A DNA stretch of 64,000 bases from Candidatus Heimdallarchaeota archaeon (GTDB lineage Archaea; Asgardarchaeota; Heimdallarchaeia; Heimdallarchaeales; Heimdallarchaeaceae), in the NCBI GenBank assembly GCA_016840095.1, contig JAEOSZ010000111.1, positions 32,001 to 96,000 of the forward strand. Direction: 5' to 3'. A model generated the notes under the pieces. That model did no database searches. It was not told where the DNA came from and saw only the letters and a list, made by a program, of their open reading frames with translations. Below are positions 1-64,000 of the stretch, one piece after another (the stretch's first letter is position 1; every line of letters starts with the position of its first letter). The position numbers and the translations under genes are program-made.

Positions 1-346
1 GTCCTTCCTTAAAATAAAAATCCCCGGTTTCCGGTCTGAAAGCCATAACTCCTGTTACATCAGATGGCATAAGATCTGGTGTAAACTGTATTCTTTTAAA
101 ATCGGCTGAAATGGCTTTTGCTAAAGCTCTTGCCATTAAAGTTTTTGCAATTCCTGGCACTCCTTCTAGTAAAACGTGACCATCAGCTAAAACAGCTGTA
201 ATCATTGCATCCATCACTTCTTTTTGACCGACGATAACTTTGTTTATGTTTGTGTTAATTTCTTCTATTTTAGTTGAAATTGTTTTCAAACTAATTTTTG
301 AAGTTTTAGTGCTCTTTCGAGATGTAGTTTTCTCCTTAGAACTCAT
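1..346 (-). CDS. MoxR-family AAA+ ATPase (5' part; runs off window start)
   Basis: Not in ORF track. Manual translation from ATG at 346: MSSKEK...[40 protein letters not shown]...[17 protein letters not shown], which are MoxR Walker A and RIQFTPDL motifs. Confidence 0.92.
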
Positions 347-442
347 TAATCCTGACACTCCTTAAGATGATGTGATAAATTCCCTTATAAAAGTATTTTA
401 ATGAAAGAAATTAAAACTAACGGAAAAACAAAAAAATTTAAC

Positions 443-1156
443 TCATGTAGCTTCTTTTGCTTTCTTCTTACTAACATCTGCTAAGGTTTCTACTTCCCAT
501 TCTTCATCGAAAGTCCATTGAGAAAGAGATAATGTGAATGTTGCATCAGTTTTTCCAGGACATTCGATTCTAATAGTTAATTGGTCTTTAGTTACTTCCT
601 CAATCTCAGGATGTAAACAATTTTCTTTTAGAATATCCATCAAAGCTGCAACATAAGTATTAGAAATTGTATTGATACTTTCCTCTTGTATTTTCAAACC
701 TACTTCATCTAATTTATAGCATGTTTTTCGTCCTTCGCTAAATTTAGCAATTAACTTAGCTTGTACCATTCTGTCAGTATGATGACGAACTGTATCATGG
801 TGAATTCCAATAGCTTTTGCTATTTGGGTTTGATGAATACCTTCATTATTTAAGATATAAGCAAAAATCTTTCTTGCGGTTGAATGTTTAAGAACAACAA
901 AAGCTTTTTCTACATCTTCAGAACGTAAAGTGCGTGAAAAATAGACCCTTTTTCCACCAAATTTGGTAGACTTAATTAACAAAGCTTCTTCTAATTTTCT
1001 CAAGTGCCAATTAATAGTACCATGCGGTGCAGTTAAGGCACTAGATAATTCAAAAAAATATACACCAGGGGTCTCACAAACAAGACGGTAAAGCTCTCTA
1101 CGTAATGGATGGAGAAGCAAAGTGAGACGTTTTTCCTTTACTCTCCGTCGAACCAA
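443..1156 (-). CDS. Tandem winged-helix (ArsR-like) transcriptional regulator
   Basis: Two wHTH repeats (LHPLRRELY...WHLRKLEEA; LKHSTARKIF...RHHTDRMVQAKLI). Confidence 0.8.
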   Translation of the reverse strand: MVRRRVKEKRLTLLLHPLRRELYRLVCETPGVYFFELSSALTAPHGTINWHLRKLEEALLIKSTKFGGKRVYFSRTLRSEDVEKAFVVLKHSTARKIFAYILNNEGIHQTQIAKAIGIHHDTVRHHTDRMVQAKLIAKFSEGRKTCYKLDEVGLKIQEESINTISNTYVAALMDILKENCLHPEIEEVTKDQLTIRIECPGKTDATFTLSLSQWTFDEEWEVETLADVSKKKAKEAT

Positions 1157-1170
1157 GACGGTTCGCTCCT

Positions 1171-1614
1171 TTAGACAGTCAAGGCATCAACTTCGACGCT
1201 TGATACGCCTTCAATTCTCTCTAATTCATCCTTGATTTGATCAATGCTAACTTCCTTAAGTTCATCTGAATCGATGTAACCCTCATAAACACAGGCAGAT
1301 TGAGTAAAACATAAACCGGTGCTATAAAGTGTTTTAATACCGAGCCTGATGAATATAGATCCCATTTTACGTAGGAAGTCAGGAGAGAGTTTTCCGATGT
1401 TGATGTTTATCTTAGCTACTTCATTTGTGCTTGTTGGAATAATTCTAATAATTCGAGTATTTGGTGCTAAGATCAGTACAGCAAATGTTTTGCCATCTGG
1501 TTTAAGAGCTGATAAGAATTCTTCTGGAAGTTCAATTGGCTTTTCGGCCTCTAATTTCACCATCTTTGCGATTGTTACTGATTGTTTTTCGCTGCTCATT
1601 TTTTTATTCTCCAT
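1171..1614 (-). CDS. Hypothetical protein with probable C-terminal ACT-like domain
   Basis: 147-aa ORF co-oriented with regulator and MoxR; ACT-like ending (ELERIEGVSSVEV). Confidence 0.55.
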   Translation of the reverse strand: MENKKMSSEKQSVTIAKMVKLEAEKPIELPEEFLSALKPDGKTFAVLILAPNTRIIRIIPTSTNEVAKININIGKLSPDFLRKMGSIFIRLGIKTLYSTGLCFTQSACVYEGYIDSDELKEVSIDQIKDELERIEGVSSVEVDALTV

Positions 1615-1652
1615 CTATAACTATTATTGATTACGTTATGTAACTACAATAA

Positions 1653-1699
1653 TAAATACTTTATGCCTTTCTTAAATACTTTACGCTACTGCGAGTAGC
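1653..1699. promoter_or_regulatory. Direct repeat (TAAATACTTTAYGC x2, 20-bp period) plus short hairpin in divergent promoter region
   Basis: taaatactttatgc 1653-1666 and taaatactttacgc 1673-1686; gctact-gcg-agtagc 1685-1699. Confidence 0.35.
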
Positions 1700-1820
1700 T
1701 TCTAACTACTTCATTTTTATAATCGAGTGATTAACTAGAAGAAAACTTGGATAAATTATATCTAACTCTAAGGCAATTTTAACCATAAATTTTAATATCA
1801 CTCCCGCACTCTTTCCATCA

Positions 1821-3443
1821 TTGAATATGGATCAAGTCAACATGACAAAAGAAACGTCAGAACAACCTAGTGAAGAAGAAAATTTGTATATTCTTCCTCA
1901 TCCAAAATTATCACTCATTGGAATTCTAATTTCAACTTTCTTTCTAAGAGTAGCTTTTGGTAGTACAACAGTTTTGATGCCTATTTTTATCTGGAAGCAT
2001 TTAGGAATGGAAGGTTGGGCAAAAGATATTTCGGTAATTGTTGTTGAAGTCACTTATGCAATAGCAGTCATTATTAGTTCTGGATTTTTCGGTTTCAAAT
2101 CTGATACTTCTGATGCTAAAAGGTGGATTCTCTTAGGAACAGCAGCTGGTGGATTAATCCTAGGAGGGTATGGAATCTGTGCTCTTAACTGGACTGGATG
2201 GATAGGAATTATTCCATTGGCAAATGGGTTATTGATTTTTGGGATGAGTCTTTATCATTTCCTTCATGGATTGGCGGGATCATGTAAAGTAAATGCTTCA
2301 TACGGGTATATCTCTAGATTTTCAGTTTATGAGAATCGAGCAACCAGAATAGGTTTTTACAATGTTGCTGTAACTGGTGGCCGTTCTGTTGGTGTAATCC
2401 TTGCAGGAACACTTTATGATTTCGTTGTAGGTGTATCTGAAAAAACTAAATGGTCAAGGGGCCGGGATAAAATCATCTTCAGTTTGAATGATATTACTCA
2501 AAAGAATTTTCTTGATTATTGGGATCCAGTTGCACCAACTAGATTAGCATATCTCTACCTCCTATTTGGTTTTGCTATAGTTATTTCTGCAGTTGTTGTA
2601 TACTTCATGATTGATAAAACAAAATCAGTAGTGAAAGAAGAGAAATATAGTTTAAAGAAGGAATTGTCAACATCATGGCGTTTAATGACTCATAAAAGTA
2701 GAAGAGGGATAATACTTCCCCTTATTGGAACAGCATCTGTTTTAGGAATTTTAAACAACTGGGGATTTCTTATTTTATCACTGGAATCTACTCCTGGAAC
2801 AGCAAGCTATGCTACAGTAGGTATAACTCTAGCAATGGGTGTGCCAATGGCTTTGTGGGGTTGGGTTGCCGATAAAATTGGAAGAAAGAGGACTTTAGCT
2901 ATTGGAGTATCTGGTTTGATTTTACTTATGGCAGGAATAGGTATTGCTTTCTTTACAAATATGCTAACAGGCGGGCAACCATGGAATGATCCTGCCTCTC
3001 AATTTGACCCAAACGGTCTTTATAGTAATGTGTGGATTATTATTCTCTTAGGAGTAGCAGTTTTAATGGGTTCAGCATATTTTCCAGCAATTAGTGGTAG
3101 ACTTGGAGATAGTAGTTCATTAGAATTAGAAGATGATACAAATAGGACAGAAGAAGAACTAGAGAAACAAGCTGAATTTCATGGATCCACAATGAGCATC
3201 CAACAAACAGTTATGTCTGTTAGTGAGATAATTGGAATTATACTTGGTGGATTAGCATTAATAGTTGTCTTTGCTATTACAAAAGGAGATGATACCAATT
3301 TTGCATATAATCTTGTAGGTATCTTTGTCCCAATAGTCATTCTCCTAATATTAACTGCAATATCCACTTTTCTATGGCCAGCAGAAGAGGATTTTGTTGA
3401 GACAGCTAAAGTAAGAAGAAAGAAAAGAGCAGAGAAAAACTAA
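1821..3443 (+). CDS. MFS transporter
   Basis: About 12 hydrophobic segments; MFS motif GWVADKIGRKR. Confidence 0.85.
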   Translation: MNMDQVNMTKETSEQPSEEENLYILPHPKLSLIGILISTFFLRVAFGSTTVLMPIFIWKHLGMEGWAKDISVIVVEVTYAIAVIISSGFFGFKSDTSDAKRWILLGTAAGGLILGGYGICALNWTGWIGIIPLANGLLIFGMSLYHFLHGLAGSCKVNASYGYISRFSVYENRATRIGFYNVAVTGGRSVGVILAGTLYDFVVGVSEKTKWSRGRDKIIFSLNDITQKNFLDYWDPVAPTRLAYLYLLFGFAIVISAVVVYFMIDKTKSVVKEEKYSLKKELSTSWRLMTHKSRRGIILPLIGTASVLGILNNWGFLILSLESTPGTASYATVGITLAMGVPMALWGWVADKIGRKRTLAIGVSGLILLMAGIGIAFFTNMLTGGQPWNDPASQFDPNGLYSNVWIIILLGVAVLMGSAYFPAISGRLGDSSSLELEDDTNRTEEELEKQAEFHGSTMSIQQTVMSVSEIIGIILGGLALIVVFAITKGDDTNFAYNLVGIFVPIVILLILTAISTFLWPAEEDFVETAKVRRKKRAEKN

Positions 3444-3500
3444 TTCTAAAAAATGCTCTGACCACCAATTTTTTAACCTAGTAATAGTGGCAATCAAATA

Positions 3501-4397
3501 ATGAAGAATACATGGCTGTTTCTTAATCAGATGTCTATCGATTCAACTGTTATTGATTCAAATACCACTGTAATTTTGGGATTTTCTGGTTATGGGTCAG
3601 TTGGAACAACTGTGCTTAATCATGTAGTAGAAGGGCTTAAAGTAGAATCAATTGGTTTTTGGGGAACCTTGTCATGGTTTCATAACGGAAATCTCGAGTC
3701 ACCCATTACTATGTATCAATTGGATGCAAAATCTGATGATCCAGAAGAAAAATTTGTGTTAGTGACTTCTAGATTACCAATACCAGTTGTAGGTTATAAT
3801 GCTCTTCCTGATGCTTTCTGGAAATGGATTACTCAGGAAATCTTATCTTGGGATGCAAAACGCTATATCATAATAGGTGGATTAAGAGAAGATGTTCGGA
3901 ATTCTTCAGATGATTCTTGGGTTACTTTAATCCCAACTAAAAAATATACAGAGCTCTTTGGTACTAAGCGAACTTTTAGAGATGACTTATCAATCAAAGG
4001 TCCAATTAGTTTTCTCCTCGCTGAAGGAACCGCTTATAGATATCCAGTTTTGAGTATACTATCCTACTGCAATACTTACGAAATTGACTTAGATGCTTCT
4101 TTAATGGCATTGAAAGAATTGGAAAAACTATTAAATTTGGATTTGGATTCAAAGGAGATAATTGAATTTGATTTTTCATTCCTTGAAAGCAATTTTGAAC
4201 TCTTCCAAGATGAAGAATTTGATGAAGAATATGATGAAGAATTTAATGAAGAATATGAAGAAGAATTTGATGAAGATTTCAAAAATTTTAGTAAACGAAA
4301 TGACTCACCACATGCTAACAAAAAATTCTCTTTCAATGTAAATTCATTTTTCTCAGAAACTAAGGATGAAAGAGAAGATCTAGAAAAATACAAATGA
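3501..4397 (+). CDS. PAC2-family proteasome assembly chaperone (PbaA/PbaB-like) with acidic tail
   Basis: N-terminal ILGFSGYGSVG, internal IIIGGL and GPISFLL; penultimate Tyr (..EKYK). Confidence 0.7.
   Translation: MKNTWLFLNQMSIDSTVIDSNTTVILGFSGYGSVGTTVLNHVVEGLKVESIGFWGTLSWFHNGNLESPITMYQLDAKSDDPEEKFVLVTSRLPIPVVGYNALPDAFWKWITQEILSWDAKRYIIIGGLREDVRNSSDDSWVTLIPTKKYTELFGTKRTFRDDLSIKGPISFLLAEGTAYRYPVLSILSYCNTYEIDLDASLMALKELEKLLNLDLDSKEIIEFDFSFLESNFELFQDEEFDEEYDEEFNEEYEEEFDEDFKNFSKRNDSPHANKKFSFNVNSFFSETKDEREDLEKYK
4209..4280 (+). repeat. Imperfect 12-bp tandem repeat encoding (D/N/E)EE(F/Y)
   Basis: gatgaagaattt / gatgaagaatat / gatgaagaattt / aatgaagaatat / gaagaagaattt / gatgaagatttc. Confidence 0.8.
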
Positions 4398-5321
4398 TTA
4401 TTTTATAATCTCTGTATAATCCTCTATTTCCTCAATGGATACAGCTCCAACAGGGCAAACTGCAACACAAATTCCACAAGTTTTGCAATAAACATTGTTT
4501 ATCTTAACTTTTCCATTATTCCTGTAAATTATCCCTTCAGGACAATGAAATAAACACTTTAAACATTCAATGCATTTTTCTTGATTTACTAATGCTTTTT
4601 CTTTACTCCAAGTACCAGTTTTCCTTTGCTTGGCAGCACCTGGTCCAATTTCTTTTCCATTCGGGAGAACAGATTTTGGAAGAATGGTTCCCAAAGGAAG
4701 TTCATCTACTGTAGGTCTCCATGGAGTTTTGTCTGAATAATTTTTTCCTCCTTTAGAAACACCGAGAGTAGTTTCTTCATATGCAATTCTTGCTATTTCT
4801 ACATTCTTTCTTGCCATTGTCTCCCCTAATCTTTTTCTAAAAACTGAATAGATACCCTTCTCAAGGTCTTCAAGTGTAATGATATCTGAGCTTTTTACTA
4901 GAGCTCCTAACATGGCAGTATTAGTTATAGGATCATCAAGAATGTCCTTTGCAATTTTTGTTGCATCGACTACACTTAAATTGATAGATTTAGAAAGAAC
5001 TATTTCTTCAGGTTTTTTAGTTGTATTAAAAACACCTATTCCTCCCAAGTTCAGCCCCTCAATAACATCAACTAAATCTGGAATATCTTCATTGAGAACA
5101 ACAACAATGTCTGGATTGTAAATCTGAGTTCTTCTGTAGATTTTCTTATCATTAATTCGGACAAAAGCTAAAACAAGTGAACCTCTTCTTTCAGCTCCAA
5201 AAGAAGGAAATGAAACAGCATACTTCCCCGCATAAAAAACAGCTTTTGCTAGAGCCCTAGATGCCAAGACTGAGCCAAAACCTCCACGCCCATGGAATCT
5301 AATTTCTAACATAACTGTCAC
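4398..5321 (-). CDS. 2-oxoacid:ferredoxin oxidoreductase fused gamma-delta subunit
   Basis: EIRFHGRGGFG, FGAERRG and NTAMLGAL (gamma); TGTW plus two CxxCxxCxxxCP ferredoxin motifs (delta). Confidence 0.9.
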   Translation of the reverse strand: MTVMLEIRFHGRGGFGSVLASRALAKAVFYAGKYAVSFPSFGAERRGSLVLAFVRINDKKIYRRTQIYNPDIVVVLNEDIPDLVDVIEGLNLGGIGVFNTTKKPEEIVLSKSINLSVVDATKIAKDILDDPITNTAMLGALVKSSDIITLEDLEKGIYSVFRKRLGETMARKNVEIARIAYEETTLGVSKGGKNYSDKTPWRPTVDELPLGTILPKSVLPNGKEIGPGAAKQRKTGTWSKEKALVNQEKCIECLKCLFHCPEGIIYRNNGKVKINNVYCKTCGICVAVCPVGAVSIEEIEDYTEIIK

Positions 5322-5374
5322 TAATCATCGAAAGCTTAAGTTTGTAATAAAATTATTGGAATAACATTAGCAAT

Positions 5375-5929
5375 TTAGTCTTTCATTTTGAAAGTATCTG
5401 AGTCATCCAACCATTTTTTGAATTCTGATGCAAGAGATATTTCATTTCTCTTAATTTCACTTAATTTGTTTAGATTTCCTTCCCTCTTTTGTTGTTCGAA
5501 GAATATTGGGATGATTTTGGTAAGATCGACAGCATATAGGTCAAAAAGAAATACTATTGGTTTGAAGTATTTTTCTAGAAACAATTCAAATTCATCAAAA
5601 CCAATCATTATTTGTTTGTAGATATCTCTGGAAACAATGAAATTGATTAGAGTTACTGTTTTATTTTTCAATCTTGAATCTTTTGCATCAAGGTTTTTCA
5701 GATTGATTGCAAAAGCAAGCAAGAATGTTTTTTCATTGATTTTAGTTGTAGCAAGCCCCTTAATTTCTTGATCTTGCATGATACCCATTAATGTGGGATA
5801 AGTAGTAAGCATGGTTTCTAATTTAACATCATCCAAATTTGATGCAAAGATTTCAAATCCTTGGTCAGCAAAATATACAATCGCAAACCCCTCTTTCTCT
5901 ACATTATCAGCATCAAGTAAAGTAGTCAA
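5375..5929 (-). CDS. Hypothetical protein, probable longin/uDENN-like domain
   Basis: Pattern FAIVYFADQG...LLAFAINLKNLDAKDSRL..TVTLINFIV resembles the cytoplasmic domain of ORF 44247-46046. Confidence 0.5.
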   Translation of the reverse strand: MTTLLDADNVEKEGFAIVYFADQGFEIFASNLDDVKLETMLTTYPTLMGIMQDQEIKGLATTKINEKTFLLAFAINLKNLDAKDSRLKNKTVTLINFIVSRDIYKQIMIGFDEFELFLEKYFKPIVFLFDLYAVDLTKIIPIFFEQQKREGNLNKLSEIKRNEISLASEFKKWLDDSDTFKMKD

Positions 5930-6034
5930 CCTAAATCATTATAGTTCATTTACAATGTTATAAAAACCCCAAAGTAAGAGCGATTAGGAAGAAATGTCAC
6001 AACTTATAAAAATGAATTATCTAACTTAATTGTA

Positions 6035-6745
6035 ATGGATAAAGTAATTGTAAAGAAAATGAAGAAGTTTAACAACACTCCTGATGATAGTAAAGTTGAG
6101 TTTTTGGAATTATTAGGGAATGAAGAAAAAAATTCTGATATCGTTGAATTTCTGGTAAAAATAATTGAATCAGATACTTATTATAAAATTCGAATTAAAG
6201 CAGTATTAACTCTGGCTAAATTTGAGGATGATGAAATTGCACAAAAATTAAGCGAAATTTATGCATATGAAAGAGATAGGAATGTTAGATTAGCAATTAC
6301 TGAATCACTTGGAGATATGTCAATTGAGATAGATGAAATGCTTCAAAATATTTTGAAAAATGACTTAAATGGAATTGTTAGAGCTGCAGCTCTTAGAAAA
6401 CTTCATGAAAGAAAAAAACTCAAGAAAGAAATATTAAGAAAACTGGTATTAGAAACTATCAATAAAGAGAAGGATACTTTTCCAAAACAAATAGCACTAG
6501 GTTTACTGCCTTCATATTCTACTCAAACTGTCTATAATACACTCAAAACTATTTATGATGATGAAACTAAGTTTAAAATGCGTTCACTCATTTATAAAAC
6601 AATTACAGAAGTAGCTTCTGCTTTAAACATAGAAGTTGGTGTTGAAGAACCTTCTAAACCCAAACCTACTCCTGAGCCTGGTAAAAAGAAAAAACGAAGA
6701 AAGAAAAAGAAAGATAAAGAGCCTGAAGAGCATTTGTTCTTCTAA
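6035..6745 (+). CDS. HEAT-repeat protein
   Basis: Repeats IRIKAVLTLA, VRLAITESLG, VRAAALRKL; Lys-rich tail. Confidence 0.8.
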   Translation: MDKVIVKKMKKFNNTPDDSKVEFLELLGNEEKNSDIVEFLVKIIESDTYYKIRIKAVLTLAKFEDDEIAQKLSEIYAYERDRNVRLAITESLGDMSIEIDEMLQNILKNDLNGIVRAAALRKLHERKKLKKEILRKLVLETINKEKDTFPKQIALGLLPSYSTQTVYNTLKTIYDDETKFKMRSLIYKTITEVASALNIEVGVEEPSKPKPTPEPGKKKKRRKKKKDKEPEEHLFF

Positions 6746-6751
6746 CAACAT

Positions 6752-7405
6752 TTACTGCTTTTCAGGTTTTTGGGCTACAACCCAGATATAACCCCTTCTG
6801 TCTTTTGGACTAACAAGTCGAACTTCTTTAGCTATTGAAAATATCTTCCAACCCTTTAATGCTTGTTTAATCTCAGTCATCGTAATAAAGCGAATTGGAG
6901 GTTCTGTTCTAAAATGAGGTTTTACATTACCACCAAAGAGAAAGAAACCTCCTTGTTTAACTGAATCAAGAAGTTCATACAATTTTGACAATGCATTATC
7001 ATAAAGATACTGAAGACATTGAATTGCTAAAATTACATCGTAGCTTTCAGGTTCCAAAACTAGATTTTCAATTGTCTCACATAATATGTCCATTTTTTCT
7101 TCTATTTTTAGTGCTTTAGCCCTTTTTTTAGTTAATTCTACTGCAGATTGAAGTATATCTATAGCTGTAACATGATAGCCCAGTTGAGCTAAATAACATG
7201 CATCAATTCCATCTCCAGTTGCTAAATCAAGAGCCTTTTTTCCAGTTACATCTTGATCATGAGTAAAAAATGAGAATTCTAGTGGAGCATAATGGACAAA
7301 GTGAGGTGAAAGTTTGTCTAGTTGTCCCTCAACTTGTTTCTTGTAAAGATTATCCCAACCTTCCATATATTTATCAGGATTTAATGTAGGGTACTTCTTT
7401 GTCAT
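6752..7405 (-). CDS. Class I SAM-dependent methyltransferase (TehB-like)
   Basis: ALDLATGDG motif I, VTAID, YDVIL. Confidence 0.85.
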   Translation of the reverse strand: MTKKYPTLNPDKYMEGWDNLYKKQVEGQLDKLSPHFVHYAPLEFSFFTHDQDVTGKKALDLATGDGIDACYLAQLGYHVTAIDILQSAVELTKKRAKALKIEEKMDILCETIENLVLEPESYDVILAIQCLQYLYDNALSKLYELLDSVKQGGFFLFGGNVKPHFRTEPPIRFITMTEIKQALKGWKIFSIAKEVRLVSPKDRRGYIWVVAQKPEKQ

Positions 7406-7436
7406 TATTCCAATTCACTATTAGATACTTATAACC

Positions 7437-7457
7437 TTCATGATATGAATTCATGAA
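7437..7457. promoter_or_regulatory. Palindromic candidate operator in divergent promoter
   Basis: TTCATGA-N7-TCATGAA with nested ATGAATTCAT (7445-7454). Confidence 0.4.
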
Positions 7458-7512
7458 CAAAATTATGGGAAAAAGTTTAGTATTCGAAATAGAATTTTAA
7501 TTGGGAGATATT

Positions 7513-9174
7513 ATGAATCTAAAAAGAAAATTTATTGTTTTTCTTCTAGCTATAATTGTTTTGAATCTATCATTTTCTTTTGCTGAAGCAAGAGAACAAG
7601 AAACTCCATCATCCATTCCGGAATTAGATTATTATTTCGAAGTTCCTTCTATGTACACAGAGATTACAATTCATGAAGATGGTTCTATAGACATTTATTA
7701 CAGAATGGAATTTTACACTCCATCGGAAGTAATAGATGTAATAGATATTGGTTTTCCAAACGTATACTACAAGTTGAAATCTGTTAAAGCTTGGTTAAAT
7801 GGAACAGAAATCCAGGATATAAGAAAAAGTGAAGTAGTAGATATTGGTGTAGAAGTCTGGCTTGATGAAGTTGGATATATTTATGCTGGCCAAACTGGTG
7901 TTTTTGAGATTGAATGCCACAACCCAAAAATGGTTTACAAAGATAATATAGACGGTTTAGCTTCGGTTGTATTCTATCAGACTTGGTACGGTTATGCATA
8001 TTCGTATGGCACAACAAACAGGACTGTTCGATTTTACTTTCCTGAAGATTTAACTAACATAGCAGAAGTAGATTATAGAATCGCAAGTGGGTCTGAATTT
8101 ACTAGTGTAGCGAGCTCTCCAGATGGACCATATGTACAATTTTCTACTAGTGGTAATCCATATGATTCCTATGATGTGGGTGTAGCTTTTCCTGAAGAAT
8201 ATTCAAAGACTTTCAATCCTTTCTGGACATTGACAGTTTGGGGAAGTCTTGTTAGATACCCTATGGCTACTGTTATAATTTCAATTATTATTTTTGCGAT
8301 AATTATCGCTATTATTAGAAGTATAAGAAATGCTAGAAGATATCTCCCACCTTCTATTAGTTCGTTAGGTGGAGGTGTAAGAGAGGATCTATCTCCATCT
8401 GAAGTAGCTCTCCTCTTTGAACGACCTCTAACGCAAGTAGCATCATTAATGCTTTTCGAACTGATGGAAAAAGGATATGCCCATATCCAAACAAAAGAAC
8501 CTGAATTAAGACTAGAAATTACAGCAACTGATCCAGTTATTGCTGATTTTTCAAAACCTCATAAAACATTAGCAATTGGTATAAGAAAAAGAAATAAAGA
8601 AGATGAGAAATGGAGAAGAGGTGCTGCTTCTGGAGCAATACCAAAAGAGCCAGTTCATCAAACAGATTTAAAAAATGCACTCGTTGCTCAAATAAAGAGT
8701 TTAGCTAAGAAAATGAAAGGATTCTCATCTAGAAAAACCAGAGATTATTATGAATCTATCATTGACAAAGCTTGGCAAGAAATGAGTAAAGAAAATCCTG
8801 AATTACAAAATGCTTTCCTCTGGATCATGGTAGATGAGAAGTATGAATCTAGGTTAGAAGAATATGGAAGAGAATACTATTATCCAAGATGGTATGTCTA
8901 TAGCTATTTCTACTATGTTGGAGGATCACGACCTTCAAGAACTTCTGGTAGTACATTTTTGAGAATAAACCAAAGAGGAAATATTTCACAAATAGCTCCT
9001 GTCCAATCATTCATGTCAGGATTAGTACATAAACCAGGGTCTTTACGAGATTCTGTAAAAAACATAACTCGACCAGCTCCTTCTAGATCAAGTGGTAGCA
9101 GTCGAGGTTATTCAGGAGGAGGGTGTGCTTGTGCATGTGCTTGTGCATGTGCTTGTGCTGGAGGTGGTAGATAA
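7513..9174 (+). CDS. DUF2207-like membrane protein with C-terminal (Cys-Ala)6-GGGR tail
   Basis: ATG 7513 after GGAGA; signal peptide; EITIHEDGSIDI N-domain; TM helix followed by RSIRNARR; LSPSEVALL; Ser/Gly-rich linker; GGGCACACACACACAGGGR-stop. Confidence 0.8.
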   Translation: MNLKRKFIVFLLAIIVLNLSFSFAEAREQETPSSIPELDYYFEVPSMYTEITIHEDGSIDIYYRMEFYTPSEVIDVIDIGFPNVYYKLKSVKAWLNGTEIQDIRKSEVVDIGVEVWLDEVGYIYAGQTGVFEIECHNPKMVYKDNIDGLASVVFYQTWYGYAYSYGTTNRTVRFYFPEDLTNIAEVDYRIASGSEFTSVASSPDGPYVQFSTSGNPYDSYDVGVAFPEEYSKTFNPFWTLTVWGSLVRYPMATVIISIIIFAIIIAIIRSIRNARRYLPPSISSLGGGVREDLSPSEVALLFERPLTQVASLMLFELMEKGYAHIQTKEPELRLEITATDPVIADFSKPHKTLAIGIRKRNKEDEKWRRGAASGAIPKEPVHQTDLKNALVAQIKSLAKKMKGFSSRKTRDYYESIIDKAWQEMSKENPELQNAFLWIMVDEKYESRLEEYGREYYYPRWYVYSYFYYVGGSRPSRTSGSTFLRINQRGNISQIAPVQSFMSGLVHKPGSLRDSVKNITRPAPSRSSGSSRGYSGGGCACACACACACAGGGR

Positions 9175-10478
9175 TGGTTAAATCTAAAGTATTCCATCAA
9201 AGAAATCTAGATACAACAGCTAGAATGCATCTAAGAAAAGAGAAAGGTGGAACTGGTATTTTACTAGTCAATGCCACTATGATTCTTCATCTTAATAAAA
9301 CAGCAACTGATTTTGTATCAAGAATAATTGCTGGAAAAAGTGATATTGATATTATTCTAGAAATGAAGAAGAAATATAGAGTTTCAGTAGAACAATTGGA
9401 GATTGATTTGGAAGATCTTAAAACAAAGATTAATCAGCTCATGACTACTCCCGATATAGATCCTGTACAGCATTTGGCACAAGATATCAATCCTTTATTT
9501 GAAACTCCTTTCTCAGCTCCTTTAAGAGTGGATTTAGCTTTAACCTACAAATGTAATAACAAATGCACTAAATGTTACGTGGAATCTACAAGGGAAATTA
9601 AAGAACTATCTACAGAGGAATGGAAACAAGTTCTCGATAATTTATGGGACATAGGAGTACCACATGTTACTTTTACTGGAGGAGAACCTACACTTAGAAA
9701 AGATTTGCCAGAATTGGTAGAATATGCAGAAGATTTGGGGATTATAACTGGTTTGATAACTAATGGAAGAGCACTAAAAGATAAAGATCTAGTAGATAAA
9801 CTTGTAACTGCTGGAATAGATCATTTTCAACTAACTATTGAGAGTCATGATTCGAAAATACATGATAAACTATCTGAAGCTGAAGGTGCATGGAAAGAAA
9901 CAGTTCAAGCTATAAAGAATATTGTTCCAACTCCAGTATATATTATGACTAATACAACCTTAACACCATTTAATATTAAAGACATAGAAAAAACAGTCGA
10001 ATTCTTGGGTTCATTGGGGATTGATCATTTCGCTGCAAACAGTATAATAAAATCAGGTGGAGGAAAGCAGGAAGAGTTTGCTCTTACTTTCGAAGAGTTA
10101 GATGATACTCTAACTAAAATTCTCAAAACAGCTGAAATGCAAAAAATGTCATTTATCTGGTATAGTCCTACAAGGTACTGTGATTTCAATCCAATTGAGA
10201 AAGGACTAGGGATGAAGCAATGTACTGCAGCTCATATTGCAATGGCTATAGAGCCTGATGGATCCGTACTTCCATGTCAAAGCTACTTTGAACCTTTAGG
10301 AAATATTCTTACAACCAAATGGAGAAAGATATGGAATCATAAAATTGCTAAAAATTTGCGTAAAATGAAATACCTGGACGAAGAATGTCTTGATTGTCCT
10401 GAGCGAGAATTATGTGGTGGTGGATGTCCACTGAATTATTCAGCTCCATCAAGTATTTGCAAGGAAGCATTTTCATGA
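9174..10478 (+). CDS. Radical SAM/SPASM enzyme with N-terminal PqqD/RRE-like domain
   Basis: LHLNKTA...KYRVSVEQLEIDL (PqqD-like); CNNKCTKC; FTGGEP; SPASM CTAA...DGSVLPC...CLDCPERELCGGGCP; TAATG overlap with upstream stop. Confidence 0.92.
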   Translation: MVKSKVFHQRNLDTTARMHLRKEKGGTGILLVNATMILHLNKTATDFVSRIIAGKSDIDIILEMKKKYRVSVEQLEIDLEDLKTKINQLMTTPDIDPVQHLAQDINPLFETPFSAPLRVDLALTYKCNNKCTKCYVESTREIKELSTEEWKQVLDNLWDIGVPHVTFTGGEPTLRKDLPELVEYAEDLGIITGLITNGRALKDKDLVDKLVTAGIDHFQLTIESHDSKIHDKLSEAEGAWKETVQAIKNIVPTPVYIMTNTTLTPFNIKDIEKTVEFLGSLGIDHFAANSIIKSGGGKQEEFALTFEELDDTLTKILKTAEMQKMSFIWYSPTRYCDFNPIEKGLGMKQCTAAHIAMAIEPDGSVLPCQSYFEPLGNILTTKWRKIWNHKIAKNLRKMKYLDEECLDCPERELCGGGCPLNYSAPSSICKEAFS

Positions 10479-11230
10479 AACCTAACAATGATGTTGATTG
10501 GGGATCAGAAATCCATGAGCAATTTGTTAGACAAGCACAATGGACAGAATCTATAAGGAACAAAATTTATCCACAAGTGAACCTGAGAGGAGCTAAAAAA
10601 GTTCTAGAAGTGGGCTGCGGAACAGGAGTAATCACAAACGAAATAAGAAAGAGAACACAGGCAAAAATAACAGCTATTGACTTAGACAAGGAAATGCTAC
10701 AAACAGCTGAAGAAAATGTGAAGAATGTCACATTTAAACAAGAGGAAGTAGAAAAACTATCAATGAGATCAAATACATTTGATGTAGTTTTATGTCAATA
10801 TCTCTTTCTATGGCTATCTGAACCTGAAAAAGCAATTAGTGAAATGAGTAGGGTTTGTAAGAAAAAAGGATTTGTTGTAGCTCTTGCAGAACCAGATTAT
10901 GGGGGGTGGATTGAATACCCGGATTTCCAATTGGGAAGACATCATATGAATTATCTAAAACGAGAAGGAGCAGATCCATTCATGGGAAGAAAGCTTAGGT
11001 ATCTGTTTGAAACTGCAGATCTTGAAACATCACTTGGGGTTATTGCTCAGACATGGGACAAAAAACATCTCTTAATGAACATTGAAGAAGAATGGAAGCG
11101 TGTTTACAGCTCAAAAATAATATCAGAGATGGAATATAAAGACATGATAAGGATGGAAAAAGAAGCAATTAATGAAAACAAAAGAACTATTTTCATGCCT
11201 GTTTTTTATGCAATAGGAAGAAAAAGGTAA
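10475..11230 (+). CDS. Class I SAM-dependent methyltransferase
   Basis: VLEVGCGTG, TAIDLD, FDVVLC; likely start is the ATGA overlap at 10475, not 10412. Confidence 0.88.
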   Translation: MKPNNDVDWGSEIHEQFVRQAQWTESIRNKIYPQVNLRGAKKVLEVGCGTGVITNEIRKRTQAKITAIDLDKEMLQTAEENVKNVTFKQEEVEKLSMRSNTFDVVLCQYLFLWLSEPEKAISEMSRVCKKKGFVVALAEPDYGGWIEYPDFQLGRHHMNYLKREGADPFMGRKLRYLFETADLETSLGVIAQTWDKKHLLMNIEEEWKRVYSSKIISEMEYKDMIRMEKEAINENKRTIFMPVFYAIGRKR

Positions 11231-11232
11231 GG

Positions 11233-11351
11233 TGGTCGGGCTTCCGTGATTTGAACACGGGACCGCTCGGTGACTGCTGACGACTTGATCACTGTTCACA
11301 AGTGTGTCTTCGACTACAGCCGAGTGCTCTAAGCCACTGAGCTAAAGCCCG
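11233..11351 (-). tRNA. tRNA-Tyr(GTA) with 42-nt canonical intron (11272-11313), CCA encoded
   Basis: Acceptor CGGGCTT/AAGCCCG-A-CCA (C1:G72); anticodon arm CTCGG-CTGTAG^A-CCGAG; T-arm GTTCAAATC; 4-bp central helix CTGT/GCAG of a relaxed bulge-helix-bulge. Confidence 0.95.
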
Positions 11352-11516
11352 TTATTTATCCACACATTTTTCCATTCTGCTTTGTTCTTAAATTTTTCTT
11401 TTCTATCTTGTTTGTTGAAATCTATTACAGAATGAAAAAATCCCCTTAAATTATCTGTTTTGTCCCCTAATTAAGTAAACTTAAAAATAAGTTCAATCAA
11501 ATTTTACTGGATTATT

Positions 11517-12080
11517 ATGAGTGAGTCTAACGTTCAACATTTCAAACTTTTAGAGAAGAAATTTGATATAGAAGAAGACATCTACAAGAAGCTTGGAAAC
11601 CTTCAAGACCTAAAGAAGAAAATTGCTAAAGAAAACAAGCATCGAGCTAGAGATAACCGAGAGCGAGAGGAACATCTCATCAAAAAGGCTGAGTATGAGA
11701 ATCAAGGTGTACCTGATAAAGCTTTGAAGAGTGAAGTTTCTGCTAAGAAGAAAGAAGCAGCTATTGCAGAGAAAGATTATAAAATCAAAGATCTGGAAAG
11801 AAAAATTCAGAAGGTCGAGGAAGAATTAGAGAAGCTTGAGTTTGAACTGAAAGAAGCAGAAGCAGATATTGATGCTCATGACATGGGAGAACCTACATCT
11901 AAATTTGAGCCAGAACCTGAACCTGAATACAAACCTGAACCTGCATCAGCTTATGTGCCATTAGAACCTACAGTTCTTGATGATGAAGATTATTCAGAAG
12001 ATGAAACCGATGATGAAGATTATTCAGAAGATGAAACTGATGATGAACCTCTAACAACAACATACGATGATTACAGCTAG
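11517..12080 (+). CDS. Coiled-coil protein with acidic low-complexity tail
   Basis: Heptad-rich K/E N-terminal 120 aa; PEPEP linker; DDEDYSEDET x2. Confidence 0.7.
   Translation: MSESNVQHFKLLEKKFDIEEDIYKKLGNLQDLKKKIAKENKHRARDNREREEHLIKKAEYENQGVPDKALKSEVSAKKKEAAIAEKDYKIKDLERKIQKVEEELEKLEFELKEAEADIDAHDMGEPTSKFEPEPEPEYKPEPASAYVPLEPTVLDDEDYSEDETDDEDYSEDETDDEPLTTTYDDYS
11979..12047 (+). repeat. 30-bp tandem duplication (2 copies plus partial)
   Basis: gatgatgaagattattcagaagatgaaac(c/t) at 11979 and 12009; partial at 12039. Confidence 0.9.
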
Positions 12081-12158
12081 TAATCTCATTCTATTTCTAT
12101 TTTTGTCTTTCCAAGAAATTTATTTATAGCTAAATTTTTCATTCACTAGGTGAATCTT

Positions 12159-12542
12159 ATGGATTTATATGGAACTGCCGATTGGAAAACAGAAAAACAT
12201 GTACCTGTTATTGAAGTAGCAGAGGTAATTAAAACAGGAGAAAAAACTCCAGTAACTGTTAGTGTTGGAAAAGAAATCGCACATCCAAACAAAACAGAAC
12301 ATCATATTTCTTGGATAAAACTAATGTTTTGGCCAGAAGGAGAAAAATACCCCTATCAACTTGGTCTTGCTAATTTTGATGCTCATGGAGCTTCAATAAA
12401 GGGACCAGACACCAGTGGTGTTTACTCAGAACCTTATGCAGTGTTTCAGTTAATTACTGATAAACCAGGTAAGCTAATTGCAACTTCTTATTGTAATATA
12501 CATGGTTTTTGGAAATATGAAAAAGAAGTAAAAGTAGAGTAA
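12159..12542 (+). CDS. sor: Superoxide reductase (neelaredoxin, class II)
   Basis: EKHVP, HPNKTEHHISWI and YCNIHG iron-ligand motifs. Confidence 0.92.
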   Translation: MDLYGTADWKTEKHVPVIEVAEVIKTGEKTPVTVSVGKEIAHPNKTEHHISWIKLMFWPEGEKYPYQLGLANFDAHGASIKGPDTSGVYSEPYAVFQLITDKPGKLIATSYCNIHGFWKYEKEVKVE

Positions 12543-12619
12543 AATCTCTTTTTTCTTTCTATTTTTTGTTTTATCTCTTTTTTCGGAAAAAACTTTAATG
12601 AGTTATTCAAGTTAGCAAT

Positions 12620-13387
12620 ATGGATTCTGATTCTAAAGAGACAGATGAAGCATTTGAACAGTTAATTTCAGAAGCAAAAAGACCTCTACATGGATGGGAT
12701 TTCTCTTTTGTTAACAATAGAGTAGTTTCAAGTCCACTAACTTGGAGCTATCATTCAGAGATCTTAAAATATATTAGAAAAGTAGATTCAGTATTAGATA
12801 TGGGTACTGGAGGAGGTGAGTTTTTCTCTTTACTAGAGCCTTTTCCTGAGAAAACCTATGCAACAGAAGCATATGCTCCTAACTATCCTATTGCAAAGAA
12901 AAAATTGGAACCTCTTGGAGTTAAAGTTGTTAAGATAGAGGAAGGTGGAAATCTTCCTTTTGAAGATAAATCATTTGAGCTAATAATTAACAGGCATGAA
13001 GAATACTCATCTAAAGAAGTATATAGAATTCTTACTGATGATGGAATATTCTTGACTCAACAAGTTGGTGGAACTAATGATAATTGGTTAAGAGAGTTCT
13101 TCTTAGGTGATGTAATTAGTGAGTATCAAGAATGGAATTTAGAATTTGCTAAGACTGAATTACAAAATAATGGCTTTAAATTACTTCAAGCAATGGAATG
13201 TTTTCCAAGAAAAAGAATCTTTGATGTTGGTGCAATCGTATTTTATCTACATGCTGCTCCATGGGAAGTACCAGATTTTACAGTAGAAAAATATAAGGAT
13301 AAATTATATGAATTACACCGTCAGATTCTGAACGAGGGATACATCGAATACTCGAGTCATAGATTTTTGATTAAAGCAATCAAATGA
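12620..13387 (+). CDS. Class I SAM-dependent methyltransferase
   Basis: GWDFS, LDMGTGGGE, FLTQQVG. Confidence 0.88.
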   Translation: MDSDSKETDEAFEQLISEAKRPLHGWDFSFVNNRVVSSPLTWSYHSEILKYIRKVDSVLDMGTGGGEFFSLLEPFPEKTYATEAYAPNYPIAKKKLEPLGVKVVKIEEGGNLPFEDKSFELIINRHEEYSSKEVYRILTDDGIFLTQQVGGTNDNWLREFFLGDVISEYQEWNLEFAKTELQNNGFKLLQAMECFPRKRIFDVGAIVFYLHAAPWEVPDFTVEKYKDKLYELHRQILNEGYIEYSSHRFLIKAIK

Positions 13388-13404
13388 TTCTAATTTAAAA
13401 AAGA

Positions 13405-13797
13405 TCAAGCTTTTTGTGTTCTATCAGAAGATACACCATAAATCAAAGAATCTAATATCCAACCAATTAAACTACCAATCATTGCTCCAAGTAGTCCTCC
13501 TATAATGGGGTTCCACAAACTCTGATCTCTTAAAATGCTACTGCTTTCTGCAACTCCAGGAAGTCCTCCTGATGTCATTGCTAAGATAGGAGCAATAAAA
13601 GCTAATGAGACAGCACCTATGATTGCAAATATTAGACAAAAAAAGAGAGTAAAGCGATAATTTGAAAGATCTTCCTCAATGTGATCTTTAAACTCTATTG
13701 GAGGTAATTCATCAAATTCTGAACCGTGGTAGAGGTAAATATCCTCAATTTCCTCTTCTAGGTACTCTTCAATTTCGAAGGAATCAGAATCTAACAT
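13405..13797 (-). CDS. Hypothetical two-TM membrane protein with acidic N-terminus
   Basis: Two hydrophobic helices after an E/D-rich segment. Confidence 0.6.
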   Translation of the reverse strand: MLDSDSFEIEEYLEEEIEDIYLYHGSEFDELPPIEFKDHIEEDLSNYRFTLFFCLIFAIIGAVSLAFIAPILAMTSGGLPGVAESSSILRDQSLWNPIIGGLLGAMIGSLIGWILDSLIYGVSSDRTQKA

Positions 13798-13946
13798 AGA
13801 AATCTCCTAAAGTAATAAGCACAATTAAACAAATAAATATTTCTAGCAGCAGCTTAGTTATAAGTGAAGGATTATGTTTATTAAGGCCTCTTCCCGATTT
13901 ATATTTTGAAGATAAAATAACAAATACTTCATCAGGGGACAATTGA

Positions 13947-16900
13947 ATGAAGAGAAGAATATTTGGTTTATTCTTAGCATGCATGATTCTCTCACAAAGC
14001 TACTTCTTCTCAAATGCCACATTTGATGATTCTTCTGAACTCGAAATTCAATCCATGGGAGAAAGAGTTAGATGGAATTATGAATTAGACGATTGGATTG
14101 GAGGGTCACCAACTATAGCCGATTTTGATAGAGATGGCTATTTTGATATAATTGTACCATGCCTAGATGGTACTCTGCGTTGTTTGGATTATCAAGGAAA
14201 TGAAAAATGGTTTTTTGATGCAGGTAGTCCCGTCAGAAATCCACTCATTATTGACATTGATAATAATGGAGATCTAGAGATACTTTTTGGAACTAATGGA
14301 GGTAGAGTATATTGCATTGAACCTGAAGGGACATTAAAATGGAGAAAAACCCTTGATACTGCTGTATATGATATCAATGCTGTTGATTTAGACAATGATG
14401 GAGTTAGGGAAGTTATTGTAACATGTTGGAAGAATGTGAATTGTCTATCAACTGATGGTACTTTGTTGTGGAGTTTCTACTTAGAATCATTAGATATTAG
14501 CCATGAAATTGCCATAGGGGATGTGGACGGAGATAATCAATATGAAGTTTTAGTGGCAGATTATATCCCAAACGCTCATTACTCATCTCTCTATTGTCTA
14601 AACTCAACAGGTGGAGTTAGGTGGAAACGAGATTACAATCTAGGGTTAGGCAATTTAGTAACAGCAGATGTAGACTCAGATGGGAAAGATGAGATATTCA
14701 ATTCTAATTACAATGCAATTATGTGTATAAGTGAGAACGGACATGAAGTTTGGAGAACTACAACAGGAGCCTCTACTTTTAATAAAATTTCAGTTTGTGA
14801 TATAGATAATGATTCAGTGTTGGAACTTGTGTTTTATCGAAGTAGTGGAATGATTCAACATATTAATGGAATAACAGGAGCTTTAGAAAGGACCTTAGAT
14901 ATATATTATAGTACTCATGGTAATAGTTTTAGTATAGCTGATCTTGACAATAATGGAAAATATGAGTATATTTATACTACGTGGGATGAAAAAAAATTAG
15001 TTTGTTTAGATGATCAAGGAAATGATAAGTGGGTTCATTCCGCAGTTTATTGGCCAACAGCTGTACCATGTGTGGTGGATCTGGACAATGATGGAGTATT
15101 TGAAATTGTATTTGGTCAATCTAAAATTAATGATTTGTCCAGAGTTACCTGTATAGAACTTTCTGATGTAAGTGAATCAGGAAATGCTCCTTGGTATTGT
15201 TGTGATGGAACAGTAGCAAGAACAAATTTTGGAGATTATGATTTTGATCTGCTAGATACTGTAACTGAAAGATTCTATGGAACAGATGAAACAAACCCTG
15301 ACTCGGATTCAGATGGTCTATTAGATGGGATAGAAGTATTGAGTATTTATAGTGATCCTACAAACCCTGACTCGGATTCAGATGGTCTATTAGATGGCTG
15401 GGAAATTGAATATGGTCTGGATCCAATAGTGAGTGATGGGGCGCTAGATTTTGATAATGATGGTTTAACAAATATAGACGAAGTAATGTATGGAACAGAT
15501 GTCTTTTCAAATGATACTGACTCAGACGATTTAAGTGATTATGATGAGATATTCATCTATTTCACTAATCCAGTTGAAAATGATACAGATTCGGACCTTC
15601 TAAATGATTATGAAGAAATTTTTACATATTTTACGTTACCAGATAATAATGATACTGATAATGACATAATGTTAGATGGGTGGGAGACGATAAATAGCTT
15701 AGATCCTTTAACAAATGATACAGACTTAGATCCAGATTTGGATAATCTAATTAACCTGTACGAATTCCAACTTAAATCTAATCCCCAAAACAATGACACG
15801 GACTCTGATTATTTAGCTGATGATGAAGAAGTGTACATCTACAATACGGATTTACTAAATGATGATACAGATTTTGATAACTTAATAGATGGTGATGAGG
15901 TTTTTATTCACCTGACTCTACCAAATGACAATGATACAGATGATGATTCAATAATTGATGGGTGGGAGGTCCTATATGGTCTGAATCCCTTAGTCAATGA
16001 TTCATATCTGGATGATGATTCAGATGCTTTAGATAATTTCAACGAATTTGTGTATAATTGTAATCCAAATTTGAACGATACAGATTCTGACAATCTTCTT
16101 GATGGAGAAGAAGTTCTGGTATATGGTTTAAATCCTCTATCTAATGATACAGATTCAGATCTTTTATTTGATTATGATGAACTATTTATTTATTCTACAG
16201 ATCCTGGTTTAAATGATACAGATTCAGATAACTGTCCAGATGGCTGGGAAATTTTCTGTGGACTCAATCCGTTTCTGAATGATTCCTATTCAGATCCTGA
16301 TATTGATGGACTAACTAATATTCAAGAATATCAATACTCAACTCTTCCCTTAGTTAATGATACAGATTCAGATTTGATGCCTGATGGTTGGGAAATAACC
16401 TATGATTTGAATCCTCTAGCAATTGATTCACTCTACGACTTGGATCTTGATGGGTTATCTAATTATTTAGAATTCATTTTTGGATCGAATCCTCAAGAAA
16501 TTGATAGTGACAATGATATAATGGATGACTTTTTCGAATATACTTATGGTCTTGATCCAATGAACCATTCAGATGCTTTAGATGATGCTGATGACGATGG
16601 ATTGATCAATCTGAAGGAATTTTACGAAGGATTTTCACCAATTAACAACGATACAGATTCCGATAGCATGCCTGATGCCTGGGAATATTATAACAGTCTT
16701 AATGCAACAGATGCATCTGATGCTTCAGAAGATTTCGATGGAGATGGGCTAATTAATTCATTAGAGTTCTATTATGGAACCCAACCTGATGATGTAGATT
16801 CTGATGACGATGGTTTTTCAGATTTTAATGAAATCAATAAAGGTTTTGATCCTCTTGATCCTAGTTCTAATCCCGCCATCTCCCGTAGAAATATGTGGAT

Positions 16901-17435
16901 AGCTCTGAATCTTTCTGCTTCTTCACTTCTAGCACTTCTTCTTTACTATATAATTTGGAATAGGAGAAAACAGAAGAAAAAACTTCTAGTTGAGAAAGAG
17001 AAGATGATGGGTTCATTAGGCTTTACTTCGATGGAAGAAATGAATCGAATACAATCCTTAGGTTTTATTTCCAAGAGTGAGTATAACACGATTAAATCAA
17101 TGGGTTTCGATTCTAAACTTGAATATTTGACAGATCAATTAGGTTATTTACTTCTTGATTCATGGCTGAAGGCCGAAGAGCATCATACATATAAGACACA
17201 AATTGCTAAAACTAAATCCACTGCCAAGCTTGAAGAACTTCGAGAAAAAATTGAAGATATTAGCAAATTTCTCTCAAAAACTCAATATTTGATAGACGAT
17301 TATGGTTTGTTGGAAGATGGGTTATTCAATGATTCTTGGATATCATCAATTAGCAATGTTCAAAACATGAGAGTTGAAGTTGAAAAAACCCTTAATCTTT
17401 TGGATGAAAAAATATCTTCCCTTAAGAAGAAATAG
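13947..17435 (+). CDS. Cell-surface protein: FG-GAP-like beta-propeller, long thrombospondin type-3-like Ca-binding repeat stalk, TM, cytoplasmic tail
   Basis: Signal peptide; repeated DxDxDGxxE(I/V) blades; many D(T/S)DxDxLxDxxE...P repeats; TM MWIALNLSASSLLALLLYYIIW then RRKQKKK. Confidence 0.85.
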   Translation: MKRRIFGLFLACMILSQSYFFSNATFDDSSELEIQSMGERVRWNYELDDWIGGSPTIADFDRDGYFDIIVPCLDGTLRCLDYQGNEKWFFDAGSPVRNPLIIDIDNNGDLEILFGTNGGRVYCIEPEGTLKWRKTLDTAVYDINAVDLDNDGVREVIVTCWKNVNCLSTDGTLLWSFYLESLDISHEIAIGDVDGDNQYEVLVADYIPNAHYSSLYCLNSTGGVRWKRDYNLGLGNLVTADVDSDGKDEIFNSNYNAIMCISENGHEVWRTTTGASTFNKISVCDIDNDSVLELVFYRSSGMIQHINGITGALERTLDIYYSTHGNSFSIADLDNNGKYEYIYTTWDEKKLVCLDDQGNDKWVHSAVYWPTAVPCVVDLDNDGVFEIVFGQSKINDLSRVTCIELSDVSESGNAPWYCCDGTVARTNFGDYDFDLLDTVTERFYGTDETNPDSDSDGLLDGIEVLSIYSDPTNPDSDSDGLLDGWEIEYGLDPIVSDGALDFDNDGLTNIDEVMYGTDVFSNDTDSDDLSDYDEIFIYFTNPVENDTDSDLLNDYEEIFTYFTLPDNNDTDNDIMLDGWETINSLDPLTNDTDLDPDLDNLINLYEFQLKSNPQNNDTDSDYLADDEEVYIYNTDLLNDDTDFDNLIDGDEVFIHLTLPNDNDTDDDSIIDGWEVLYGLNPLVNDSYLDDDSDALDNFNEFVYNCNPNLNDTDSDNLLDGEEVLVYGLNPLSNDTDSDLLFDYDELFIYSTDPGLNDTDSDNCPDGWEIFCGLNPFLNDSYSDPDIDGLTNIQEYQYSTLPLVNDTDSDLMPDGWEITYDLNPLAIDSLYDLDLDGLSNYLEFIFGSNPQEIDSDNDIMDDFFEYTYGLDPMNHSDALDDADDDGLINLKEFYEGFSPINNDTDSDSMPDAWEYYNSLNATDASDASEDFDGDGLINSLEFYYGTQPDDVDSDDDGFSDFNEINKGFDPLDPSSNPAISRRNMWIALNLSASSLLALLLYYIIWNRRKQKKKLLVEKEKMMGSLGFTSMEEMNRIQSLGFISKSEYNTIKSMGFDSKLEYLTDQLGYLLLDSWLKAEEHHTYKTQIAKTKSTAKLEELREKIEDISKFLSKTQYLIDDYGLLEDGLFNDSWISSISNVQNMRVEVEKTLNLLDEKISSLKKK
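15291..15397 (+). repeat. Exact 38-bp duplication at 69-bp spacing within the TSP3-like stalk
   Basis: acaaaccctgactcggattcagatggtctattagatgg at 15291-15328 and 15360-15397. Confidence 0.85.
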
Positions 17436-17487
17436 ATACTTGTTTTCTTCCCAAAATTCTTTTGAATATCAACCAATATTATAAATT

Positions 17488-18042
17488 GTGACTAATATGA
17501 CTTTTGATGAAAAAAATCTGGATTTTCCCCGTCCTGGATCAGCTGAGTATAATCTTCTTTTTGGCGATTCTGAAAGCCAGAATAAAACACTCAAAACTTG
17601 GAAACGTCTAAACAAATTTTTCACTATACCATTGTATAAACTGAATATTCTTCCTCTATTTGGAGCTGGAAAGATTTTCTTACTTCTTTATACTACAGGA
17701 AGAAAGACAGGTAAAAAGAGAATTACTCCTGTTGAATATAGAAAAAGGGAAGGTGTGATTCATTTCGTTGCAGGAAGGGGGAAAAAAGCACACTGGCTTC
17801 AGAATATGTTAGCAAAACCAGATGAAGTAAAAGTCAAAGTTGGGTTCAAAAAATATCAAATTAGCTTTGAGTTACTTTCTTCAATTGAAGAAAAAAATGA
17901 TTTGTTCAAATGGTATGTTGAAAAATATCCTAAAGCTGCAAAAATGTTATTTGGCTGGAATCCAAAAGAAGACGACTTAACAACTGCAGATTTTACCTCT
18001 TTCTCTGAACTAGTTGAAATTGTGAAAATAATGCCTAGATAA
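17488..18042 (+). CDS. Deazaflavin (F420)-dependent oxidoreductase, nitroreductase/Ddn family
   Basis: LLLYTTGRKTGKKRITPV and W..N..A.P.V signature. Confidence 0.85.
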   Translation: MTNMTFDEKNLDFPRPGSAEYNLLFGDSESQNKTLKTWKRLNKFFTIPLYKLNILPLFGAGKIFLLLYTTGRKTGKKRITPVEYRKREGVIHFVAGRGKKAHWLQNMLAKPDEVKVKVGFKKYQISFELLSSIEEKNDLFKWYVEKYPKAAKMLFGWNPKEDDLTTADFTSFSELVEIVKIMPR

Positions 18043-18100
18043 TGCATATTTTGGATAGAAGTAAAGCTTATATCCTTAGAGAACGTGATATAAAATTAAC

Positions 18101-20014
18101 TTGAACTCCAGTACTACAGAATATAAGGGTTACAGAGGTAAGGTAATAGTTGTAGATTTGTCTACACAATCTATTACTGTTGAAACCACTGATCCACAGT
18201 TGATTGACGATTTTTTGGGAGGAAGAGGATGGGCAATTAAATATCTCTATGATAATCTTAAACCCAATATTGATCCTCTTAGTGAAGAGAATATACTTGT
18301 TATAAGCCTTGGTCCTTTAACAGGAACTTTAGCACCTTCAACAGCTCGTTATACAATAGCTGCAAAATCTCCCTTAACTGGTGGGATTGGGTATGCAAAT
18401 TCTGGAGGACACTTTGCACCAGAACTAGCTTATGCGGGTTATGATGCTATTTTCATTCACGGAAAGTCGGAAATACCAGTTTATCTTTATATTGAAAACG
18501 AAGAAATCGAAATAAGAGATGCTAATGATTTTTGGGGTAAGGATACATGGGAAACTGATGAACTTCTAAGAGAAAAACTGTCAGACGATTTCCAAGTTTT
18601 ATGCATTGGACAAGGTGGAGAAAATCTTGTAAAATATGCCTCGATTATGAATAATCTTTCAAGAGCTGCCGCTAGAACTGGAGTTGGAACAGTTATGGGT
18701 TCTAAAAAATTAAAAGCCATAGCTGTTAAAGGAACTGGAGGAGTAGAAGTAGATAATCCACAGAAATTTAACGCTTTTATTGATGAAACTTTGGAAAAAA
18801 TCTATGATGATCCTGCTTATCCAAGTCTTTCTTATTATGGAACATCATTCTTAGTTGATTTAGCATACATAAGTGGAGGTCTTGCTACTCGAAATAATCA
18901 ATCAGGGATTTTTGATCAGTATGAGAACATTTCTGCTGAAACTTTTGATGAATTATATCGTATCAAATCTGAAAGTTGTTTTGCATGTCCCATTCATTGT
19001 GGTAAATACTCCAAAGTAGAATCAGGCAAATATGCAGGAACTAAGGGTGGAAGCCCAGAATATGAAACAATAGTTTGTTTTGGTTCTAAATGTGGAATTG
19101 GTGATTTAGGAGCAATTCTCAAAGCAAATGAACTAGCAAACAGATACGGTTTAGATACTATCTCTCTAGGAGACACAATTGCCTTTGCGATGGAAGCATA
19201 TGAAAACGGAGTTATTTCATTAGATGACACCGATGGAATAGATTTGGTTTGGGGAAATGATGATGCTTTAATTGAATTAATAAGAAAAGTTGCATATAGA
19301 GAAGGTTTTGGGAATGATCTTGCTGAGGGAACAAAGAGATTTTCTGAAAAGATAAAAGGTGGATCAGAAAATTATGCACTTCATATTAAAGGAATGGAAC
19401 CTCCTGCTTATGATGTTAGAACAGCTAAAGCTTTCGGTTTAGGTTGGGCAACTGCCACGAGAGGAGCTGACCATTTAGCAGCTCTTCCAAATTTTGAGTT
19501 ATTAGGTTATGAACCTGAAAAAGGTTTAGAGTGGTTTGGATCTAAAAAAGCTGTAGATCCATTCTCTCCAGAAGGAAAACCCAGAATGGTTGTTTGGCAT
19601 GAGAATTTTGGTGCAATTGTAGATTCAGCAGAAATGTGCAAATACACTTGTTTTTCGGCTTATGCAGTAAGACCTGAAGATATGGCTATTTTTCTAACTT
19701 ATGCAACCGGAAGAGAAATTTCTACTGAAGAATTATTGCTTATAGGGGAGCGAATATACAATCTAGAACGCTTATTTAACCTAAGAGAAGGAAAAGGGAA
19801 AGATGAAGATATTCTTCCAAAGAGATTTACCAATGAACCTTTCTCAGAAGGACCAGCAAAAGGACAAATTGTAGAATTAGATGTGATGCTACCAAAATAT
19901 TATGAATTAAGAGGATGGGATTCAGAAACAGGTCTTCCCAAAGAATCCCAACTTAAAAAATTAGGGTTACTAGAATCTGCAAAGAAGTTCAAATTGCTTA
20001 AGGAGGAGAAATAA
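18101..20014 (+). CDS. aor: Aldehyde:ferredoxin oxidoreductase family (W/Mo-pterin)
   Basis: LGGRG, KSPLTG, AARTGVGTVMGSKKLKAI, CFACPIHC, PEYET, GLDTIS, RGADH. Confidence 0.95.
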   Translation: MNSSTTEYKGYRGKVIVVDLSTQSITVETTDPQLIDDFLGGRGWAIKYLYDNLKPNIDPLSEENILVISLGPLTGTLAPSTARYTIAAKSPLTGGIGYANSGGHFAPELAYAGYDAIFIHGKSEIPVYLYIENEEIEIRDANDFWGKDTWETDELLREKLSDDFQVLCIGQGGENLVKYASIMNNLSRAAARTGVGTVMGSKKLKAIAVKGTGGVEVDNPQKFNAFIDETLEKIYDDPAYPSLSYYGTSFLVDLAYISGGLATRNNQSGIFDQYENISAETFDELYRIKSESCFACPIHCGKYSKVESGKYAGTKGGSPEYETIVCFGSKCGIGDLGAILKANELANRYGLDTISLGDTIAFAMEAYENGVISLDDTDGIDLVWGNDDALIELIRKVAYREGFGNDLAEGTKRFSEKIKGGSENYALHIKGMEPPAYDVRTAKAFGLGWATATRGADHLAALPNFELLGYEPEKGLEWFGSKKAVDPFSPEGKPRMVVWHENFGAIVDSAEMCKYTCFSAYAVRPEDMAIFLTYATGREISTEELLLIGERIYNLERLFNLREGKGKDEDILPKRFTNEPFSEGPAKGQIVELDVMLPKYYELRGWDSETGLPKESQLKKLGLLESAKKFKLLKEEK

Positions 20015-20015
20015 G

Positions 20016-20492
20016 ATGAATTCAGAAATAAAAAGAAGGATTTTCGTCCAAAAAGAGAAATGTAATGGATGTCGAATTTGTGAATTACGTTGTTCTTTTG
20101 AACATGAAACAATCTATTCTCCGCATTTATCCAGAATTCATGTAATTAAGGATGAAGTTGAAGGAATTACCATTCCTAAAACATGTGTTATCTGTGGTAA
20201 ATGTATAGATGCATGTCCAGAGAAGGCAATTTCTAAATCATTATCAACTGGAGCAATAGAAATTGATGAAGAATTGTGTACTGGTTGCAAAGTTTGCGTA
20301 GATGCATGTCCATTTGAAGTCATGAGATTTAATTCAGAAAAAAATCTTGCATATACATGCGATTTATGTAATGGTTCTCCACAATGTGTAAAATATTGTC
20401 CAGAAGAAGCTTTACATTTCATGTCTGCAAAAGAATTTGCTGAATATAAGAAAAAGGATCAAGAAGAAAAAAAACCAGATGTTATACCTTGA
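20016..20492 (+). CDS. 4Fe-4S polyferredoxin partner subunit of AOR
   Basis: Four Cys clusters (CNGCRICELRC, CVICGKCIDACP, CTGCKVCVDACP, CDLC...CVKYCP). Confidence 0.92.
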   Translation: MNSEIKRRIFVQKEKCNGCRICELRCSFEHETIYSPHLSRIHVIKDEVEGITIPKTCVICGKCIDACPEKAISKSLSTGAIEIDEELCTGCKVCVDACPFEVMRFNSEKNLAYTCDLCNGSPQCVKYCPEEALHFMSAKEFAEYKKKDQEEKKPDVIP

Positions 20493-20506
20493 ACATGTGT
20501 TTAAAA

Positions 20507-22318
20507 TTATTTCTTTTTGCTTTTGGTGCTGTCCGTTTTTAGAGCTTCTTCTACATCACCAAAAAATTCTTTGTCATGAATATAGAGATCAACTTGTTTA
20601 GTTATATCTTTTGCAAGTTTTACCCTGAGATAAATGTAAATTGTTTCCAAAAAGTTCGTAATCTTAGGAGTTAAGGGCTTAAGTTTTATGTAACTATAGA
20701 CAAGAACGCCGATAATTGAAACCCAAACTGGAACAAGATATCCTGCATAAAGCCTTATCCAATTATCAAACTTCTGCGGATTTGAAGCTCTCTCAAATTC
20801 TTCTATATTTGTAAATCCATCTTTATCGGGATCATCAAAAGTACTGTTCTGAAGTGGATCCAGGAAGTATTCTACTTCCCAGCTATCTGGAAGAGAATCA
20901 TTATCTGTGTCAACAGATAGTCTATCTGTATGATATAGATGAGTCTCTGCATAGTCGTTCAAAAAATCACCATCACTGTCAGGATTTCCATGTCTGTAAA
21001 AACTCCCTCCATATGTCCACCAAGAACTAGTAGAATTTGAAGATTCTAATAGTTCAAAACAATAAACATCTTTCTTTGTAGGTCTCGAGATTATCACTTC
21101 TAGTTTTCCGTCAGTATCAATATCTGCTACTAGAGGTGCTTGAGGTGAAATACCTTCAATATCTCTCAATATAATTCTATCTCCTAGGTGGTCTAAACCT
21201 ATGAAAAAGCTATCTCCTTCGCTAAAAAGAACTTCTAGTTTTTTATCATTATCAATATCTATTGCACAAGGATTACCAACACTAGTTGTAGAATTGACTA
21301 TCCATTGAAGGTGTCCAGTTTCATTTAAACAAAAAACGTTTCCCTCGCCTGTAATGGGATTGTATGCACTAGAAACAACTTCTAAACTCCCGTCATTATC
21401 TAAGTCTGCAATACAAGGATCAAAGTTCATTAAATTACTTCTATTAAGAACGAAATCTTGAGAATAACTCCATTCTATTTCGCCCATATGATCAAAGCAA
21501 TACAAATGATAAGTACTTCCAACAATTATCTCGGTTGTATTGTCTCCATCTAGATCAGCAACCCCTATAGAGGAATCACCCCTAACAATACCAGTTACCC
21601 ATTTTTCTTCTCCTGAAATAGTTAGTGAGTGAAGTTTGTAATCGTTTCCAATAATTAAGATATCCAACATCCCGTTATTGTCAATATCTGCAATAGTGGG
21701 CGATGACCCAAAATGTAGTGTCCAATATCCAGAATATTCCATAGTTAAATTAAAATTATATGCAAATTTTCCTTTTCTAGTTAAAACAAAGGGTTGACTA
21801 ATTGTGTCTGCAGTTGACACAATTATGTCTAAATGTTTATCACCATCAATATCAAAAATACAAGGTGTAAATTCTTTGAATTCAGATTCTGTTTTGTATT
21901 CCCAGAGAATAGATCCTGAGTGATCAATACAAATTAAGGATGATTCTGCTGTTAATAGTATGTCAACTTTACCATCTTCATTCAAGTCTCCAAAGTTTAT
22001 TCTACCTGCAAGAGATGTGTCTAACTCTAGAGACCAAAGTATCGTTCCTAAATTATCCAAACAGAAGATGTAATTTTCAGTCATAACTATTACTTCCACT
22101 ATTCCATCTCTATTCAGATCAACAAGAGAAGGAGATCCTTTGATATCTCTCCCAAAAGTAGTTGACCACGAAGGTCCCAAGTAGTTTTCTCCTATAACGT
22201 CAGTACCCTCTACTCTATTTGGTGAATTGAACATTAATAGAGAGAAAAAAAGTACAAATAATAGAATGAATCTAGTTTTAATAGATTGTGGGCTAAATTT
22301 GTACTTTCGATTGAACAC
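20507..22318 (-). CDS. Cell-surface FG-GAP-like propeller protein with short TSP3-like stalk (paralog of 13947-17435)
   Basis: Signal peptide; DLNRDG/DIDGD/DLDNDG blades; DSDGDFLND, DTDNDSLPDSWE; one TM. Confidence 0.82.
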   Translation of the reverse strand: MFNRKYKFSPQSIKTRFILLFVLFFSLLMFNSPNRVEGTDVIGENYLGPSWSTTFGRDIKGSPSLVDLNRDGIVEVIVMTENYIFCLDNLGTILWSLELDTSLAGRINFGDLNEDGKVDILLTAESSLICIDHSGSILWEYKTESEFKEFTPCIFDIDGDKHLDIIVSTADTISQPFVLTRKGKFAYNFNLTMEYSGYWTLHFGSSPTIADIDNNGMLDILIIGNDYKLHSLTISGEEKWVTGIVRGDSSIGVADLDGDNTTEIIVGSTYHLYCFDHMGEIEWSYSQDFVLNRSNLMNFDPCIADLDNDGSLEVVSSAYNPITGEGNVFCLNETGHLQWIVNSTTSVGNPCAIDIDNDKKLEVLFSEGDSFFIGLDHLGDRIILRDIEGISPQAPLVADIDTDGKLEVIISRPTKKDVYCFELLESSNSTSSWWTYGGSFYRHGNPDSDGDFLNDYAETHLYHTDRLSVDTDNDSLPDSWEVEYFLDPLQNSTFDDPDKDGFTNIEEFERASNPQKFDNWIRLYAGYLVPVWVSIIGVLVYSYIKLKPLTPKITNFLETIYIYLRVKLAKDITKQVDLYIHDKEFFGDVEEALKTDSTKSKKK

Positions 22319-22369
22319 AGCATAATATTGTTTCAGACAGTTAAAAACTTACTCAAAATAACATTAAAA

Positions 22370-22651
22370 TCAGTTTCCTCCAGCAATTGCGGGCATAAGC
22401 GCTACCATGTCACCATCATTCAACTTGGTTTGAAATCCATCTAGAATGTTAATATTTCTCCCATTTACTATAATGCGATAATGCTTCTTCAAATTGCCAT
22501 TACTATCAAGAATCTCTTCCTTGAGAACCTCTCCATATTTTTCAAAAAAACTTTCTAGTAGTTCTTCTATTGAATTTGTTTCAAAATAGAACTTCTTTTT
22601 TCCTATTATTTCTTTTATTTTCGTGAAAGTTATAATTTCAACATTAGCCAT
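22370..22651 (-). CDS. MoaD/SAMP ubiquitin-like sulfur carrier
   Basis: IIVNGRNI..LDG..TKLNDGD.VALMPAIAGG then N and stop. Confidence 0.9.
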   Translation of the reverse strand: MANVEIITFTKIKEIIGKKKFYFETNSIEELLESFFEKYGEVLKEEILDSNGNLKKHYRIIVNGRNINILDGFQTKLNDGDMVALMPAIAGGN

Positions 22652-22691
22652 GAATCAAACCACTTCAATCTATTCGTTGAGAAAATTGTTC

Positions 22692-22955
22692 TCAAGATTG
22701 AGATTGTTCTTCTAGTAAAAATAGCTTTCTTAATTCTTGCATAGCTTCGTGATGGTGTAAATGTTCAAGCTTTCTTGCTGCTTCAAAGTGCTCTCCACAA
22801 AACCATTCCATAAAAGGAGGATGTTCTACAATGCTTTTCTTCTTAACCCTCTTCTCCCATTTTTTATCCTGTTTTGTTTTTTTGAAGCTGACAGTTCCTC
22901 CCTCTTCTCTGTGATCAAATTTGTTCATGCACAGCTCACAAATTGGCGGTTTCAT
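22692..22955 (-). CDS. Small putative zinc-binding protein (paralog 2)
   Basis: MKPPICELC...HPPFMEWFCGEH. Confidence 0.75.
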   Translation of the reverse strand: MKPPICELCMNKFDHREEGGTVSFKKTKQDKKWEKRVKKKSIVEHPPFMEWFCGEHFEAARKLEHLHHHEAMQELRKLFLLEEQSQS

Positions 22956-23210
22956 CTATAACAAATCCTTAGAGAATTTTTCTTTTAATATCTCCATTGC
23001 TTCAGACATTGTTAGTTTAGATAATTCCTTAGCTGCCTCATAATGTTTTTCACAAAACCAATCTGCGTAAGGTGGATGGCCAGTCAACCCCTCAACTTTC
23101 ATTGCTTTAATCCACCTTTCATCACTTTTACTCTTCTCAAAATAAACCAACCCTCCTTCATCAGAATCAGTAAATTCTTTGTAACAAATAACACAAATTG
23201 GCGGTTTCAT
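22956..23210 (-). CDS. Small putative zinc-binding protein (paralog 1)
   Basis: MKPPICVIC...HPPYADWFCEKH; first 19 nt identical to paralog 2. Confidence 0.75.
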   Translation of the reverse strand: MKPPICVICYKEFTDSDEGGLVYFEKSKSDERWIKAMKVEGLTGHPPYADWFCEKHYEAAKELSKLTMSEAMEILKEKFSKDLL

Positions 23211-23216
23211 GATGAG

Positions 23217-24634
23217 TTTTTGTCATGTAGTCATATAAACTTTACATTGTTGAGCTAATTTCATAGTCGATGTGGGTATCATTCCTGGTGGGTCCACACA
23301 CACCCTACGTGGGTACATCACATACCCTCCTACCCCATCAGCACTTCTGGTGGGAAGTGCATTAGGATCGCTTTTAATTAGAATATTGTACGCAGCATTA
23401 ACATCAGCATTGATCTTGTAACCTAGAGCAGAAGTGAATATCCCTCGAGGATGACGTTTTCCAGTATATGTAGCACGTTTCTGAGGGAATTCATTATCCA
23501 GAAAACTGCATTTGGAAGTGTAGTCTTCCAGCACAGTATCTACAAGTATTCCTCGTTCTTCCGCTTTGTACTTCAATTGGTGGATAATCTTCAGGAAGGG
23601 GATGTTAACGAACAGCTGGGTGGTCTTCTTTCCTAAATTAACCTGCTGTTTCCACTTAGAATTATACCCTACAATCACTTCTTGAAGCTCTCGTTCAACA
23701 AATAACTCGACAAGATAGCTCGTTAGATGGTGGAGAGCATTCTTGAGCATCATCCTATATTTTTCTCGTAAATGGTAATAAGCTTGTCCATAAACTAGTT
23801 TTTGCTGGTTTTTTAATTGTTTCTTCTGCTGCTGTACGTACCGTGCTCGTAATTCTTTCTGCCTTTTCTGATAATATTGTATAATACTTTTGATTCCTTT
23901 TCCGTGGTCCTTGACAACAATCGGTTGAAATCCGAGGTTATCCACGAAGGTCACGAGGTTGTTAGTCCCTAAATCGATTGCTCCCTTCCTAGTTCTCTTT
24001 TGTATCTTTTTTGGTAGGATTTTCTCATACACCACTTCTAGAGTATACCCCACTGTTCTAGGAACTACTCTCACTTCTTTCAATCTACACCTAGCTGTTA
24101 AGCGTGTTTTATAGTAAAATCCTACTTTCTTAGGTAAGATTAACCATCCATTTCTTAATCTAGTCTGTTGGTTGGTTACAATCGCCACTCCTTCTCCATC
24201 CTTAGATTTGTATCTTGGAGTTTTTGGTATAGCTAGGAACTTCTCAGGATGGTTTTTCCACTCTTTCAATGCATGAAAATACGCTTTCCAATTTCTCACT
24301 AGCAGTTTAAGGGTGTGTTGTGCTGTGTGAGCTGGGAGAACTGAGTAAAATTCTTCTGATTTGAGTAACTTGTTGAGTTCGTAGTAATTTAGAAAATTAT
24401 TGCTTTTGGTGAGAGCTTGTTTTATCAGATAATTTGCTCGATTATAGAGATTCTTCACTTGATGACACAGTCTACTTAAAACTAGTTTATAGGATAGTTC
24501 TATGCTTTCTATTCTCCATACTACTGTCATCATTTTTTTTACTTTATTTTTCTATAAAAGCTCCCGTAATATTTAATCTTCACCCTTCATTTAAGTTGAT
24601 TTATTATCACTTTAACATGACTATATGACAAAAA
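23217..24634 (-). mobile_element. Non-autonomous TnpB-only IS element (IS200/IS605/IS607 superfamily) with terminal inverted repeats
   Basis: tnpB with no tnpA; tttttgtcatgtagtcat (23217-23234) matches the reverse complement of 24617-24634 (tttttgtcatatagtcat) at 17/18. Confidence 0.75.
23223..24533 (-). CDS. tnpB: RNA-guided endonuclease TnpB
   Basis: KNLYNRANY; RuvC-I GAIDLG; EDYTSKCSFLD; RuvC-III NADVNAAYNI. Confidence 0.93.
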   Translation of the reverse strand: MMTVVWRIESIELSYKLVLSRLCHQVKNLYNRANYLIKQALTKSNNFLNYYELNKLLKSEEFYSVLPAHTAQHTLKLLVRNWKAYFHALKEWKNHPEKFLAIPKTPRYKSKDGEGVAIVTNQQTRLRNGWLILPKKVGFYYKTRLTARCRLKEVRVVPRTVGYTLEVVYEKILPKKIQKRTRKGAIDLGTNNLVTFVDNLGFQPIVVKDHGKGIKSIIQYYQKRQKELRARYVQQQKKQLKNQQKLVYGQAYYHLREKYRMMLKNALHHLTSYLVELFVERELQEVIVGYNSKWKQQVNLGKKTTQLFVNIPFLKIIHQLKYKAEERGILVDTVLEDYTSKCSFLDNEFPQKRATYTGKRHPRGIFTSALGYKINADVNAAYNILIKSDPNALPTRSADGVGGYVMYPRRVCVDPPGMIPTSTMKLAQQCKVYMTT

Positions 24635-24692
24635 TTGTTCATAAAATCTACTTAAGAGAATAATATAAAAATTTTAGGGGAAAGCGAATAGA

Positions 24693-25577
24693 CTATTCTA
24701 ATCTCATAGTTCTTCTAATAGATGTCATTGTTTCAGTTGCCATCAATCTGTTGTTTGAATCCTCATCATTACGTGCAATTTCTCCAAGAATATCTAGAGC
24801 ATTAGGATCTTTGAGCGCTCCAATATTGCTTATTGCTTCAAATCTTACTCTAGAGTGTTCATCATCAAGTGCTCTTAAATTAACATCAAGTATACGTGAA
24901 TCTTCTATCTCTCCAATATCTATTAATTTCCTGATTTCTTGGAGAACTTGTAATCTAATTCCCCAATCATGGTCATCGTAAGCTTTTACTAAATGGGGTA
25001 CTGGATTCCCTTCTACACGATATGTTAGGAATTCAACCGCTACTTCTTTTACTAGCTTATTGGAATCTAAAATGAAGTTTGCAACCAGAGAAGCTGGAAC
25101 TTTGATAGGAAATCTCAGAATAGTTGATTTTGCTTCGTCTCTGACAGATTCAGTGTCATCTCTTAATCTTTCAAATAATGGTTCAATCATTGCAATGTCA
25201 TCAAAGTTCTTCAATGCTTTAGCAGCAGAATATCTAACTTGTGGATGCACATCTACCAAAGAATGTATGATGAATGAAAACGTATCTGGATTTTTATGTT
25301 TTCCAAATGAATCAATAGTTGCTTTTCTAACTCCCCAATGATCATCTTCAAGAGCTTGACTTAAAGCAATCAACACTTGGCTATCTGCAATGTCTCCTAG
25401 AATTTCTGCAGCATAGATTCTTACATCTGGGTCTGAATCTTTTAAGGATTGGATTATTTTTTGTTTTGCTAAATCTTCATTTCCAAATGGGGCTAATTGT
25501 TCTAGAGCAAGTTGTCTAAGGGCTGGATTGGGATTTTCAAGTAATTTAATAATTTTCATTATCTCTTCATTTGACAT
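24693..25577 (-). CDS. HEAT-repeat protein
   Basis: Repeated D..VR..AA..LG motifs. Confidence 0.88.
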   Translation of the reverse strand: MSNEEIMKIIKLLENPNPALRQLALEQLAPFGNEDLAKQKIIQSLKDSDPDVRIYAAEILGDIADSQVLIALSQALEDDHWGVRKATIDSFGKHKNPDTFSFIIHSLVDVHPQVRYSAAKALKNFDDIAMIEPLFERLRDDTESVRDEAKSTILRFPIKVPASLVANFILDSNKLVKEVAVEFLTYRVEGNPVPHLVKAYDDHDWGIRLQVLQEIRKLIDIGEIEDSRILDVNLRALDDEHSRVRFEAISNIGALKDPNALDILGEIARNDEDSNNRLMATETMTSIRRTMRLE

Positions 25578-25723
25578 CCTAACACTTCAAGTAAACATGT
25601 TATTTGAAAACAAAAAACTTTGGTTCTAGGCTTATGATTTCTTAGCATGAGTCAATTTACAAACTCTTAAATAAAATCAATAGTACAATAGTATCGTTCA
25701 CAGCAACCATTGCTTCAGAAGGA

Positions 25724-27115
25724 TTGGGTACTTTGCTTACACTGAGACAAAAAATTTACTACTCCATTTGTAGAACTGGATCAACAATACTTCTGAATGT
25801 AGTTTTTGTTGCAACTTTCTGGATGTATACAAACCAAGTAAATCTAGATCCTATGTTAAATGGAATTGGAAATGCTGTAGGAAAAGTCGTTATAGGGGTT
25901 TCTTCTGTAATATTTGGTTTATTATCAGATAAAATACCTTCATCAGCAAAAATTGGAAGAAGAAAGTTCTTCATTTGGACTGGAGCTCCTGTTTTAGCTT
26001 TCTCATTCGTTATGCTTTTTATTCCCCAATTCATCATTCCTTCAGGCGGTCAGACTGCAAAATTTGCTTGGTTATTAATTTGGAATTCTATGTTTCATTT
26101 ATTTTATGGATATCTGCTAATTCCCTATCAATCGTGGATGCCTGAAATTACCTCTGATGATGAGAGAGTTCAAGTATCAGGATTGATGAATACTGTTAAT
26201 CTAGTTGGGGCAGCTATTGGTTCAGGTTTCGTTTTACTGATGTCTGGCTTTATAAACAAAGATCCACAAGGAATTTACGGAGTATCTGGCAAATATTTGT
26301 TTATTTTCGCCCTTGCTTTTGGTATTGTAGAATTCCTGTTCTTCTTACCCGCACTACTGAAAATTAAAGAAAGAGATGTTCCTGAGAAAGAAAATAAAGC
26401 TTGGGAGGAAATCAAAGTTGCACTACGAAACAAGAATTACATGATTTATGTAGGAGGATTTACAATCCTAAATGTAGGAGTTACGATTCTTTCAGCATTA
26501 ATTCTTGATTTTCTTGAACAAGTACTAGGTGTTATTGATGCACTACAGAAAGGGATATTCTCTGGTGTTATGCTTGTTACTGTCGTAGCTAGTTTCTTCT
26601 TCTGGGGAAGTTTCTCTAAAAAATTTGGTAAAAAATGGTCTTTAATAGTATCTTTCAGTCTTTTATTAGTCTGGATGCCATTGACTCCAATTATTGGTCG
26701 AATTCCTCTCATACCGAAAATTGTCCAAGGTTATGTGTTTAGTATTCTTGCAGTTTTTGCAGTTTCTGCTGTATATCTTTTTCCATATGCAATTATGGCT
26801 GATTTTGCTGATGAGGATGAGAGAAGAACTTCACAGAATCGTTCTGGTCTTTATACAGGATTCAAAAGCTTACCTTTCAATATTGCACAAGCTTTAGGGT
26901 TTATTTTAGCTGGTTTTATGCGTGATTGGGAAAAAGTAGTTGGAAGCGAAACAGTAAACCTTGGTCTTATGTGGCTTGGACCAATCTGTACAATTTTCTT
27001 GATAATTGCTTTTCCGATTATATGGAAGGCGGATCTTGATCCATTTATGCAAGATGCTAAAGTTAAGAATACTTCAATATTCAAACAAATATTTTCAAGA
27101 AAAAATCGAACTTAG
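25724..27115 (+). CDS. MFS transporter, GPH (sugar:cation symporter) family
   Basis: GLLSDK...GRRK, IPYQSWMPEIT..ER, ADFADEDE..T...RSGLY. Confidence 0.88.
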   Translation: MGTLLTLRQKIYYSICRTGSTILLNVVFVATFWMYTNQVNLDPMLNGIGNAVGKVVIGVSSVIFGLLSDKIPSSAKIGRRKFFIWTGAPVLAFSFVMLFIPQFIIPSGGQTAKFAWLLIWNSMFHLFYGYLLIPYQSWMPEITSDDERVQVSGLMNTVNLVGAAIGSGFVLLMSGFINKDPQGIYGVSGKYLFIFALAFGIVEFLFFLPALLKIKERDVPEKENKAWEEIKVALRNKNYMIYVGGFTILNVGVTILSALILDFLEQVLGVIDALQKGIFSGVMLVTVVASFFFWGSFSKKFGKKWSLIVSFSLLLVWMPLTPIIGRIPLIPKIVQGYVFSILAVFAVSAVYLFPYAIMADFADEDERRTSQNRSGLYTGFKSLPFNIAQALGFILAGFMRDWEKVVGSETVNLGLMWLGPICTIFLIIAFPIIWKADLDPFMQDAKVKNTSIFKQIFSRKNRT

Positions 27116-27150
27116 ATTATTTTTATTTACTTCTCTCTTGTTGTTTATAC

Positions 27151-27546
27151 ATGAAAAAAATTCTCTTCATTTGTGTTCATAATTCGTGCAGAAGTCAGAT
27201 TGCTGAAGGCTTTGGAAAAGAACTCGGAAAGGGCATTATAGAAGTTCGTTCTGGAGGAACAGAAAAAGGGCATCAAGTCGACCCTCTAGCCATTGAGGTT
27301 ATGAAAGAGAGAGGAATAGACTTATCTGAACAAGAATCTAAAGAAGTTGATTTTTGGGATTGGGCAGATAGATTAATTGTGATGGGATGTGATGCCGAGG
27401 AATCATGTCCGGCTCTTTATGTTCCAAAACTAGAGAATTGGGACCTTGATAATCCAAAAGGAAAACCAATAGATGAATACAGAAGAGTTAGAGATTTAAT
27501 AGAAGAAAAAGTTAGAGCGTTAATAAAAGAAGAAAGAAAAGGTTAG
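27151..27546 (+). CDS. arsC: Arsenate reductase (LMW-PTPase family)
   Basis: ILFICVHNSCRSQIAEG; MGC...CP; W.L.NPKG. Confidence 0.88.
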   Translation: MKKILFICVHNSCRSQIAEGFGKELGKGIIEVRSGGTEKGHQVDPLAIEVMKERGIDLSEQESKEVDFWDWADRLIVMGCDAEESCPALYVPKLENWDLDNPKGKPIDEYRRVRDLIEEKVRALIKEERKG

Positions 27547-27665
27547 TAGTTAAATACACCATTTTTTGCAGCTAAAGTTAGTTGATTTACTCTTGTATAA
27601 TCGTTTTCTAACCTTTGAACTAATTTTTGATTTTTTGTTTTGCCAGTTTTGTTTTTCATTGCCAT
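27543..27665 (-). CDS. Small 40-aa basic protein (not in ORF track)
   Basis: MAMKNKTGKTKNQKLVQRLENDYTRVNQLTLAAKNGVFNY; AGGTG RBS-like motif and TTTAATA TATA-like box upstream. Confidence 0.55.
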   Translation of the reverse strand: MAMKNKTGKTKNQKLVQRLENDYTRVNQLTLAAKNGVFNY

Positions 27666-27890
27666 TTTTTTTGCACCTATCATAACGTAAACACCCCTTT
27701 ATTAAAGGATTTTTTTAATTAATTCGATTAATGGTTAAACTATTTGGTCGAATTACACAACTGGAATCGACTATAATAGAGCCTAGAAATTAAAGAATTT
27801 AAGAGATAGGTACATTGGTTTAACTCATTGGTTAAAGCTCAAAAAATTGACAGCACACAAAGTTTAAGACATAAATAATGTATTCATTGT

Positions 27891-28742
27891 ATGAAAGAAA
27901 TTACTTTAATTTCTTGGAATGTGAATGGTATTAGGGCTGTTTCTAAAAAAGAAATTTCAGAAGGATCCAAATATAATCCTATTCTACAGAAAGAAGAAGT
28001 CGTTAAGCTTAGATTCACTGATTGGCTTCATCTTGTTTCTCCAGATGCTTTATGTCTCCAAGAAACTAAAGCTCATCCTAAACAGCTTTCGAGTGACTTG
28101 ATAAATCCTCCTGGTTATATGAGTAATTTCTCTTCTGCAGAGAGAAAGGGATATAGTGGAGTAGTTACTTATTCAAAAACAAAACCTACTAGAGTGAGTA
28201 CTGATTTAGCAGATGATAGGATGAATAAAGAGGGAAGAGTAATTGAAACTGAATTTCCAGAATTTGTGTTGTTAAATGTTTATTTCCCTAATGGAAAGCT
28301 TAGTGCTGAAAGACTCAAATATAAACTGGATTTCTATGAAATATTTCTTGAACATGTAGTTAACATAAGGAAACAAGGAAAATCTGTTATTATATGTGGA
28401 GACGTCAATACAGCACATACAGAAATTGATCTAACGCACCCTAAGTCAAATGAAACCATATCTGGTTTTCTTCCTGAAGAACGAAAGTGGATTGATAAAC
28501 TGATTAGCAATGGTTTTGTTGATACTTTTAGACATTTCAACAAAGACCCAGAACACTATAGCTGGTGGTCAGCTAGGGCTATAGTTAAAGGTGTAACAGC
28601 AAGAGAAAGAAATGTTGGCTGGAGAATTGACTATTTCTTTGTATCTGAAGATTTGATTGATAACTTAGTCGAATCAGTAATGATGAATAAAGTAATGGGC
28701 TCTGATCACTGTCCTGTCAAAATAAAATTGAAATTTGACTGA
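27891..28742 (+). CDS. xth: Exodeoxyribonuclease III / AP endonuclease
   Basis: SWNVNGIRA, LQETK, GYSGV, NVYFPNG, CGDVN, GWRIDY, GSDHCP. Confidence 0.96.
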   Translation: MKEITLISWNVNGIRAVSKKEISEGSKYNPILQKEEVVKLRFTDWLHLVSPDALCLQETKAHPKQLSSDLINPPGYMSNFSSAERKGYSGVVTYSKTKPTRVSTDLADDRMNKEGRVIETEFPEFVLLNVYFPNGKLSAERLKYKLDFYEIFLEHVVNIRKQGKSVIICGDVNTAHTEIDLTHPKSNETISGFLPEERKWIDKLISNGFVDTFRHFNKDPEHYSWWSARAIVKGVTARERNVGWRIDYFFVSEDLIDNLVESVMMNKVMGSDHCPVKIKLKFD

Positions 28743-28789
28743 CTGAATTAAGATATCTATAATAATAAGGCTACGATGTGTGAACTAAT

Positions 28790-29578
28790 ATGCTTCAGAT
28801 TGTTAGATTAGAGGATCTAGAAATTGAGAAATTCTGGGATTATGTTCTTAGTGACATCCCATTGTATTTTTTCTTCATTCTAGATTTGAAACAGTATCCT
28901 GAAAAAAGCAAATTCGTAGTAGCAGTTGAAAGTGATAAAATTGTTGGTTTATGTCTTATATGGATAAATAAAATTGTACATGTACGTGGTCAAAATGAGG
29001 AAATTGTGAAAGCTTTATTCCATGCAATTCCTAAAGATGTTCAAATTGATCAGGTTAATTTTGAAATAAGGTATCAGAAGTTGTTATCTTCTTTAATCCC
29101 AAAACCAAAAACAAAGCTGTTTCTTCATAGAATGGTGCTTCGAAAAGATAAAATGATTCCTAGATTTCAATTAGATAAACCTTTTACACAAAGAAAATTA
29201 ACTGAAAAAGACGCTTCAGTGATTGCGAAACTTATGGCAAAAGCTTCTCCTGAATATTGGAGTAAAATAACTGCCAAGCATCTAACTTTTGATGAAAATC
29301 AGAACTATACTGGTTTATTTGATGGTAAAAAGCTAGTTTCTTTCACTTTATCCTGGATAGATGAAACAGCTGCAATTATTGCGAATGCAGCTACACACCC
29401 TAAATATCAGAATCTAGGGCTTGCAACTTATCTAGTTAATGAGAGTGTTCATAACATGATGAATCATACAGAAATAGCGATTATTCATGTGCTTACAGAT
29501 AATGAACCAGCGATAAAAGTATACTCCAAAGTGGGGTACGAAATATATGCTTCATTTGTAATGGTTGGATTAGAATAA
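28790..29578 (+). CDS. GNAT family acetyltransferase
   Basis: THPKYQNLGLAT and NEPAIKVYSKVGY. Confidence 0.88.
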   Translation: MLQIVRLEDLEIEKFWDYVLSDIPLYFFFILDLKQYPEKSKFVVAVESDKIVGLCLIWINKIVHVRGQNEEIVKALFHAIPKDVQIDQVNFEIRYQKLLSSLIPKPKTKLFLHRMVLRKDKMIPRFQLDKPFTQRKLTEKDASVIAKLMAKASPEYWSKITAKHLTFDENQNYTGLFDGKKLVSFTLSWIDETAAIIANAATHPKYQNLGLATYLVNESVHNMMNHTEIAIIHVLTDNEPAIKVYSKVGYEIYASFVMVGLE

Positions 29579-29579
29579 C

Positions 29580-30848
29580 TCATAATTTAGATTTCTTCAT
29601 TGCTTTAACAATTAGGAAATCAGGAAATATATCATCATCCTTGTAAGCCTCTCTAGGAAATTTCTTGACAAGTTCTTCTGAAGCTTTTGGTTCACAAACC
29701 TCCATAATAACTAAATTGTTTTTTATCAGTTCATTAAGATAGGAACTTATGGTTCTAGGGAAGTAAAGACCTGGATTATCCCAATAGTGAACTAGAGTTG
29801 GTCTTTCATCAAAATAATCCACTACTACTCTTAGTTTATCCTCGTTTCTTTGGCTATCTCCGGGAACACGAAATGAAGTACAAGTGGGCCATGCAAAAGC
29901 TGGGTGTGTAATGCTAAAAACAAAGATTCCATCCTCTTTCAAAATATGAGCAATTTGTTCAATAGTTGTTTCGTAATTCTCAATATCCATTAATGCCATA
30001 TTGCAAACAACTTTGTCGAATGATTCTTTTGCAAATCTCTCTGTTAGTTTTTCAGCATTTAATTTCAAGTATTGAATTCCTAGTTTTTCTTCATTTTCTC
30101 GTTCTATTGCAAAATCAAGAAGCTTTGAGAAATCAATACCTGTTACTTGTCCTCCTTGTTTTGTTAGGGCTCTTGCAACATTTCCCTCACCGCAGGCAAC
30201 ATCTAAGATTGTCTCATTTTCATGAATGTCTAGTAAGCGAAATACTTCTGGTAGAATCTTATATTTGTGATGATAATCTCCACCATCTCTAAAAAGAGGC
30301 TCCCACACTGGTGCATTAGCATCCCATGTTTTCTTTGGACTGTATTCTCCAAGTGCATCAAGTCTTGTAAACCTTACGCGCCTACCTAATGCAAGAATTC
30401 TCTCCACCCCCCATGCTTTATGAGGAAATTCTTGGGATTTTAGTTGATTCTTATAAATTGGCATCCAAATTACTATCTCTTCATCAGGTTGAAGATCCCC
30501 AATTTGATATGGATGAGTTCCATTATACTCAGCATAATCTAATGCTGGGTTGAAGTTTCCACATTCCTGGCACGGGATCGAATAGTAATAATCATAAGTT
30601 AAAAATCTCTCTTGATGCATTTGTTCATTTGCACAGGACAAACATGTGAACTTCTTACAAGTTGGACACCAGGATATTCCATTAAAATGAATATCTTTTC
30701 CACATTTACTGCATTCATATTCCCAATGAAGAAAGCATCTAGGTGTAAAGGAATCAACATCCTTTGTAGCAAAATTAACTGGGTAATCTTGAGCTATCTT
30801 ACTATATTCAGAACAATAAAAACAGGGAGTATATTCTGAAGAGGACAT
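29580..30848 (-). CDS. Multi-Cys zinc-finger domain fused to class I SAM methyltransferase
   Basis: Likely start MSSSEY at 30848; CFYC, CFLH, CSKC, CPTC, CLSC, CQEC; then ILDVACGEG, FDKVVCNMALMD. Confidence 0.82.
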   Translation of the reverse strand: MSSSEYTPCFYCSEYSKIAQDYPVNFATKDVDSFTPRCFLHWEYECSKCGKDIHFNGISWCPTCKKFTCLSCANEQMHQERFLTYDYYYSIPCQECGNFNPALDYAEYNGTHPYQIGDLQPDEEIVIWMPIYKNQLKSQEFPHKAWGVERILALGRRVRFTRLDALGEYSPKKTWDANAPVWEPLFRDGGDYHHKYKILPEVFRLLDIHENETILDVACGEGNVARALTKQGGQVTGIDFSKLLDFAIERENEEKLGIQYLKLNAEKLTERFAKESFDKVVCNMALMDIENYETTIEQIAHILKEDGIFVFSITHPAFAWPTCTSFRVPGDSQRNEDKLRVVVDYFDERPTLVHYWDNPGLYFPRTISSYLNELIKNNLVIMEVCEPKASEELVKKFPREAYKDDDIFPDFLIVKAMKKSKL

Positions 30849-30944
30849 AAAAAGAAGAAAGAATAGAAGTATAAAAAATACTCTATCACTTAAGTTTTTT
30901 AGATAACACCCACACTCCATATTAAATTAAAAAAGAAAAAGAGA

Positions 30945-31871
30945 TTAGGAAATTAATCCCATAATAAATGGAAACAGCAGTCCTAGTGCAGCTAATATTA
31001 GAGCAACAAATAAGAAAGGCATTGCAATTTTGTTTCTCTTTGTTTTAATCATTGATTTATCTTTGAATATTTCTGCTTTAATTTCAGAAAATTCTTTTTC
31101 CCTTTCTTTATCATTCAATTGTGTTGCCATAGCTGATGCAAGAATTGTTGTAACTGTAATTAACGATACTCCGTAACCAAACACACTACCCTTACTTTCT
31201 AACTCAGAAATAACGATTTTTGAATTTGAAATTTCTTCTTGCAGTGCATATAGCGGTTGGTCCAAAAATTCTCTGAAGTTATATGATTGCCAAAAGTAGT
31301 ATTCAGTAGGAATAATACCGTAAGCAATTATTTCATCACTAAATGACCAATTTGCAAGTATAACGCTTGCTGGTACTAAGTATAAGAAGCTTTTACTAGC
31401 ATTAAAAGTGTCATAGTCTTCTTTTGAAAAAACTAATTCATAACCATCTTTATCCTCTGTTGCAAAATAATAATCAGAAGTATTGCTGTCAGTGTACCAA
31501 AAGTCGTACATTTTTACAATATTAGTTAAAGATACAAAATAGTTGAAATTTTCCAATGCTAATCTAATTTGATTCATTAGTAAATCTCTTTCTTCAACTG
31601 AAAGCGTATCATTAGTTATTTCTAATTCAAGAGCTATTGATTTTGCTAATAAGAATTCATCAGATGCTTTCCTAGCAGATATGCGATCATCTTCTACTAT
31701 CTCCCTAATTCTTAGATCTATCCTTTCTAAATCGAACTCTTGTTCTGAGACTTCTAATTTCAATGTTTCAGCTTCTGAAAGTACACCCTCTTGTAGAAAT
31801 CCAGCAGCAAAAGCTAGACCAGAAATTAAGATAATTATTACTGAAGCGATTGTTCCCTTTGATATTTTCAT
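30945..31871 (-). CDS. Hypothetical three-TM membrane protein with coiled-coil loop
   Basis: N-terminal TM, coiled-coil region, two C-terminal TMs. Confidence 0.7.
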   Translation of the reverse strand: MKISKGTIASVIIILISGLAFAAGFLQEGVLSEAETLKLEVSEQEFDLERIDLRIREIVEDDRISARKASDEFLLAKSIALELEITNDTLSVEERDLLMNQIRLALENFNYFVSLTNIVKMYDFWYTDSNTSDYYFATEDKDGYELVFSKEDYDTFNASKSFLYLVPASVILANWSFSDEIIAYGIIPTEYYFWQSYNFREFLDQPLYALQEEISNSKIVISELESKGSVFGYGVSLITVTTILASAMATQLNDKEREKEFSEIKAEIFKDKSMIKTKRNKIAMPFLFVALILAALGLLFPFIMGLIS

Positions 31872-32092
31872 TTTACATTTCTCCTTAATATAATCATGAG
31901 TAACGACATACTCTTTTATGTAGTTATTGGGGGTTACATATATCTTTTTTGGAAAAAACTAAAAAACAGAGAAAGCGATTTTCATTATTTTGCAAAGGAG
32001 TATTCCTTCTAACAAGGGTATCTTTACAAGAACTACCCACCTTTTCGGCAGTAGAAATGACCTCTACTTCTTATGGAAAAAAAAACTGTGAT

Positions 32093-32755
32093 TTATTTGA
32101 TTCCTACGCCACGAATTCCTCGATGAGCTATCCAATTAATTATTTCGTTCCTGATTTCTTCAATACCTTCTAGTGTAACACATGAGGAATTAACAGCCTT
32201 GATATGATTTACATCAATTGGGAGGTTGTGATCAGCTATGTATTCGTATATTGTAGCAATAATCTGATCAATATCCTTTTGTCTTGGCTTTTCAAGGTCT
32301 ACTTTATTTGGAACAAGAAGAATCAAAGTGTCCTCATAAATCCATTCCTTGACTATTGCAAATCTTAACCAAACTTCTAGAGACTCTAAAGTACTAAATC
32401 TAGTAACATCATATATTAGTAATAAAACTGAAACTCTTAATAGTGCTGGAAAACAATCAAAGACTGATAGGATTTCATCAAAAGTAGTACTTCTAGCAGA
32501 TGCTTTTTGCCTTTGCCCTGGAAACACATAGAATTGTAGTGTTGCAGTAACAGGTAAGTTTTCAACATCCACAACCTCACTACTAAACTCGATTTCAATG
32601 TTATAGGATTTTTTGGTTTTTAGAAGGATATCATTTAACTCTTCATCAGATACATCTGGATTTATTATCAAACGTGATAGAACTGATTTTCCTGTAAAAC
32701 CATCTCCCAATGGTATTACTGAACCGGTAGCATAGTGTTTGAATTCATCTGCCAT
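32093..32755 (-). CDS. Ras-superfamily-like small GTPase, degenerate G3 (paralog 2)
   Basis: G1 GDGFTGKS; G3 position VFPGQ; LLIYDVT; G4 NKVD; G5 SSC. Confidence 0.78.
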   Translation of the reverse strand: MADEFKHYATGSVIPLGDGFTGKSVLSRLIINPDVSDEELNDILLKTKKSYNIEIEFSSEVVDVENLPVTATLQFYVFPGQRQKASARSTTFDEILSVFDCFPALLRVSVLLLIYDVTRFSTLESLEVWLRFAIVKEWIYEDTLILLVPNKVDLEKPRQKDIDQIIATIYEYIADHNLPIDVNHIKAVNSSCVTLEGIEEIRNEIINWIAHRGIRGVGIK

Positions 32756-32841
32756 AGTATTCGACCTCTAAAACATTTTTCCAGACTGTTCATTATTAAC
32801 AAGTGTATTTGTGGTTAAAATTCTTTTCAAAGAAGCAACCT

Positions 32842-33537
32842 TCATTTTGTACCTATCCCTTGAATACCATTTTCAGCAATCCAAAACAGGATCTCTTCTC
32901 TTAAAAGCTTCAAACCTTCCAATGAGACACAAGAAGTATTTATAGATCTCACCTGATACTCATTGATTTGAATTCCCTTATCAAGAATCATAGAATAAAT
33001 GCCAAACAGTAATTGCTGAATATAATCTAAATTAGGTTCTTTTAAATCGATTTTATTCGAAATAAGTAAGACCAGAGTCTTTTCATGAATCCATCCTTGT
33101 GCTAGTGCTACTTTTAGCCACATCTCTAATGACTTCAATGTATTTGATCTTGAAGAATCATACACTAACAATAAGACTGATATTTTCTGCATAGCTGGAA
33201 AATAAGAGAAAATTGAAAGTATCTCATCAAAAGTTGTAATTCTTTTAGATTCTTTCTGTCTTTGACCTGGAAAAACATAGAACTGTAAAGAAGTATTTAT
33301 CTCCTCTTTGCCAAAAGAAATTCTCTCACTAGAAAATTCTAATTCAATGTTTAATGATTTTTTAGTGTTAAGTATGATATCTTGATGTTCCTCTACTGTG
33401 ATATCTGGATTGATAAGTAGTCTAGTTATAACTGATTTTCCAGTTAAACCGTCCCCTAAAGGTAAAATTGAGCCGGTTGAGTAGAGTTGTGTCACAATCG
33501 TCATCAGTATCGCGCAGGATTCTATATTTTTATACAA
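32842..33537 (-). CDS. Ras-superfamily-like small GTPase, degenerate G3 (paralog 1)
   Basis: G1 GDGLTGKS; VFPGQ; LLVYDSS; G4 NKID; G5 TSC. Confidence 0.78.
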   Translation of the reverse strand: MYKNIESCAILMTIVTQLYSTGSILPLGDGLTGKSVITRLLINPDITVEEHQDIILNTKKSLNIELEFSSERISFGKEEINTSLQFYVFPGQRQKESKRITTFDEILSIFSYFPAMQKISVLLLVYDSSRSNTLKSLEMWLKVALAQGWIHEKTLVLLISNKIDLKEPNLDYIQQLLFGIYSMILDKGIQINEYQVRSINTSCVSLEGLKLLREEILFWIAENGIQGIGTK

Positions 33538-33578
33538 TTATAATATTTTTCTATGTGTCAACAATTGAACACACGATT

Positions 33579-34226
33579 TTAGATTCTTCCTCCATAAATG
33601 AGTCTGTTCTCTTCAACGCTTCTAGAAGCTAGATTATTATCGTGAACTACACAGATTTCTCTTCTGCCATCTTTGCATTTATGTACGGGATGTAGCTTGT
33701 ATGAGACTGTTCCAAATACTTCTTCAACTTGAATTCCTCTTTCTAATGTAAATGCGTGATCTCTGACTACATCAGCAACAGTATATGTTAAAACCTTATT
33801 ACAGTTATCACACTTAACTACAAACATTTCATTAAGATGTGTTAGAACTCTATCAGTGTCGGTGATTTTTAGAAAAATCCCTATGGCTTCTTCATCTGGT
33901 ATATGTTTCCCTAAAATATCACGAAGCATATTTCTTATTGCTAAGATTGTTACTATAGTAAAGATTCCACCAAAGAAGTAAACAAATGAAACAATAAGCA
34001 AATCATTTGCAACTGGAATAATATCAATGCCTCCCATCTCAAGAGCATTAATGATATAACCTACAACGAAGAAAACGAGCATGATTTGTACAAAAAACCA
34101 TCTTCTATTACTAAAAGCTCGTCTCCCTAACAATCTCATTACAAGGGTTAAAGTTGTGATTGTTGTTATCAGGATTATAACTCCTACAGCTGTAAGAACG
34201 ATACCTATTATTACATCAACATCCAT
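33579..34226 (-). CDS. Three-TM membrane protein with C-terminal Cys/His zinc-binding domain
   Basis: Three TMs then CDNC...HPVHKC...VVHDNNLASR. Confidence 0.7.
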   Translation of the reverse strand: MDVDVIIGIVLTAVGVIILITTITTLTLVMRLLGRRAFSNRRWFFVQIMLVFFVVGYIINALEMGGIDIIPVANDLLIVSFVYFFGGIFTIVTILAIRNMLRDILGKHIPDEEAIGIFLKITDTDRVLTHLNEMFVVKCDNCNKVLTYTVADVVRDHAFTLERGIQVEEVFGTVSYKLHPVHKCKDGRREICVVHDNNLASRSVEENRLIYGGRI

Positions 34227-34314
34227 GAAACTTTTACAAAAACATTGAATATAACACTTTGCAAAGCACCAATTTACTAATCCATTTCAACATTGTTAAG
34301 TCTCATTCGAAGGA

Positions 34315-34560
34315 TTAAAGGAGTTGCTTAATTTTTTCTACTCCCAAGACTCTTCCTTCAATTATTACTTTACCATCTATTCTTAATGCCGGTGTCATGA
34401 AGACATCAAGATCTGCAAATTTAGTTACATCAGTAAAATGTTCAACTTTGTATTCATCTTCTTTTCCTACTTCTTTAACTGCTTCAAGAACTAGTTCATA
34501 CTGTTTTTCACATTTCTGACAGCCTTTTCCGATAACCTGTATCAATTTCATATCTGACAT
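34315..34560 (-). CDS. Small redox-active disulfide (thioredoxin-like) protein
   Basis: IQVIGKGCQKC, TPALRIDG...GRV. Confidence 0.9.
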   Translation of the reverse strand: MSDMKLIQVIGKGCQKCEKQYELVLEAVKEVGKEDEYKVEHFTDVTKFADLDVFMTPALRIDGKVIIEGRVLGVEKIKQLL

Positions 34561-34574
34561 ATTTTCACCTCATA

Positions 34575-35954
34575 TTAAAAAAATGTTATTGGTTCTTTCG
34601 AAACTATCAAACCGAATAATAAACCAGCTAACACTGTAAATATAATTACTAATATTAAATAAACGAAATTTTTCTTATCTCCTATGAACTTTCGAGTTAC
34701 TAAAATGCTTTGAATGGATAGTTCTGGATCTGCCAGTAGATAAGCAAGTAAGACCCCTCTAGCCATTCCAAGATCTAGAAACATTTGAGCAATTGGTACT
34801 TCCATTAATGTAGGAAAATAAGCAACTACACCAAAAGTTACACCGATTAGATTTGCAGTTAGTGAATTTCTACCCACAAGATTCTGAATCAATTCTGGTG
34901 GAATTAATTCTTTCAACATCCCTGCTATAAAGACACCAATGATTAGATAGAGGAAGATTTTCTTTACGAAAAACCAGGTTTCTCTCATCCATTCCTTCCT
35001 CTCTTCTTTATCAATTCTTTTTATAACATAAACGACCATTGCAATTCCAACTACAATTGATAGTACTGCTTTTATCCCCATATTTGATATATCTACAACA
35101 AATGATTCCGATTTGAAATACTCAAAAGAACCAGGTAACACTGCATTATTAGGATCAGAAATTGTGAAATAATTAATTTGGGAAGTACCTGTAAATAGAA
35201 GATAAATCAAACCTGAGAAAAGATTGATTTTATTGTTCTTTACAATGAAAAAACAACCAATTAACAAAGACAAACCTGCACCCCAGATAATAGTTTGGAT
35301 TAATGGTGGATTGGTAACTCCCATGGATTGAAGATTATTTCTATTAAAAACAGCAATTAACACCCCTACAACAAGCACAGATAAAACAAGAGCTCCTTTT
35401 CCAACTGTAAAGAGATTAATCTTCTTTCTTTCCTTAATTTCGGTTTTAGATTCTTCAATATCCATTTTAGATGTTTCTACATCTTCAATCAATTTCTTTT
35501 TCTTATCTTTGAAAATAAGATCCATTAGAAGACCAATAATAATTGCAAAAGAAAGCGCAAGTATTGCTCTAGCTATAGCAATATCCATCCCAATTAGTGT
35601 ACCTGTATAAGTTAAAGCCAATATATTCACAGCTGGTGCAGAGAATAGGAAAGTCATTGCTGGTCCAAGGCCTGCACCTTTTTTCTTAATTCCTGCGAAT
35701 AAAGGTAGAACAGTACAAGAGCATACCGCCAACAACAAACCTGAAATTGCAGCTACTGGATATGCTACTATTTTTCTAGAATCCTTACCCATATACTTAA
35801 CGATAAGTTCCTTTGGAACAAATACTATCATTGCCCCAGCGATAAAAAATGCAGGAATTAAACAAAGAAGCACATGAAGAGACAAATAATCTGCAAGTGC
35901 AAAAACTCCTCCTTGTAACATTGATAAAACTGTTAGCCAAAATGCAGAAGCCAT
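34575..35954 (-). CDS. ArsP/DUF318-family permease
   Basis: HVLLCLIPAFFIAGA, LAVCSCTVLPLF, GAGLGPA..FL.SAPA.N. Confidence 0.88.
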   Translation of the reverse strand: MASAFWLTVLSMLQGGVFALADYLSLHVLLCLIPAFFIAGAMIVFVPKELIVKYMGKDSRKIVAYPVAAISGLLLAVCSCTVLPLFAGIKKKGAGLGPAMTFLFSAPAVNILALTYTGTLIGMDIAIARAILALSFAIIIGLLMDLIFKDKKKKLIEDVETSKMDIEESKTEIKERKKINLFTVGKGALVLSVLVVGVLIAVFNRNNLQSMGVTNPPLIQTIIWGAGLSLLIGCFFIVKNNKINLFSGLIYLLFTGTSQINYFTISDPNNAVLPGSFEYFKSESFVVDISNMGIKAVLSIVVGIAMVVYVIKRIDKEERKEWMRETWFFVKKIFLYLIIGVFIAGMLKELIPPELIQNLVGRNSLTANLIGVTFGVVAYFPTLMEVPIAQMFLDLGMARGVLLAYLLADPELSIQSILVTRKFIGDKKNFVYLILVIIFTVLAGLLFGLIVSKEPITFF

Positions 35955-35971
35955 TTACTTATTCCTGTTTC

Positions 35972-35996
35972 ATATCGAAAAAACACGATATATAAA
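35972..35996. promoter_or_regulatory. ArsR/SmtB-type palindromic operator overlapping the minus-strand TATA box
   Basis: ATATCG-N8-CGATAT (35972-35991); TTTATATA on minus strand (35989-35996). Confidence 0.6.
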
Positions 35997-36053
35997 TTTG
36001 TTGGTTTTACTGTCTGGAACATACTTGATTCTAACTTTCTTATAGAAACTTTT

Positions 36054-36509
36054 ATGGCTTTTAACAGAAATTATATTTTGAAAATGTCTAGCAAAGAACA
36101 CCAGCAATCAACTAGAGAACTTGAACAGAAACTAAATCAGTTACATGAACAAGGTATTGTAAGTGAAGCAGCGAACGAGAGAATAAAAGAATTAGAAAGG
36201 ATTGAAGCAAAAGTGCCAGAAATGAAGAAGGATAAGGAACTCAATAAGATGTTAAAATTATTCAAGGCATTGGCAAACAAAAATAGGTTACTTATTCTTA
36301 AACTACTAATAAATGGTGTTAGATGTGCATGTGAAATTGAACACTTGCTAGGGCTTTCACAGTCAACAGTGTCTCACCATATCAGTACTCTCATTGAAGT
36401 TGGTGCAATTGAAGCAATTAAGAGTGGAAAATGGAATCTAGTAGAATTACCTGAAAATAGTTTTTCAAAGGAGTACTTTTTTTCATTAATAGAAGAAACT
36501 TTAGCTTAA
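36054..36509 (+). CDS. ArsR/SmtB-family metalloregulator
   Basis: FKALANKNRLLIL, CACEI, LSQSTVSHH; divergent from the permease. Confidence 0.9.
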   Translation: MAFNRNYILKMSSKEHQQSTRELEQKLNQLHEQGIVSEAANERIKELERIEAKVPEMKKDKELNKMLKLFKALANKNRLLILKLLINGVRCACEIEHLLGLSQSTVSHHISTLIEVGAIEAIKSGKWNLVELPENSFSKEYFFSLIEETLA

Positions 36510-36621
36510 GTTATTTTTCAAAACCAAAATTCTAATTTCATTTTTTTCTTCATCTTCATTCAGAAACTTTTAAAGAAACTAATCGCCATTTCGATGTTGA
36601 CTATTATTAACCGTGATGTAA

Positions 36622-37866
36622 ATGTATGAACAATTCAGAGATATAGGTCCTCATTTTGAGTTATCAGATACACATAAAATGGTAAAACAAAGTGTGCGAG
36701 AATTTGCTGAAGCAGAAATTGCACCGCATATAAAGGAGTGGGATCAAGCCCATACTTTTCATAAGCCAATTTTAAAGAAGATGGCAGAACAAGGGATATT
36801 AGGTTTAAGTATTCCTGTAAAATACGGAGGAGGAGGTTTAGATTACATATCACTTGCCATTGCATGTGAAGAACTAGAAAGAATAGATACAGCCTTCAGA
36901 GTCATTCTATCGGTACATAATGGACTTGTTACATCAACTATCTGGCAATGGGGAAATATGGATCAGAAGAAACAATATTTACCAATGCTTGCAACAGGAG
37001 AAAAGATGAGTACTTTTGGATTAACAGAAGCTTCTGCTGGGAGTGATCCAGCGGGACTCAAATCCACATGTAAACTTGAAGGTGATGAATGGATACTCAA
37101 TGGGGAAAAGATGTGGATTAGTTACACTGAATCTTCAGATGTATTCTTAATGTTCGCATATGAAGTAGATGTTCGTCACAAAGGTATGCGTGCTTTCATT
37201 GTTGAAAGAGATTTTGGAGGAATTACAACAGGTAATTTGGAACATAAGATGGGAATAAAAGCAGGTGAAACTGGTTGGATAGCCATGGACAATGTTCCTG
37301 TTCCCAAAGAGAATCTAGTAGGTCTACCCGAAGAAGGTTTCAAAATAGCAATGGGAGCTTTAGATTGGGGAAGATACACTGTTGCTGGTGGAGCAGTAGG
37401 TGGAGCTAAAGCTGCCTTAGAAGCTGCTGTGACCTATGCTAATGAAAGAGAGACCTTTGGTAAGAAAATTGGTCATCACCAACTTGTTCAAGGAATGATT
37501 GCAGAATCTGTTTCCGACATCGAAGCTGCAGAATTATTAACTTGGAAAGCAGGTTGGACAAAGAACTTAGGGAAAGTAAATACAAGAGAAACAGCTTTGG
37601 CAAAATGGTATGCGACAAATGCAGCTGTAAGATGCGCCGATAGAGCTATACAAATTCATGGAGCTTATGGTTTTTCCGATGATTATCCTGTCGCTAGATA
37701 TTACAGGAATGTTCGTGGAGCAACTATCTATGAAGGAAGTAACGAAATCCAAAAGATAATCCAAGCAAGATATGAACTTGGCTACTATGAGGATAAGCCA
37801 CTTAGATGTATGCCACCCAAATACGACCCAGATGAATGGGCAAAAGAAGAAACAGACAAATTTTAG
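36622..37866 (+). CDS. Acyl-CoA dehydrogenase
   Basis: FGLTEASAGSD, LNGEKMWIS, IQIHGAYG, IYEGSNEIQ. Confidence 0.95.
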   Translation: MYEQFRDIGPHFELSDTHKMVKQSVREFAEAEIAPHIKEWDQAHTFHKPILKKMAEQGILGLSIPVKYGGGGLDYISLAIACEELERIDTAFRVILSVHNGLVTSTIWQWGNMDQKKQYLPMLATGEKMSTFGLTEASAGSDPAGLKSTCKLEGDEWILNGEKMWISYTESSDVFLMFAYEVDVRHKGMRAFIVERDFGGITTGNLEHKMGIKAGETGWIAMDNVPVPKENLVGLPEEGFKIAMGALDWGRYTVAGGAVGGAKAALEAAVTYANERETFGKKIGHHQLVQGMIAESVSDIEAAELLTWKAGWTKNLGKVNTRETALAKWYATNAAVRCADRAIQIHGAYGFSDDYPVARYYRNVRGATIYEGSNEIQKIIQARYELGYYEDKPLRCMPPKYDPDEWAKEETDKF

Positions 37867-37932
37867 TCTTTCTTTCTATTTTTTTATTGTTTTCTAATAA
37901 ATATTAAATATAACTCCGGAATATTCAAAATT

Positions 37933-38589
37933 ATGTCAGATGATAATGTGTTCATTGTTCTTTATGATTTATCTGACAAAAAGTTAACTGAATCTTTATA
38001 CGATTATAGTGATATAATAATTAAACATTGGAAATTTCTTAAGGCATTAAAGAGCGAAAAAAAATTGCTATTCTCTGGTACAACTCTTGATTCATTCCTT
38101 GAATTTGCAATCATTAAAACTGATACAAGAGAAGAAGCACAAAGACTAGTAAGCAATGATCCTTTTGTCTATAATCGATTACTCCAAGTTTTTCTTTATG
38201 AATTTAGAACCTCTCTTCTAACAAAGGAAAATACTATAGAAGTATTGGAAGAGGAATTTTTAGATATTGAATCTATTTATGATGAAGATACAGAATTCTA
38301 TATGGGAACCATAACAGCTAGGCCTACTTTTATTAATGATATGACAGAAGAAGAAGAAAAAATAATGAGTGATCATTTTGAACATCTGAAAAAGAAATTT
38401 GATAATAAGCAACTATTACTCGCAGGACCAATTTTATCTGAAGGGCAATTTGGAGTATCAGTATTTACAGCTGAAAATCTGAATGAGGCAGATGAATTTG
38501 TGCAAAATGATCCAGCTGTTATTGAAGGAATTATGAAACCTGAGGTTCATCCTTTTCGAATTTTTCTAATTGAGAAAAATAAGGATTAA
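37933..38589 (+). CDS. Tandem YciI-like domain protein
   Basis: Two H..L.....LL.G...NDP repeats. Confidence 0.8.
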   Translation: MSDDNVFIVLYDLSDKKLTESLYDYSDIIIKHWKFLKALKSEKKLLFSGTTLDSFLEFAIIKTDTREEAQRLVSNDPFVYNRLLQVFLYEFRTSLLTKENTIEVLEEEFLDIESIYDEDTEFYMGTITARPTFINDMTEEEEKIMSDHFEHLKKKFDNKQLLLAGPILSEGQFGVSVFTAENLNEADEFVQNDPAVIEGIMKPEVHPFRIFLIEKNKD

Positions 38590-38996
38590 GAGAATTTTGC
38601 TTCTATCTCTTTTATTGCATCTTTCATTATTTGGTTAACTTCATCAGCAAGCTCATTTAGTTTATCCACTTTAACAACGCTCATAGCTTCCTTAGGATTT
38701 AATGCAGAAACAACAATCTTTCCATTTTCGTTTTCATAGATAATAACATTACATGGTAATAATGCACCTATTTCTGGAACTAGAACAATAGCTTTGTGTG
38801 CAAATGGAGGATTACATGCTCCAAGAATTTTGTATGGACGAATATCTGCATCAATTTTCTTCTTCAAAGTTTCTTTAGCATCTATTTCAGTTAGTATTCC
38901 AAATCCATGATCTGCTAGCACTTTGCGTGTGACCTTTTCAACCTCACTGAATTTATCATAACCAACATTGAGTTCTGTGGAAATAACAAGTGACAT
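38586..38996 (-). CDS. DUF302 family protein
   Basis: GFGILTEID, ILGACNP, IGALLPCNV; start likely 38996. Confidence 0.88.
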   Translation of the reverse strand: MSLVISTELNVGYDKFSEVEKVTRKVLADHGFGILTEIDAKETLKKKIDADIRPYKILGACNPPFAHKAIVLVPEIGALLPCNVIIYENENGKIVVSALNPKEAMSVVKVDKLNELADEVNQIMKDAIKEIEAKFS

Positions 38997-39043
38997 AAAT
39001 AATTGTATGTCACCCAACCAAATAAGTTTTTACATTAGAAAGA

Positions 39044-42000
39044 TTAGTTTCTTTTTTTCTTTCGCAATATAAAAACCATAAGTGAAATTGTCATTAAGGC
39101 TAGAAAGATTGTATATCCTGAAGTTTTCTCTGTTTTCTCAGTTACTGTAATGAGAACTTCATCAACCATATAATTGCCACTAGTGTCAAATACTATTAGT
39201 GTATAATTATACATGCCTTGAGACCAACCATCAATGTTGAATACTATATCCTCAGAATTAGTCCAAACTCCTGTCTTATTTGATGTTCCATTGATGTATA
39301 GTATGTAGTTATCTGGTTTCAGATCCAAAGCTACCCAGCTTAAGACATTCCCTAAACTTCCTTCTTCATAACTCCTATCAGATGGTCCTAAAAGTTCTGG
39401 AAGAGTTGTATCTACAACTACAACAAGGACTTCATCAGTAATCATATTGTTGTATAAATCATAGAATTCAATTTTGTAAATATACTCACCTAGTTCATGT
39501 CCATCCAAATCAACAGTTATTGGTACTCCATTACTCCAACTAGCAGCTTGGATATTCACATCATTGATATAAAGAATATAGTTATCTGGATTAATATCTT
39601 GAGCATTCCAATCTATTTCAAAACCGACATCTCCCAACTCAAAGAATACATCTTCTTGTTCAATCAATGAGGGAACATCAATATCAGGAAGAACAGTTAC
39701 ATTCACGAAATCAGATAATGTATTGCTGTAAATGTCGTAGAATACAATTTCATATGTATAATTACCCTCACTTAATCCATCAATATTTACTACAATTATC
39801 TGACCACTAGAATATGATCGACCAAATTGGTAAACATCATTAAGATATACTAAATATGCAGCTGGTTTTAGATCAGTACCAATCCAGGTGATGGTATTTC
39901 CTGTACTTCCTACAATATAACTAACGTCCTCTGGTTGTGTTACAACTGGAGCAGTTGTATCTTCAACAGTTACTATTACTTCGCTGGATGTAACATTGTT
40001 ATCGAAATTATCATGAATTTCAAGATAGTAGGAATAGGTTCCCACATCTAAACCATCAACACTTATTTCTATCAAGTCAATATTAGTCCAATTGCTCTCA
40101 TATAAGAAAGCACTATCTCTATAGACTCTATAAAATGAAGGACTTAAATCAGTTACATTGTAAAATAGAGAATTATTAATTGAACCCAATTCATAGGTGA
40201 AGCTAACTGAACTTCCTAAAATTGTAGGGTAGACATTATCTATTGTTATCTGTCCAACTACATCCGTGGCAGTTAAACTGACTTGATCAACAACTATTAT
40301 CTGAATTTCATATGTTGAGTATTCTGGTAAAGATGATGTGTCCCAAAGCAATGGATTATAGAAATCACTGTCAGAATCAGTTATGTTTTGCCAACTTATC
40401 CAATCTAGACCATCCCAATACCGATATTGCCAAAATGCATCTTGAATATCTGCAAAGTCTGTAGTCCACTCTAGAGAGACCGTTCCCTTCAGAATATCAT
40501 TATCATGTAAACTCGTAATGTTAACATTCGGAATTGTATTGTCAACTGTATATTGTTGAGTTACAGCAGAAGTAAATGTATTACCAAATAAATCTGTAAC
40601 TTTGACTTTGAAATTATAATTAGCACCATCAGTTAACGTTGTAGTGTCTAAATCGTAATAGTTGCTAGTAGTAGTTGCTAATGATGTAGAATCAACAAAC
40701 CACTCATAATTTGCTATGTCTGGATCATTGCCAGTTACGCCAAGTCTTGTGATTCCACTGATATATGTAACACTTTGGTTAATATATGTAGGACTCACAT
40801 TGGATAATGTTATTTCTGCACCATGATGCTCAGCTTCATAGTCCATTATTAGTACTTCACCATATCTAGTTAAAGGAGATGTTTTTCCTAATCCGTCATA
40901 TAACTGAAAATCAAGGAAAAGTCGTTGATCATGTTCTCCTGCAAGTTCTGTGAGATTGAAAAGATTGTGTATTGTTGTAGTAAATACTTTGTGTCCACCT
41001 ATAGTATAAATATATGATAAACTAGTCAAAGTAGTTTCATAAATAATTGTATCAGGGAATGGAAATGGGTTATCCAATACAATTCTGAAGTACATGCTTT
41101 GTATTTCGTCATCCCTTTCATATGCTCCTACATTATCGTATGCTGCTACTATCCAATCTGTTGTTTCATGAACATAGACATTATCTCCCACCATATACGA
41201 ACCACTGAAGTGTGATGCACCTTCATACAAAACAGGTCCTTTATTGTTAGTCTTAATCCAGATTGCTGTATTTGAATCGCCATTTCCAAGTCTATCCTCA
41301 GTATAATAACTCATTTGATAACCTGGATCTGCGTCAGGTAGATTGTTTACATTCCAATTAATAACCCCGTCTCCCGTTCCAATAGTTTGCCAGGTATTGA
41401 AGACATTTCTATACATCCAGATGTCTTCAGTTCTATCAACTCCACAACCATAAATATCAATTGGGTTTGCATAATCTTCAGATAATTCCAAAATACCTGA
41501 AGTGATATCATTTAACGAAGATGAACTAGATTTCACCAAATTATCATAGTTGACATCTGAAGATGTACTAATATAATCCCAACGGAAATACTCCCCATAA
41601 GATCTTATATTCTCAAAATAGGTATCCTTAACCTCAAAAGTAACTAATGAACTTCCCGAACTGCCTTTGTTAAACCAAGGACTAACACCATAATCATTAC
41701 TAGTAGGTGTCCAATCACTCCATGCATCTGAATCAAGTCTCCAACGGTATTCATGGGTTCCAGTTCCAGGGATACCTTCTATGGGAGTAAAATCAGCTCT
41801 GAATTTCACACTATTTTTTAAATATTCAGGACTTGTGACATGTGATCCACCATAATAATATATTATGTCATCAACAATTGGACCTTCCATTGTTGGCGGC
41901 TCTCTGTCGAATACTTGTAAGTAATAATCCTCAGCTAAAGCTGATGCAACAACAGTTAAATCAGCAGCTTGTGTTTTGAAACCAAACCATAATAACCGAT

Positions 42001-42982
42001 AATCAAGGTCACCTGTACTCCATGAATTCCCATCATCTGTCCAAGCTGAAAGATCTAAATCAATGTCTATTTTCATCCCAATACAATAGCTTCCAGCAAA
42101 AGTAGTTTCTTTATTGTGCATGTAAACATAATCATCATTAGGGTCCCCAAACCATCTGTAACCAGCTGCTCCAAAATTGATATAGTCGCCTACATCTAAA
42201 TCACTTACTTCAAACCTGAACAGATTTCCAGGTAATTCATGATAAATAATTCCATGAATCCTATAAGTTTCAGCTGTAAGTCTTACTATTGATTCCCCTG
42301 TGGCACCCCATTTATTTATGGATGGATCATAATATGCTTTTGTAACTTCGTGAAGTTGTACGTCTAGTTGTATTTCCGCATCAACTCCTAAGAAGATTTC
42401 ATATCCATGACCTTCAAAATGACCTGAGTTTCCTTCATACCCTAGTTCTGAAATAGAATCACTGCCAAAAATAGCAGAATAATAACCTCCTGCTTCTCCT
42501 TGTATTTCATCATTGATTCGAATCAAAGATGATGTTTGAGTTATATAACCTTCAATTGTCTCTATTTCAGCAGAAATAGCTTTCAAACCGGGCTCATCAA
42601 AATTGACTTCTAGTTCCCATCTCTCTGTTGCTTCATTCCATTTACTACTACCTAAATAAACTGGATTCTCAAAATCAGTTTTATCATAAAAATCTACTTT
42701 TTGTATTCTTCCTGATGTTTCAGATAAAAATAAGTTATCTACGAACAAAGTAATAGGTTCAGTGTAATAATGATCCGATGAAATTGAGTGTGATTTTAGC
42801 TCAATATCTGATGAATCTTTGTTGACAATATTAGTTGATGTTTCTTTCAATAATTCTGTTTCTGTTGAATGAAAATCTGTTGTATTGAAATTTGCTTGAT
42901 TTTCATTAAATCCTGTACTTGAAAACGAAATACTGCTTAGTAAAAATAGAAATAATATAGCAACACCTAAGCTTCTTCTCAT
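39044..42982 (-). CDS. Large secreted surface glycoprotein with Ig-like repeats and CTERM-type sorting signal
   Basis: Signal peptide from MRRSLG; repeated DTT.P...I.W...D..P...G.YNY Ig-like units; C-terminal TSGY, TM, RKKKRN. Confidence 0.82.
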   Translation of the reverse strand: MRRSLGVAILFLFLLSSISFSSTGFNENQANFNTTDFHSTETELLKETSTNIVNKDSSDIELKSHSISSDHYYTEPITLFVDNLFLSETSGRIQKVDFYDKTDFENPVYLGSSKWNEATERWELEVNFDEPGLKAISAEIETIEGYITQTSSLIRINDEIQGEAGGYYSAIFGSDSISELGYEGNSGHFEGHGYEIFLGVDAEIQLDVQLHEVTKAYYDPSINKWGATGESIVRLTAETYRIHGIIYHELPGNLFRFEVSDLDVGDYINFGAAGYRWFGDPNDDYVYMHNKETTFAGSYCIGMKIDIDLDLSAWTDDGNSWSTGDLDYRLLWFGFKTQAADLTVVASALAEDYYLQVFDREPPTMEGPIVDDIIYYYGGSHVTSPEYLKNSVKFRADFTPIEGIPGTGTHEYRWRLDSDAWSDWTPTSNDYGVSPWFNKGSSGSSLVTFEVKDTYFENIRSYGEYFRWDYISTSSDVNYDNLVKSSSSSLNDITSGILELSEDYANPIDIYGCGVDRTEDIWMYRNVFNTWQTIGTGDGVINWNVNNLPDADPGYQMSYYTEDRLGNGDSNTAIWIKTNNKGPVLYEGASHFSGSYMVGDNVYVHETTDWIVAAYDNVGAYERDDEIQSMYFRIVLDNPFPFPDTIIYETTLTSLSYIYTIGGHKVFTTTIHNLFNLTELAGEHDQRLFLDFQLYDGLGKTSPLTRYGEVLIMDYEAEHHGAEITLSNVSPTYINQSVTYISGITRLGVTGNDPDIANYEWFVDSTSLATTTSNYYDLDTTTLTDGANYNFKVKVTDLFGNTFTSAVTQQYTVDNTIPNVNITSLHDNDILKGTVSLEWTTDFADIQDAFWQYRYWDGLDWISWQNITDSDSDFYNPLLWDTSSLPEYSTYEIQIIVVDQVSLTATDVVGQITIDNVYPTILGSSVSFTYELGSINNSLFYNVTDLSPSFYRVYRDSAFLYESNWTNIDLIEISVDGLDVGTYSYYLEIHDNFDNNVTSSEVIVTVEDTTAPVVTQPEDVSYIVGSTGNTITWIGTDLKPAAYLVYLNDVYQFGRSYSSGQIIVVNIDGLSEGNYTYEIVFYDIYSNTLSDFVNVTVLPDIDVPSLIEQEDVFFELGDVGFEIDWNAQDINPDNYILYINDVNIQAASWSNGVPITVDLDGHELGEYIYKIEFYDLYNNMITDEVLVVVVDTTLPELLGPSDRSYEEGSLGNVLSWVALDLKPDNYILYINGTSNKTGVWTNSEDIVFNIDGWSQGMYNYTLIVFDTSGNYMVDEVLITVTEKTEKTSGYTIFLALMTISLMVFILRKKKRN

Positions 42983-43138
42983 ATTAACTCCAAAACACTT
43001 AGGAAATATAAATTTACTTCCGTTTTTGTTCAAAATTCTCCCCTCTGAGCAAAACAAACTGGAGAATTATGGTAATATCGACTATTTAAACGTTCATAAT
43101 TAAAAAATAGGGGATTTTGGAGTAAAATAAGAGTAAAA

Positions 43139-44140
43139 CTATCTCATTTTATCCTTATAGTAATAATTTGGCTTGTACGTCAGAGGCCATTCTGGTTCAT
43201 TATCCAAGATTTCTTCTATTTGAGTCAAGACATCTTTGGATAATTCAACATCAGAAGCCTTTACGTTTTCTATAACGTGTTCTGGTTTGGTTGCTCCAAT
43301 AATTGCAGAAGAAATTTCTGATCTTCTCAGTATCCACGCAAGTGCTAGTTGCCCCAGTGTTATGTCTAATGAAGAAGCTACTTCTCCAAGTTTTTTGACC
43401 TTTTCAATAGTTTCCTCTGTAAGATTTTTCTTTAGAAATTCTGACTTGTCTGCTCTACTTCCCTCAGGAATGCCTTCATTATATTTTCCGGTTAACAATC
43501 CTTGAGCTAGAGGGGACCAAACAGTGAATCCCATACCATGAGTTTTTGCTACTGGTATAATTTCCAATTCTATATATCTGACAAGCATATTATACAAAGG
43601 TTGTTCTACTATTGGTTTATGAGCTCTAATATCCTTGGCAATAGCATTTGCTCTTTCTAGTTGAGCAGCTGTCCAAACAGATGTACCCCAATATCTAACT
43701 TTACCATCTCTTATCAAATCATCTAGAATTTCTACAGTTTCTCGTAATGGTGTCATGTAATCATATCTGTGCATGAAGTAGATGTCAATATAATCCATGT
43801 TCAATCGATCAAGTGTACCTTCAATCGCATTCAACATATTTTTACGACTTAGTCCCCATCTATTAACATCATAATCATTCATTGCCCAGAAGAGTTTACT
43901 CGATATAACCAAATCTCTTCTATTGAAAGTTTCATCAGAAAGGAAATCTGCAATGACTTTCTCTGCTCCTCCTCTGGCATAAATTTCTGCTGAATCGATA
44001 AAATTGATTCCATTTTCAATAGCTGCTGTCATACATTTTTTAGCCATTTCATCTTCAACAGATCCACCATAGGTTAACCAAGAACCTAGAGAAATCTCAC
44101 TAACTTTCAAGCCCGATTTTCCAACTTTTCTATATTTCAT
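43139..44140 (-). CDS. Aldo/keto reductase (Kv-beta-like)
   Basis: SGLKVSEISLGSW, DSAEIY, WSPLAQGLLTGKY. Confidence 0.93.
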   Translation of the reverse strand: MKYRKVGKSGLKVSEISLGSWLTYGGSVEDEMAKKCMTAAIENGINFIDSAEIYARGGAEKVIADFLSDETFNRRDLVISSKLFWAMNDYDVNRWGLSRKNMLNAIEGTLDRLNMDYIDIYFMHRYDYMTPLRETVEILDDLIRDGKVRYWGTSVWTAAQLERANAIAKDIRAHKPIVEQPLYNMLVRYIELEIIPVAKTHGMGFTVWSPLAQGLLTGKYNEGIPEGSRADKSEFLKKNLTEETIEKVKKLGEVASSLDITLGQLALAWILRRSEISSAIIGATKPEHVIENVKASDVELSKDVLTQIEEILDNEPEWPLTYKPNYYYKDKMR

Positions 44141-44246
44141 AAAATCACTTTTAGAGTCTAATACAGAATCAACTAAATTTGTCTGAAATAAAAAGTATGT
44201 GGATTACCAAAAACCATTGTTAACTTAGTCATGAAATTGAATAAAA

Positions 44247-46046
44247 TCAAATGAACACTATTTCTCTGAAGAAATTTAATTCCTCTAAAGACATTCGATT
44301 AGGATATTTGAATTTCTTAATATATGTTCGAAATCTTGAATTCATAACATCATTCTTTATCAAATGTTGTGTTTTGTTCTCAGGAAAAACTACAGATACA
44401 ACATAATACTGCCTTCCCTCAAATCGAGGATCCGCTATGTTGTCATCTTTACCCCAGAATGAGAAAACTATCATACTATGATCTTTAATTGAAGGGGCAG
44501 GGAGTGGACCATATACACCTGTTTCATATCTTTGTCCTTGACCAACTGTAACATAACAAAATCCAATAAACTCATCCATGTTTATATCAAATGAATCTAA
44601 CTCTGCTCTAATTATCTCTCCCCCAGCCATTCCAAATCGAAATAATCCGACACCAACATTTTTGCCATAAGCTATTTTTCTTTTCAAATCGATATAGTCT
44701 GACGTTTCTTTTGTGTATCGAATGAATTTAGTTCTTCTTTTCTTAGTAGGATAAATGATAATGAAAAGTATAATTCCCAAAAAGATTACAGGATATACTA
44801 TAATGGAGAAGTAAAAGAACCAACTTCTATTTTCTGGTAAATTCTGAGGAATTTCAACTGCTTCATTCAGAGGATATAGATCAAATTCTTCCATGGAACC
44901 ATCTATAGTATAATCTCCTACTCCCAACCATTCATTCCAAAAATTCCCCTCCTTTGAATTTTGGTCAAACCAATAGTTTTCGCTGCCATCTATGGAGAAT
45001 GCTTGACTTATCCCTCCAAGATTATTTTCTATGAAGTTGTTGTGGTGAATAAGATTATTTGAAGAATAATTTAGAACTATTCCATATCTATAATTGAGTG
45101 TTAGGAAATTGTATGAAATTTCATTCTCATTAGAATTAAATAAATAAATTCCGTCATCGCTACTATCTAGAATAGTGTTATTGAATATGGTAAAATCATG
45201 TGTATCATCTAAATAGAATCCTATAGAATTATTAAATGATAGATTTTCTTTAAGTTGAATGTTATCAGAATCTTTGAAATAAAATGCTGGTCCAAGATTA
45301 TTGGCAATGGTATTTTGAATAATAGAAGTTAATGATATTTCCCATAGATATAACCCATTTTCTATATTTTTGAAGCACAGATTCTTTTCTATTAGTGAAT
45401 TCCTACTAAAGAAAACCTCAATCCCTATTTTGTTTGTTTCACAAAAGTTATTAGAAATTATTACTTCATCACAAAATCTACTTGTAGCACCATTGCCAGA
45501 ATTCATCGAAAGAATGTTATTGGTTATTTGACTTTCATCTGAGTCTATACAATTTATCCCATCTGACCCACTTGCTGTTATTGTGTTGTTATCTATTACA
45601 GTTCCTGGTGCTCCCCAAATGTCAATTCCATAAATATCGTGTTCTATTATTGTATTATTGCTGATTTCTGCAGTTCCAAATGCAATCCAAGAAATCCAGA
45701 TTCCAATTTGTGTAACATTGATAAAACAATTTTTGATAACAAAAAAATTTGTTGTATCACTGATATTTATACCACATGTTTGAGTGTTTGAAGAGATATT
45801 GAGGTTTTCAAGTCTATATGGATCTTGTTCGGTTCCACTTCCCGGAAAAATTGAGAAACCACTGTCATTGTATATGTGAACTGGGTTACTTTGAATTAAG
45901 TAGGAATTAGGATGAATTTGCTCAGTAAAACCATTCACTACAAGAATAGACTTGTCATGAAAATTCACCATTGGAGAGATAGTATAGCCTACTACAAGCA
46001 ATAAGGTTAGGAGACAAGAGTATCTAAAGATTTTTTCCAATGACAT
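44247..46046 (-). CDS. Single-pass membrane protein: NosD/PbH1 beta-helix ectodomain plus cytoplasmic longin-like domain
   Basis: GSGT.QDPY, repeated GI.L..S....I.NN, GNFW, DLYPL; TM then KKRR; C-domain GVYGPLP...DPRF. Confidence 0.8.
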   Translation of the reverse strand: MSLEKIFRYSCLLTLLLVVGYTISPMVNFHDKSILVVNGFTEQIHPNSYLIQSNPVHIYNDSGFSIFPGSGTEQDPYRLENLNISSNTQTCGINISDTTNFFVIKNCFINVTQIGIWISWIAFGTAEISNNTIIEHDIYGIDIWGAPGTVIDNNTITASGSDGINCIDSDESQITNNILSMNSGNGATSRFCDEVIISNNFCETNKIGIEVFFSRNSLIEKNLCFKNIENGLYLWEISLTSIIQNTIANNLGPAFYFKDSDNIQLKENLSFNNSIGFYLDDTHDFTIFNNTILDSSDDGIYLFNSNENEISYNFLTLNYRYGIVLNYSSNNLIHHNNFIENNLGGISQAFSIDGSENYWFDQNSKEGNFWNEWLGVGDYTIDGSMEEFDLYPLNEAVEIPQNLPENRSWFFYFSIIVYPVIFLGIILFIIIYPTKKRRTKFIRYTKETSDYIDLKRKIAYGKNVGVGLFRFGMAGGEIIRAELDSFDINMDEFIGFCYVTVGQGQRYETGVYGPLPAPSIKDHSMIVFSFWGKDDNIADPRFEGRQYYVVSVVFPENKTQHLIKNDVMNSRFRTYIKKFKYPNRMSLEELNFFREIVFI

Positions 46047-46178
46047 TTTTTCTAATAAATATAGTGTAAAAGAAATTTCTTAAATGCTGCTATATTACTT
46101 TCTTACATATAATTTTGATTTGATGATACACAAAAAAATTCATAAGATGCCCATTCAAAATATCCAACGGGTATATAA

Positions 46179-47351
46179 ATGGCATCTGAAATTGAAATCA
46201 TTGCATATTTTGAGACTCCAAGAGATCCATTGCCTTTAAGCTACATAGCTAAAGGATTAGCAGGAGTTGAAACAATTATTGCTGCTATCAATCCAAGGGC
46301 AACTGAGGAAGTTATTCGAGGGATATTAAGATCAGCAAAGAAATCCAAGTCTGTAGTGATATTTGAATTAGCCTTAAGTGAAATGTCACTAAGTGGAGGA
46401 TATACAGGATATACTCCCCAAAAATTCGCAGACCGATGTAAATCGGCAGCAGAAAAAGAAAAATGGTTTGCCTATTCTTTACATGCTGATCACCTTACAT
46501 TGAAGAAAGGTACAGATGAAGAAATGGCATTTTTAATGATGGAAACTAAAGCCAGAATTGAAGCAGGTTTTACAGGTTTTGCAATTGATACTTCTTTCCT
46601 CTTTAACAAAGAGGAAGTAACTGTAGCTGGACAATTGAGTGAAATTTTATCGAAGGGGCTCATTTTATTCCAATTTATCAAAGAGTTAATGGGAGAAAAA
46701 CCTTATGGGCTTGAAGGCGAAGTTGGGGAAATAGGTATAGCTGATTTTACTTCTGTTGAAGAGGCAGTTCATTATGTTACAACTCTGATAAGAAGTGATA
46801 TTTTCATTGATTATCTAGCAATAGCAAATGGGTCAACTCATGGAGTTAGTGTTGATGCTGAAGGAAAAGTCGTTCCACAACTGGGAATCAATGTTCAAAG
46901 AACAGTGGAGATTACTGAAGAATTTAAGAAATTGGGAATTGATACAAGAATTGCTCAACATGGAATTACTGGTACTCCTGTTGAAGTCATAGCTTCAACT
47001 TTCCCTCATGGTAGCATAGCAAAAGGAAATATAGGCACATTCTGGCAAAGACTTGTTCAAGATGTACTTGCCAAATATGAACCTGAGCTTTATGGCAGAA
47101 TAAAAAGTTGGGTTCTTGAAAAATATGGAAAACCGGATGTTGATGAACATAAAACCTTTGCAAAAAACTCTAAATATGCTTGGAAAGAATTCTTCAATGA
47201 AGTTGAGAATATTAGTGAAGAAGCTAAACAAGCTATAATCACACAAGCTGAAGCTGATATGGATGAATTCATAAAAGCTTTAAAGATGGAAAATACAGCC
47301 AGTTATTGCATAAAATATATGGTTGATAACTTCCTCACAAATACATACTAA
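46179..47351 (+). CDS. Class II fructose-bisphosphate aldolase family
   Basis: HADH, IDTS, EGEVGEIG, LAIANGSTHG, AQHGITG, KGNIGT. Confidence 0.88.
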   Translation: MASEIEIIAYFETPRDPLPLSYIAKGLAGVETIIAAINPRATEEVIRGILRSAKKSKSVVIFELALSEMSLSGGYTGYTPQKFADRCKSAAEKEKWFAYSLHADHLTLKKGTDEEMAFLMMETKARIEAGFTGFAIDTSFLFNKEEVTVAGQLSEILSKGLILFQFIKELMGEKPYGLEGEVGEIGIADFTSVEEAVHYVTTLIRSDIFIDYLAIANGSTHGVSVDAEGKVVPQLGINVQRTVEITEEFKKLGIDTRIAQHGITGTPVEVIASTFPHGSIAKGNIGTFWQRLVQDVLAKYEPELYGRIKSWVLEKYGKPDVDEHKTFAKNSKYAWKEFFNEVENISEEAKQAIITQAEADMDEFIKALKMENTASYCIKYMVDNFLTNTY

Positions 47352-47361
47352 GGTCAGAAAA

Positions 47362-48279
47362 ATGTCTATATTGAAATATCACACACTTGAAGCGTACTTA
47401 GAAGATATACCAGAAGATGATCTCAGAGAACTAGTAAGAGAAATAATTGATATTAGTCTAGATGTACCAAAACAGATACTAACTTTTCTAATAGGAGAAA
47501 ATGATTATTCAGGGATTATCAACATCTCTGGTGATGAACAATTAAGTCTAGATATCGCAACACAGGAATTATTCATGCAAAGAATTCCAAACAATCTCTA
47601 TTCTCTATTGCTGGGTGAAGAGACAGATGAAAATAGCATAATGGAAGGAACAGGAAACTTAATCGTTTTAGGTGATTTCATTGATGGTTCTTCCATTATT
47701 AGAACAAGGAGTCCTGGAGCAATAGTCAATATTATTGATCAAGAAGGTCATACTCATGCAGCTTTAACAGTAAGCTTCACTTTGTTCTTGCGTTTTGATC
47801 TGGCCACAGAGTTGGGTTTCATTCAATTTATTTATGATGGAGAGAAGTTTCGAGTAATTAGAGATGAACTAGATATCAGTCCAAGTAAAAGCCCTGTTTT
47901 TGGATTGGGTGGAAAATATAATGATCATTCTGCAAAACAAAAGCTATTCGTGGATGCTCTGGATATAAAAGGAAAGAACAGATATGGAGGATGTATGGTC
48001 CAAGACATGAATAATGTTTTTGAAAAAACTGGTGTCTTCGGATATTTTGCTCCAAAACTTAGATTCTGCTATGAGATTATACCTTATCTTTATATCTTAT
48101 CCAAAGTCAATGGAGATGGATTTTATATTACTGCAGATGGACATGAAATCAAATTCGAACGAATAAAACCATTAGATGTAAACAAACTTACCTCTATGCA
48201 CTATCTGCATCAAAGAGCTGGTTTTGTTGGTGGATCTAAGGATTTAATAGAACTTTGGTTCAAAATAGAAGATCTCTAA
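47362..48279 (+). CDS. Divergent class I fructose/sedoheptulose bisphosphatase (FIG superfamily)
   Basis: N.SGDEQL.LD, GEE, DFIDGSS, RYGGCMVQD, KLRFCYE; start likely 47362. Confidence 0.72.
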   Translation: MSILKYHTLEAYLEDIPEDDLRELVREIIDISLDVPKQILTFLIGENDYSGIINISGDEQLSLDIATQELFMQRIPNNLYSLLLGEETDENSIMEGTGNLIVLGDFIDGSSIIRTRSPGAIVNIIDQEGHTHAALTVSFTLFLRFDLATELGFIQFIYDGEKFRVIRDELDISPSKSPVFGLGGKYNDHSAKQKLFVDALDIKGKNRYGGCMVQDMNNVFEKTGVFGYFAPKLRFCYEIIPYLYILSKVNGDGFYITADGHEIKFERIKPLDVNKLTSMHYLHQRAGFVGGSKDLIELWFKIEDL

Positions 48280-48382
48280 AACCCATATTTTCTTTTTATT
48301 TTATTATTTTTTCAAGGTTCTTGAGTAAAACTTTTAATTAGGAAAATATAATATGTATTAACGACCCGTATTATTTACTTAA

Positions 48383-49498
48383 ATGTTTAGGTGCGTGCAT
48401 TTGGTTAAAACTACAATAAGTCTAATTAAAGCTGACATAGGATCAAGTCCTGGTCATGTTACTGTTTATGAGCCTTTAATGGCTAGAGCGGAAGAACTAA
48501 TGGAAACGGCTAAGGATGAAAATATCATTCTAGATTTCGTTGTGTTCAATGCTGGTGATGATACTGAACTCCTTCTATCTCACATTAAAGGAGTTGATAA
48601 TGAAGTTATACATAAGCTTGCTTGGGATACTTTTATGACGCTTGGTAATGAAGCAAGAGAAATTGGTCTTTATGGAGCGGGGCAAGATCTCTTGAAAGAT
48701 ACATTTTCAGGTAATATAAAGGGTATGGGACCTGGATGTGCTGAATTTGAGTTTGAGGAACGTCCAGCTGAACCTCTTTTAGTTTTTGCTATGGATAAAA
48801 CTGAACCTGGTGCATTCAATTATCCTATATTTCAAATGTTTGCTAATCCGTTTAATACTGCTGGATTAGTTATTGATCCAAATATGCATGATGGTTTTTC
48901 CTTCACTGTTATGGATGTTTATATTAGTAAATTCGTTGAATTAAGTTGTCCCGAACAAATGTATGACCTACTTGCATTAATTGGTGCGCCAGGAAAATAT
49001 GTTGTCAAATATGTAGATAGCAAGAATTCAGACATCGGAAGAGCAGCAGCAATATCCACAGATAAACTATCTTTAGTAGCAGGAAAGTATATCGGAAAAG
49101 ATGATCCTGTTGCTGTGGTTAGAAGTCAAAGTGGATTTCCTGCAGTAGGTGAGATAGTTGAAGCATTTACTTTAGGACATCTAGTATCTGGTTGGATGCG
49201 AGGTTCTCATCGTGGTCCTCTCATGCCTGTACCTTTGGATTATAGTCAGTGTGTTAGATTTGATGGCCCCCCTAGAGTGGTTGGATTAGGTTTTCAATTG
49301 AAAAATGGTATGTTTAAAGGAGGGGTGGATCTCTTTGATGATCCATCATTCGATCCTACACGAGCAAGAGCAAATGAAATTGCTGAATACATGCGCCGTC
49401 ATGGACCATTTGAACCTGGTCGTCTTCCTCTAAGTGAGATGGAATATACTACTTTGCCTGGAGTATTGAAAAAACTTGAAGATAAATTTCATGATTAG
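48383..49498 (+). CDS. fbp: Bifunctional fructose-1,6-bisphosphate aldolase/phosphatase (class V FBPase)
   Basis: IKADIGS.PGH, GDD, LYGAGQDLL, DKTEPGAFN, GKYIGKDDP, GWMRGSH; possible TTG start at 48401. Confidence 0.95.
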   Translation: MFRCVHLVKTTISLIKADIGSSPGHVTVYEPLMARAEELMETAKDENIILDFVVFNAGDDTELLLSHIKGVDNEVIHKLAWDTFMTLGNEAREIGLYGAGQDLLKDTFSGNIKGMGPGCAEFEFEERPAEPLLVFAMDKTEPGAFNYPIFQMFANPFNTAGLVIDPNMHDGFSFTVMDVYISKFVELSCPEQMYDLLALIGAPGKYVVKYVDSKNSDIGRAAAISTDKLSLVAGKYIGKDDPVAVVRSQSGFPAVGEIVEAFTLGHLVSGWMRGSHRGPLMPVPLDYSQCVRFDGPPRVVGLGFQLKNGMFKGGVDLFDDPSFDPTRARANEIAEYMRRHGPFEPGRLPLSEMEYTTLPGVLKKLEDKFHD

Positions 49499-49501
49499 AA
49501 A

Positions 49502-49945
49502 TTATTCACCTTTTTCTCTTTTTCTTTTTTCTTCTCTTGTTTTTTCTTCTCTTATCTCCTTCTCACTCAGAAGCATGTAAATGAAGTATCTAATTGGTTC
49601 ATGTAGAGGTTGGTATATGTTAGGATCAAAATCAATAACATGAGCACATAAGTCATCAATAACGAATTCATCGGTATCGAGATCATAAATTAAAGGATAA
49701 TATCTGCAGCCTTCAGGTCTATTTTCATAAATTGTGCATCTATTTTCCTTCAGGAAAAAACACTTACTAGCTATATTCCTTAGAACCATGAAACCATCTT
49801 GCTCTTCTAGAAATTCATCAATTTGGAACCCTAATTTTTCAATTCTTGTTATGTCTCTCTCTGCTAATGGCATTTCTGTTTCTAGACAACATTCGTAACA
49901 TCTATCAGAGAATGGACAATAGAGTTCTAAATCAGGGATTGTCAT
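49502..49945 (-). CDS. YkgJ-family cysteine cluster protein
   Basis: C..CC, CFFL...CTIYENRPEGCRYYP. Confidence 0.9.
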   Translation of the reverse strand: MTIPDLELYCPFSDRCYECCLETEMPLAERDITRIEKLGFQIDEFLEEQDGFMVLRNIASKCFFLKENRCTIYENRPEGCRYYPLIYDLDTDEFVIDDLCAHVIDFDPNIYQPLHEPIRYFIYMLLSEKEIREEKTREEKRKREKGE

Positions 49946-49949
49946 AGTT

Positions 49950-51335
49950 TTACCTACTTGATTGAATTTCTGTAACAGTATCCATAAGTTGTGTTTTGAA
50001 TTCTACTGATAGTTTTTCTATGGTTTCTTTGTCATCAGCTTCTATTGTCATTCTGATTATAGGTGATGTATTTGAGGGTCTAATTAGAACCCATCCTTCT
50101 TGTAAATTGATTCTAACACCATCCATAGTATTTACATTTTCATATTTTGATAGAATTTTTTGCTTAAGTAAATCCACCACGGCAAATTTCAAATCATCGT
50201 CGCATTGAATTTCTTCTTTCCTTAATGGATATGATGGAATTTCATCCACTAAAGTTGACATTCCTCTTTTTTCTCTATTAAGTATTTCTGCAATCTTAAG
50301 AGGAGTTACTATGGCATCATCGAATAAGAAATATTCTGGTAAAATTATGTGCCCACTGGATTCTACTCCAAGAGGAGAATCTTCCTTTTTGGCCTCTATT
50401 GTAAGAAATGTATGACCAACTGGAATTTGTTTAACTTTGTATCCTAAAACCTCAAGTTGTTCAGCTACTGATTTTGAACATTCCACATTTGCAATAATTG
50501 TCCCTTTCTTTTGTGCTAAACCGTATTTTCCGATGATAATTCCTGTCTGATCAGCTGAAAGAATTCTTCCTAAATTATCTACTATAACTGCTCTATCTCC
50601 ATCCCCATCAAAAGCCACACCAAAATCACATTCATGTTTTTTAATTGCATTTACTAACTCTGTAAGGTTTTTTGGTTTCGGGTCAGATGGTCTTCCTGAA
50701 AATGTAGGATCAGTTTCACAATAGACTGTTATTATTTCAAGTCCTAAGGAAGTAAATATCTTCGGAGCTGATAAGGTAGTACTACCTCCACCACAATCGA
50801 TTGCAACTTTCAGATTATCTGTAAACTTAAATTTTTGCTTAAAGAAATTCTCATATTCTTCTTCTATATTATAAGATTTTGAATTTCCTATATCTCTCCA
50901 GTCAACAACTGTATATTTCTCATCTATAGCGATATCTCTAATAGCCATTAGTTCTTCTTCAGCAAAACCAACACCATCAAAATGATAGAATTTGATCCCA
51001 TTCCATTCAGGTGGGAGATGACTTGCAGTAACAAAAGCAGTTGCTGTTTTCTTCAAGAACCATCCAGCATAAAGAGTTTGACCAAAAGCTGTAGTTCCTA
51101 CATAAATGACATTAATTCCTGTTGCTGTTACACCTGAAATAAATGCATGAACCAAAGGAAAACTTGATTGTCGTATTTCATTTCCAACCACTACTTCTTC
51201 CCCATTAAGCATTTCTTTCACATATGTACCAAAAGCCAAACCTATTTTATGCATAATAGGTGCTGTAATGTCTTTGTTGTAAACTCCACGTATGTCATAT
51301 GCTCGAAATATATTTGGAGAGATATCGTTATTCAT
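49950..51335 (-). CDS. Phosphomannomutase/phosphoglucomutase
   Basis: FRAYDIRG, TASH, FDGDGDR, ESSGH, RPSNT.P. Confidence 0.95.
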   Translation of the reverse strand: MNNDISPNIFRAYDIRGVYNKDITAPIMHKIGLAFGTYVKEMLNGEEVVVGNEIRQSSFPLVHAFISGVTATGINVIYVGTTAFGQTLYAGWFLKKTATAFVTASHLPPEWNGIKFYHFDGVGFAEEELMAIRDIAIDEKYTVVDWRDIGNSKSYNIEEEYENFFKQKFKFTDNLKVAIDCGGGSTTLSAPKIFTSLGLEIITVYCETDPTFSGRPSDPKPKNLTELVNAIKKHECDFGVAFDGDGDRAVIVDNLGRILSADQTGIIIGKYGLAQKKGTIIANVECSKSVAEQLEVLGYKVKQIPVGHTFLTIEAKKEDSPLGVESSGHIILPEYFLFDDAIVTPLKIAEILNREKRGMSTLVDEIPSYPLRKEEIQCDDDLKFAVVDLLKQKILSKYENVNTMDGVRINLQEGWVLIRPSNTSPIIRMTIEADDKETIEKLSVEFKTQLMDTVTEIQSSR

Positions 51336-51413
51336 TGTTTTAAGAGTAGATAAGAGGTATAAAAATTTGCTTACACGTAAATCTTTTATTTAAGTAATAT
51401 AGTCATCGAAGCT

Positions 51414-52151
51414 ATGCACATTGCTATAGTTTATCTTCTAGTTTTTATTAGCTCATATGTTATAGGTTCTATTCCATTTAGCTGGATAATTACTAAAATT
51501 AAAACTGGAGAAGATTTGAGAAAAATAGGTTCAGGAAACGTAGGAGGAAGAAATGTTTATCGAGCTACTAAATCTAGAAACTGGGCATTGTTTGCTGGTT
51601 TCTTAGATATCTGCAGATCTTTAACAGCTGTAGCATTAACATTTTATCTTTCAAATATATTATATTTCAAAAATCACTCGAAGTATAATTTACCTATAAC
51701 TGGTTTCTTTCCAGATACTGCTCTTGCATTTAGTCTTACTATAGCTGGAGTTGGGGCAATTCTTGGACATAATTGGTCTCTATATCTTCTTCCTGGTCAC
51801 GGTGGTAGAGGTATTACTGTAGTTCTTGCTTCAATGTTGTATGCTAATCCAATAATGATTGCATTTTGGATTGTATTATGGCCAATTGTGATAACCATAG
51901 TTGGTTATTCCTCAATTACTTACATTGTTACTACAGCTTTGGTTGGAGTTATAGCGTTATTTTTCCCAGTAGTAATGCCTTGGGTTCCTTATAATTTGGC
52001 AATTGCACTTATTCTATTTAGCATATCACTCGTTATGATTAGCCGACAAAGGGACAACATTAGGAAGATTAGAACCGGTGAAGCTAAGAAAATGAAAATC
52101 TGGAAGGCAGTTTTTGGGAAAAAGAAGATGTCAGATGAGATTCTTAAATAA
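51414..52151 (-). other. See plus-strand CDS entry; no independent minus-strand feature
   Basis: Placeholder only; no support for a minus-strand gene here. Confidence 0.01.
51414..52151 (+). CDS. plsY: Glycerol-3-phosphate acyltransferase PlsY homolog
   Basis: YVIGSIPFS, DLRKIGSGNVG..N..R, D, GHNWS...GGRG motifs; multi-TM. Confidence 0.85.
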   Translation: MHIAIVYLLVFISSYVIGSIPFSWIITKIKTGEDLRKIGSGNVGGRNVYRATKSRNWALFAGFLDICRSLTAVALTFYLSNILYFKNHSKYNLPITGFFPDTALAFSLTIAGVGAILGHNWSLYLLPGHGGRGITVVLASMLYANPIMIAFWIVLWPIVITIVGYSSITYIVTTALVGVIALFFPVVMPWVPYNLAIALILFSISLVMISRQRDNIRKIRTGEAKKMKIWKAVFGKKKMSDEILK

Positions 52152-52160
52152 ATCTACATC

Positions 52161-53111
52161 CTATGGTTTGAAAGCAGTAACTGTGATGCTTTGAATAGCA
52201 TCCCCAAGAGAATCTATATCCTCTTTGATATCTTCATAATCTTCTATTTCAAGTGGTTGTCCATCAACCACAAGAACCTTTTCTCCTTGTTTGGTATCAA
52301 TATCTCCATTAAACTCCTTTTCTACAAGAAGCCCTGAAGTCTTCTCGGTTACTTTTATACCCACAAATCCTGCTTTTTTAATGAGTTCTAGATATCTATC
52401 TTTAAGCTCAGCTCCAGCAACACATCCAGCTAATAAGTCTTCGTTATTCCTTAATGAATCAGGAAGTTCCTTGAGAAGTACTATATCGGAAATGGATAAT
52501 CTTCCTCCTGATTTAAGAACTCTGAAAGATTCATTGAATACTCGTTGTTTCTCTGGAGATAAATTGATAACACAATTTGAGATGATAACATCAACAGAAT
52601 TATCCGCAACCGGAAGATTCTCAATCTCACCTAGTCTAAATTCAACATTTGTATAATCATACTTACGTGCGTTTTCTCTTGCTAGGTCTATCATATTTGG
52701 TGTCATATCTACTCCTATTACTTTTCCCGAAGATCCTACTTTTTTAGATGAAAGAAAACAATCCAGACCTCCTCCAGAACCAAGATCTAAGACAACTTCA
52801 CCTTCTTTCATTTCGGCAATTGCTGTAGGATTACCACAACCTAAACCCATGTTAGATTCTTCAGGGATTTCTGCTAATTCTGCTAAAGTGTAGCCAATTG
52901 CTTTACTCACATCTTCTACATTAGGGGTACCACAGCAAGAAGATTCTTGAGATTTCTTATCAGTATCAACTTGAGTTTCAGAGCTATCACCACAACATGA
53001 TGTTCTCTGAGTTTTCTTAGCTTCAACAACTGAGTCAATATTCCTTTTTGCTACATTTCCATATCTATCTCTAACTACTTTTCTGACTTTTTCTTTCTCT
53101 AATTCTGTCAT
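52161..53111 (-). CDS. arsM: Arsenite S-adenosylmethyltransferase
   Basis: SCC motifs, [30 protein letters not shown]. Confidence 0.93.
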
Positions 53112-53120
53112 TTAATCACC

Positions 53121-53402
53121 TTAATCTTCAATTAATTCTTTCATTATTGGTTTGAGTGATAGTTTGATCATACCATCTATTGGATTTGTTTTCATTAAAG
53201 AGATACTTGCTATCTTTCCTCTATCATTCATGCTTATTACTACGAGTTTATCTCCTTCCTTCAAATCCATTTTCTCTCTTAGGTTTTTGGGCAGAACAAT
53301 TTGTCCTCTGCTATCGATATTTACAACACCTTCTATATGACAGCAACCTGAACCCTCACTACTCGAACTACAACAATCTTCAGTTTGTTTTTTATCACTC
53401 AT
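53121..53402 (-). CDS. AbrB-like DNA-binding protein with N-terminal CC motifs
   Basis: DCC...GCCHIEGVVNIDSRGQIVLPK.LR...L.EGDKL; start likely 53402. Confidence 0.8.
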   Translation of the reverse strand: MSDKKQTEDCCSSSSEGSGCCHIEGVVNIDSRGQIVLPKNLREKMDLKEGDKLVVISMNDRGKIASISLMKTNPIDGMIKLSLKPIMKELIED

Positions 53403-53435
53403 TTTGTTCATCTGTGATATAGATGCAATCAGACA

Positions 53436-53474
53436 TATATAAATTTTCCGAAAAATCAGAAAAATCAGAAAATA
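53436..53474. promoter_or_regulatory. Minus-strand TATA box with adjacent 9-bp direct repeats
   Basis: TTTATATA on minus strand (53436-53443); gaaaaatca x2 plus gaaaata from 53450. Confidence 0.45.
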
Positions 53475-53523
53475 CACATATTCATAAAAAATGCTTTTAA
53501 TGTTGTTCAGAAACTAAAAGTCA

Positions 53524-54018
53524 ATGAAAAAAGCACTAATTCTTACTGGAACACCAGGGACAGGTAAAACTACAATCGCGGATCTATTGGTAGAAAAAGG
53601 TTACAGAGCAGTTAATATTGGAGAATTAGTAAAAGAGAAAAAGCTATTTGATTTTTTTGATGAAGAACGAGAAAGCTATGTAATAGATGATGATGAGCTA
53701 AATAATGCTCTTACTGATTTAATTGAAGAAAATACTTCATCCCATGATTTGATAATAGATGGTCATGTAGCGCGACTCCCTCCCCAGTTGGTATCAAAGT
53801 GTATCGTTTTTCGTTGTTCTATCCGTAACCTGAGACAGAGACTTGTGTTACGTGGTTATACTGATTCAAAGATTGACGAGAACGTTGAAGCAGAAATAAT
53901 GGAAGTTATTTACACCGACATGATGCAACTATATGGTAAAGATTTGGTTAGAGTTGTCTCCACAGATGCTTCCATAGAAGAAACATTTGTGGAAGTGTTA
54001 TCAATTTTAACAGGTTAG
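53524..54018 (+). CDS. Adenylate kinase, AK6/Fap7-like
   Basis: LTGTPGTGKTT, IIDGH, RL..RGY..KI.EN.EAEI. Confidence 0.9.
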   Translation: MKKALILTGTPGTGKTTIADLLVEKGYRAVNIGELVKEKKLFDFFDEERESYVIDDDELNNALTDLIEENTSSHDLIIDGHVARLPPQLVSKCIVFRCSIRNLRQRLVLRGYTDSKIDENVEAEIMEVIYTDMMQLYGKDLVRVVSTDASIEETFVEVLSILTG

Positions 54019-54028
54019 TATTTAGGAT

Positions 54029-54388
54029 CTATCCAGTTATTCTGATGGATAGTACTCCTCTTTTATCTTTGATTACTGAAACTGCTTCATTTGGAGCAAC
54101 TATCGTAAATCCTTTGTTTTTGGTTCCTTTACCAAAAAGCTTAGCCCATTTAAAGTCTTCTCCATTCTCGAATGAGAACATCTTGACACCAACAAAGTTT
54201 TTGTAATCAATTTTATTCATGGTTCTTTCAATAAGATTGAGCTCCTCAGTGTGAGAGAGCCCATCCTCTAGAATCAATATGCTATTCCTCATCACTTTAG
54301 ATAAGATGTAACTGATTTTTTCTTCACTTGAAAGATCATCCGTTTCTGTATATGGAATAAAATCTACTCTATACTTCATCCTTTTCAC
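54029..54388 (-). CDS. DUF2073 family protein (OapB/ArvB-like)
   Basis: SEEKI..IL..V...ILILEDGL...EE..LIE.TM..ID...F.G; 4-nt overlap with upstream GTPase. Confidence 0.8.
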   Translation of the reverse strand: MKRMKYRVDFIPYTETDDLSSEEKISYILSKVMRNSILILEDGLSHTEELNLIERTMNKIDYKNFVGVKMFSFENGEDFKWAKLFGKGTKNKGFTIVAPNEAVSVIKDKRGVLSIRITG

Positions 54389-54999
54389 CTTACCTTCTTA
54401 GCCATTTCGGCTATTTTATTATACAATTGCTCTATGCCATCACCCTGTAACGCAGAAACAGGGATAACATGGTAGTCACAAAAAGCATTTTTGATTTCAA
54501 CTATATCAGCATCAGGTAGATCAATCTTATTTGGAACTAAGATGAAAGGTTTCTTCTGATGTTCCAAGTTACCAATTATCGTAAAGTTTACCTGATCAAA
54601 AGGTGATTTTGCAGCATCTATCACAACGAGTGCTACATCCACATTTTCTAGAAACTTAATTGCCTCCACTATTCCTCTTGTTGCTTCTTTAGCTCTTTGC
54701 ATCGCTTCTCCTGCAGAAAGTCCATGCTTCATGAATTCTTTTGGATTTACAGAGGATGCTATACCAGGCATATCTATTAGCGTAAGATCTAGAGATGTTC
54801 CATTTGAAGAGAAGTTAACCTTCTCAAGCTTCTGAATTGTTCTAGTCTCGTGTGGAATTTCACTGACAGTTCCAACTTCTTGCTCAGCCCAATCTATTCC
54901 AATTTTGTTTGCAAGAGTGGTTTTACCAGCATTTACTTCACCGTAGAACCCCAAATTTATTGATTTTGGCTTTGATTTCAGCCACAATCTCCATGACAA
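54385..54999 (-). CDS. Era-like small GTPase (OapA/ArvA-like)
   Basis: GFYGEVNAGKTTLAN, SEIPHETR, DMPG, RAKEATRG, NKIDLP, SALQG. Confidence 0.88.
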   Translation of the reverse strand: MSWRLWLKSKPKSINLGFYGEVNAGKTTLANKIGIDWAEQEVGTVSEIPHETRTIQKLEKVNFSSNGTSLDLTLIDMPGIASSVNPKEFMKHGLSAGEAMQRAKEATRGIVEAIKFLENVDVALVVIDAAKSPFDQVNFTIIGNLEHQKKPFILVPNKIDLPDADIVEIKNAFCDYHVIPVSALQGDGIEQLYNKIAEMAKKVR

Positions 55000-55182
55000 T
55001 TATTTCACCTACACAAGCTTACTCACTTGTTAACTTAAAACGAAATATTATTGACATCACACCCTCGTATTACGTTGTCAGTTTCTGTTACATTTCTTGG
55101 TTTTTTTTGCGAAATGGTCATCTAATAAGATTTATTAAGTCAAAAAGAAAGAAACTCGAAACAAGGATTACCTAATTAGGTT

Positions 55183-56268
55183 GTGGTTAAGATTTTCATA
55201 ATGGGTGCTAGTATCAAAGTATGGTTGAGATTTCTTTGGCAGAACAAATTCAACATCAGCTGGAAATATATCCCGCGAGCATTTGCAATAACGTTGGTTA
55301 CAGCATTATTTACACCTCTTATAATCTATGAACACCTAAGATTTAATCGTAAAGTTAGAAGAACAGAGATTAAGGAACCCCCAGTATTTATTATGGGTCA
55401 TTGGAGAACTGGAACAACTCACTTACAAAATCTCCTCCTCCTCGACGATAAATATGGATACTTAGATCTAGTTGAAGCAACTTTTCCTCATCTAATGCTA
55501 GGAAGTTACAAGTTTATTGCAGCAGTAATGAAACCATTAATTCCTGCAACTCGTCCCATGGATAACATGTCCATGACTGCAGCAACACCACAAGAACATG
55601 AGTTTGCCATAGTTGATCTATGTTTACTCTCCCCACAGTCAGGTTTGTTCTTTCCAGATAATAGAGACAGTTATCTTAGGTTTGGTACTTTTGAAGAAGC
55701 TTCAGAAGAAGAAATTAATGAGTGGAAAGAAAACCTAATGTTCTATTTGAAAAAATTAACATATAAGGAAAAAGGCAAACCATTACTTCTAAAAAACCCT
55801 CTAGATACATATAGAATCAAGCTTCTCTTAGAGCTCTTTCCAGATGCTAAATTCATCAACATTTATAGAAACCCATACAAAGTCTTTTTCTCAACTGTTA
55901 AGCTCCATAAAACCAATACACACTTGTTTTGGCTACAAAAACCGGATTATGAACTTTATGATTTCATTCTTGATTTATATGTTGAAATTTATGACAAGTT
56001 CTACAAAGATTTTGATTTGATTCCAAAAGAGCAGATTATTGAAATAAAATATGAGGATCTTATTGCAAACCCACTAGATGAATTATCCAAAATATACAAC
56101 TATCTTAACCTAGGTGATTTTGAGCAAGTGAAAAACAAAGTTGAGACTTATCTCTATTCTTTGAATGACTATAAGGTTGGAAATTATGAAATATCAAAGA
56201 AAGATAAAGAGCTTATTTACTCAAGATGGAATGAAACCATTGACAGGTGGGGTTATGAAAAACCCTAA
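55183..56268 (+). CDS. Sulfotransferase family protein
   Basis: PVFIMGHWRTGTTHL (PAPS-binding), LLKNP, YRNP...S. Confidence 0.88.
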   Translation: MVKIFIMGASIKVWLRFLWQNKFNISWKYIPRAFAITLVTALFTPLIIYEHLRFNRKVRRTEIKEPPVFIMGHWRTGTTHLQNLLLLDDKYGYLDLVEATFPHLMLGSYKFIAAVMKPLIPATRPMDNMSMTAATPQEHEFAIVDLCLLSPQSGLFFPDNRDSYLRFGTFEEASEEEINEWKENLMFYLKKLTYKEKGKPLLLKNPLDTYRIKLLLELFPDAKFINIYRNPYKVFFSTVKLHKTNTHLFWLQKPDYELYDFILDLYVEIYDKFYKDFDLIPKEQIIEIKYEDLIANPLDELSKIYNYLNLGDFEQVKNKVETYLYSLNDYKVGNYEISKKDKELIYSRWNETIDRWGYEKP

Positions 56269-56286
56269 AAACTATCAGTAAACGTT

Positions 56287-57432
56287 TTACAAGCAAACCA
56301 TATCTTTTGGGGTATTTGATAATCGAATTACACCATCTTTAGTAACAACACAATCATCTTCTAAACGAATACCAAAATCTCCAGCAAAGTATAAACCAGG
56401 TTCTACAGTTATTACAGAGTTTTCAAGTAATTCTTTAGCAGGTCTTTCTGGATAAGCTCTATAAATACCCACTCCGATATCATGTGTCTCAATACCAATT
56501 GGGTGACCTGTTGAGTGAATATACAACTTCTCATGATCATATCCATATTCTTCAAACTTATCTCGAACTGCCATTTCTACATCATGAGAAGAAACTCCTG
56601 CTCTAATTTTTGTGTATGCAGCTTCTTTTGCTTCATGTACAGCTTCATGTGCTCTAAGAACTTCTTCTTTTGGTTTGTTACCTATCCAATATGTGTGAGT
56701 AATGTCTGAATTAGACATCTCGTAGGCTACTCCATAATCAATTAAAAGCACTTGATTTTTCTCTATCTTCCCTGTTCCTGCTTTATGGTGAGGTATAGCT
56801 GCATTTGGTCCTGATGCTACAATGGGCTCAAAAGCTACTCCCCCTCTTTTGTTACATTCAAATTCTATTATAGCTGCTAATTCTTTTTCAATCATACCAG
56901 GTTTGATTAAAGGTTCAATAACCTCTTCCATCAATTCTTCAGCTAGCTTAGCAGCAATTTTGTGGTTCTCAATTTCCTTTTGTGTTTTAACAGCTCTTAC
57001 ATCAAAAATGATATCTTTAGCAGAAACATAATTTAGATTTTTGTTCATACTAGTTAACGCATTAAAAGTTCCACTGGTTAATATATCAGAACTAAATTTT
57101 GAAAATACTTCACTAGCCTCAACGTAATTTAATGCAACTGTGGATTTATCTAAGAAACCATTGAATAAATTCTGTACTAGCTCTGTTAATTCACTACCTT
57201 TTTTGTATGCTTTGACTTCGTAAATTTCTTCATCTACTAGCATTGCTTCCATCTGAGATGTTATAACTGATGGTTTTCCTCTCTTAGGAATCAGAGTCAA
57301 AGTTGGTGATGCAAACCATTTTTCTAGTAAATATTTTTGGTGTATATCGTATGAATGGTGGCAAAATACTATCCATCCATCTACATTATGATTGTCTAAA
57401 ACTGCTTGAATTCTATCAATTTTTTCACTCAA
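56287..57432 (-). CDS. Xaa-Pro aminopeptidase (M24)
   Basis: A.PHH, IDYG..SDIT, HSTGHPIG..HD, TVEPGLY, GIRLEDD; start likely TTG at 57432. Confidence 0.92.
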   Translation of the reverse strand: MSEKIDRIQAVLDNHNVDGWIVFCHHSYDIHQKYLLEKWFASPTLTLIPKRGKPSVITSQMEAMLVDEEIYEVKAYKKGSELTELVQNLFNGFLDKSTVALNYVEASEVFSKFSSDILTSGTFNALTSMNKNLNYVSAKDIIFDVRAVKTQKEIENHKIAAKLAEELMEEVIEPLIKPGMIEKELAAIIEFECNKRGGVAFEPIVASGPNAAIPHHKAGTGKIEKNQVLLIDYGVAYEMSNSDITHTYWIGNKPKEEVLRAHEAVHEAKEAAYTKIRAGVSSHDVEMAVRDKFEEYGYDHEKLYIHSTGHPIGIETHDIGVGIYRAYPERPAKELLENSVITVEPGLYFAGDFGIRLEDDCVVTKDGVIRLSNTPKDMVCL

Positions 57433-58045
57433 AATCCACACATTCCTTAACAATTTGTTTAATGTTATCCGGTAAATAATCGTTCTTTTCTAAATCTATT
57501 AAATCTTTAAATTTGTCTATATCACTGTATGCGTTTTTACTTTCTAAAATCTCAAATGATAATTCAAGTTTCTCAAATACATCTCTAAATCTTAAAGCAG
57601 AGTTCTTACCAAAAACTAATGGGAAAGTGTCTCCTTTATTGAAAATCAAAATACTAGTTCCATTGTCCTTAGTAGGTCCAAGTAGTATTTTCCTCTCATT
57701 ATAATTCTTATCAAGAATAAATTGTAAATCTTCGGATTTAATTAAAGGTAGATCTGCCATAACAACAGTAATTATATCTTCTTGAATCTCCTTGAAGGCT
57801 TCATTTAATGATTCATTTAATTCATCCCCCTTGTCATGAAGTATAGAGAAATATCCTGAAAAATCTAATTTTTTCTTTTTTGTAAGGATATACAAATTTG
57901 CATCATGTTCAAGTTTAGCAATTTCATCTATTAGATTCTGAGTCATATGATGAAGCAGTTTTTCAACCGATGAATCTTTTAAACTGGATCGTAATCTACT
58001 CTTATCGTTTATTGTTCCTCTGTATGGTATTATTATTGCTTTCAT
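57425..58045 (-). CDS. cofC: 2-phospho-L-lactate/PEP guanylyltransferase (F420 synthesis)
   Basis: AIIIP...KSRL, LNESL, MADLPLI, GT..L, FG.NS, DID...DL; near cofD. Confidence 0.78.
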   Translation of the reverse strand: MKAIIIPYRGTINDKSRLRSSLKDSSVEKLLHHMTQNLIDEIAKLEHDANLYILTKKKKLDFSGYFSILHDKGDELNESLNEAFKEIQEDIITVVMADLPLIKSEDLQFILDKNYNERKILLGPTKDNGTSILIFNKGDTFPLVFGKNSALRFRDVFEKLELSFEILESKNAYSDIDKFKDLIDLEKNDYLPDNIKQIVKECVDFE

Positions 58046-58835
58046 CAGCTATTCTTCCAGTATAATCTGATACTAAATATTGCATAAATTCTGGGTTTTG
58101 CATTAGTGGTCTAGCAACAGAAGCTGCTTTTGCTCCTGCTTTTAGCATTGTATGAATGTCATTTATTGTTCGAACTGAGTTATTTCCTATTATTGGGATA
58201 TCCGTTAATTCTACAAATTTTCTAATTATTTTAATGTTAGCTCTTTTTTGACCTGGTAACATAGCATCAACATGAATGTAGGAAATAGAATAATCTTCCA
58301 AAATCTTTGTTAGACCAGAATAATCACCAATAATATGTCCTCGAATTTTTATTCCTAGGGGAAAAGAGGGTAATAGTTTTCTTATCGAATCAAGCAGAGT
58401 TTCAAGTTTTTCAGGTTTTAAAAGTAAATTATGCCCACCATTAATTTTTAGAATCTCTTCTTGTCTACAATGAGCATTAATTTCTACAATATCAACAAAC
58501 TTTGTGACTTCATTTAGCCATACTTCAGAAAAATAATCTGCATTTATGAGTCGCACATTGAAACTAACTAGTTGATGATTAGTCTGTTTCTCTAAATTTA
58601 GGTTTTCTAAACACCATGATTTAACTTGATCAACTTTGAATTGGAGGAGGAATTCATCTCTACCTCTTTCTATCATTCTTGTTGTGGTTAGATGTGATTC
58701 ACGGTCTATTGAAAATCCTCCTAGTGTTACCATTCCTGCTCCATAATTTAGAATCTTTTGGCAAAAAGCTCCATCTGAAATTCCTGCTATAGCTGATTGA
58801 ACAATTGGTGGTATAAATCTAGGATTTGCACTCAA
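58002..58835 (-). CDS. Dus-like TIM-barrel protein (MJ0144-like)
   Basis: AIAGISD, EINAHCRQ.E, KIR, IHVDAM, IIGNNS, SVAR. Confidence 0.82.
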   Translation of the reverse strand: MSANPRFIPPIVQSAIAGISDGAFCQKILNYGAGMVTLGGFSIDRESHLTTTRMIERGRDEFLLQFKVDQVKSWCLENLNLEKQTNHQLVSFNVRLINADYFSEVWLNEVTKFVDIVEINAHCRQEEILKINGGHNLLLKPEKLETLLDSIRKLLPSFPLGIKIRGHIIGDYSGLTKILEDYSISYIHVDAMLPGQKRANIKIIRKFVELTDIPIIGNNSVRTINDIHTMLKAGAKAASVARPLMQNPEFMQYLVSDYTGRIADESNNNTIQRNNKR

Positions 58836-58841
58836 GATAGT

Positions 58842-59768
58842 TTACCCCCTATTTAGGATAAATGATGCTAGATTTTTTGATATACCTTTTTCATTGAATA
58901 AGATATTCTGTGTTATTACTTCTAAGTTTGTTTCATTTTCTATATCTTTCCTGAAATTTCCGTCCGATTCATGAATAATTATTGTGGAACAAACATCTTT
59001 GTAGAGCCTAGCAATACCTAAAGGAGATACCTCAAGTCCTTTTGCTTTCATCAGATTTTCTGTTGGTCCGCTTATTGGCTTATCCCCTATAATTGGACTG
59101 ATAGCTATACATTTACTCTTATTCTTTTCGAGTGTTTCTCTTATTGCGGATACATCTAATATTGGTCCTATGCTGGTTATGGGATTACTTGGGCCTATAA
59201 TTATTGTATCAGAGTTAACCAATTCTTCTTGTGCAGAACGAGAAAAAATAGCATTTTCCACATTTCTTACATAGATATTCTTTATTTCTGTTTCTCCTTT
59301 ATGTTTAACCCAAAATTCCTGGAAGTGAATATCTTCATCGTTGTTTGTAACTATACGCGTTTCAATGTGGTTTTCTGAACTTGGATAGATTTTACTTCTT
59401 ATTCCTAACTTGTTTATTAAAGAATTAATTATTGAAGACTGGTTCTTTCCGTTCTGCATTTCAAATGTTCTGAAAATATGCAAACCTAAATCTTTGTCTC
59501 CTAATCTGAACCATGTATCTATTCCATATCTGTTTAGAGCATTTAATGTATTGAAGGATTCATCCTTTACGCCCCAATATTTTTCAACATCTAGTAATTC
59601 ACTGAAAAGATAGAGTATTGTGTCGATATCTGGTGAAACATATAATCCATAGATCCAGATATTATCAGCTGAATTTGCAATAATAGCTAGTTTATCATCA
59701 TTAATAATTTCTCTGAATCCTTGTATTAGTTTAGGGGTTCCTGTTCCTCCAGATAGGAAAGTAATCAT
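58842..59768 (-). CDS. cofD: 2-phospho-L-lactate transferase (F420 synthesis)
   Basis: LSGGTGTPKL, VSPDIDT, LGDKD, HFQEFWV, IGPSNPITSIGPIL. Confidence 0.95.
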   Translation of the reverse strand: MITFLSGGTGTPKLIQGFREIINDDKLAIIANSADNIWIYGLYVSPDIDTILYLFSELLDVEKYWGVKDESFNTLNALNRYGIDTWFRLGDKDLGLHIFRTFEMQNGKNQSSIINSLINKLGIRSKIYPSSENHIETRIVTNNDEDIHFQEFWVKHKGETEIKNIYVRNVENAIFSRSAQEELVNSDTIIIGPSNPITSIGPILDVSAIRETLEKNKSKCIAISPIIGDKPISGPTENLMKAKGLEVSPLGIARLYKDVCSTIIIHESDGNFRKDIENETNLEVITQNILFNEKGISKNLASFILNRG

Positions 59769-59796
59769 TTTGAACCCTCAAATCTTGAAAAATACC

Positions 59797-60747
59797 TTAT
59801 TTTTTAGCTGTCTTCTTTGCAGTTGTTGTCTTCTTTGCAGTTGTTGTCTTCTTTGCAGTTGTTGTCTTCTTTGCAGTTGTTGTCTTCTTTGCAGTTGTTG
59901 TCTTCTTTGCTGCTGTAGTTTTTGGTTTAGCTGTAGTTTTTGTTGCTGTTGTCTTCTTTGCAGTTGTTGTCTTCTTTGCTGCTGCTGTCTTTGGTTTAGC
60001 TGTAGTTTTTGTTGCTGTTTTAGCTTTAGTCTCTGGTTTTGTCTCCTCTTTTTGTTTTTCTGGAGTTTCCTTAGGTTTTACTGGTGCAGTTTTCTTTGGT
60101 AGTTTTTTCTTGGGAGTTCCTGTTTCCACCAATCGTAATCTAGAAGTTGATTTTATTACAACTCTATAGTAGGAACCATTTTCTCCCATATCTGGGTTTC
60201 GAACGATTTTGATAACATCACCAGGTTTTGCTTGTATTGCTTTTACTGCAGCATCAGTTTCTAGTATCTTTGGTATTTGATGTTTCTGAATCTGATATCT
60301 TTCCAAGAATCCTTTTATGTCTCTAGTTCTGAGCTTAACATGCTGACGAACTAGTTGATGCTCAAAGATATTAAACAATGGATTAGTGCTACTAATAATT
60401 TCAATTCCTAATTTTACAGATTCCTTTTTTGCATAATGTGTTAATGGGGATTCTGCAATTAGTAAGGCTTCATCTAGTTCCTCTTCTTCTTGTAATTTAC
60501 CTAGAAGTCTGATTAATTTCACACCAATTTGAGGATTTTTTGGGAATCGTGCAATAGCTGTTACTGTTTCTTTTTCCTCACTAAGCTTCTTAGCATATAC
60601 ATCTAGAAAATCATCGTCTTCTTTTGTATCACTAATCTTAAATCCTCTAAACTCAAGAATTTCCTTAACTCCATCCACAATCCTCTTTTCCTTGGCTTTT
60701 TGTTCCTTAGAAGACAAGTAAGTTACCTCGGCATCCTTAATAATCAA
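59797..60747 (-). CDS. rpo5: RNA polymerase subunit Rpo5/H with Rpb5-like N-terminal domain and basic repeat tail
   Basis: Core HQLV.QH..L...L..Y.I...QIPKI...D......PGDVIKIVR...YYRVV; about 120-aa N-domain; TAKKTT repeats. Confidence 0.88.
   Translation of the reverse strand: MIIKDAEVTYLSSKEQKAKEKRIVDGVKEILEFRGFKISDTKEDDDFLDVYAKKLSEEKETVTAIARFPKNPQIGVKLIRLLGKLQEEEELDEALLIAESPLTHYAKKESVKLGIEIISSTNPLFNIFEHQLVRQHVKLRTRDIKGFLERYQIQKHQIPKILETDAAVKAIQAKPGDVIKIVRNPDMGENGSYYRVVIKSTSRLRLVETGTPKKKLPKKTAPVKPKETPEKQKEETKPETKAKTATKTTAKPKTAAAKKTTTAKKTTATKTTAKPKTTAAKKTTTAKKTTTAKKTTTAKKTTTAKKTTTAKKTAKK
59809..59910. repeat. 18-bp tandem repeat (5 perfect copies plus partial) encoding TTAKKT
   Basis: tgtcttctttgcagttgt at 59809, 59827, 59845, 59863, 59881; related copies continue to about 60020. 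Confidence 0.92.
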
Positions 60748-60794
60748 ATTAATTAAAATCTTTTGACAAGTGAGAGGTTTTAATTAAGTCTATT

Positions 60795-61157
60795 TCATTC
60801 TTCTTCTGTTTGAAATTTGATGTAATAAGAACCATCTTTATTTCGACTTATAATTGGTTTAGTGTCACCATTTTCTGTAAGTAATTTTTCTATATCTACT
60901 TCAAAAATTCCTTCACTTGTAAGTCTGATTGCTTCTAGTCCATCTTTTATATCAGTTTGATGAATCTCTTTCTCGACAATAAGATCAAGTTCTTCCTCTT
61001 TCTTCTGGTCAGTAGATCTTTCCTTATAGGTTTTGAATTTAAATGACCCACAATGTGGGCATCCATTAAGTAGAATTTGACTGTTCAATTCAAGTTCTTG
61101 TTCGCATAATGCACAAATTGTGATTTTATTAGATGGATTTGACATATAATCACACAT
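60795..61157 (-). CDS. Zn-ribbon DUF2072-family protein (OapC/ArvC-like)
   Basis: CALC...LLNGCPHCGSFKF, E.IR....G.FEVDIEKL...DGSY.I. Confidence 0.8.
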   Translation of the reverse strand: MCDYMSNPSNKITICALCEQELELNSQILLNGCPHCGSFKFKTYKERSTDQKKEEELDLIVEKEIHQTDIKDGLEAIRLTSEGIFEVDIEKLLTENGDTKPIISRNKDGSYYIKFQTEEE

Positions 61158-61173
61158 TCTTCTTGTTTATCAT

Positions 61174-62034
61174 TTATTCAAGTTTAATACTAGAATTATA
61201 TAGGAAAGGACCTCTATGATCACATTTTGGACATCCTTTTCTTTCTAATTCTTCTATAGTATTGAAACCTCCTTCAGAACCAACAGTAAAGACTTCACCA
61301 CATATCGTTTTACAGCTATAAGTTTGCAACTTACTATTACTCTCTCTATAATACATCGGTCCATAATAGTGATTAGGAATTGTTTCTTTTGAATTTGCTT
61401 TTACTTTGATAATGTACATATCTGATACAGATTTGTTCAGTGGTGTATCATGTTCATATGTATTGAAGTCTGTTTTTTTCTCTTCAATTTCTAAGTTCAT
61501 TTTCTCAATCAATTTTTCTAGAATACACATCCTTTCATCTTGAATATCAAAGGAAAGGAAAATTTTGGAGGATGTATTCTTGTTTGCACATTGAACAGCT
61601 CTTGTTAAACCTATTTCCAATCCTTCCTCAGTCATTGGAGGTTCAAGAAAGATATAGTCGAATTGATCTTTGAGAATAATTATCATTCTGATTCTAATAT
61701 CATGGTTTACATATCTTATAGATCTGATTTTTTGCTTAACTTTCATATTAAAAACGATTTCAGGTATTCGTTTGTCAATGTCTAAAACTGCTAAATCCTT
61801 TGGTTTTGAAAGAACTCCGATAGGTAAAGAAGTCAAGTCCATATCTCCTAGAAAAATTATCCTCTTTCCATTATATTCATCAGGATTTATAACTAGAGCT
61901 CTCTCTAAACTCGAGCTTTTTGTAACAAAATATTGATCAAGCTCCTTATTTGGTGTCCCTCGCAGTTCATTCAATTCAAGAAAAGCTTTGTCAATTTTTT
62001 CAAAAAGCTCATCTTTTCCTGGATTTATACTCAT
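61174..62034 (-). CDS. BpsA/DUF43-like (branched-chain polyamine synthase family) protein with C-terminal Zn ribbon
   Basis: P...LDQ, GKRIIFLGDMDLTSL, VLDIDKR, HDIR, FD.....PP.T.EG. Confidence 0.7.
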   Translation of the reverse strand: MSINPGKDELFEKIDKAFLELNELRGTPNKELDQYFVTKSSSLERALVINPDEYNGKRIIFLGDMDLTSLPIGVLSKPKDLAVLDIDKRIPEIVFNMKVKQKIRSIRYVNHDIRIRMIIILKDQFDYIFLEPPMTEEGLEIGLTRAVQCANKNTSSKIFLSFDIQDERMCILEKLIEKMNLEIEEKKTDFNTYEHDTPLNKSVSDMYIIKVKANSKETIPNHYYGPMYYRESNSKLQTYSCKTICGEVFTVGSEGGFNTIEELERKGCPKCDHRGPFLYNSSIKLE

Positions 62035-62078
62035 TAAGATTGGCTTATTATACTAATTTAAAAAAGGTTCGCTGCATC

Positions 62079-64000
62079 TTAAGAAAGAAAAGTTAGCTGT
62101 TTTAGAACGTTAAATAATTCATCGATTGGAAGCTTCTGTAATTTCTCATTTTCTCTTGTTTTTCTGTCTAATTCTTTAAGCAAAATACTGAACTCGTAGG
62201 CTGATTTAGATAATTGTGCAAATGTTGAATCATATTGAGCAATTGATTGTAAATGATCACTAGCATCCTTTGCTGCCTTAGCACCATCGTTAAAGTGAGA
62301 AGCAGCTTTGTAATTTTCCTTATTTGTATTTGCACCAATTCCGAAAATTGCTTTTTTGGTTGCTTCAAGAAAATCAGTTAGAGCTAGCGATAGAATCTTC
62401 TTAATTTCTATTGCACCCCAATTAATATTTGAATCTTGTAAATTAAACATCTCCTTGTGATTCAACAACTCCAAACAATTTTCTGCAATTCGTTTGTTGA
62501 TTATATCAAATAGTGCAAAATGATTGAAATTATGGTTGATTATGGCAAAATAATTTTCCTTGATAGAATCTTCTCCAGAAAGAGATAATCTATATCCTTT
62601 GGCAATTTTATCGATTACTGTATTCAAAAACAAATATTGTCTTGATAGTTCAAACAACCGCAATTCTACATCTTGTCCTTGAATAAATGTTTGACTATAC
62701 CTGTGCTCTACCCACTCTTTATCAATAATTGATTCACTACTGAGTTGAGATATTTCAAGAGCCTTTGTAGAGTAATAATGAGCTTTTGCATGATATATTA
62801 TATCCAAAACTTCGTTTGATTCTTTTTCTGCAAGATTTTGTTCTAAATACATAGAATTAGCTAAAAACTCCAAACACTCTATGTCTTTTACAATGTAAAC
62901 TTTCTTTTCTGTTTTAGGAAGAAAGTATGCAGAAATTTTTACTGTTCCTATATTCTCTAACAGAGGTTGGATATCATCAAGTTTTATTTTAGTATCTGCT
63001 TTCTCTATTTCTATTAATTGTGTAGAAATATCATTGATTGCATATTCCAGTCTTTCAATAAAACGAACAAGATTCTGTTCTGCTTTTTTCATTGCTTCAG
63101 AGAGAGGAGTATCTTCAAGAAGAGCAATTTTAAGTTCTTGAACAAAATTAAGATAAACAAAGGGGAGACTACTAACATAGTTGATATTTACTTTCAGATC
63201 TGGTCTGTTAACAATTTCTTCAATTTCTTCAACAATACCTTGGATATTTTCCTTTTTGTTATCTGTTATAGTACTGTTCAACAAAGAGGTTTTAGCAGCC
63301 AGTTCTGCAATTCCATGAAAGAAGCTATGTACTGTTTGATCTTTCTTTATACCTTCTTTCAGAGCTAAGGTCCTTTCGGTCATTTCTACATTAGAATCTA
63401 AGATTGTTAGTGCCTCTCCTTCAAGTCCCAAAACTAAGTTCAAGTACTCTACACTTGCAATAAAACTATTACTTTTAGCTGCTTCAAAGCTCAATCTTAA
63501 ATAATGATCTATAAGTTCCTTGTTTCTTTGAGCTTGGTTTAAAGAGATGTGGCTAGTTTCAATTTCTTTTCCTTTTAATTCTGGATCTTCAGGAATTTGC
63601 TTATAATAATCTAGTGCGGTTTCAAGGTGACTTAAGCTTCTCTCAAATGCAAAATGAGTGGCTACTGAATCTTTCCACCACCAATCTTCTCCTAATCGTT
63701 TTAGAAATTGTGCAGTGAATGATACATCAAATTCTGCCATAATTAGTTCATAAGCACCTTTTTCCTCAATTAATTTCTCTTCACTATAACCGTTTGGTGA
63801 TTCTTCTAGTAGATGAATAATCTGTTGTTTTTGATTAAGCAAAAGGAAAGTTAGCATCACTTCTTCAATATTTGAAGCTCTTGGATGAGAGGAGTCAAAA
63901 TAGGTTTGTGAAATAGTGTTGAGTATTCTATATCCTTCGATATATGCAGTACAATATTCAGGTGATGGTTGAGTTCCAAAAATTCCTGTATTTACAATAT
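62079..64000 (-). CDS. Large alpha-helical hypothetical protein (5' end beyond window)
   Basis: Frame stays open from 63860 to the window end; helical, repeat-like composition. Confidence 0.7.
   Translation of the reverse strand, partial: IVNTGIFGTQPSPEYCTAYIEGYRILNTISQTYFDSSHPRASNIEEVMLTFLLLNQKQQIIHLLEESPNGYSEEKLIEEKGAYELIMAEFDVSFTAQFLKRLGEDWWWKDSVATHFAFERSLSHLETALDYYKQIPEDPELKGKEIETSHISLNQAQRNKELIDHYLRLSFEAAKSNSFIASVEYLNLVLGLEGEALTILDSNVEMTERTLALKEGIKKDQTVHSFFHGIAELAAKTSLLNSTITDNKKENIQGIVEEIEEIVNRPDLKVNINYVSSLPFVYLNFVQELKIALLEDTPLSEAMKKAEQNLVRFIERLEYAINDISTQLIEIEKADTKIKLDDIQPLLENIGTVKISAYFLPKTEKKVYIVKDIECLEFLANSMYLEQNLAEKESNEVLDIIYHAKAHYYSTKALEISQLSSESIIDKEWVEHRYSQTFIQGQDVELRLFELSRQYLFLNTVIDKIAKGYRLSLSGEDSIKENYFAIINHNFNHFALFDIINKRIAENCLELLNHKEMFNLQDSNINWGAIEIKKILSLALTDFLEATKKAIFGIGANTNKENYKAASHFNDGAKAAKDASDHLQSIAQYDSTFAQLSKSAYEFSILLKELDRKTRENEKLQKLPIDELFNVLKQLTFLS

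Follow-up and report, generated by a model that had tools for sequence, protein, structure and literature searches.

A Heimdallarchaeal gene cassette points to chemical modification of the Cys-Ala tail of a membrane protein

Introduction

The radical SAM/SPASM enzyme StsB joins a CxCxC strand to a GxGxG strand of StsA via three sactionines, Cys2-Gly15, Cys4-Gly13 and Cys6-Gly11 (PMC10288494). CrpC, an RRE-radical SAM-SPASM enzyme, installs ranthionines on the large Cys-rich protein CrpA (PMC13692751, 2026), and QhpC is likewise a protein substrate that is crosslinked by a radical SAM enzyme (PMC7876137).

Here, we describe a cassette found in a 64,000-nucleotide stretch of DNA (the window) from a Heimdall (Asgard) archaeon and common to many anaerobic bacteria and archaea. 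Its three genes lie on the plus strand and encode, in this order, a membrane protein with a Cys-Ala tail, an RRE-radical SAM-SPASM enzyme and a class I methyltransferase. As read directly from the DNA, they are chained by a TAATG overlap (9172-9176) and an ATGA overlap (10475-10478). This anatomy, from the overlaps and the transmembrane protein to the Cys set of the enzyme and the methyltransferase, had been proposed in an initial annotation and holds on the sequence throughout (Table 1). The cassette suggests that the tail of a full-size membrane protein is chemically modified in a way not yet described. No description of the system was found in the curated families or the literature searched, and we regard the cassette as the Heimdallarchaeal version of a protein-maturation system that is widespread but so far undescribed.

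Table 1. Features of the cassette, in window coordinates
Feature	Position	Strand	Basis
Gene 1, tail protein P0001, 553 aa	7513..9174	+	ORF and translation; AF2 pLDDT 84.8
Signal peptide/N-terminal hydrophobic helix, residues 1-26, MNLKRKFIVFLLAIIVLNLSFSFAEA	7513..7590	+	Sequence; model helix 3-22
Extracytoplasmic beta-sandwich, residues 42-227	7636..8193	+	AF2 pLDDT above 90
TM helix, residues 250-275, then positively charged RSIRNARRY	8260..8337	+	AF2 helix
Conserved cytoplasmic domain, residues 280-470	8350..8922	+	Alignment A2; AF2 pLDDT 88-98
Conserved motif LRDSVKNITRPAP, residues 511-523	9043..9081	+	Column conservation in A2
Tail GGG-CACACACACACA-GGGR, residues 535-553, proposed substrate	9115..9171	+	DNA read directly
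Gene 2, RRE-radical SAM-SPASM enzyme P0002, 434 aa	9174..10478	+	Pfam, AF2, structural matches
RRE, PqqD-like winged helix: strands 6-40, helices 42-52, 57-67, 72-91	9189..9446	+	PqqD, SuiB superposition
Radical SAM motif C127-NNK-C131-TK-C134, then invariant Y135	9552..9575	+	Sequence; 51 orthologs
SPASM, eight Cys: C336, C350, C368, C405, C408, C414, C418, C429	10179..10460	+	Alignment
Gene 3, class I SAM-dependent methyltransferase P0003, 251 aa	10475..11230	+	Pfam Methyltransf_11 1.5e-23

Comparison with Described Systems

The hairpin sactipeptide systems StsB/StsA (with the RRE StsC) and BlaB/BlaA similarly combine a radical SAM/SPASM enzyme and an RRE with an alternating Cys motif (PMC10288494), and Gly runs are also present in the gene 1 tail, on both sides of its Cys repeat. 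StsA, however, is a small precursor that carries a leader and is free, whereas the repeat here ends a 553-aa membrane protein; StsC is separate, whereas the RRE of P0002 is fused. The tail also departs from StsA in its Ala spacers and, in bacteria, in its two Cys blocks.

The CrpC/CrpA pair of Methanococcus voltae (TIGR04463) is also archaeal, with three 4Fe-4S clusters and thioethers placed on a repeat-rich protein encoded next to the enzyme, but CrpA carries ten repeats of 17 residues, in which C-x-x-Q/D motifs occur, besides a leader-like region at its N-terminus, in contrast to the single short C-terminal CA repeat found here (PMC13692751). The main text of that paper never uses the word membrane and mentions neither CA tails nor Asgard archaea; CrpA is thus described without membrane association, unlike the gene 1 product, which is a membrane protein. 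For QhpD/QhpC, in the maturation of the quinohemoprotein amine dehydrogenase gamma subunit, several intra-chain crosslinks are retained in the mature functional protein, a precedent for a lasting modification (PMC7876137). The gene 1 protein has no detectable homology to QhpC, and the two systems differ in their associated genes. As a small subunit of the periplasm, QhpC carries a quinone cofactor and uses Asp/Glu acceptors.

The domain order of P0002 is that of the sactipeptide and ranthipeptide synthases SkfB, AlbA, CteB and PapB (RRE, radical SAM, SPASM or twitch), whose substrates, unlike the gene 1 product, are short exported peptides with variable cores. In the peptide-derived cofactor pathways PqqE/PqqA and MftC/MftA, as is proposed for the present pair, a radical SAM/SPASM enzyme that has an RRE partner works on a short, invariant core located at the C-terminus of the substrate or close to it; a single copy per genome and a wide phyletic spread are further shared features. 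Their chemistry, C-C coupling for PqqA and oxidative decarboxylation plus C-C coupling for MftA, does not involve Cys sulfur, and their products are cut out by peptidases, whereas the cassette here has no conserved peptidase.

Conservation of the Cys-Ala Tail

Gene 1 ends in SGGG-CACACACACACA-GGGR, i.e., GGG(CA)6GGGR on a Ser/Gly linker, with Cys at positions 538, 540, 542, 544, 546 and 548. Translated in all six frames, the whole 3.44-Mb genome contains a single run of at least three consecutive Cys-Ala pairs, namely this tail. At 50% identity, the family of the tail protein falls into 1,468 clusters. The CA tail was present in 134/134 full-length members among its new top representatives that were checked, and the GGGR end in 124/134, with five to nine Cys per tail (mode 7). 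The tail columns are invariant in alignment A2, and the tail is retained in proteins whose bodies share only 26-30% identity. The 80 tails compared are encoded by 80 distinct DNA versions in which every synonymous codon is used; tail codons therefore vary freely, which indicates selection at the protein level. The tail is not a chance feature. Every detectable homologue of the membrane protein has a Cys-X tail, including the divergent P0028, which the enzyme also adjoins, and the bacterial tails carry two Cys blocks (CACACACA-G-CACACA).

Genomic Coupling of the Tail and the Enzyme

An unbiased pattern scan for (CA)3GGGR followed by a stop codon was used to collect 8-kb blocks containing tails. 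The enzyme family was present in 63 of the 75 tail-bearing blocks, against about 1% expected (three ORFs match P0002 at 1e-5 in the 3.44-Mb genome G000, corresponding to ~0.7% of 8-kb blocks). Five of the exception blocks were examined, and all five genomes carry an ortholog of the enzyme (1e-117 to 7e-192); a reading of the block offsets places three of these orthologs directly upstream of the tail gene but beyond the edge of the block. Among 40 relatives, 22 of the 24 genomes from the same genus contain both genes, and none of the 16 genomes from the other families of the order contains either, so that their presence and absence are identical, and they are adjacent wherever both ends are assembled. 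Moreover, the enzyme or a paralog lies beside the tail gene in 5/5 distant metagenomic loci. Tail and enzyme are strictly coupled in genomes, and CA-tail homologues do keep the radical SAM neighbour that the initial annotation had expected of them.

Within 5000-13500, no small Cys-rich ORF was found that contains a repeat or begins at a start codon, which agrees with the earlier remark that no short precursor ORF lies nearby. Beyond the families of the tail protein, the radical SAM enzyme, the methyltransferase and a zinc-ribbon membrane protein, the last being a frequent extra partner (43/80 blocks), the other gene clusters of the scanned blocks are antisense or lineage-restricted, and they include no conserved protease or exporter. 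Because of this lack and the invariance of the core between phyla, it is unlikely that the tail is released by proteolysis, as had also been suggested. Three observations named beforehand as contrary to the proposal (CA-tail homologues mostly without the radical SAM neighbour, an N-domain of another fold, a separate precursor) were looked for, and none was made.

The RRE-Radical SAM-SPASM Enzyme

P0002 matches the Pfam families Radical_SAM (9.7e-28) and SPASM (4.5e-10), and its AF2 model has a pLDDT of 88 and a pTM of 0.89. The SAM-cleaving CxxxCxxC motif is invariant in 51/51 orthologs. The SPASM Cys residues, assigned by alignment to the SPASM motifs of anSME, CteB and SuiB, form a complete set (with the spacing C405-x2-C408-x5-C414-x3-C418) and are predicted to be enough for two fully ligated auxiliary 4Fe-4S clusters. 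The last of these Cys is absent from many Anaerolineae enzymes of the family. The PqqD match in P0002 itself stays below the Pfam gathering score (E 0.0028, 18.4 bits vs 23.4), and 37 of the 51 orthologs match PqqD (best E 3.9e-9). When superposed, the model aligns with SuiB from residue 7 onwards and with SkfB from residue 16 onwards. The family-level Pfam matches and these superpositions support the RRE fold first suggested for the N-domain.

The nearest solved sequences are SkfB (2e-31), PqqE (3.5e-28), SuiB and CteB, and the best structural matches of the model are SkfB (Z 30, model residues 16-420) and SuiB (Z 28). Further structural matches include anSME (Z 25.9), EpeE (Z 18.7) and the lipid-modifying radical SAM enzyme GDGT-MAS, and the SPASM part has its best sequence match in anSME. 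No cut-off of a curated NCBIfam radical SAM family was reached by P0002, which precludes assigning its type of reaction by orthology. For example, the scores were 100.7 bits vs a cut-off of 625 for the StsB model NF045574 (8.6e-29), 142 vs 381 for PqqE (2.3e-41), 93 vs 265 for MftC (1.6e-26), 115 vs 300 for SkfB, 80 vs 850 for AlbA and 73 vs 340 for PapB. TIGR04463 was not among the best 25 NCBIfam matches.

The Membrane Protein

The AF2 model and the charge pattern identify the gene 1 product as a single-pass membrane protein with a cytoplasmic C-terminal tail. In the model, the N-terminal hydrophobic helix (the putative signal peptide, with its presumed cleavage site), the beta-sandwich and the TM helix are followed by a folded cytoplasmic domain (~295-470), two helices (495-519) and a disordered tail (529-553). 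Since charged residues follow the TM helix, the rest of the protein should be cytoplasmic by the positive-inside rule. The cytoplasmic domain carries the family motifs YLPP..EG.GIKRGLTAVEAA and KMKGFS..ET..YY (alignment A2). The motif LRDSVKNITRPAP, with the family consensus FT..xT..TNPxP, ends 15 residues before the first Cys and is a candidate leader-like recognition element for the RRE.

The beta-sandwich matches ribophorin I/Ost1 (8b6l_O, 8.7e-10; 6ezn_A) and the N-domains of M1 aminopeptidases in Foldseek, and its Atlas neighbours include DUF2207 clusters (TM about 0.40). Membership of gene 1 in Pfam DUF2207 was considered and rejected: the best match was DUF2207_C at E 0.17, matches in the relatives were confined to 5 of 55, all at E of at least 0.036, and TIGR04222 scored 15.8 bits, with a cut-off of 43. 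The DUF2207 label of the initial annotation is therefore not upheld as a family assignment, but the resemblance it expressed stands in overall architecture and fold neighbours. Like the DUF2207/YciQ-like and TIGR04222 ('near_uncomplex') proteins, the gene 1 product has a signal peptide, a beta-sandwich ectodomain, a TM helix, a cytoplasmic region and a low-complexity Gly-rich C-terminus; unlike them, it falls below every Pfam and NCBIfam threshold. The searches made returned no description of a dedicated radical SAM partner for either of these families.

Proposed Modification of the Tail and Alternatives

From gene context and homology, the enzyme probably crosslinks the cytoplasmic tail via Cys thioethers, the methyltransferase then acting on the tail. 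The GGG(CA)6GGGR C-terminus of gene 1 would hang in the cytoplasm on its Ser/Gly linker, and gene 2 is coupled to gene 1 in translation. The RRE would dock on the C-terminal region, possibly at the T-x-P-x-P motif 15 residues before the first Cys, and the radical SAM site with its two auxiliary clusters would abstract H atoms within the repeat. Thioethers would thereby form between the Cys sulfurs and neighbouring carbons, C-alpha or C-beta of Ala or Gly, so that the protein would keep a compact, crosslinked end resembling a ladder or a hairpin. A sulfur, the C-terminal carboxylate or the Arg of the modified tail may then be methylated by the gene 3 product. The genomic coupling, the RRE and the absence of a small precursor support the tail as the likely substrate, as originally suggested. 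We know of no exact precedent for a repeat without the usual acceptors (Asp, Glu, Asn, Thr, Phe or a Gly strand). An invariant core, a single-copy gene and a presence in many phyla fit a protein-derived functional group (as in PqqA, MftA and QhpC) better than an antibiotic as the presumed function of the modified protein.

CxCxC is a classic metal and Fe-S ligand pattern, and therefore the tail could work unmodified, its six to nine alternating Cys binding Fe-S, Zn, Cu or a metalloid. Enzyme and tail protein would then be partners in cluster hand-over, redox sensing or membrane electron transfer, with no covalent change. Most RiPP cores are variable, unlike this invariant tail, and the frequent zinc-ribbon partner would also suit metal binding. 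The absence of the last SPASM Cys from many Anaerolineae enzymes also makes it conceivable that a thiolate ligand comes from outside. We nevertheless find a metal-binding tail less likely than a modified one, though it is a serious rival: the enzyme retains the RRE, a domain known for gripping peptide substrates, the SAM-cleaving motif is intact in every ortholog, the nearest relatives of the enzyme are all covalent modifiers of peptides or proteins, and a plain metal site would not call for a radical SAM enzyme of its own whose gain and loss go along with it.

There is a smaller chance that the tail is a substrate for other chemistry, such as formation of formylglycine or dehydroalanine from Cys (as with anSME), epimerisation that turns Ala or Cys into D-residues, C-methylation, or Cys-Cys or C-C coupling, with the methyltransferase in some of these options capping free thiols by S-methylation. 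P0002 is below every curated threshold, and its matches include anSME, which acts on whole proteins at Cys, and the epimerase EpeE; Ala, the tail spacer, is to our knowledge not a preferred thioether acceptor. However, anSME and EpeE have no RRE, whereas the best whole-chain matches, SkfB and SuiB, bear one, and the sulfatase motif C-x-(P/A)-x-R is absent from the tail. Moreover, Cys-rich substrates beside RRE-radical SAM-SPASM enzymes have so far led to thioethers.

Quite improbable is that the enzyme acts on another target (an unannotated small peptide, a tetrapyrrole, a lipid or another small molecule), with the tail protein merely its membrane anchor, regulator or chaperone, or that the tail is cleaved from the protein and exported like a conventional RiPP: the cofactor-making NirJ2, AhbD and PqqE among the best NCBIfam scores and the GDGT-MAS match would suit another target, but against them stand the RRE, the lack of a conserved small ORF, protease or exporter, the Cys-X tail kept in all detectable homologues, P0028 with its adjoining enzyme included, and a core invariance across phyla unlike that of antibiotics.

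The Methyltransferase

The methyltransferase is missing at some loci, e.g., in Heimdallarchaeum aukensis (L061), and the present genome encodes a paralog of it at another site. It is therefore linked to the tail less strongly than the enzyme is. An orthologous cluster was found in 52/80 scanned blocks and in three of the five metagenomic loci, and the methyltransferase is a conserved accessory of the cassette, with a putative target on the tail.

Gene Layout of the Cassette

Three genes run head to tail on the + strand of the window and encode a membrane protein with a Cys-Ala tail (P0001), a radical SAM (rSAM) enzyme (P0002), and a methyltransferase (P0003). The initial annotation had chained them by TAATG and ATGA stop/start overlaps, had read gene 3 as a SAM methyltransferase, and had seen no separate small precursor ORF nearby. 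Both overlaps are present in the sequence, Pfam places P0003 among the class I methyltransferases, and we likewise found no small precursor ORF near the cassette. The C-terminus of P0001, GGG(CA)6GGGR, is encoded from its first Cys to the stop by TGT GCT TGT GCA TGT GCT TGT GCA TGT GCT TGT GCT GGA GGT GGT AGA TAA. In a six-frame translation of the whole genome, a Heimdallarchaeaceae MAG of 3.44 Mb (165 contigs, completeness 89%), a run of at least three CA units occurs only once, in this tail. No family was assigned to P0001 by Pfam, and none of the three cassette components reached a curated cut-off in NCBIfam (release June 2026).

Features of the cassette, its surroundings, and related loci (locations without a prefix are window positions)
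Feature	Location	Strand	Remark
Gene 1 (P0001, 553 aa)	7513-9174	+	ends ...SRGYSGGG-CACACACACACA-GGGR
Gene 2 (P0002, 434 aa)	9174-10478	+	start codon within TAATG overlap with gene 1
Gene 3 (P0003, 251 aa)	10475-11230	+	start codon within ATGA overlap with gene 2
N-terminal hydrophobic helix	P0001 residues 3-22		AlphaFold2 model
Beta-sandwich	P0001 residues 42-227		AlphaFold2 model, confident
P0001 ectodomain	7636-8193		encodes the beta-sandwich
TM helix, then basic residues	P0001 residues 250-275		AlphaFold2 model
Folded cytoplasmic domain	P0001 residues ~295-470		AlphaFold2 model
Two helices	P0001 residues 495-519		AlphaFold2 model
Disordered C-terminal end	P0001 residues 529-553		AlphaFold2 model
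Zinc-ribbon partner gene	L013:5551-5916
Zinc-ribbon partner gene	L016:5603-6007
Zinc-ribbon partner gene	L019:185-526
Zinc-ribbon partner gene	L020:5570-5932
Zinc-ribbon partner gene	L022:2024-2362
Tandem CA-tail protein gene, 569 aa	L019:4253-5962		metagenomic contig
Tandem CA-tail protein gene, 626 aa	L019:6001-7881		same contig
Second locus in the source genome	C11:38174-42899 (L143:4220-8900)
POR gamma-ferredoxin fusion	4398-5321	-
Class I methyltransferase	6752-7405	-	matches TehB (2.8e-9); divergent from gene 1
Desulfoferrodoxin-type superoxide reductase	12150-12542	+	4.4e-31
Class I methyltransferase	12620-13387	+
1,162-aa protein	13947-17435	+

Conservation of the Cys-Ala Tail

The first homology search with P0001 returned 25 proteins, and the full-length homologs, down to 26% identity, all end in CACACA(CA)(G/S)CACACAGGGR or a close variant. 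Across 1.84 billion cluster representatives, a profile search yielded 1,468 clusters at E <= 1e-3, 997 of them at E <= 1e-10. The CA tail was found in 134/146 new top representatives; one more has a short CACAGGGR ending, and in the other 11 the tail cannot be read because the sequence stops before the C-terminal region. GGGR is the terminus of 124 of the 134 CA tails, which carry from 5 to 9 Cys (mode 7). Heimdall tails have the form (CA)5-6 without a break, and most bacterial tails consist of two CA blocks with one Gly or Ser between them. A second conserved element, with the consensus FT..xT..TNPxP (LRDSVKNITRPAP in P0001), lies 15 residues upstream of the first Cys.

The constraint is on the tail peptide rather than on a DNA repeat, since 80 tails from 80 species are written in 80 distinct DNA versions that use every Cys, Ala, Gly, and Arg codon; a DNA microsatellite as the origin of the CA repeat was rejected on the same count. 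Conservation of the motif almost to the residue suggests an important cellular role for the tail, such as one in redox, metal, or membrane-signalling functions.

Structure and Family Labels of the Membrane Protein

The AlphaFold2 model of P0001 (pLDDT 84.8) agrees with the layout previously proposed for gene 1 (signal peptide, ectodomain, TM segment, and cytoplasmic domain), with a hydrophobic helix at the N-terminus. The TM helix, with the basic residues after it and the folded domain that follows, would place the tail in the cytoplasm, within reach of the Fe-S enzyme. The solved structures closest to the ectodomain are the OST subunit ribophorin I/Ost1 (8b6l_O, 8.7e-10; 6ezn_A), with M1 aminopeptidase N-domains ranking behind; the overall TM-score is low (0.26), the model being made up of several domains.

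The DUF2207 label given to gene 1 holds only as a resemblance. Structural neighbours of P0001 in the Atlas include DUF2207 clusters at TM 0.40-0.41, computed over the whole 553-residue model with its domains together, while DUF2207_C (PF20990) matches P0001 at E 0.17 and 12 bits against a gathering score of 33. Among 55 relatives, DUF2207_C matches five (best E 0.036) and DUF2207 (PF09972) one (E 0.049). Membership in PF09972/PF20990 was rejected because the gathering score is not reached. Assignment to the TIGR04222 'near_uncomplex' proteins was also rejected (15.8 bits against 43, E 0.0085, residues 257-325 only).

Architecture of the Radical SAM Enzyme

P0002 matches Radical_SAM (PF04055, 9.7e-28) and SPASM (PF13186, 4.5e-10) in Pfam, in agreement with the CxxxCxxC motif and SPASM Cys set first noticed in the sequence. 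The CxxxCxxC residues are C127, C131, and C134, invariant among 51 orthologs. The SPASM region carries C350-x12-G-x4-C368, C405-x2-C-x5-C-x3-C418, and C429, together with C336, and contains the seven-Cys motif for two auxiliary clusters; C350, C368, C405, C408, C414, and C418 show no variation and C336 almost none, and P0002 also keeps the final C429.

The N-terminal domain, which the initial annotation had called PqqD/RRE-like, is supported by sequence and model as a PqqD-like RiPP recognition element (RRE). The PqqD match of P0002 itself is weak (E 0.0028, under the Pfam gathering score), and PqqD matches 37/51 orthologs, the strongest at E 3.9e-9. In the AlphaFold2 model (pLDDT 88, pTM 0.89), four strands in residues 6-40 and helices at 42-52, 57-67, and 72-91 are followed by a TIM-like rSAM core and the SPASM domain. 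The closest structures are SkfB (Z 30.0, model residues 16-420) and, next among the best matches, SuiB (Z 27.8-28.1, model 7-426 against chain 3-427). Both have an N-terminal RRE-type domain, and the alignments with P0002 extend through it.

Moreover, a gene for a Cys-containing candidate substrate lies beside the enzyme, as the CA-tail gene adjoins P0002 and is translationally coupled to it. P0002 has the rSAM, SPASM, and RRE parts and the adjacent candidate substrate by which RRE-fused rSAM/SPASM maturases are recognized, and thioether chemistry is predicted for it. The curated cut-offs of named families were not reached: SkfB (TIGR04403, 115.2/300 bits), StsB (NF045574, 100.7/625), AlbA (NF012164, 79.7/850), PapB (NF047865, 72.8/340), PqqE (TIGR02109, 141.9/381), MftC (TIGR03962, 93.3/265), and NirJ2 (TIGR04055, 146.8/500). 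The CrpC family (TIGR04463) is absent from the best 25 of 78 NCBIfam matches of P0002, which puts it under 70.7 bits. A co-fold of P0002 (alignment A1) with P0001 residues 474-553 (alignment A2), run without controls, gave an ipSAE of 0.02 against a mark of 0.32, a value that counts neither for nor against docking of the tail.

Genomic Coupling of Tail and Enzyme

One genome per species (GTDB) was scanned with a back-translated (CA)3GGGR-stop pattern that is blind to the remainder of the protein. At least 120 stretches match, and 80 were examined as 8-kb blocks. These come mostly from Anaerolineae and other Chloroflexota, with further bacterial blocks from Planctomycetota, Acidobacteriota, Aminicenantes, Hydrogenedentota, Fermentibacterota, Bacillota, and Pseudomonadota, and archaeal blocks from Methanomassiliicoccales, other Thermoplasmatota, Heimdallarchaeota, and Hodarchaeota. 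One block (L080) belongs to a named strain, Ornatilinea apprima P3M-1, deposited as such rather than as a MAG and presumably cultured.

A tail-ending ORF is contained in 75/80 blocks, and in 63 of these 75 the same strand also encodes a P0002 homolog (E <= 1e-5), against a chance expectation of about 0.7% of 8-kb blocks, as only three ORFs in the window's own genome reach this threshold with P0002. Five enzyme-less blocks were traced to their genomes, and all five genomes hold an ortholog (E 1e-117 to 7e-192). By our reading of the block offsets, three of these, all from Planctomycetota, have the enzyme first, then a paralog and the tail gene, with the enzyme severed by the block edge. The expectation that CA-tail homologs keep an rSAM neighbour was thus confirmed. 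The linkage also recurs in five metagenomic loci reached via distant homologs.

Among 40 relatives, 22 of the 24 that belong to the same genus have both the tail gene and the enzyme, and the other two (G010 and G019) lack both; no copy of either gene turned up in the remaining 16 genomes, which represent three other families of the order. In every relative with both ends assembled, the two genes lie side by side. Since the relatives are kin, this co-occurrence is a pattern and not a statistic.

Predicted Modification of the Tail

The cassette is real, sharply defined, and widespread, with a striking candidate substrate, and its kind is RRE-rSAM-SPASM maturation of Cys-rich (candidate) substrates. 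In the proposed mechanism, P0002 would modify the tail encoded in cis, the modification would most likely consist of Cys thioether crosslinks, and the methyltransferase would act on the modified tail. We consider it probable that the tail is covalently modified by P0002, and less so that the product is specifically a set of thioethers.

The main rival takes the tail as a metal- or cluster-binding end that is never modified; we judge it unlikely. A different chemistry on the tail is less probable again. That the enzyme acts on another substrate, or that the tail is released as a RiPP, is the least credible reading.

Modification of the tail by P0002 would differ from the three nearest published systems. 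StsB staples a CxCxC strand to a GxGxG strand of StsA by three sactionines (PMC10288494), and CrpC, an archaeal RRE-rSAM-SPASM enzyme, places ranthionines on the large Cys-rich protein CrpA (PMC13692751), the first clear RRE-rSAM/SPASM case on such a protein, published in 2026; the third is QhpD/QhpC (PMC7876137). Unlike the present cassette, none of them has a membrane protein or a CA repeat. Full-text searches on the tail motif, on Cys-Ala with radical SAM, and on DUF2207 with radical SAM turned up no description of the cassette, the tail strings returning DNA primers only. No NCBIfam model was reached by any of the five Ornatilinea apprima cassette proteins, its P0002 ortholog being likewise under the cut-offs of the named rSAM families.

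RRE-bearing rSAM/SPASM enzymes are known almost solely as makers of small peptide natural products. If the tail is modified, this chemistry would reach the C-terminus of a full-size membrane protein and about 1,500 sequence clusters in many anaerobic bacterial and archaeal phyla, including Asgard relatives of eukaryotes, with alternating Cys-Ala and a GGGR end as the substrate motif. More tentatively, the (CA)n-GGGR end might become a new membrane-tethered, protein-borne group, either a poly-thioether ladder or a crosslinked and methylated sulfur-rich metal/electron module, forming a PTM class of its own. The group would stay attached to a single-pass membrane protein at its cytoplasmic face, and the class, conserved from Chloroflexota and Planctomycetota to Thermoplasmatota and Asgard archaea, would rest on Cys-Ala chemistry without precedent among sacti- or ranthipeptides.

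Cassette Variants and Neighbouring Genes

In Heimdall- and Hodarchaeota the order is tail gene, enzyme, methyltransferase. Thermoplasmatota have a zinc-ribbon membrane protein, tail gene, and enzyme, with a convergent methyltransferase, and Anaerolineae have a zinc-ribbon protein, tail gene, enzyme, Cys-less pseudo-rSAM paralog, and methyltransferase. The methyltransferase cluster is represented in 52/80 blocks and the zinc-ribbon protein in 43/80. Enzymes without the last SPASM Cys, from Anaerolineae and allies (L024, L026, L053, L063, L080, L098, and others), have a pseudo-rSAM alongside in 24 of 27 judgeable cases; those that keep it, as P0002 does, are without one in 12/16. This split largely follows phylogeny. 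The pseudo-rSAM paralogs are without CxxxCxxC, and CxxCx5Cx3C is kept in 6/41.

In a quick unrooted ML tree the archaeal enzymes group in a single clade (SH-aLRT 92), and so do those from Asgard archaea (96). A recent transfer of the Heimdall enzyme from Chloroflexota is disfavoured by these clades, and the Heimdall copy is no obvious recent import.

The zinc-ribbon partner is small, and in bacteria and Thermoplasmatota its gene immediately precedes the tail gene. It has two TM helices, a cytoplasmic zinc ribbon (CxxCG ... CPYCG), and a near-invariant E-(E/D)-P-K-W end; it reached no curated family at cut-off. A bacterial profile found no convincing partner of this type in the source genome (best 1e-3, spurious). 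A second locus there, on contig C11, encodes a zinc-ribbon protein of 137 aa with two TM helices, homologous (38.5% identity, 8e-29) to the product of the gene directly upstream of the Heimdallarchaeum aukensis tail gene. After it come three membrane proteins, paralogs of one another, that end in RING-like zinc fingers, and then a protein closely paralogous to the cassette methyltransferase (5e-69 to P0003). Because this locus holds both a zinc-ribbon homolog and a methyltransferase paralog, the cassette accessories may be split over two loci in the source genus.

The metagenomic contig with tandem CA-tail genes (L019) also carries an rSAM/SPASM gene, a pseudo-rSAM, a zinc-ribbon protein, a methyltransferase, and a 234-aa protein with a weak Met_synt_B12-like match. 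In the window, two more class I methyltransferase genes flank the cassette, giving three within 7 kb; neither is part of the conserved cassette in other genomes. The nearby superoxide reductase and POR gamma-ferredoxin fusion are consistent with an anaerobic lifestyle. Finally, the 1,162-aa protein downstream is probably a large surface protein; it has an N-terminal FG-GAP/beta-propeller region and a long Asp-rich array of D-x-D-x-D-type repeats, together with a TM segment and a cytoplasmic end that is coiled.
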